Position numbers and translations under genes: made by a program
Assembly (NCBI GenBank): GCA_013265495.1
Contig: MU057700.1
Location: forward strand, 558,001 to 588,310
Length of the DNA: 30,310 nucleotides
DNA from: Vicugna vicugna
Lineage: Eukaryota
Direction: 5' to 3'
Shown here: piece after piece, positions 1-30,310 of the stretch
How positions within the stretch are numbered: the stretch's first letter is position 1
Layout of the letters: each line of letters starts with the position of its first letter
The notes under the pieces: generated by a model
Seen by the model: only the letters and a program-made list of their open reading frames with translations
The model's database searches: none
What the model was told of the DNA's origin: nothing

Positions 1-20
1 CTCAATAAAAAGATGTTAAA

Positions 21-1110
21 AATATCACAGGGAAAAAAAAGAAAGTAAACATATTTCAAATCAATAACTCAAACTTCCACCTTAAGACACTGAAAAATGA
101 AGAGAAAACTAAATACAAAGAAAGCATAGGGAAGGAAATAAGAAAATTAGAATGGATATTAATTAAATAGAGAATATAGAAAAAATGTAGAAAAATTAAT
201 GAAACAAAACTGAAATTTTTAACAAGATTGACCAAGAATAAAAGAGAGGTGACTCAAATTACTAATATCAGGAATGAAAGTGGAGATATTACTATCATTA
301 CTATCAACCTTACCAAAAAAAAAAGGGAACTATAAGGGAATATATGAACAACTATATTTCAATACATTACTTAACAGCTGAAGTAGATAAATTCCTAGAT
401 AGTCATGGACTACCCAAATTGATTCAGAAAGAAATAAAAAATCTAAATAAACTTATAAAAAGTAAAGAGATTGACTTAATATTAAAATTTTTTTCTCCAA
501 AGGAAAGAGAAGGCCCACATGCCTTCACTGCTGAATTCTACCAAAAATTTAGAGAATTTACACCAAATTTTCATAAATTTGTCCAAAAGAGTAAATAAGG
601 AAGGAACACTTCCCAACTCACTCTATGAGGCCACTATTATCCTGACATTAAAGATATCACAAGAAAAGAAAACTGGAGAAATATCTTATGAATATGAATC
701 CAAAAAAATCACAAAATATTAGTAAACTGAATCCGTCAATGTATAAAAATAATTATGTACTATGACCAAGTGGGTTTTATCCCAGATATCAAAGTTAAAC
801 AGCCAAAAATTAATAAAAACCATATGATCACCTCAATAGAAACAGAAAAAAATTATTTGACAAAACCCAACACTTCTTGATAAAAACACTTAACAAATTA
901 GGAATAGAGAACTTCCTAAACCTGATAAAAGGCATTCACAAAAAGCCTACAGCTAACACCACACTTAATGGTGAAAGATTGAATGGTTTTCCTTTAACAT
1001 CAAGAACAAGACAGGGATGTCTACTGTCACCACTTCTAATCAGTACCCTATTGGAAGTTCTATGCAGGATAATTAGGCAACAAAATAAATAAAATAAAAT
1101 AAATCCAGAT
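21..1110 (+). mobile_element. Old, degraded LINE-1 ORF2 fragment (linker to RT region)
   Basis: Translated pieces match L1 ORF2: FTAEFYQKF, TLPNSLYEATIIL, MIKTLNKLGIE, RTRQGCLLSPLL; many frameshifts and deletions; stops before the YADD motif. Confidence 0.9.
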
Positions 1111-3028
1111 AGACTTTAAAAGATGGATATCATACTAAGTATCTTCTCTACAACAGAATAAAGTTAGAAATCAACCACAGAAGTAAAACTGGAAAATTCA
1201 CATATTTGTAGAAATTAAAAAACACAGTTTTAAACAACCAATGGATCAAATAAAAAATCACAAGGAAAATTAGAAAATACTTAGAGATGAATGAAAACAA
1301 AAAACACAATGTAACAGAACTTTCAGTATGCATTGAAAACAGTACTAAGGGGAAATTTACAGCTATAAATGTTTATCCTAAAAAAAAGAGAAAAATATCA
1401 AATCAACAAATTATCTTTACTACTTAAGGAACTAGAAAAGGAAGAACAAATGAAATCCAAAGGTAGTGGAGGAAAGAAAGAAAGATTAAAGTGGAGATAG
1501 ACAAAACAGGGAATAGAAAAACAATAGAGAAAATGAATAAAATCATAAGTTGGTATTTTGAAAAGATCAACAAAATTGACAAACCATTAGCTAGAAAGAC
1601 TAAGAAAAAAAGAAAGAAGACTTAAATTACTAAAATCAGAAATGAAAGTGGAGACATGGCTACTGATCTGACAGAAATAAAAAAGATATTAAGAGAGTAC
1701 TATGAAAAATTGTGCACACAAAAATGGGTAATGTACATGAAATAAACAAAATTCTATAAACACAAAACCTACTAAGACTAAATCATGAAGAAATAGAAAT
1801 CTGAATAGATATATAACTAGTGAGGAGATTGAATCAGTAATCAAAGATCTCCTGACAATGAAAAGCCCTTGGCCTTATGGCTTCAATGGTGGGTTCTACC
1901 AAATATTTAAAGAAGAATTTATACCAATTCTCAAACTTTTCCAAAAATTGAAGAGGAAAGAACACTTCTTAACTCATTCTGTGAAGCCTATATTACCCTG
2001 ATACCAAAGACAGATAAAGACACTACAAGAAAAGAAAACTATACATTGATACAGAAATTCTCAACAAAATCTTAGCAAATCAAATTCAGCAGCATAGCAA
2101 AAAGATTGAAAGGATTATACACCATGACCAAATGGAATTTATCCTTGGGATGCAAGGATACTTCATCATATAAAATCAACCAATATAACACACCACATTA
2201 ATAGAATAAGGAAGAACAGACACATGATTATCTTAATTGATGCAAAAATTATTTGACAAAAATGAAAACTCTTTCATGATAAAAAACAACAAGCAAACTA
2301 GAAATAGAAGGAAATTACCTTAATATCATAAAATCATATATGAAAAACCCACAGCAAATATCACACTCAATGGTGAAAGCTTTAAAACATTTCCTCTATG
2401 AACCAGAATAAACGAGGATGCCCACTTTCATCATTTTTGTTAATTAAATACTGGAAGTTCTAGCCAGAGCAATCTTTAGGCAAGAAAAAGAAATTAAAGG
2501 TATCCAAGTTGGAAACAAGTAGTATTATCTCTGTTTGCAGATTTTACGGTCTTATATGAAGAAAACTCCATAAAGATTCTGGGGAAAAAAAGTTAGAGCT
2601 ACTCAGCAAAGTAGCAGATACAAAGTCAACATTAAAAAATCAGTTGCATTTCTACACACTAACAATGAACAATCTGAAAAGGAAATTACAAAAACAATTC
2701 CATTTATAATAGCATCAAAAAGCATAAAGTACTTAGGAGCTGATGTAACTAAGGAGGTGAATGACTTGTATAATAAAAACTACAAAACATTACTAAAAGA
2801 AATTACAGAAGACATAAATAAATGAAAACACATCTCATGTTCATGGTTTGGAAGACAATATTGTTAAGATGCCAATACTGCCTAACAAAATCTATAGACT
2901 CAATGCAATCCCTATGAAAATCTCAATGATTTTTTTTTTTGCAGAAAAAGAAAACCCACCCTAAAATTCATATGAAATCTTAAGGGACTCCGAATAGCCA
3001 AAGCAATCTTGAAAATAACAAAGCTGCA
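1111..3028 (+). mobile_element. L1MB-type LINE-1, 5'-truncated; left part (end of endonuclease through RT)
   Basis: Collinear L1 ORF2 sequence restarting at the end of the EN domain; decayed RT motif ctgtttgcagat at ~2531-2542; breaks at ...aacaaagctgca (3028) and resumes at ~12975. Confidence 0.88.
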
Positions 3029-3193
3029 GAAGAGCAGCCAAGATGGCAGAGTAGAAGGACCTAATCTTACCTCCTCTCACAAGCACGCCAAAATGGCAAC
3101 TAATGGCAACTAACTCTAGAATAACCATTGATGAAAGAGACTGGAACCTGCCAGAAATTATCTTCTAGGAATAAAGACATAAATAAGGAACCA

Positions 3194-3290
3194 GAGGGGA
3201 GGGCATAGCTCAGTGGTAGAGTGTCTGCTTAGTGAGCACAAGGCCATGGGCTCAATCCCCAGTACATTCATTAAAAAATAAATAAATAAG
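3194..3290 (+). mobile_element. tRNA-derived SINE (Vic-1-like), 5' part
   Basis: ggggagggcatagctcagtggtagag...; Pol III A box TAGCTCAGTGG 3206-3216, degenerate B box ggctcaatccc 3249-3259, then an (aaat)n linker. Confidence 0.85.
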
Positions 3291-4227
3291 ATTTATGGTC
3301 AAGATGGTGGTATGGTAGGACCATGAGCTCACTTCTCGTGACTACAATGAAGCCACAACTGAAAGCTAAACAGCCATTGAAAAAATGACTGGAACCTAGC
3401 AAAGAAGATCTTCTGCAACTGGAAACATAAAGAAGAAACCAGGGCAGGATGGTAGGAGGGGTGTGCTCGTGATATAATTGGGCCCTATATCCCTGGGGTA
3501 GACGATCCCACAAGCTGAAGAATAGTTAAGTTGCAGAGGCCCTCCCACAGGAGTAAGAGCTCTAAGCCCCATGTCAGTCTCCCCAGCCTGGGTTACCAGC
3601 ATTGGGAGGAGAAGGAGACCCCAGGACATCTGGTTTTGAAGGCCAGTGGGGCTTGGCTCTGGGAGCCTCATGGGACTGGGGGAAACGGAGACTCGACTAG
3701 CTTGAGAAGTGTACATGGAAACACACATGTACTAGGTCCAAGGGCAGAAACAGTGATTTCATAGGAATCTGGGCCAGACCTGCCTGCTGGATTTGGAGGG
3801 TCTCCTGGGGACATGAGGGACAGCTGTGGCTCACTCAGGGGACATAAAAACTGGTGGCAGACATTCTGGGAGTGTTCATCTATATGAGCTTTCCTGGAAG
3901 CTGACATCTTGATTGGATCATTAGCACTAAGACCTAGCCCCACCTAACAGCCTGTAGGGCTGCCTCAGGCCAAACAACATACAGGGTGGGGAACACAGCC
4001 CCACCCATCAGCAGACTTCTTAAGCCACAAAGGCCTCTAGACACAGGCTTACCCACCAGAGATCCAGGAACAAGCTTCACCCAGCAGTGTGCAGGCACTG
4101 GCTCCTCCTGCCAGGAAACCTGCATAAGCCTCCAGTCGAACCTCATCCACCAGGGGCAGATACTAGAAATAAGAAAACAACAATACCAAAGTCTGTGGAA
4201 GGAATGCACAAACACAAAGAAAGACAG

Positions 4228-5113
4228 ATGATCTGAGGCAGCAAAAGAATATTTCCCAGGCCAAGGCACAAGTTAAAATCCCAGAAGAAGAAATAAGTGA
4301 TGAGGAGATAGGTAATTTGTCTAAGAAAGAGTTTAAAGTAATGACGGTGAAGATGTTCAGAGAACTCAAGAGGAGTATAGATGCACAGAGTGAAGTTTTC
4401 AGCAAAGAGGTGAAAAATATAAAGAATACCCAAACAGAGTTGAAGAATAAAATCACTGAAATGAGCAATACACTAGAAGGAACCAAGAATAGACCAAATG
4501 CAGCAGAAGTAAGCTAGAAGACAGATTAGCTGAAATCACTACTTCAGAACAGAAAAAGGAAAAAAAGAATTAAAAGGAATGAGGATAGTTTAAGAGAACT
4601 CTGGGACAACATGAAGCACTCTAATATTTGCATTACAGTGGTCCCAGAAAGGAAAGACAGAGAGAAAGGACCTGAGAACATTTTTGGAGAGATAATACCC
4701 CAAAACTTCCCCAACTTGGGAAAAGAAACAGTCACCCAAGTCCTGGAAGTGCAGAGAGTACCACACAGAATCAGCCCAAAGAAGAACACATCAAAGCATA
4801 TAGTCATCAAATTGACAAAAATTAAGGATAAGGAGAAAATATTAAAATCAGCAACAGAAAAGCAACAAATAACATACAAGGAATCTCCCATAAGGTTATC
4901 AGCTGATTTTTCAGCAGAAACTCTACAAGTCAGAAGGGAGTGGCATGATATATTTAAAGTGATGCAAGGGGGAAACTTACAACCAAGAATACTCTACCCA
5001 GCAAGGCTCTCATTCAGACTTGGAGAAATCAAAAGCTTCACAGATAAACAAAGCTAATAGATTTCAGCACCACCAAACCAGCTTTACGACATATATTAAA
5101 GGACCTTCTCTAG
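4228..5113 (+). pseudogene. Disrupted L1 ORF1p (RNA-binding protein) of element B
   Basis: KEFKVMTVKMFRELK, NIFGEIIPQNFPNL, HIVIKLTKIKDKEKILK, PIRLSADFSAETLQVRREWHDIFKVM, QPRILYPARLSF; stop TAG 5111-5113; several stops/frameshifts; start position approximate. Confidence 0.9.
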
Positions 5114-5173
5114 TCATCAAACCATAGGGAAAGAGAACAAAAAGAAGAAAGAGAAAAAAAAAAGACCTACAAA

Positions 5174-5690
5174 AGATTGTTTTAGCTGTCTGGGGTCTTT
5201 TGTGGTTCTGGTGATTTTTGTAATTGTTTGTTCTAGTTCTTTGAGGAATCTCATGAGTATTTTGATGGGGGTTGTGTTGGATCTGTGGATTTCTTTGGAT
5301 AGTGTGGCCATTTTGATAGTGTTGATTCTTCCAACCCAAGAGCACAAGAAATCTTTCCATTTCTTTGTGTCATTTTGGTTTTTGGAGTAATGGTAACCTC
5401 CTTGGTTAAGTTTACTTCTAGGTATTTTGTTGTTTTTGATGCAATGGAAATGTTTATGCCAGTTATAAAATTCTGGTTTTTGAAATGAAAAAAGAAAAGT
5501 GAATGAAGGGCTGCAAATGGCAAAATGTCCTTTCTTATGGGTGAGTTGTCTTCCTTTACATATATATATATATGCTACATTGTCATTATCTATTCAATTA
5601 TTGATGTGTACTTAGGATGCTTCTATGTCTTGGCAATTATAAATAGTGTTGCTGTTAATAGCAGGGTGTATGTATCTTTTTGAGTTAATT
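5174..5690 (-). mobile_element. Two non-collinear antisense L1 ORF2 fragments inside element B
   Basis: 5174-5460 reads on the minus strand as CSWVGRINTIKMATLSK and TTKYLEVNLTKEV (post-RT region); ~5515-5690 is the antisense of the ORF2 C-terminal region. Confidence 0.85.
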
Positions 5691-5831
5691 CTTATTTTGT
5701 AGTTGGCTTTATTCCTTTTATAACTATATAAGTTTAAAAAGCTAAAGCTCTAAGCGTTCTTAGAAACAATGAAGGGTATATATATGTAAATTACAAAATA
5801 TATGAGCAGTTAAAAAAAAAAGAAGAAGAAG

Positions 5832-6349
5832 AAACGAGCCATGAAAGACATGGAAGAAACTTAAAGGACATATTACTAAATGAAAGAAGCCAATCTGAAA
5901 AGGCTACGAACTATATGATTCCAACCAAATGACATTCTGGAAAAGACACAGCTACAGAAACAATAAAAAAGATTATGGTTTCCAGGAGCTTGGGGAAAGG
6001 GAGGGAGGGAGGAATGAATAGATGGAGCACAAGGGATTTTCAAGGAAATGAAATTATTCTGTATGATACTATAGTGGTGGCTACATGTCATTATGCATTT
6101 GTCAAAACCCATAGAATGTACAACATCAAGAGTGAATCCTAATGTGAACTGTGGACTTTGGTTGATAGTAATGTGTCCATGTTGGTTTATTGACTGTACC
6201 AAACATGCCACACTGATGAGGAATGTTGAAGGTAGGGGAATATATATGTGTGGGTGGGGAGGGCTATGTGTGAACTTTCTGTATTTTCTGCTCAATTCTG
6301 TTATAAACCTGAAACTGCTCTAAAAAAATTAAGTCTATTAATTAAAAAA
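5832..6349 (+). mobile_element. L1MC-like 3' end forming the tail of element B
   Basis: gaagccaatctgaaaaggctac, ttgtcaaaacccatagaatgtacaac, cctaatgtgaactgtggactttgg, aacctgaaactgctctaaaaaa are typical of L1MC1-type 3' ends. Confidence 0.8.
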
Positions 6350-6425
6350 AAATAAGCCTGATTACCTTTCCCCCAGTAAAACAACAACCAAAAAACCCCA
6401 AAAGCTGAAAGAAAACAAAAAACCA
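6350..6425 (+). mobile_element. 3' part of the split Vic-1-like SINE and its A-rich tail
   Basis: aaataagcctgattacctttccccc followed by a degenerate poly(A); matches the aaataaacctaattacctcccc tail I recall for this SINE; ends at aacca, which also precedes the 5' half. Confidence 0.7.
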
Positions 6426-7379
6426 CAATGAGATGAGTAGGAGGGGTGGACTCCCAATATAATCAAATCCCATACCCCCTGGGTGGGTGACCCACAAACT
6501 GGAGAATAATTATATTACAGAGGTTCTCCCATAGGAGTGAGATTTGTGAGTCTCATGTCAGGTTTCCAGTCCAGGGGTCTGGCCCTGGGAAGGAGCCCCC
6601 AGTTCATTTGGATTTGAAGGTCAGAGGGACATGATTGCAGGAGCTTCACAGTATTTGGGGAAATAGAGACTTCACTCTTAAAGGGCACATACAAATTACA
6701 CACACTGGGACCAAGGGTGAAATCAGTAATTTGAAAGAAGCCTGAGCTAGACCTACCTGCTGGTCTTGGAGAGTCTCCTGGGGAAGCAGGGGCAGCTGTG
6801 GCTCACCCTGGAACATAGACACTGGTGGTGGACATATCAGTGATCATTTTCTGCTTGAGTTCTCCTGGAGGCTGATGTCTTAGCACCAATACCTGGCCCC
6901 ACCCAACAGCCTGTAGGCTGCAGTGCTCCAATGCCTCCGGCCAGACAACAAACTGGGTGGAGACACAGCCCCATCCATCAGCAGACTGCCTATGACTTCC
7001 CGAGCCTACAGCTACCTACAGACATGCCCCTAGACACAGCCCTGCCCGCCAGAGGGTCAAGGCCCAGTTCCACCCACCAGTGGGCAGACACCAGCCCTTT
7101 CCACTAGGAAACATGCACAAGCCTATATACCAGCCTCACTCACCAGGGGGCAGACACCAGAAGCAAGAAAACTATAGTCAGTCTTGCAGCCTGAAGACCA
7201 AATCTGCAAGACAGGCCAGATGCTACCCTGAGATCAGCTGTCCCCTGGTCCTTGGGGATGAGAGGGGAGTGAACTGCTGGGATGCATAGAACAGCTCTTA
7301 CAGAGGGCCACACCTCCAAGGTCAAGAAATGTAACTAACCTATCACATACACAACAATACAAACAGTAATTTAGACAAA

Positions 7380-8255
7380 ATGAGGTGACTGAGGAAGGAA
7401 CGAGATAAAACCCCAGAAGAAGAACTGTGACATGAAGATAGGCAATCTATCTGAGAAATAATTCATAGTAATGATCCTGAAGATGATAAAAGAACTCAGG
7501 GGATAATGAATGCACAGAGCAAGAAGTTAGAAGTTTTTAACAAAGAATTAGAAAATATAAAAACAACGAAACAGAACTGAAGAATACAATAACTGAAATG
7601 AAAAAAAAATGCACTAGAAGGAATTGATCGTAGACTAGATGAGGGAAAAGAATGGATCAGTGAGCTGGAAGACAAAGCAGTAGAAATCACTGCCACCAAA
7701 CAGAAAAAGGGAAAAAGAATGAAAAGAAGTGAGGACACTTTAAGAGACCTCTGGGACAATATCAAGCATGCTAATATTCTCATTATAGGAATCCAAGAAG
7801 GAGAAGAGAGGGCCTGAGAAAATATTTGAAGAGATAATAGCTGAAAACTTGCCTAACCTGGGAAGGGAACTACTCACCCACATCCAGGAAGTGCAGAGTC
7901 CCATACAGGATTAATCTAAAGAAGAAAACACCAAGACACATTGTAATCAAAATGAAAAACACTGAAGATAAAGAGAAAACATTAAAAACAACAAGGGAAA
8001 ATAAAATATAACATACAAGGGAACTCCCATAAGTCTCTCAGCTGATTTTTCAGCCAAAACTCTGCAGGCCAGAAGGAGGTGTCATGATATACTGAAAGTG
8101 ATGAGAGAGAAAAACCTACAACCAATAATACTCTACCCAGCAAGGCTCTCATTCACATTTGATGGAGAAATCGAAAGCTTTACAGATAAGCAAAAGTAAA
8201 AGAATTCAGCACCACCAAATCAGCTTTACAACAAAGGCTAAAGGAACTTCTCTAG
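7380..8255 (+). pseudogene. Disrupted L1 ORF1p of element A
   Basis: Collinear with ORF1 of element B (ctctgggacaa, gctgatttttcagc, tactctacccagcaaggctctcattc); ATG 7380, TAG 8253-8255; multiple stops and frameshifts. Confidence 0.88.
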
Positions 8256-8538
8256 GCAGAAAAGGAAAGGCCACAACTTGAAACAAGAAAATTACAAAAT
8301 AGAAAAGCTCACTGGTAAAGGTTAGCATACAATGAAGGTAGGAAATTATGCACACACAAAGCTAGTAGGGAGGTTAAAAGACAAAGATGGTAAAATCATC
8401 TCTAGCCACAATACACAGTTAAGCATACACAAAACAGTTAGATGCAATATCAAAAACAGTAGTTGTGAAGGGAAGAAAGTACAAATGCAGAGTAGCTAAA
8501 ATGCATTTGAAATTAAGAGACCAACAACTTAAAACAAG

Positions 8539-8541
<3 letters not shown>

Positions 8542-8578
<37 letters not shown>
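8542..8578. repeat. (AC)n microsatellite in L1 inter-ORF spacer
   Basis: About 18 perfect AC units. Confidence 0.97.
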
Positions 8579-8584
<6 letters not shown>

Positions 8585-9780
8585 ATGGTAACTGTAAAAC
8601 AAAAATCTATAATAAATATATGCACAAAAAAAGAAAAAAGAATCCAAACATAACAGTAAAGATAGTCATCAAATCACAACAGAAGAGAACAAAAGAAGAA
8701 AGAGGGGGGAAAACTACAAAAAAAATCCAAAACAATTAGCAAAATGGTAATAGGAAAATACGCATCAATAACTATAAATGTAAATGGGCTAAATGCTCCA
8801 ACCAAAAGACACAGATTGGCTGAATGGATACAAAAACAGGACCTATATATGCTGCCTGCAAGAGACTCACTCAGATCTAGAGTCATATACAGACTAAAAG
8901 TGAGGGTCTAGAAAAAAGTATCCCATGCAAATAGAAATCAAATAAAGCTGAAGTAGCAATATTTATTTCAGACAAAATAAACTTTAAAATAAAAACTGTT
9001 ACAAGAGACAACGAAGGACACTACATAATGATCAAAGGATCAATCCAAAAAGAAGTTATAACAATTCTAAATATATATGCACCCAACATAGGAGCACCAC
9101 AATATATAATATATAAGGTAAATGTTAAAAAAGACATAAAAGGAGAAATTAACAGTAACATAATGAAAGTGGGGAACTTTAACACCTCACTTACATCAAT
9201 GGACAGATCATCAAGACAGAAAATCAAAAAGGAAACAGACCTTAAATGACATATTAGACCAGATGGATTTAATTGATATTTAGAGTATTCTATCTGGAAG
9301 CAGCAGAATACACATTCTTTTCAAGTGCACATGGAACATTCTTCAGGACAGATCACATGCTAGGCCACAAAGCAAGCCTTGGTAAATTTAAGAAAACTGA
9401 AATCATATCAAATATCTTTTCCAACCACAATACCATGAGGCTAGAAATCAACTACAAGAAAAAAAAACTGTGAAAAACACAAACACGTGGAGGCTAAACA
9501 ATACACTACTAAATAACCAATTGATCATTGGAAAAAAACCTGGAGAGAAATAAAAGTGAAAACATGATGATCCAAAACCTATGGGACACAGCAAAAGCAG
9601 TTTTACCAGGGAAGTTTATAGCAATACAAGCTTATCTCAGGAAACAAGAAAAATCTCAAGTAAACAACCTAAACTTAACACCTAAAGCAACAAGAGAAGG
9701 AAGAACAAAGAAAACCCAAAATTAGTAGAAGGAAAGAAATGATAGAGAATAGAGCAGAAATAAATGAACTAGAGACTAAA

Positions 9781-9800
9781 GAGAGAGAGAGAGAGAGAGA
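9781..9800. repeat. (GA)n microsatellite within ORF2
   Basis: gagagagagagagagagaga. Confidence 0.9.
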
Positions 9801-12404
9801 AGATCAATGAAACTGAAAGCTGTTTCTTTGAAAAGATAGACAAAATTGATAAACCTTTAGCCAGACTCATTAAGAAAAAAAGAGAGAGGGCCCTAATAAA
9901 AAAATTCAGAAATGAAAAAGGAGAAGTTACAACTGACATCACAGAAATACAAAGGACCAAAAGAGACTACTATGTGCCAATAAAATGGACAACCTGGAAG
10001 AAACAGACAAATTCTTAGAAAGTTACAATCTCTCAAAACTGAACCAGGAAGAAATAGAAGCTATGAACAGATCAATTACCAGTACTAAAATTGAATCAGT
10101 AATTTAAAAACTTCCAACAAACAAAAGTCCAGGACCAGATGGCTTCACAGGTAAATTCTACAAAACATTTAGAGAAGACTTAACACTATCCTTCTGAAAC
10201 TACTTCAACAAACTTCAGAGGAGTGAACACTTCTAAACTCATTCTATGGGGCCCCCATCACCCTGATACTAAAACCAGACAATGATATCACACAAAAAGA
10301 AAATACAGTTCAATATCACTAATGAACATAGATGTAAAAATTCTCAACAAAATACTAGCAAACCGACTCCAAAAATATATTAAAAATATCAAACCCCACA
10401 ATCAAGTGGGATTTATTCCAGGGATGCAAGGGATTTTTCAGTATCCACAAATCAATCAATGTGATACACCATATTTATAAATTGAAGAACAAAAACCATA
10501 TGATTATTTCAATAGATGCAGAAAAATGTTGTGATAAAATTCAACATCCATTTATGATAAAAGTTCTTCAGGAAGTGGGCATAGAGGGAATATACCTCAA
10601 CATAATAAAGGTCATATGTGACAAACCCACAGCTAAAATCATACTCAATAGCAAAAAGCTGAAAGCATTCCCTCTAAAATGAGAAAAAAGATAAGAATTC
10701 CCACTCTAGCCACTTTTATTCAACATAGTTTTGGAAGACCTACCCACAGCAATCAGAGAAGGAAAAGAAATAAAAGGAATCCAAATCGGAAAAGAAGTAA
10801 AAATATCACTGTTTGCAGACAATGTGAATATATACATAGAAAATCCTAAAAATGGCACCAGGAAACTACTAGAACTCAACAACGAATTCGTTAAAGTTAC
10901 CAGATTAAAAATTAATATACAGAAATCTGTTGCATTTCTATACATTAACAATGAAATATTGGAAAGAGAAATTAAGGAAACAATCCCATTCACCGCTACA
11001 TCAAAAAGAACAAAATACCTAAGAATAAGTCTACCTAAGGAGACAAAGGAACTGTACTCTGAAAACTGTAAGACACTGATGAAAGAAACTGAAGAGGACA
11101 CAAATGAATGGAAAGATATATCATGTTTTTAGGTTAGAAGAATCAGTACTGTTAAAATGACTGTACTACCCAAGGAAACCTACAGATTCAATGCAATTCC
11201 TACCAAATTATCAATGGCATTTTTCACAGAACTAGGATAAAAAATTTTAGAATTTGTGTGGAAGCACAAAAGACCCCAAATAGCCAAAACAATCTTGAGA
11301 AAGAAAAACAGAGCTAGAAGAATCATCCTCCCTGACTTCAGACCATTCTACAAAGCTACAGTAATCAAAACAGTATGGTACTGTCACCAAAACAGATATA
11401 AAGAACTATGGGACAGAATAGAAAGCCCAGAAATAAACTCACACACTTATGGTCAATTAATCTACAACAAAAGATGCAAAAATATACAATGGAGAAAAGA
11501 TAATCTCTTCAATAAGTGGTGCTGGGAAAACTGACAGTTACATGTAAAAGAATGAAATTAGAGCATTCTCTAACACCATATACAAAAATAAACTCAAAAT
11601 GGATTAAAGATCTAAATGTAAGACCAAATATTATAAAACTCCTAGAGGAAAACATAGGCAGAACACTCTTTGACATAAATTGCAGCAATATGTTTTTGGA
11701 TCCATCTCTGAAAGTAATGGAAATAAAAACAAAAACAAACAAATGGGACCTAATTAAATTTAAAAGCTTTTGCACAGCAAAAGAAACCATAAACAAAACA
11801 AAAAGACAACCTATGGAATGGGAGAAAATATTTGCAAAGAATGACCTACAACAGATTAATTTCCAAAATATATAAGCAGCTCACACAGGTCAATATCAAA
11901 AAACAAAAACAAAAACAAAAAACCCAATCCAGAAATGTGCAGATCTAAATAGATATTTCTCCAAAGAAGACATACAGATAGCAAACCAACTCCAAAAATA
12001 TATTAAACAGACACATAAAAAGATACTCAAAATCACTAATTATCAGAGAAATGCAAATGAAAACTACAATGAGGTATCACCTCACACTGGTCAGAATGGC
12101 CATCATTAAAAAATCTACAAGTAATAAATCCTGGAGAGGGTTTGGAGAAAAAGAAACCCTCCTACATTGTTGGTGGTAATATAAATTGGTGTAGCCACTA
12201 TGAAAAACAGTATGAAAGTTTCTTAAAGAACTGAAAATAGAGTTGCCATATGATCCAGCAATCCCACTCCTGGGCATATGACTGGAGGAAACTCCAAGAT
12301 ACATACACCCCAGTGCTCCCAGCAGCACTATTTACAATAGCCAAGACATGGAAGCAACATAAATGTCCATCGACAGATGAATGGATAAATAAGATATGGC
12401 ACAT

Positions 12405-12453
<49 letters not shown>
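12405..12453. repeat. Compound (AC)n(GC)n(AC)n microsatellite
   Basis: acacacacgcgcgcacacac...; alternating purine-pyrimidine tract. Confidence 0.97.
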
Positions 12454-12455
<2 letters not shown>

Positions 12456-12974
12456 AATATTACTCAGCCATAAAAAAGAATGAAATAATGCCATTTGTAG
12501 CAACACAGAAGGACCTACAGATTATCATACTAAGCGAAGGAAGTCAGACAGAAAGACACATATCATATGACATCACTTATATGTGGAATCTGAAAAAAAT
12601 GATAGAAATGAACTTATTTACAAAATAGAATAGACTCACAGAGATAGAGAACAAACAAATTTCTGGTTACCAAACGGGAAAACCAAGGAGTGGGGAGGGA
12701 TAAATTAGGAGTTTGGTATTAATATACACTCACTACTATATATAAAATAGATAAACAACAAGTACCTGCTGTATAGCACAGAGAACTATATTCAATATCT
12801 TATAATAAACTATAATGGAAAAAGAATCTGAAAAAGAACATATAAAAACTGAATTACTTTGCTGAAAACCTGAAACTAACACAACACTGTCAATTAACTA
12901 CACTTCAATAAAAAATGGTTAACAAAAAAACATTAAAGATGTCAGTAAATTTATTTTTACCATGTGGGGATGAC

Positions 12975-14399
12975 CAAACCTGCAAGACTCTCACCTCCTG
13001 ATTTGAAAACTTACTCTAAAGCTAAAATAATCAAAACAATGTGGTACTGGCATAAAGATAAACATATAAATCTATGGATTTGAATTCAGAGTCTAAAAGT
13101 AAACCCAGATATCTATGGTCAAATGGTGCCAAGTCCATTCAAACAGTGGAAAGAATAATATTTTCAACAAATGATGCTGGGACAACTGGATAGCCACTTG
13201 TGAAAGAATCAGATTGGACCCTTACCTCACACCATTTATGAAAATTAACTCAATAAGTAGCAAGGACATAAATGTAAGAGCTAAAACTATAAACCCTTAG
13301 AAGAAAACAAGGAACAAATCTTCATCACTTTGGATTTGGTACCAACTTCTTAGATATGAAATAAAAAAACATAAGCAACAAAAGAAAAGATAGATAATTT
13401 GGAATTGATTCAGTTTTAAAACCCTCCATACATCAAAGGAAACCATCAAGAAAGTAAAAAGACACCCACAGAATGAGAGAAATAATTTCAAAATATATAT
13501 CTGGTATTCAGAATATATAAAGAACTAAAACTCAACAACAAAAGGACTAACAGCCTAATTTTTAAAATGGGCAAAGGACTTGAATAGACTTATCTGCAAG
13601 GAAGATATACAAATAGCCAACAAGAACATGAAAGGACACTCAACATCATTAGCCATTAAGGAAACGCAAATCAAAACCACAATGGGATATTCCTTCACAT
13701 ACGTTAGGATGACTGTAATGAAAAATAAATGGGAAATAACAAGTGTTGTTGAGGATGTGGAGAAACTGAAATCTTCAAACACCGCATCTGGGAATGTAAA
13801 ATGGTGCAGCTACTGTCGAAAACAGTTTGATGATTCTTCAGTAAATTAAACTTAAAATTGCCACATGACTCAGCAATTCCACCCCAGGTAAACACCCAAG
13901 CAAACTGAAAGTTTATGTCTACACAAAAATTTTTACACAAATGTTTGTGGTGACATTGTTCATAATAGCCCATATGTCCGTCAGGTGATGAATGGATAAA
14001 CAAATGTGGTATATTCATATAATGGAATAATATTTAGCCATAAAAAGGAATAAAATATTGATGCATGCTTCAAAATGAATGAACTTGGAAAATATGCTAA
14101 GTGAAATAAGCCAGATATACAAAACCACATATTGTGTGATTCCATCGATATGAAATATCCAGACTAGGCAGATCTATTGAGACAGTAAGCAGAATACTGG
14201 CTTCCAGAGGCTCAGGGGAAGGGTGGTAATCGGGAGTGATTGTTTAATGGTTACAGGGTTTCTTTTGGGGGAGATAAAAATGTTCTGAAACTAGATCATG
14301 GCAATGGCTTCACAGTATTGTGAATGTACTGTAAGCTGCTGAGTTGTCCTCTTTAAAATGGTGACTTTCACATCATGTGAATTTTACCTCAATAAAAAA
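12975..14399 (+). mobile_element. L1MB-type LINE-1, right part (ORF2 3' region, 3'UTR, tail)
   Basis: Continues where 1111-3028 stops (gactctcacctcctgatttgaaaacttac); [13 protein letters not shown]1MB-like 3'UTR ending ttttacctcaataaaaaa. Confidence 0.88.
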
Positions 14400-14959
14400 G
14401 GAGTATTTGATAGAGAAATTCAGAGAGAAAGCCAAGGGAATGCAAAAGAAAAAGATACTGAGAAAAAATGTGTGAAATCTAAATTCTGTTTTCTATATGC
14501 TACAAAGGTTGAGCAAAAGTCAAACTAATAATAAATTGAAATACATGATCCATGGTAAATAGTATTCTAGGAATGACATAAATAAGAGACAGACAAATAG
14601 GAGAGGGATGAAATAGATGATAAACCCTCTAGAGAAGACCTAGAATGTCAAATCTAGAATGTAGAGGCCTCCCAAGCATCCCTCAGCATGAAAAGGTAAC
14701 TCAAGTTCACAGTCAGAACAGCTCAGGTCAAAGGCTATTTTTTCCCTCTGGCTCCACCTTCAACCACTTACATGTGGAAACTTGAGCACCACTTCCAATA
14801 CTTCCATGCTGGTTCTGAGAATGCAGCTCTGGAAATTCTTAGAGCCTGTCCGTGCATTCACGGAAATGTACTGTTCAGCCACACCCTTGGCCTTCCCTTT
14901 GTAGCACGTTTCCTAACAGCTGCATCGCTGGAGAGCTCATTTACTCAGGTGATGACGAG

Positions 14960-15170
14960 ACAGCCACTGTTTATAGAAACCTACCAAGCCCTGGGCGTTC
15001 TACATACGCTGCCCGTTTTATCTGCACACACCCTGAGCAGTGGGCATCTCACCCCTTTTCACAGATGAAGTCAAGGCTCAGTGGCTATAAGTGACCCATC
15101 CAAGGGCCCACACTGGCCAAGGGCAGCATCCACAGTCAAGCCCAGGTGGATGTGACTCCTGAGCTCCATG
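14960..15170 (-). mobile_element. MIR SINE
   Basis: ccccttttcacagatgaagtcaaggctcag...ccaagggcccacac...agcccagg...tgactcc resembles the reverse complement of the MIR core. Confidence 0.75.
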
Positions 15171-17464
15171 CCCCTGTGCAGGCCCTGCTCCCATCCTCCC
15201 TACCACCCTGGGCTTGAGAGAGATGCAGGGCTGGTGGGGTGCAGGGAGCCCCCACCTGCTCTGCTCATGCAGGTGCCCCCAGAACACACACAGACTGGCT
15301 TGGGAGAAGGCAGTGCCCACCCTGGCTGTGCCCTCACCTCTCTGTGTGATCCAGAGGGGCTTGGGGCCAGAGGCAAGGGCCCAGATGTGTGCTCAGATGC
15401 TCCACGAGGCCAGAGGAGGGAGCAGGGGCACAGAGGGCTGGCTACCTACCCAGGGATCAGACGGAGAGCACTCAGGGCCCGGACAGGCCCCAGCAGCAGG
15501 AGGCGGTGGCCCACATTTAAGGAGACTATAAGGGAGGAAGGGTGAGTTCCTGACCACCCCCCTCCTTTATTGACCCACCCAGGGAGACACGTGTGCCAGA
15601 GTAGCAGTGTGGGTATTTGTGCACTGAGGCCTGGGAAACTCACATGATCAAAGTGTCTCTGCTCTTGCTTGTTCCCACCAACCACTGGACATGCAGCCAA
15701 CTGTCCAAGTCCCATGCTGGCACGGGGCCAGACACCTGGGGACCTCGGTGTAGAGGATCTTGTCCTGAGCTGGGTCATCCTGTGCCAGCCCTGCCCTCCC
15801 TCCAGCCCTGCTTGGTCCCCTGCACAGGTCGGCAGGGACTCCTGCCCCTGAGCTTTGCTGCAGGTGTTCTGCTGCCCACACCTGTGTCTCTGGCCTGCAA
15901 AGTCACACCCAGTTCAGCCGGGTCCTTTGTGGGTCTTCTCTGATGGCTCAGACAAGGTGAGGAAAGCCTTTCACAGGGTCCCATGTCATGTGGCCTATGC
16001 CTCCCCATGGGACCACCCTGGATTCTTCAAAGTCAGGCTGTCTTTAAGTCCTGTCTGCAAACGGGAGCCTCCTGGGCAGCCCTGGCAAGCGCCTGGCCTG
16101 CTGTGGGAAGCGGGGTCTGTGGGCACGGACAGCACCAGGACAGGCTGGGGAATCCTAGCTCACCTGCCTTGGAGGGAAACTGCCTGGCCAGCCTGCTGTC
16201 TCTGGATTCCATACTCTCTGAAAAACTGAGTCACAGCTTGGGGCGGCCCAAGCAGGATTGTCCCTGGGCAACTGCAGAGAGGACATTTTTAGGTTCTGGT
16301 GTGTTGTTTCATAAGAAAACATTTTTAGACCAAATTCTTTCTGAGTGGTAACATGTAGCTTCCAGCTAATTATGCAATTAATCAGCAGGAGTGGGTTGGT
16401 GTGAGCGAGCAAGTGAGGAGCACGCAGTGGCACCCCCCAACTGGGACAACACGCAGAAAGGCCACGGCCACATAGCGCAGAGGCCACACTGAGTCCTCCC
16501 TCCCTCAGCCCAGCCGAGCGCTGACTCCTGCAGGGAAACGGGGCGCTCTAGCCAGGGGCTGGAGCCGCGTCCTCACAACTGCAGCTCCCCCAAGAGAAAA
16601 AGAAAGAGAAAGGGACCATCGGGGTGGACAGGGCTGCCCTTCTCCTGGGAAGTAAGATGCTCTGGGCCCTGCAGAAGTCACAAGTCTGGGAGCCAATTTA
16701 CCCCATGGGGGCCTGTGGTGCAGGGGTGCAGCACACAGCTATATTGGAGAGTGGGGCCGAGAGCGTATCAGGCGCACAGCACAGCCTGACTCAGGGCTAC
16801 CTCCTCGTCTGAATTCACACAAAGGCTCCCTAAGAGTCAGGGCAGTTCAGAGTTGTTCCCGGGCAGCCCTGCTGAGCCAAAGTGTGGGTGACTGAGCTGC
16901 AGAGGGCGCGGCCTTTCCTCTGCTGGATTCTAGGAGGAGTCCAGCCACTGGCAGACATGTCACTGCTCCTAGGGACAGCAGCATGTTCTGTCCCAGTGAC
17001 CACAGTGAAGATGAGCCCTCTGACTGGCTGTGGCTGTCACACCTGGTGGGTCTCTGAGGGTTGCCTGCTGTTGTCCCTGCACTGTGAGCACCGTGTGGTT
17101 TCTGCATTCAGACCCTGGAGTTTCTGCCATGGGGCAGGAGATTGCAGTGGGTGATCAGTGTCATTTTTGTCTTTCCCTTTTACTCTCTGCTCCCAAAAAG
17201 AGGTCATTCTGACTTTTCGAAAGGTCTACATTAACAACACTTCACTCAGTCATCAAGGCAGTGGTTTCTGGCAAAGAGAGGTGAAACTGGCCTGGAGACA
17301 CTTCCCACCTCCTCTGATGCAGTAAGGGTTGCATGGAGTTGAGGAAAGCACCTGCTTCCACCATGCTGGCCCTGACAGGAGCCCCACTTCGTCCCTGGCC
17401 CCACCATGTGGCCACAGCATCCCCAAGAGAGGCTCCTGACTCCCCAGATAGTCCCAGAGCCTCC

Positions 17465-17509
17465 TGCCTTGCCCTTTGCCCTTGGCCCTTTGCCCTTTGC
17501 CTTTTGCCC
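17465..17509. repeat. 7-mer tandem repeat (TTGCCCT), about 6 imperfect units
   Basis: tgccttgccctttgcccttggccctttgccctttgccttttgccc. Confidence 0.85.
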
Positions 17510-18394
17510 AGCATCACTCTGCCTGAAAAACTCCTTGACTTTTGTCTTGGTCAACTGCTGGCTTGTAGTGAAGCTTGACCCCAGACTCCAGCCCACCCTG
17601 GAGACACTGCCGACGGCCTTTACACCCTTCATCCGGCCTGGTGGGTGTCTGCTTAGACACCTGTCCCCTCCCTAGAGGGAGCACCTCTGAAACCCGTGTT
17701 GACAGGGTACTGGCATCACTATCACTGGCCCCAAGGGCTCCTCCCGGCACTCCTCCAGGGGGTGATGACCCCTCGGCCCAGCTTGAGCTGGGACCTGCCT
17801 GGCTCTGTTCCCAGCCAGCTGGAGGAGGCAGGCAAGCCTGCCACTCACCACCCACGATGCTACTTCAGCGAGTCCCTGCAGCCTGACCCAAAATAGCCCG
17901 AGCTGGAAAAGCAGAGCGTGACAAGGACAAACACAGCCCAGCTGTGGGGAATGCAGCATCCTCACCTCCTACCTACTTGTTCCAGTTCAGCTCGAGCTGC
18001 ATTTCCTTGGAGAAGTCTCCACTGCCAGCCTCAGCCCTCTAGGTGGGCTCACAAGTGTTTGCCACCCCCACCCCTCCTTCAGGCGGGGAGCGTGTACCCC
18101 TGGGTAGGAGCAGCAAGAGGAGGGTGACGAAGCTCCATGGGGAGGACAGGACAGCAGATGAGAGGTGTCACGGAATTTAAGAAGATGGAAATCTGGAGGA
18201 TGAGTGATACCTGATTTTACAAAGCAGAAAAAACTGAACCTTAGCTACTGCCAATGGGGTGGGGATGGGGGACCGGTAAGTGAGAAGCAAGCCTGGTTGC
18301 TAGGGGGTGGGGGCCCTGGGTGTCAAGGGGGGACTTCGGGCTTGCCTCCCACTGGTCTGTTGTCATCTCCTCCCATTTCCCCTCATTCTCACAT

Positions 18395-18545
18395 TGGCCT
18401 GGAGACACACCAAGCTTACTGTCACCCAGGGCCATGGCGCTTTGTCCCTTCTCCCTGGAAAAACTCTTCCTCTAGACACCTGCAGGGCTCACCCGCACGT
18501 GTCAGGACTCTGAGTGTCTCCTCCTCAGCCAGCTCTGAGAAGATG
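18395..18545 (+). mobile_element. LINE-2 fragment
   Basis: cacaccaagctt...cagggcc...ccctggaaaaactcttcctctagac...ggctcac resembles the L2 3' region. Confidence 0.5.
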
Positions 18546-19418
18546 GAAGTCCTCCCTGAGCTGTCCTCTATTAGTGTCAGTAAGGGTCAGCACAGAGATC
18601 TCGGGGGGCGGTGGGGGGGTTCTAAAAGTTGCTAGGGTGAATAAGACCCGGACTCAGTAACATTTTATCTAAACTGTGACTTCATTCCTGTCACTGACTT
18701 TTTTCTGTATCTCAGCTTTTAATATTACCTAAAGGAAATAACCGCATAGATATTAAATTCTACTTCATGTTTTCAATACTGTATTTAATTCTGTATCCTT
18801 ATGTTTGTTTAAAGGCGAAGTGCAAATACTGTTCCCTTTTTAGCACCTCTACTGTTTTATATTTCACCATCTGTTTCACACACACACACACAAATGCTGT
18901 ACTGATCTGCGGGCTGGCAATTCTCAGTGATCCCGTTCCCTAAACCCTTTGAAAAAGGCTGTTCCAAGGTTAACTTTATGTCTTCAACACTTGATCAAAG
19001 CAACTTTAAAAAAAGCCCAATTACTTGAGCATTGGATCTGGGTTGTGGTTTTTTTTTTTTAATGGTAGAAGTTAGCTATTAGATCAAACTATGCTGTGTT
19101 CCAATACATAGACTCAATCACATGTCTAATACACAAGCCCATGGCATTAAAAAAAAACTACAAATGCTGAAGATCTCAAAATCAAGTTGACTAGGAAGAG
19201 AAGTAGTTGACATCAGGGTAGACTGCTTCCTGCAAGATGTCGGATCAAGAATATTTCTCTCCATCTCTCCTTCCCTCTCTGATCATTCTTTTTAAATTCT
19301 TATACCAGAAAGGCCTTTATGATTCTTTTGTTCACCTTTGACTTTGCCCCGGCCTGGAAAGATAATGTTATTGCTCACATATCTCAGGCCACTATAAAAA
19401 AGGTAATTCAACCTCCAA

Positions 19419-19906
19419 TCAACTGTTGATTTGCCACAATGTGGGGATCCTGTAGTTCTGCCTGTCACAAACTCCTCTTCGATTTCCAATGCCTCTGTTT
19501 CTCTGAAACAAGAGATGAAGACCTCTTGGGAAGTGGAGACACGATTACATGAGATACCTAAATAGGTCAACTGGCTTAAAGAAGTATCTTCAAGGTATCA
19601 ATCGAGGTCAGTGGTTTACAATGTGTGAGACTTAACTTCTTCCGTTGCCTTTTTAAAAAAATTGAGATGGTTCCCATGAAACTTAGTGAGAATTGTTGTC
19701 CTCTTTTCTTCCTTGTTCCTACACCTGTCACTTAACAAAAACTGTCCTCTTGTTTTTATTTTAACATCAAAGTTTTTAAAATTCATTATCCTTGATATTT
19801 TAGGAACACTACAATGTAAACTGGAAAGCAAAATACTTACCTCTGCTACAATATCAAAGAAGCATTTTAATCCAAGCTCCATGAAAAATTCTAACAAGAA
19901 GAGACA
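19419..19906 (-). other. Candidate pair of spliced exons of an unidentified transcript or gene fragment
   Basis: Minus strand: ...tcttgcag|66 nt (19906-19841)|gtaagtat, 338 nt intron, ...tcttgtttcag| exon from 19502; one frame is open to TGA at 19421-19419. Product not recognised. Confidence 0.35.
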
Positions 19907-20099
19907 CTGCAAGATTTTAGAAAAATGAAAAAAATGGACGTTAATAGAAAAAAAAAATCATGAATGTCAAATAATCACTAAAAGGTGGTACTGCTGGTGG
20001 CACGGCTTCTTGACCCAAACATGGAAGTGACAACATGATTGATGGTACTCAACGCTCAAGGAAATATCAGACACAGAGAATTACTTCTATATCATGGGC

Positions 20100-20192
20100 T
20101 TGTGGAGGCAAGGACTGTTGCTCATTTTGAATATTCAGATACTAGCACAGTACTTGGAATAATAGTAGACGTTCAATGAGTATCTGTTGTAT
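20100..20192 (+). mobile_element. LINE-2 3' end
   Basis: ctagcacagtacttggaataatagtagacgttcaatgagtatctgttg. Confidence 0.6.
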
Positions 20193-20374
20193 TGACATAT
20201 TCCTTTTAATGATTAATGTAGTGAATTCTTGGCCATTCATCTAAGATACAATTTTTTGTGGTCAAGTTATTGTTCAAGAGCATTTTGAATCCCACCCCTG
20301 CTCCTCCTTAACATTTAACATTGGAAAAATATGCACATATTTGTTTCTTATTCAGTTCCATCCTCATTGCATCC

Positions 20375-20490
20375 TCAATGCAAGGAATTTCATTTATTTT
20401 GTTCAGTACTGTATCCTCAGTACCTAGAGCGGTGCCTGGAACATTGTAGGTACCAGTAAACATTCATTGCATGACCGGATGAATGAATAG
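20375..20490 (+). mobile_element. LINE-2 3' end
   Basis: tgttcagtactgtatcctcagtacctagagcggtgcctggaacattgtagg...gaatgaat. Confidence 0.75.
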
Positions 20491-20559
20491 AAAAGGATCT
20501 AACTCAGCTGTAAAAGATATTTACTTAGCCATATGTTAAAAAGAAAACATTAATTTAAG

Positions 20560-20855
20560 AAGATATTATGAGATACCTCCATTGGAAGTGTGAGGGTGGG
20601 ATGGGGGAGATTGCAAGCAGAACCAAAGTCTCAGTTTTCTTGGAAGGAAATCCATCGTTTAGTTAGCATCTAAATGGAGAAATCAAGAAATAGTGATGTA
20701 AGCATTTTCCTTAGAATCATGAAAGTAAATACCAGAAGGAAGAGCCAGAAGACCTAAGTGATAGGGCAGGAGCTGCCATTTTTCTTTATAAAGCTTGTAG
20801 TAGGTAAATGTTTTAGACAATATTTACAGATTGCTTGGATGAAGTTTAAAAATTA
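20560..20855 (+). mobile_element. Ancient HAL1/L1ME-like 3' fragment
   Basis: aaatcaagaaatagtgatgtaagcat...aaataccagaagg and gggcaggagctgccatttttctttataaagcttgtag resemble the old eutherian HAL1 3' end as I recall it. Confidence 0.45.
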
Positions 20856-22727
20856 AGTCATCAAAGATAACCTTGCTTTGATGCTTTATAAAATGTCATT
20901 ACATTCACAGATCAGTTTAATTTTGTTAAATCTAGGACTTTTTTTTAGTATTTTCCTTTTTTTTTAGTATATTTCACTTTTTGTTTTGAAATATAGATTC
21001 AAGTGTAGTTCTAATAAATAATACACAGACTTTTAGTACATTTTACCTGGTTTCCTCCAATGATAACATCTTGCAAAACTGTACTACAATCTCACAACCA
21101 AGATATTGACAAATACAGTGGAGAGATGGAACATGTCCATCACAAGGACCCCTCATGTTGCCCTTTTATTGCCACATACTTCCCTCCCAGCCCCCTCAAG
21201 GAGAGGAGTTCCTTGGCCCCTAACCCTACCCTATCCTTAACCCCTGGGAAACACTAATCTGTTCTCCATTTGTATAATTTCAAGAATGTTATGTAAATGG
21301 AATCATGAAGTATGTAACTTTGGCTTTGTTTTTTTTTTTTTTCAGTTGGCATAAATCTCTGGAGAGTCATTCTGGTTTATGCATGGATCAATTATTTGTC
21401 CCTTGTTATTGCTGAGTAATATTCCATGGCATGAACCTGCCATAATGTGTTTAACCAGTCACTCATTGAAAGACATCTGAGGTGTACCCAGTTTTCAGCT
21501 GTTACGTACCTTCTTGTACAGATTTTTGTAGAAACATAAGTTTTTGTTTCTCACATATAAATGTCCAAGAATGCAGTTTGCCGGGTCACAAGGTAGTTGC
21601 ATGTTTCATTTTTAAAGAGACTGACAAGTTGTTTCCCAGAGTAGCTTTACCAGTATACATTCTCACCAGCAATATATGAGTGATCCAGTTTCTCTGCATC
21701 CTTGCCAGCATTTGGGGTTGTCACTATTTTTATTTTAGCCATTCTGATAGGTGTATAGTGGTTTTGTTAATTTCCGTTTCTCTGATGGTCAGTGACGTTG
21801 AACATCTTTTCATGTGCTTATTGACCATATCTTTGGTGAGATGTCTCCTTATATCCGTTGTCCATTTTCTAATTGGATCACTTTTTTCATTGTTACCTTT
21901 TCAGCTTTCTTTGTATATTTTAGACTTTTCCTTTGTCAGATGTGTGGTTTACAAATATATCTTCCAACCTATAGCTTGTCTTCTCATCATCTTAATAGAA
22001 TCTTCCACAGAGCAAAAGATTTTAATTTTGATGAAATCCAATTTATTGCTTTTTCTTACGGATTGTGCTTTTGCTGTCAAGAATACTTTGTCTAATCCTA
22101 GATTCTGAAAATGTTTGCTTATTTTTTTCCAGACGTTTTACATAGTGTCAAGTTTTACATTTCAGTCTGTTATACCTTTTAAGTTAATTTTTTATCAGAT
22201 GTGAGGTTGAGGTTGAGTTTCAGGGTTTTTTAACCAATGAAATATCTGATTTCTCCAGCACTATTTGTTGAATAAGCTATCTTTCCTCCACTAAATTACT
22301 TTTGCACCTTTGTTAAAAAACAGGTGAGCACATTTGGGTGGGTTTATTGCTGGGTTCTATAATCTGTTCCATTCATCTATGTAACTGACCTCTCTACCCA
22401 TAACACAATCTTGATTACTGTAGCTGTATAATGCCTTGAAATCAAGCAGACAAATTCCCCTCATTCCATTCTGTTTCAAAATTGTTTTGGTTACTCTAGT
22501 TCCTTTGCATGTCCATATGAGTTTTAGAATGATCTCAATTTGGGAAGAATTGATAGACATCTTTACCATGTTGAGTCTTCCAGTCCACAAACACAATATG
22601 TATCTCCATGTATTCAGAGCTTCTTTGACTTCTTTCAGCATTGCTTGGTAGTTTTCAGCATTCAAGTACTATAATGTTTTTTTTTTGATTTATACATATT
22701 TATTTCAGTGATTATAAATAGTATTGT

Positions 22728-23395
22728 ATTTTTCCAGTTTTATTGAGGTGTAACTGACAAAATTGTTTGTATTTAGAGTATTCAATATGATTATTTGATA
22801 CATGTATACATTGTGAAGTGGTTACCACAATGAAGTTAATTAACATATCCATTACCTCACACAATACCTTTTTGTGTGTACATGTTAAGAAAGCTTAAAA
22901 ATCTACTCTCAGTAAGTTTAAAGTATACAATGCCATGTTATTAACTGTAGTCAGCCATGCTGCACTTACTCATCTAATAACTGAAAGTTTGTACCCTTTG
23001 ACCAACGTCTGCCTACTTCCTCTCACCCACACCCAAGCCCCTGGAAACCATTATTCCACTCTTTTCTTCCCTGAGTTTAACTTTTTTTTTTAATTCCACA
23101 TATTGGTGACATCATACAGTACTTGTCTTTCTCTGTCTGACTTATTTTACTTAGCATAACGTCTTCTAGATTCATCCATGCTGTTGCAAATGGAGGATTT
23201 CCTTCTTTTTATTGGATAATTATATTTAACGTTTTCTTTATCTATTCACAACACTTAGGTTGTTTCCTTATCTTGGCTATTGTGAGTAATGCTGTATGAA
23301 TGTGGCAGTGGAGATATCTCTTCAAGATATTGATTTCATTCCCTTTAGATATATACCCAGAAGTGGGATTGCTGAATCATATAGTAGGTCTATTT
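22728..23395 (-). mobile_element. L1MA9-like 3' end, 5'-truncated, nested in the older L1
   Basis: ttttattgaggtgtaactgac...gtatacattgtgaag...aaaatctactctc...ctgaaagtttgtaccctttgaccaac...atacccagaagtgggattgctg. Confidence 0.8.
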
Positions 23396-23752
23396 TAAAT
23401 TTAACTTCAGCATTTCTGTGCTCATGCTAATATATAGAAATATATTGATTTTTGTATTGCTCTTTCATCCTGTGACCTTGTCAAACTCACTTATTAGTTC
23501 TCAGGGGGGTTGGTGGGGGGTTTTTTGTAATTTTTTTAGAATTTTCTATGTAGAGAATCATGTCACCTGCAACTGGGGACAATGTTATTTCTTCTTTCCA
23601 GGCTGAACAACTTTTATTTCCTTTTCTTGCCTTATTGCACTGTCTAGAACCTTCAACACAATGTTGTGGCAAGAGTGGGCATTCTTGCCTTTTTCCTGAC
23701 CTTAGAGGGAAAAGCATGGAGTCTCTCATCATTAAATATAATGTTAACTGTA

Positions 23753-24173
23753 CTTAAATTTTGGTTCTTTCAGAAACAAAACATATTTTAAATTTTAATA
23801 CTGAATAGTATAGTTTTTTGTCATCCTAAGAAGGTAGTTACTGTCTATTAAACTTCTGAGAGGGCACATTCTCAAGTTTAAATTGTACCTATTACTTAAA
23901 TTAATGATATGCAACTATTTTCATTATTAATAATACATATAATTAAGAATGTTTTATTCAATGCACACTTCCCAGAGAGGTAGAGACAAAAGAAATCAAT
24001 AAGAACAATGGAAACAATGTAAAAGATTATTGCTACTATTAATTAGAAAATTACTTTGAGAACTTAATGCAGCCTATGCTGACGGTGGATCTGGAGGATG
24101 GCTCTCTTTGCAGCGAGGAACAATCCTAGTTAATGTGAAGAAATGCCCAGTAAGTATATAACACACAAAAAAG
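23753..24173 (+). other. TSD-flanked non-repeat retro-insertion (~420 bp)
   Basis: Perfect 16 bp direct repeat tataatgttaactgta at 23737-23752 and 24174-24189; host L1 continues across it; short A-run at the 3' end. Confidence 0.85.
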
Positions 24174-24353
24174 TATAATGTTAACTGTAGGTTTTTTTGT
24201 AGATGCTCTTTATCAAGTTGAGGAAATTCCCCTTCATTGTTATTTTTTCTGAGAATTTTATCATGAATGGGTGTTGAATTTTTATAAAGTTTTTGTCGTA
24301 AAGTACACATAACCTGAAATTTACCACTTAAAGCATTCTGAAGTGTACATTCA

Positions 24354-24694
24354 GTTCAGGGAGAGGGAGAGAGGGAGGAATGAATAAATGGAGTACAAGG
24401 GATTTTTAGGGCAATGAAATTATTCTGTATGATACTACAGTGGTGGCTACATGTCGTTATGCATTTGTCAAAACCCTCAGAATGTACATCAAGAATGAAC
24501 CCTAATGTGAACTATGGACTTTGTTTGATAATAATGTGTCCCTGTTGGTTCATCGATTGCACCAAATATGCCACACAGATGAGGGATGTAGGGGAGTATA
24601 TATGTGTGGGTGGGGAGGGCTATGTGTGTTTTCTTCACAGTTCTGCTGTGAACCTGAAACTGCTCTAAAAAATAGTCTATTAATTCAAAAAAAA
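24354..24694 (+). mobile_element. 5'-truncated second copy of the element-B 3' end
   Basis: Aligns to ~5995-6349; A tail at 24687-24694; TSD gtacattca at 24345-24353 and 24695-24703; inserted into a short antisense L1 tail remnant (24300-24725). Confidence 0.85.
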
Positions 24695-24727
24695 GTACAT
24701 TCAATGCCAGGTAGTGAACATTCGCTA

Positions 24728-24805
24728 TACAGTTTTGCAGAGAAGGAAATGGAGAACTAGGCAGGGAAACCTTGTCCCAGGGCTCCTAGTAGGGGGAGCA
24801 GAGCC
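24728..24805 (-). mobile_element. MIR fragment
   Basis: ttttgcagagaaggaaatggag...ttgtcccaggg...gcagagcc. Confidence 0.45.
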
Positions 24806-25297
24806 GTGCTGCTGGCAGCATCAGCACTCGCACAGGTACACGAGCTCCCTGAGGAGGGGCCAGCTCCCGAGGCTGCCAAGTGCGAGGCCTGCAGGGATTT
24901 GCATGTGGGCAGGGCAAGGGGCCAAAGACAAGCAAGAACAACAATCTGCCAGTTCCCTATTGAAAAGCCTCTCTCGGCTTCCTGCCTTCTCCAGGAGAAA
25001 GTCTTACCTCCTCAGTCTGGCACCCAGGGCCCCTCAGACTGACTCTTCTAAAAGCATCCACCAGGTCAACACTTGCTCCAAACCCTAAGTCCCTGCACTT
25101 AGAATGGAAGCCAAGCCATGCCTGTGTCCTCAGTAACTAATGGTACCTGGTACCTAAATGGGGCATGTTGTGGACACACTGACATACATCACATGTTCAT
25201 GGGTGGATGGGGGGAGATAGGTAAAGATACTCTAGTGAAGGGCTTATGGTTATCCTTTAAAAGTTTATTAATTATTATTTAAAAGTTTATAAGTATT

Positions 25298-25573
25298 CAG
25301 GGGAAAGGGGGTGGAAAGAGATAAATTTGAGAACTTGACACTTGCAAATGTTAACCACTATATATAGAAATAGATTAAAAAAAACAAATTTCTTCTGTAT
25401 AGCACAGGAAACTATATTCAATATCTTGTAACAACCTTTAATGAAAAAGAATATGAAAACAAGTAATGTACATATATGCATGACTGGGACACTGTGCTGT
25501 ATACCAGAGACTAACACGTTGTAACTGACTATACTTCAGTAAAAAAAAAATAAATTAAATAAATAAATAAATC
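25298..25573 (+). mobile_element. Younger L1 3'UTR, 5'-truncated, with A-rich tail
   Basis: Homologous to 12675-12915 (ctgtatagcacag, aactatattcaatatcttg); tail a10 + (taaa)n; flanked by aaagtttat(t)aattattat. Confidence 0.9.
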
Positions 25574-26833
25574 AAAGTTTATAATTATTATCTGAAATTT
25601 CATATCTGTTACTATCTTGTCATCTGTCAAACCCACACTTAGAAAAGGTAGATGCAATATGAAACCTTGTGTATCGCGGAGGGAAAGAGAATGCTGACTG
25701 TGTGTGTGAGACAGAGAGAGGACTGATCAGGGCTGGGGGCACAGGCTGGCTCAGGCCAGACTCCTGGCTCCCCCAGGACCTGCTCCTGGATGCACTCAGC
25801 CTGGTGCTGCCCACGTCCAACACTTCCAACTCGGAGCTTCCTCAGCCAAGGGGAAGTGGAAGGGGGTGGGGTAGGTGGGCGGAGTGTCACTTCTAATTTC
25901 CTTTGACCAGCTCAAGAAGAAACAGAGCTCGGGTTTCTGAGAGGCTCATAATTAAATGAATTAAAATGTTTTCCTTCACGGTGACTTTGCCAACTCCCGT
26001 CCACCTCTCCCTGGCCCCGTTCCCAGCGAGTGCACAGAGCCTGGGAGGACGGAGAATGACATGTTGTGAGCTTCCAGAGCAATTAGCTGGTGCATCGTCA
26101 TTTTGGGGAGAGATTTATGGCTGGCTTTTGGAGCATTCCAGCCCAGACCTCTGTAGCCAGATCCGTCTGCTGGGGAGGTTCCTGGAAGTGGAGTCTCAAT
26201 ATTAATTCCAATTACAGTCAGATGAGAGCCCATTCATAAGAATTGCCTTCGACAGGCTCCTCTCCTGCCACTCTGGCCTGACCTTGAGCCACCATTGCTG
26301 TCGCCAGCCGTAGAGAGGGAGGAAACTGTCCTGGACCCAGCTCCGGGCTTCCCGGCAAGCTCAGGAGGCAGGCCATGGGTGTGCAGGACTTTGAAGGAGA
26401 GAAAGCACGAGGAGGAAGAATATGAAGGATGTGACATCTCAGCATTTTTAGTCGGAGTACCACCCTAGTACCCCCCTGGATTCTTCTGGAAGGGTGGCAA
26501 TGCAGGGGGCACTGCCTGTGATCTGAGATCTCCCAGACCCTGGGACCACCCTTGGACCTGGTTTTCTGAAACAGACAATCTAGTCCCAGGACAGGGACCC
26601 AATCCTGGAAGGACCCAGAAGGCACTGCAGCCACAGCCTCCAAAGGGGCAGCAGGCGGGCGCTGGGGACAGAGCCTCTGCTCTGACCATCCATGTTTGCT
26701 GGCTGAGCTCCACCCTCGAAGGGTCCCGGGTGAGCAGGCCTGCCTGTGACTGACAGGTGCTCATTATCACATCTGAAGATAGATGTTCCTCATGGTACAG
26801 AGACCCCAAGGACTAAATATAAACCCAAGGAAG

Positions 26834-26988
26834 CAATTACCCGAGTATTGATTATGGATTACGCTAACGACATTACTAATTACATCTCGAGATGTGTATC
26901 CACTGCACCAGCCTGTTAATGGCTTGCCTGAGGTATTAAGGCTGCTAATTGGGAAAAACAGTGGGTTTCTCACCAGCTGTAATTACGG
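26834..26988. promoter_or_regulatory. Candidate homeodomain-site cluster (enhancer-like)
   Basis: About nine TAAT/ATTA cores in ~155 bp of non-repeat DNA, with retained CpGs, inside GC-rich flanks. Confidence 0.4.
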
Positions 26989-27599
26989 GGTCCCTGGAGA
27001 AAGAAGATGGCCAAGGCATGCAGCCTTCCTATCCATGACCCCAGTTTTCCAAGTACCCCTGGTGGCAGAGGTCTCGAGCGAGGGCTGTGTCCATCACCCA
27101 AGACTGAAGTGAGTGCCCAGGTCAGCCAGTGAGTGAGGAAGTGTGGCAGGGGCCCTGCCTCCCTTGCAATCCTGGTGGCTCACAGTGGTCAGGGACTGGG
27201 CCCCTCCCTCCAGGACAGGAAAGTGGGGAAAGCTTTGGGTCCGTCCACCCATGGGGTTTTCTTATACATCTGTCTCTGCTGGGACCGCTTCTCCCCTCTC
27301 CCCTCCGCATCCCTACCTGTGCCTTTACTTGCCTTTCGGTTTCTGCATAGGGTCACTTCTGGAGCTTCCTCCGTGCTCCTCTGACTAGGCCAAGCCTCTA
27401 TCCTCTCAGAGGGCACTTCCTAGGATAAGAGCTGGGACTATCCTCCTCTCCCCAGACCATAAGCTCAGTAAATGGTGACTAAACAGATCTGAATGGATAA
27501 GAGTTAGGGGACCATGCATAGTTCTAGTTATGTGTATGTGTACTTTTAAAAAAAATTTCTGAACATTCTATATATTTGTAATATTCTAAGGTCCTATTT

Positions 27600-27850
27600 T
27601 TGAATAAGATACTTTCCTCATTATATTTTCTTTTATGTTACTGCATTTTACTTACTCAAGGAATCCATGATTATATTTTTTGTTAAAAACTCAGACCTTT
27701 CAGATAAAGTTAAATCCCCTTTTTGCCATTTATCTGCAACCCCAGAGGGGGCAAGGTGTAGGTAGGTGTGGATGCCTCTAGACCTTTTTCTGCACCTGTG
27801 CATACACATTTGTATCCACAGATACACAGAATGTTGTTCTGCATGCCCGT
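27600..27850 (-). mobile_element. L1ME-like 3' fragment, highly diverged
   Basis: AT-rich patch with ccccagaggg...ctagacctttttct...catacacatttgtat typical of antisense L1ME tails. Confidence 0.45.
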
Positions 27851-28164
27851 GGGTGTGTGTGCATGTCTCTCATTCCATGTGCAGAACCAGAGCATGAGAG
27901 AAACAGCAGGAGGCCAATCTAAGCTCATCATAAACAGTTTTATTGACCATCTTGATAAAGGATGAGAAATGACAGCTCTGGATCATCATTAAACATAATG
28001 TGGCCTGTGACTTATATTCCCAGTTGGTGCAGCTGATTCAGGGACTGCTACACAACACTGCTAACAGTTACCATTTTTCCCCTCCTGGGACATGCATTGG
28101 GGTGTTGGGAAGCACACTGGGGGCACTGGGATCACAGGCTCCTTACCCTCCCACCCATCTCCTC

Positions 28165-28260
28165 CCCCACTGCAGCTCAGTTTACTGAGTGGCACCAAAA
28201 CCAGGCCTGGCATACCCATAGGTGCTCAGCGAATACTTGCCAAGGGCATGGGATGAATCC
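28165..28260 (+). mobile_element. LINE-2 3' end
   Basis: ggcctggcatacccataggtgctcagcgaatacttg...gatgaat. Confidence 0.55.
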
Positions 28261-29869
28261 AGGGGGACCCTTGGGAGAACAAGCAGCCTCTAGCCAGTGG
28301 CACCAGTCAGGGCCCCGGTGTGCTTCATCGGATAAAAGAAGGTCTATTTGTAAAGGTAGGGGAGGTCAGAGAAGGTGTGAAGGGACAAAAGCAGGGCATG
28401 GTCATTGCTCTGGAGATGGGGCTTGACGGGAACTGGGCATTTGGTAGAGGATGCCACCACCCATGGCAACCTGGTGATGAGAGTCAGGAGAAGAAAAGGT
28501 CACTCTCTGCTACCTGTTGGTGCCTCCTAATGTCTGAGCCTAGTGGGAGCCAGAGGCCAGGGAGCCTGCAGCGGGACAGAGGTACAGGGACAATGTGTGG
28601 TACTCACTCCTTGGAGCCATCCATGGTGTAGGAGGAGGTGGAGGGCCGGCTCTGTCTCTGAGCACTCCACATGCCCCCTATGGCAGGAGCATGCCCTTCT
28701 GATGCCTGGCTCAGAGGTTTAGCCACAGCCAGAGCCTGAGTAAAAGCAGGGTCTCGGAGGGTTTCCTATCAGCCACCTCAAGGCTCCCACCAGTCCCACC
28801 GCACTCCAGCAGCAGTAGCAGATGGAGTGCGTACCTGGGCATCTGGCCAGGTGCAAGAGGGCTAGGAAACTGAAGCGTACTCCTGTTCCTCTACAGCTGA
28901 TGACCTCAACTGGTGACGTCATCGGGTTTGTCCTGCAGGTGGAGGGCTCCTGAAGTTCAAATAACTCACTGGGGAGGCGGGTGAAGGATGGCGTCAACTG
29001 TAGAGGCTGCGCCAGGAACGCTCCTGCTGGTGTGGAAGGGGCCCCGGCGGGAGGACAAAGCCTTGTGCAGCTGTCTGAGGTTGTGACCCCAGCTCTGAGC
29101 TCAGGAAGGGTTGTGCACAGCTGGGCTGCTTCTGAGTGTGTGACTGAGGTAGGGGGTGGGTACCAGGCCCCGGCATGTGGGACTGCATGGAAACTGCAGG
29201 TAACATGTAGCTAGCCCTCCCCAGGTGCATCCTTTCAACAGAAAGACTGTGAAGGCACTTCCCTTTTTCAAAGAGGGAGGACCCTACCCCGACCTCGGTT
29301 ATATTTGGGCTGGAGATCAGCCCCCACTTGTCTTCTGGTGCCTCCTTTCCACCTGCAGGCCGTTTCCTCCTCTGCTGCCTCCAACCTCTCCCCTCTACAC
29401 CATCTTCCATGCAGGGGTCTCTGGAACAAAAGTCCAGATGCCACTCAGAAACTATCCTTGCTCCCTCTGCCTCTGAATAAAGTGCAGAGCAGGTGTAAGG
29501 GAGCCGAGGAGAGAGCTGGCCCCCCCAGGTGGCTCAAAGGACTCAAGTGTGTCCCTCCACCTCCCGCTGAGACCCATGCGGCCAGGCCTGGGAAGCCAGA
29601 GGTGGTGGCCTCTTCCTTCCCTCGTTGTCCCCGCCAGTGCCCACAGCATCCTGCCGTCCAGTAAAGTTCAGCCCCAGGACCCCAACTTCTCATTACAGTC
29701 ACGGCTTCCCTGGCTTTCCCAAGGCCCTTTCTGAGATGCCACATTGGCCCTCATTTCCCTTTGCCTCAGGAACCCGACTGGTCACCTCTGCGCTTCCCAC
29801 AGAGAATAGACCAGGTCACCACCCAGGGTAGCACTGCTCCCCTGGGGAAGGCTCCTGTGTGGGGCCAGC

Positions 29870-30310
29870 AGGGGCCGACCTGCAGGGCGCCCAGCTGCGC
29901 GCTCAGGCCCAGAGAGCCCTGCCCAGGAGCGCGCGCGGTTCGGAGCAGAAACCCACATCTGCAAGCAACCGCGCCAGGCTGAGCGCGCCGCGGGGCGTCT
30001 CTCGGCAGGGTGGAGGCCCAGCATCAAGGCCCCAGGGCAGCATGTGGACCTGAAAGGCAACCGTGCCGAGTATACTGCGAACAGCAATAGGGGTAGGATG
30101 AGTGAGGGGACCTTGGCTGAGCATCCGTCCAGGGCGCTTCGGTGAGCGATCCGCGCTATATTAAGATGACGGGAGCACTGCCTTTCCTCTCAGCTGTCCC
30201 CGCAGGACCCGCCTCCTCCTGGCAGGTTCCACCCAACGGCCACGCCCCCCACCCCGCAGGGCCCAGCCTCCCCACCTCACTAACCTGTCCTCGCACCTTT
30301 GGTGATGGAG
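29870..30310. promoter_or_regulatory. CpG-rich region, possible edge of a CpG island or promoter
   Basis: Dense CpGs (gcgcgcgcgg, gcgcgccgcggggcg) compared with the rest of the window; TATA-like tatattaa at 30157-30164. Confidence 0.45.

Follow-up and report, generated by a model that had tools for sequence, protein, structure and literature searches.

Half-L1 (HAL1) elements code for ORF1p only and, according to PMC5753468, have had several independent origins; in cell culture, 3′-truncated L1 RNAs that contain ORF1 can be mobilised (PMC4859970). The lineage-specific HAL1s of Repbase include HAL1_Ssc in the pig, HAL1-1A_ML and HAL1-3_ML in the bat, HAL1-1H_Cpo and others in the guinea pig and HAL1-1C_Cja in the marmoset, and each is described as having arisen separately in a single mammalian lineage (PMC5753468, PMC6501411, PMC3342881 and PMC3183009). 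By the same accounts these families keep an L1 5′UTR and ORF1, lack endonuclease and reverse transcriptase, number from hundreds to thousands of copies and bear the insertion marks of L1, all of which they share with the unit described below. ORF1-only non-autonomous LINEs are also found elsewhere, for example HeT-A in the Jockey clade and Ag-Sponge in the CR1 clade (PMC5786205).

Here we analyse a unit at positions 3291-6349 of a window of 30,310 nucleotides from Vicugna vicugna (the whole stretch of DNA examined, numbered from its first letter), and argue with high confidence that it is a full-length though decayed copy of a non-autonomous family of the HAL1 kind, one that derives from L1 and is apparently extinct. 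Compared by description rather than by sequence, it differs from the lineage-specific HAL1s in its 3′ module, a specific patchwork in which two antisense ORF2 scraps and unassigned DNA are combined with the 3′ end of a foreign L1. The mammalian-wide HAL1 and HAL1b, reportedly described by Smit in 1999 and by Bao and Jurka in 2010 (in Gene 465:9), are said to share the defining ORF1-only architecture and, presumably, the reliance on ORF2p from L1s, but they are far older; because copies of the present family lie 5-11% from their consensus and some sit inside a lineage-specific SINE, its origin or lineage would be separate from, and later than, theirs. L1 3′ transductions and SVA elements resemble the unit in being L1-mobilised chimeric RNAs of unrelated pieces with a downstream polyadenylation signal, whereas SVA and ordinary transductions are without the L1 promoter and complete ORF1 that this family has. 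HeT-A and Ag-Sponge are likewise protein-coding LINE derivatives that have no reverse transcriptase and depend on an autonomous partner, but they belong to other LINE clades and hosts and no sequence relationship to the unit is expected. ORF1-only life on a borrowed L1 enzyme is thus already known from HAL1, and no new mechanism is involved; the main value of the locus is for annotation and for the natural history of transposons.

Insertion site and order of nesting

The unit interrupts a SINE, which in turn interrupts the 5′UTR of an older L1 (the host L1). The features of the site are:

3029..3196, plus strand: first part of the host L1 5′UTR, interrupted by the SINE; aligns to the 5′ start of the unit and to two family copies
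3197..3290, plus strand: left half of the SINE, a simple one derived from tRNA-Ala, with a decayed tRNA-like head and a (TAAA)n linker
3284..3290, plus strand: first copy of the target-site duplication, aaataag, read directly
6350..6356, plus strand: second copy of the target-site duplication, aaataag, read directly
6357..6431, plus strand: right half of the SINE, a CCTGATTACC..CCCCC module and an A-rich tail
6432..12925, plus strand: rest of the host L1, comprising 5′UTR, ORF1, an ORF2 in decay and a 3′ end that differs from that of the unit

An earlier note on this DNA had placed the unit between the two halves of one SINE and within aaataag direct repeats, and both descriptions hold. The repeats at 3284-3290 and 6350-6356 immediately flank 3.06 kb of inserted sequence. 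A 7-nt repeat within A-rich DNA is weak evidence by itself; what carries the insertion case is the reconstitution of the SINE, together with the evidence for a family. A search with the left half of the SINE (3197-3290) gave 1458 first-look candidates, 40 of which were scored (its own copy and 39 others, at 84-88%). In 10 of 11 intact relatives the (TAAA)n linker runs directly into CCTAATTACC...CCCC, and the window sequence at 6357, immediately after the unit, is cctgattaccttt ccccc, the same as this post-linker module. One relative reads AAATAAATAAATAAGCCTAATTACC, which is exactly the window sequence minus the unit and minus one repeat. ARAGORN calls tRNA-Ala(AGC) in all five SINE relatives that were scanned and no tRNA in the window's own copy (0/1).

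At the outer insertion, the alignment of the host L1 5′UTR stops at ...GGAACCAGAG, exactly where the SINE starts, and the host L1 picks up again at 6432. These boundaries indicate that the host L1 arrived first, the SINE second and the unit last, with the window copy having inserted into the (TAAA)n linker of a SINE that was itself an earlier arrival in the older L1 5′UTR. The linker of this SINE is a recurrent landing site for the family, holding 3 of the 30 copies examined. These three copies lie inside a SINE that matches what is described for vic-1, a simple SINE of camels, so that the family would have been active later than that SINE.

Anatomy of the unit

From 5′ to 3′ the unit reads as follows:

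3291..4232, plus strand: L1-type 5′UTR with a full-length 5′ end, recognised by homology to the host L1 and by a start shared with other copies
4233..5113, plus strand: decayed ORF1, its limits those of the 297-codon open frame of the 30-copy majority consensus
5114..5172, plus strand: tract rich in A and G whose length varies, followed by ACCTACAAAA; here the L1-sense module ends and the first join lies, as seen in the 30-copy alignment
5173..5458, minus strand: antisense L1 ORF2 scrap 1, the end of the reverse transcriptase domain and just past it, with an internal deletion (BLAST)
5459..5568, no strand assigned: stretch 1, between the scraps, present in family copies
5569..5687, minus strand: antisense L1 ORF2 scrap 2, about 1.1 kb closer to the ORF2 end than scrap 1 (BLAST, tblastn)
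5688..5829, no strand assigned: stretch 2, about 140 bp, present in family copies
5830..6343, plus strand: sense L1 tail with an ORF2-end remnant, a 3′UTR and AATAAA-like signals
6344..6349, plus strand: short A tail, blending into the A-rich target duplication, read directly

The head of the unit is plainly that of an L1. Positions 3448-5116 align in the sense orientation with 6432-8258 of the neighbouring host L1 at 69-76% identity, the host being the only L1 compared with the unit and possibly not its parent subfamily. Within this alignment the 5′UTR (3448-4178 against 6432-7172) is 69% identical and ORF1 is 76% identical, and the first part of the unit (3291-3440) aligns with the start of the host L1 at 3029-3196. 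The unit and other copies share an aligned 5′ start, which in those copies lies 0-12 nt downstream of the target duplication. Pfam finds three L1 ORF1p domains in 4530-5054: Tnp_22_trimer (partial), Transposase_22 (E 2e-21) and Tnp_22_dsRBD (E 3e-15). The reading frame of the window copy is dead, with CTG in place of the ATG seen in most copies and three frameshifting indels relative to the family majority.

Beyond about 5116 homology to the host L1 weakens, and what follows is a patchwork. Across the first join, where antisense scrap 1 begins, the alignment has no gap in any of the 30 copies. Scrap 1 (5173-5458) matches 11296-10999 of the host L1 at 72-80% identity in BLAST, where the RVT_1 domain of the host occupies 10359-11129, and scrap 2 (5569-5687) matches 12405-12296 at 74% nucleotide identity in BLAST and tblastn. 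Because scrap 2 comes from nearer the ORF2 end than scrap 1, the scraps are out of order, in the arrangement opposite to that of a single inverted L1. Pfam finds no domain in the three open reading frames taken from 5100-5683. At its start the tail has a weak match in sense orientation (5849-6011, 62-63%) to ORF2 ends belonging to other L1s of the window. It bears no similarity to the host L1 3′ end at 12600-12925, and both window L1s have 3′ ends that differ from it. It may be an L1MC-type 3′ end, as the earlier note labels it. Diverged relatives of 6020-6335 were sought in 146 kb of sampled genome and none was found there, and the 10 best genomic matches to the tail, when examined, are all copies of the family.

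Much of this anatomy had been proposed in the earlier note: its L1 5′UTR and ORF1 head, its two scrambled antisense ORF2 pieces and its A tail at the 3′ end are all recovered above, and two further statements need adjusting. The note held that there is no sense ORF2; this stands for the ORF2 body with its endonuclease and reverse transcriptase, since the unit has no plus/plus match to 8300-12300 of the host L1, but not for the weak ORF2-end remnant at the start of the tail. It also described about 140 bp of unassigned sequence, which corresponds to stretch 2 (5688-5829, no match in the window or in the 146 kb of sampled background), but stretch 1 (5459-5568, no match elsewhere in the window at E<=0.01) is a second such piece.

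Family, ORF1 and the origin of the 3′ end

The earlier note took the unit for a full-length copy of an ORF1-only non-autonomous family that moved as one RNA, and named junctions unique to this locus as the observation that would speak against it. We find the junctions to be anything but unique. Three probes over the internal joins (5100-5250, 5400-5560 and 5660-5900) were searched in the same genome with 40 candidates scored each, of which 39 or 40 are other loci that match the whole length of the probe; the first-look candidates, which are unscored and approximate counts, number 1249, 1380 and 2348. A whole-unit search of the same genome finds at least 29 other full-length or near-full-length loci with the same internal joins at 84-88% identity, and in 23 of these 29 one collinear alignment starts within the first 54 nt of the unit and runs into its last 30 nt. 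All 29 share the ORF2-less arrangement. These loci and the window copy make up the 30 copies analysed here, which as the best matches to the window copy are a biased sample.

One could read the locus instead as a one-off rearrangement or transduction, or as unrelated repeats nested between SINE fragments. Its patchwork look is the sole point in favour of such a history, which we regard as hardly credible: the SINE halves fit exactly, and dozens of scored loci, spread over different contigs, have the same arrangement.

The insertion hallmarks of the copies are those expected of L1-driven movement. The copies lie on different contigs, have flanks and target duplications of their own, and terminate in runs of A or in A-rich repeats. 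The upstream and downstream flanks share an exact repeat of 10 nt or more at 12 of the 30 copies, whereas a control displaced by 300 nt gives 1 of 30; nine of the 12 repeats begin with AA, like L1 endonuclease targets. Four of the 10 best tail matches are 5′-truncated at differing points. The window itself holds a second, 5′-truncated copy:

24359..24690, plus strand: second family copy, of which about 335 nt remain after 5′ truncation; its target duplication reads gtacattca (84% identity to 5993-6352)

Such hallmarks indicate that the copies spread by retrotransposition and not by DNA duplication, and it is from them that we judge mobilisation to have been, presumably, in trans by L1 ORF2p. 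We propose that the founder would have carried an L1 5′UTR, acting as internal promoter, and an intact ORF1, without endonuclease or reverse transcriptase, followed by a 3′ part of about 1.2 kb with two antisense ORF2 scraps, two further stretches and a sense L1 3′ end with its polyadenylation signal. The element would be transcribed as one RNA, ORF1p would probably coat that RNA in cis, and ORF2p of coexisting autonomous L1s would nick A-rich targets and copy the RNA by target-primed reverse transcription, a process expected to yield insertions with a poly(A) tail, with duplicated target sites and, frequently, with a truncated 5′ end.

The 30 copies lie at a K2P distance of 0.051-0.107 from their consensus (mean 0.067), with a mean pairwise K2P of 0.128, and this narrow divergence indicates a single burst. 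The earlier note suggested building a consensus and testing it for an intact ORF1: the 30-copy majority is open over 297 codons from its first ATG, which is kept in 23 of 30 copies, and the founder evidently encoded an intact ORF1 of this length. No copy has retained it (0/30), and the family therefore looks extinct.

For signs of purifying selection on ORF1 within the family, shared variants were compared with singletons. In the pooled comparison, variants found in at least three copies are 31 synonymous to 63 non-synonymous, against 102 to 429 for singletons (Fisher p=0.004); the effect is weak when the same test is split by transitions and transversions (odds ratios of 1.3, p=0.32, and 3.2, p=0.047), and the high-frequency variants are mostly CpG decay. 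With so weak a stratified signal and so much CpG decay, an open consensus ORF1 could merely mean that little time passed between birth and burst. This bears on the idea that ORF1 was a passenger, the chimeric read-through transcript of one source locus having been passively retroposed by L1 in the manner of processed pseudogenes or SVA-type composites, with the consensus frame open only through an early burst. The weak selection signal, the single-burst divergence and the 30 dead copies out of 30 would all agree with this. However, about 10^3 copies with a high full-length share are far above the usual passive retrocopy (same-length probes taken from 5′ to 3′ give 947, 1249, 1380 and 1603 first-look candidates, that is, 947 at the 5′ end against 1603 at the 3′ end), every full-length copy retains the full L1 5′UTR and a complete-length ORF1 region, and among the non-CpG high-frequency variants of ORF1 about 5 are synonymous for every 4 non-synonymous, where neutrality would give 1:3, albeit in tiny numbers. 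We consider a passenger ORF1 unlikely.

For the 3′ patchwork, the anatomy hints at birth by premature polyadenylation, then 3′ read-through. An L1 RNA polyadenylated just past ORF1 may have inserted into L1-rich DNA, and later transcripts may have run on through the flank until they reached the poly(A) signal in the 3′ end of an old L1, a case of 3′ transduction. We favour this read-through origin because the L1-sense module stops in a variable A/G-rich tract right past ORF1, because the tail does not resemble the 3′ end found on the L1 of this lineage, and because a variant (L031/L032), in which the last 200 nt are swapped for at least 1.5 kb of common foreign sequence, shows 3′ remodelling to have recurred in the family. 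The same recurrence also fits the likeness to 3′ transductions and SVA noted above.

Whether the family is new is a separate matter. We lean slightly towards its being already in Repbase or Dfam, either as an alpaca or camel L1/HAL1 consensus or as an artiodactyl-wide ancestor of pig HAL1_Ssc, in which case it is neither new nor camelid-specific. Repbase has HAL1_Ssc (PMC6501411), alpaca entries such as L1-2_Vpa exist (PMC6726744), Repbase curators surveyed the alpaca genome (PMC3183009), and a divergence of 5-11% permits an old origin. Against this, the papers searched for HAL1 in camel and alpaca name no camelid HAL1, the only match being bat HAL1-3_ML in PMC6726744; a survey of Camelus transposable elements mentions HAL1 or ORF1 0 times; and the three copies inside the vic-1-like SINE place activity after that SINE. 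It is possible, though we put it forward tentatively, that this is an uncatalogued HAL1 born independently in the camelid lineage by polyadenylation after ORF1 and read-through to the terminator of a dead L1, with about 10^3 mostly full-length copies and continued 3′ remodelling. If so, it would provide a dated, stepwise example of the birth of a half-L1 and would show the indifference of the L1 machinery to the 3′ end of its template.

Catalogued or not, the family is one more independent, or at least separate, ORF1-only parasite of L1. When no family consensus is available, the 3 kb unit would probably be annotated as several unrelated L1 pieces of mixed orientation, and such a split reading would misdate the pieces and raise counts of 'ancient' L1 fragments. 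Near-identical sequence also exists in public sequencing runs, which under four organism labels hold about half of the words sampled.

Nesting of the unit, a SINE and an older L1

The unit, an ORF1-only "half-L1", is a 3.06-kb insert between two aaataag repeats. Reading the sequence directly, we place the insertion and its surroundings as follows.

3284-3290 and 6350-6356: target duplication, aaataag
3291-6349: the unit, 3059 nt, between the aaataag repeats
6344-6349: short A run at the end of the unit
3197-3290: left half of a SINE, a 94-nt tRNA-like head with a (TAAA)n linker
6357-6431: right of the unit, cctgattacctttccccc, then an A-rich tail

The earlier note had proposed that the two flanking halves are one SINE, and the SINE's relatives bear this out. 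With the left half as query against the window's own genome (2.03 Gb), 40 candidates were scored (39 besides the window's own copy) of 1458 first-look candidates, all at 84-88%. The linker runs directly into CCTAATTACC...CCCC in 10 of 11 fetched relatives, and one relative reads AAATAAATAAATAAGCCTAATTACC, identical to what the window would have without the unit and one repeat. The left and right parts are therefore halves of a single SINE, and the observation of a discrete insert is confirmed. ARAGORN calls a tRNA-Ala(AGC) in all five SINE relatives scanned and no tRNA in the window's own, decayed copy; by description, a tRNA-Ala-derived SINE fits vic-1, introduced as the 'simple SINE' of camels in PMC3531059.

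The SINE in turn sits within the 5'UTR of a host L1 that is older still. The first part of this L1 (3029-3196) can be aligned to the 5' start of the unit, up to the exact point where the SINE begins, and the L1 picks up again at 6432 (BLAST within the window). Since the SINE breaks the host L1 and the unit breaks the SINE, the order of insertion was host L1, then SINE, then unit. In three of the 30 family copies (the window copy and those at fetched loci L022 and L023), the insertion site is the (TAAA)n linker of this tRNA-Ala-derived type of SINE, which points to the linker as a favoured target of the L1 endonuclease.

Anatomy of the unit and its family

The 5' part of the unit is L1 in sense orientation: within-window BLAST aligns 3448-4178 to the host L1 5'UTR at 69% and 4263-5116 to its ORF1 at 76%, and Pfam finds L1 ORF1p domains in 4530-5054 (Transposase_22, E 2e-21; Tnp_22_dsRBD, E 3e-15; a partial Tnp_22_trimer). 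L1 homology fades at about 5116, in an A/G-rich tract, and two pieces of ORF2 follow.

5173-5458, antisense: scrap 1, matching host L1 11296-10999, which covers the last part of the RT domain and a little more
5569-5687, antisense: scrap 2, matching host L1 12405-12296

RVT_1 is placed at host L1 10359-11129. The two pieces were described as scrambled, and indeed their order is opposite to that expected from one inverted L1. Searches of the window and of 146 kb of sampled genome give no match to either 5459-5568 or 5688-5829. The tail (5830-6343) opens with a weak sense match (5849-6011, 62-63%) to the ORF2 ends of other L1s, and its remainder is unlike both the host L1 3' end (12600-12925) and the adjoining older L1; the tail may resemble old L1M/L1MC 3' ends. 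The A/G-rich tract just after ORF1 (5140-5165) ranges from about 14 to 45 nt among the 30 copies, and may be what is left of a former poly(A) tail.

The unit belongs to a multi-copy family. Its joins recur in the window's own genome: probes across three internal joins (1249, 1380 and 2348 first-look candidates) each match full-length at 39 or 40 other places among 40 scored candidates, with 86-93% identity. Searching with the whole unit returns 29 other loci at 84-88% identity, of which 23 are collinear in one alignment that starts within the unit's first 54 nt and ends within its last 30 nt; the remaining six fall short by 100-330 nt at the 3' end or by 250 nt at the 5' end, or contain an interruption. 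In all 30 copies the join of the L1-sense module to scrap 1 is gap-free, and only the preceding A/G-rich tract varies in length. Each of the ten best matches to the tail alone belongs to the family, six being collinear upstream as far as fetched and four 5'-truncated at different points, and in none of these ten is a sense ORF2 joined to the tail. The window also holds a second, 5'-truncated copy (24359-24690, about 335 nt, 84% identical to 5993-6352) with an A tail and its own target duplication, gtacattca.

Mode of spread and origin of the 3' part

Flanks differ between copies, whose 3' ends are A runs or A-rich simple repeats. Comparing 50 nt around the 5' edge with 95 nt around the 3' edge, we find exact repeats of 10 nt or more in 12/30 copies versus 1/30 in a control displaced by 300 nt (median longest repeat 9 nt versus 6 nt); imperfect duplications are visible by eye in several further copies, and 9 of the 12 exact ones start with AA, as L1 endonuclease targets would. 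The same joins at 29 other loci, with their own flanks and duplications, support the proposal that the unit is a copy of an ORF1-only, non-autonomous family. Equal-length probes (151-161 nt) taken from the 5' to the 3' end give 947, 1249, 1380 and 1603 first-look candidates, and this rise suggests a family of some 10^3 copies in which 5' truncation is only mild, the counts being unscored and approximate.

The L1-sense module ends in the variable A-rich tract right after ORF1, and the sequence past it looks like ordinary L1-littered intergenic DNA, closed off by the 3' end of an L1 and its poly(A) signal. As the most economical history we infer two steps: an ORF1-only, prematurely polyadenylated L1 RNA would have inserted, and transcripts would then have run on into the adjacent DNA. 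Alternatively, template switching or a rearrangement inside a master copy may have produced the patchwork. Two fetched copies, L031 and L032, differ in their upstream flanks, yet each breaks off at position 2863 of the unit; past the break they have 1.5 kb or more of foreign sequence in common (L031 4354-5853, L032 4359-5858; 88.7% identity). The pair seems to be a longer sub-variant whose 3' end was remodelled, which supports recurrent 3' remodelling. About 120 nt of this foreign sequence is also carried by another fetched copy, L036.

Coding capacity, age and known relatives

The majority consensus of the 30 copies, which served for statistics only, contains a 297-codon open frame starting at its first ATG (window 4233-5113). 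No copy of the 30 has an ORF1 free of stops and frameshifts, and 23 keep the ATG; the window copy begins its ORF1 with CTG and carries three frameshifting indels. K2P to the consensus is 0.051-0.107 (mean 0.067; window copy 0.082) and mean pairwise K2P is 0.128, in a biased sample skewed to the best matches of the window copy. This narrow spread suggests that the family expanded in one burst. Mammalian neutral rates are about 1-2.2e-9 per site per year, and at these rates the burst would date very roughly to 25-60 million years ago. Variants in ORF1 were compared to see whether the family may have needed this protein, and singleton differences from the consensus look neutral (102/531 synonymous, 0.19 versus 0.20-0.26 expected). 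Variants present in at least three copies are richer in synonymous changes than singletons (31/94; pooled Fisher p=0.004), an effect that is weak when split by transition/transversion (odds ratio 1.3, p=0.32; odds ratio 3.2, p=0.047), and CpG decay accounts for most high-frequency sites. The HAL1-like family now looks extinct.

The unit is HAL1-like, and so of an already known kind. HAL1 is a non-autonomous L1 derivative that encodes only ORF1p, with several independent origins in mammals (PMC5753468); other papers report lineage-specific Repbase HAL1s in pig (HAL1_Ssc; PMC6501411), in vesper and other bats (PMC3342881) and in guinea pig and marmoset (PMC3183009), ORF1-only LINE derivatives in other clades (PMC5786205), and mobilisation in cell culture of 3'-truncated L1 RNAs bearing ORF1 (PMC4859970). 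The papers searched name no camelid HAL1; the sole relevant return, PMC6726744, has a table with a bat HAL1-3_ML hit and the alpaca entries L1-2_Vpa and LTR2_Vpa, and in the main text of a Camelus transposable-element survey (PMC8605555) HAL1 or ORF1 occurs 0 times.

Elsewhere in the window, a (CA)n microsatellite (12405-12455), which includes a short stretch containing CG, has grown inside the host L1 ORF2 end. Directly after the host L1 A tail lies an older sense L1 fragment (12960-14400), consisting of an ORF2 end and a different 3'UTR ending ...tacctcaataaaaaa. GC content is 0.54-0.61 at 15000-18000 and 26000-30000 versus 0.28-0.45 elsewhere, and these GC-rich stretches may be CpG islands or gene parts.

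Follow-up and report, generated by a model that had tools for sequence, protein, structure and literature searches.

The window, by which we mean the whole stretch of 30,310 nucleotides of Vicugna vicugna DNA that was analysed, contains two copies of a 3' end of the kind that we take to be L1MC. L1MC elements date back about 100 My. One copy terminates a longer repeat, here called element B, and the other makes up a short insert further downstream. The question raised by this locus is how two tails of apparently ancient type can be so similar to each other. The preliminary description proposed that the tail had been re-amplified recently by retrotransposition. The origin of the insert was followed from its own structure to the family to which it belongs, and from there to a subfamily of element B that carries a gene.

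Structure of the insert

Global alignment of positions 24354-24694 with 5991-6352 yields 303 identities in 338 columns (89.6%, K2P 0.113), with 35 substitutions (26 transitions and 9 transversions) and four internal gaps of 3, 7, 11 and 3 bases; the earlier hand count was roughly 30 substitutions over about 335 bases, or ~90%. BLASTN within the window gives the match an E value of 5e-111. A 32-base string that had been noticed in both tails occurs exactly twice in the window, at 6241 and 24597. The insert was correctly read from the start as a 5'-truncated copy with an A tail and a perfect 9-bp target site duplication (TSD), whose positions are given in Table 1. The 9-mer of the TSD is found three times in the window. 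The target site at 24345 is not the canonical TT/AAAA, the TSD being preceded by aagt on the left flank. Similarity to element B ends at both edges of the insert and the flanks of the two copies cannot be aligned; similarity reaching into the flanks, named beforehand as a sign of local duplication or gene conversion, was looked for and is absent.

With its 341 bases, the insert is what remains of a mobile element of camelids, long inactive, that encoded just one of the two L1 proteins. Taken alone, it is one ordinary copy of a HAL1, new or possibly already catalogued.

Table 1. Features of the window, with the gene-carrying and source loci found elsewhere in the genome
Feature	Position	Strand	Basis or remarks
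Older, decayed full-length L1 (5'UTR, ORF1, ORF2, 3'UTR)	3031..12930	+	host of the SINE and of element B
Left part of tRNA-like camelid SINE	3196..3289	+	sequence; split by element B, tail resumes after 6353
Full-length element B, HAL1-type, 3.06 kb	3290..6353	+	inside A-rich part of the SINE, within 5'UTR of the older L1
Element B 5'UTR, GC-rich	3290..4232	+	alignment; 70% identity to 5'UTR of L1 at 6421-7179
Element B ORF1 (L1 ORF1p)	4233..5113	+	PF02994, PF17490, PF17489
Remnant of L1 inter-ORF spacer	5111..5172	+	alignment; 88% to 8663-8704
Two antisense L1 ORF2 fragments	5173..5443	-	alignment; 76% to 11296-11086 and 11068-10997
Antisense L1 ORF2 end / 3'UTR fragment	5510..5688	-	alignment; 77-83% to 12501-12296
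AT-rich linker, family marker	5689..5805	.	no counterpart among the remaining L1 pieces of the window
Captured L1MC-like 3' end, AATAAA-type signal	5810..6345	+	comparison with 9 old copies; start approximate
Left TSD gtacattca	24345..24353	+	repeat match with right copy
5'-truncated element B copy, last ~345 bases	24354..24686	+	alignment; wholly within the captured L1MC-like tail
Poly(A) tail remnant, 8 A	24687..24694	+	sequence
Right TSD gtacattca	24695..24703	+	perfect match to left TSD, 9 bp
5.36-kb gene-carrying unit (L053:1501-5853 with L069:1-1221)	G000:C12398:1456465-1461821		
Further gene-carrying copies	L054 with L070; G000:C677:622192-624833		
Source paralogs without element B	G000:C5852, C8806, C5165, C7813, C9947, C11485, C7688, C3701; L073, L074, L076, L077		

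Young tails and old L1MC-like ends

The tail of the insert was placed in a set of 55 young and 9 old tails. Eight of the old tails come from the top 10 matches of one search and one lies in locus L022; all nine were chosen by likeness to one old copy and possibly do not represent the closest old subfamily. Subfamily names L1MC1-3 are listed in the available part of PMC5753468. The low-divergence clade that had been predicted among L1MC-like 3' ends does exist: mean K2P is 0.108 between young tails and 0.272 between old ones, while young and old tails differ by 0.391. Young tails lie at 0.059 from their own consensus and old tails at 0.12-0.17 from theirs. Of 65 diagnostic columns, 60 show the young state in the insert and one shows the old; its K2P is 0.076 to the young consensus and 0.314 to the old.

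The element B consensus from about position 2524 onward shares 78-80% identity with the nine old copies over ~500 bases, which ties its tail to an ancestral L1MC. The two groups differ in what precedes them. In all nine old copies the upstream DNA matches sense sequence of the L1 ORF2 end, whereas sense ORF2 precedes the young tail in none of the 29 other tail-selected loci, which are the best-scoring ones only; all 29 match element B upstream until the copy is truncated or interrupted or the locus ends. That the insert is a genuine old L1MC copy was rejected, since it lies 0.076 from the young consensus, against 0.12-0.17 for old copies from their own, and lacks sense ORF2. Repeat annotation would mislabel the young tails as ancient.

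Organisation of element B

Four levels of nesting are seen in the window between 1350 and 14400, where element B lies in a SINE, the SINE in the 5'UTR of an L1 (3031-12930), and this L1 in an older L1M-type element (1350-3030 and 12960-14400). The SINE at 3196 is presumably of the Vic-1/ALPINE type, and ARAGORN found no tRNA in it. Vic-1 is described as a camel SINE in the available part of PMC3531059.

The L1 that hosts the SINE served as in-window comparator for the 5' half of element B. In the majority consensus of element B (3,061 bases), positions 150-895 are 70% identical to the 5'UTR of this L1 and positions 973-1839 are 80% identical to its ORF1. Positions 1834-1876 correspond to a piece of its spacer; ~400 bases of the spacer of this neighbouring L1 are missing ahead of the piece, and a TAG is shared at the join. 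Two antisense ORF2 pieces (1900-2171) and an antisense L1 3'-end piece (2237-2405) come next. Sense ORF2 is absent from the consensus, in which ORF2 is represented by ~270 bases of antisense scraps. The 5'UTR would presumably act as an internal promoter.

The majority consensus, built from 24 element B copies, has an ORF1 of 297 open codons that lies at a K2P of 0.20 from the nearest full-length L1 copy compared. The window copy has three frameshifts in this frame, and none of the 24 full-length copies retains it intact. Protein searches with ORF1 returned ordinary L1 ORF1p matches, with a best full-length identity of 66% and no close camelid entry. Of the named pig and peccary ORF1 proteins, the closest share 62-64% identity with the ORF1 piece of element B, a likeness that has no bearing on structure.

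In its organisation, element B has the design of a HAL1, a class reportedly treated by Smit in 1999 and by Bao and Jurka in 2010. HAL1 elements are non-autonomous L1 derivatives encoding only ORF1p, according to the available parts of PMC5753468, PMC5786205 and PMC13756887, the first of which gives them independent origins in several mammal lineages. Element B is like them in having an L1 5'UTR and an ORF1 open in the consensus, with no ORF2, and in its dispersed copies with A tails, TSDs and 5' truncations. It differs in its 3' half, which consists of antisense L1 scraps and a captured older L1MC-like end instead of its own L1 3' end following an internal deletion. The pig Repbase subfamily HAL1_Ssc (available part of PMC6501411) is likewise a HAL1 of an artiodactyl and is compared here by name only. 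Literature searches brought up neither a camelid HAL1 nor a gene-carrying family of this kind, and the available parts of the camel transposable element surveys PMC8605555 and PMC6675863 describe none; Bao and Jurka 2010, Xing et al. 2006, supplements or Repbase/Dfam may list one. Element B may thus already have a name in Repbase/Dfam. What distinguishes it as a HAL1 is the fossil tail that it captured, together with the subfamily that carries a gene.

The element B family and its age

The genome searched comprises 2.03 Gb in 12,405 contigs. Forty candidates were scored in every genome search, which biases the results to the best matches; in the tail search these were the best 40 of 3,470 first-look candidates, from which 30 loci were cut out. 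When element B itself (3290-6353) was the query, 24 of the 30 loci cut spanned it end to end at 84-88% identity, so that the earlier view of element B as a family holds. The full-length copies have unrelated flanks and A tails. TSDs are clear in many copies (e.g. L034, L036, L037, L046, L047 and L048) and weak or not found for many others, L054 included. The 5' truncation points are scattered, and one copy (L021) is inverted. Mean K2P is 0.067 to the consensus (0.056 without CpG-like sites) and 0.123 between pairs. A tree of 30 copies is star-like, with a median end branch of 0.063 and support for 4 of 27 inner branches.

A 24-base motif of the tail has 957 matches in the genome at no more than 2 mismatches, against none for the reversed control. 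As 18 of 25 near-full-length copies pass this cut, the family is estimated at ~1,300 copies or more. The linker of element B gives 1,202 first-look candidates. The mean density of the family is about one copy per 1.5 Mb, and the suggestion that two copies in 30 kb point to a high copy number does not stand: the number is moderate and the pair in the window is a local excess. A motif scan of metagenome contigs gave no match, a result that is uninformative on the range of lineages.

The tail distances (0.059 for young tails and 0.12-0.17 for old ones), set against ~100 My for L1MC, give element B an age of about 40 My. The rate of 5e-9 per year used in the available part of PMC8605555 gives 11-13 My. 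The preliminary description was right in that the insert is an independent retrotransposition of a re-amplified old tail, while its "recently" has to be stretched to tens of My, as copies are on average 6.7% from the consensus and 0/24 ORF1 frames are intact. The element B family is dead and old, yet far younger than its tail implies. Both the window copy and L045 are inserted into a camelid-type SINE, and in L044 element B lies directly behind one, so that its activity must postdate the origin of this SINE.

Three of the 24 full-length copies (window 3280-3290, L044:1472 and L045:1452) start within the A-rich stretch of one and the same kind of SINE, a favoured target of element B. Tandem duplications occur inside the tails of some copies, as in L060 from 4205 onward, where ~170 bases are repeated. 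L004 has a second, upstream tail piece and L058 a short repeat at the junction (4369-4410).

Origin and mobilisation of element B

The master of element B would be an L1 that lost everything past its spacer and was then joined to genomic L1 debris. The order of the two antisense pieces is unlike that of one inverted L1, so that joined debris is favoured over one inversion event. Starting at the L1 promoter, transcription would have crossed the debris and stopped at the poly(A) signal of a fossil L1MC; the fossil end could in this way become the 3'UTR of element B. The RNA, probably bound by its own ORF1p, would have borrowed ORF2p in trans from autonomous L1s and been copied by target-primed reverse transcription, producing the ~1,300 or more copies, most of them 5'-truncated. 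A single burst is proposed because of the star-like tree. The master locus was not found among the best-scoring candidates. It is very probable that the insert derives, by 5' truncation, from a HAL1-type element of camelids with this read-through origin and with a second, gene-carrying round of read-through, described below.

Other accounts of the insert fit the data less well. The pair in the window might have arisen by local duplication or gene conversion, and the presence of two copies within 18 kb and of a third member of the family 34 kb past the window end is denser than the genome mean would give. Against this, the flanks of the two copies are not alignable and the insert has its own TSD. 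When the 54 young tails are ranked by distance to the insert, element B comes only 37th, and the two share just four non-consensus columns, each of which is present in other copies too. Local duplication is thus extremely improbable, and the pair consists of family sisters rather than of parent and daughter, as expected from the independent insertion originally proposed. The young tails could also stem from an autonomous L1MC lineage that survived late in camelids, given that they are clearly L1MC-like and were amplified long after the old copies; such a lineage is very hard to reconcile with the 29 other best-scoring tail loci, none of which runs into sense ORF2 and all of which follow element B, although a rare autonomous partner may lie outside this best-scoring set.

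A less remote, though still unlikely, alternative is that element B was transcribed passively from a single rearranged L1 locus that had a strong promoter. It would then resemble a processed pseudogene and behave as a long SINE or a retrocopy family, to whose spread ORF1p made no contribution and which is a HAL1 in looks only. The star-like tree with little subfamily structure agrees with such an origin, as does the lack of a significant selection signal on ORF1. Silent changes account for 21/56 of shared ORF1 variants against 111/575 of single ones (raw p=0.003); selection on ORF1 was dropped as a conclusion from this contrast when p rose to 0.11-0.43 once transitions and transversions were separated. 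What speaks against a passive transcript is that ORF1 stayed open over its 297 codons in the consensus despite its distance from the nearest L1, while the other L1 parts are rearranged scraps.

A subfamily that carries a gene

In loci L053, L054 and L058 element B ends at consensus position ~2860, within the tail, and is followed by an A run and by the same unrelated sequence. L053 and L054 are 87.7% identical over 5.36 kb, have different flanks and share a terminal AATAAA and A tail. A 17-bp TSD with one mismatch encloses the whole unit in L053, while that of L054 is weak or not found. The extension continues for 2.5 kb after element B and includes a frame of 208 codons, or 245 from an upstream ATG. 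The junction between element B and the extension is spanned in 25 of 40 scored candidates, 26 with L058, which makes at least 26 dispersed copies; one of these lies 34 kb past the window end. The 3' end of the subfamily yields 182 first-look candidates.

The cargo frame is 70% identical to a Camelus ferus protein, 69-70% identical to unnamed Camelus proteins, and 54% identical to a protein from fox that bears the name "cTAGE family member 9" and for which the Atlas gives feature matches to TANGO1-like clusters at 0.92 and 0.88. No convincing Pfam match and, in the protein search, no longer homologue were found for the frame. On these resemblances the cargo appears to be a host gene, cTAGE/TANGO1-like. 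Three related Camelus database proteins (P0001, P0002 and P0020) have a duplicated N-terminus or an unrelated insert, which suggests gene-model errors or further chimeras in camels. A second partial match to the C-terminus of the cargo is seen at G000:C45:116762-116950, just past an open copy, as an internal duplication.

At ten places on eight contigs a native 5' flank takes the place of element B (Table 1); nine of them cross the junction point and one is upstream only. L073 and L074 have a common 5' flank without element B, and L076 and L077 a common 3' flank without an A tail. L053, L054, L078 and L080 have an A run at the same 3' site where source-type ends have none. Because these four copies end in an A run and the aligned source paralogs share native flanks, the reading adopted is 3' transduction, with a single member of a gene cluster as the source. 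An element B copy cut inside its tail would have lain ~1.2 kb upstream of a member of the multicopy cTAGE/TANGO1-like gene. The fused RNA would have ended at the poly(A) site of the gene and been retrotransposed at least 26 times, as a second round of read-through. An element B-bearing master of this subfamily was not found. C112, the sole candidate checked at both ends, proved to be a retrocopy that ends in an A run and whose 5' side is unreadable. Some source contigs hold two paralogs, and the three source contigs of given length are small, at 23-80 kb; many more diverged relatives are listed, at low coordinates. The source paralogs look like an ampliconic gene cluster, which we would guess to be on a sex chromosome.

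A full-length stop-free cargo frame is present in 9 of 26 junction copies, by a hand tally that does not include start codons. Under neutrality, at the rates observed in element B, a frame would stay free of stops with a probability of 0.14-0.20 and would acquire 2.5-3.8 frameshifts per kb, leaving ~1.3-4% of frames intact; by our estimate a younger age raises this to ~10%. Without the query copy, 8 of 25 frames are open, which has p=4e-6 if 4% survive by chance and 0.002 if 10% do, and the ORF1 of element B is intact in none of its 24 copies. Selection on the open cargo frames is suggested by this excess. That all gene-carrying copies are dead retrocopies, their frames being open through a younger age or a lower indel rate, is about equally credible: noncoding K2P between L053 and L054 (0.083-0.108) is somewhat below the family mean of 0.123, dN/dS of the cargo in this comparison of one pair (0.42) borders on the lowest values of the dead-ORF1 control (5-95%: 0.43-0.81), and p is 0.11 if 20% of frames survive by chance. 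Four RNA-seq runs, all from one study and labelled "reproductive system metagenome", contain between 0.19 and 0.26 of the words sampled from the junction and cargo, a word match that is no evidence of expression.

The fullest account of these data is offered tentatively, and we give it somewhat less than an even chance. A half-L1 may have extended itself twice by read-through, into a fossil L1MC end and then into a whole host gene together with the 1.2 kb that precede it. It would in this way have spread a cTAGE/TANGO1-like gene to dozens of dispersed sites in camelids, where selection may have kept several copies open as camelid-specific genes.

The case closest to this subfamily is SVA-AMAC, of which Xing et al. 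in 2006 reportedly described three copies. The available part of PMC3123540 presents SVA-mediated AMAC genes as 3' transduction of whole genes. Both systems involve a non-autonomous retroelement whose transcription continues into a gene downstream of it, followed by retrotransposition of the fused RNA. They differ in that here the carrier is an ORF1-coding half-L1, the junction copies number at least 26, and the source is itself a multicopy gene family.

Significance

A repeat whose sequence marks it as ancient can have been inserted in one lineage only. In camelids, more than a thousand "L1MC" tails are young, and landscapes of repeat age as well as estimates of the neutral rate are biased by them; the same tails are usable as phylogenetic markers in camelids. 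Element B offers a clean case of HAL1 formation in which the 3' end of a dead element was recruited. If it is true that the open cargo frames are under selection, this would be a larger retrotransposon-driven spread of a whole gene than SVA-AMAC.
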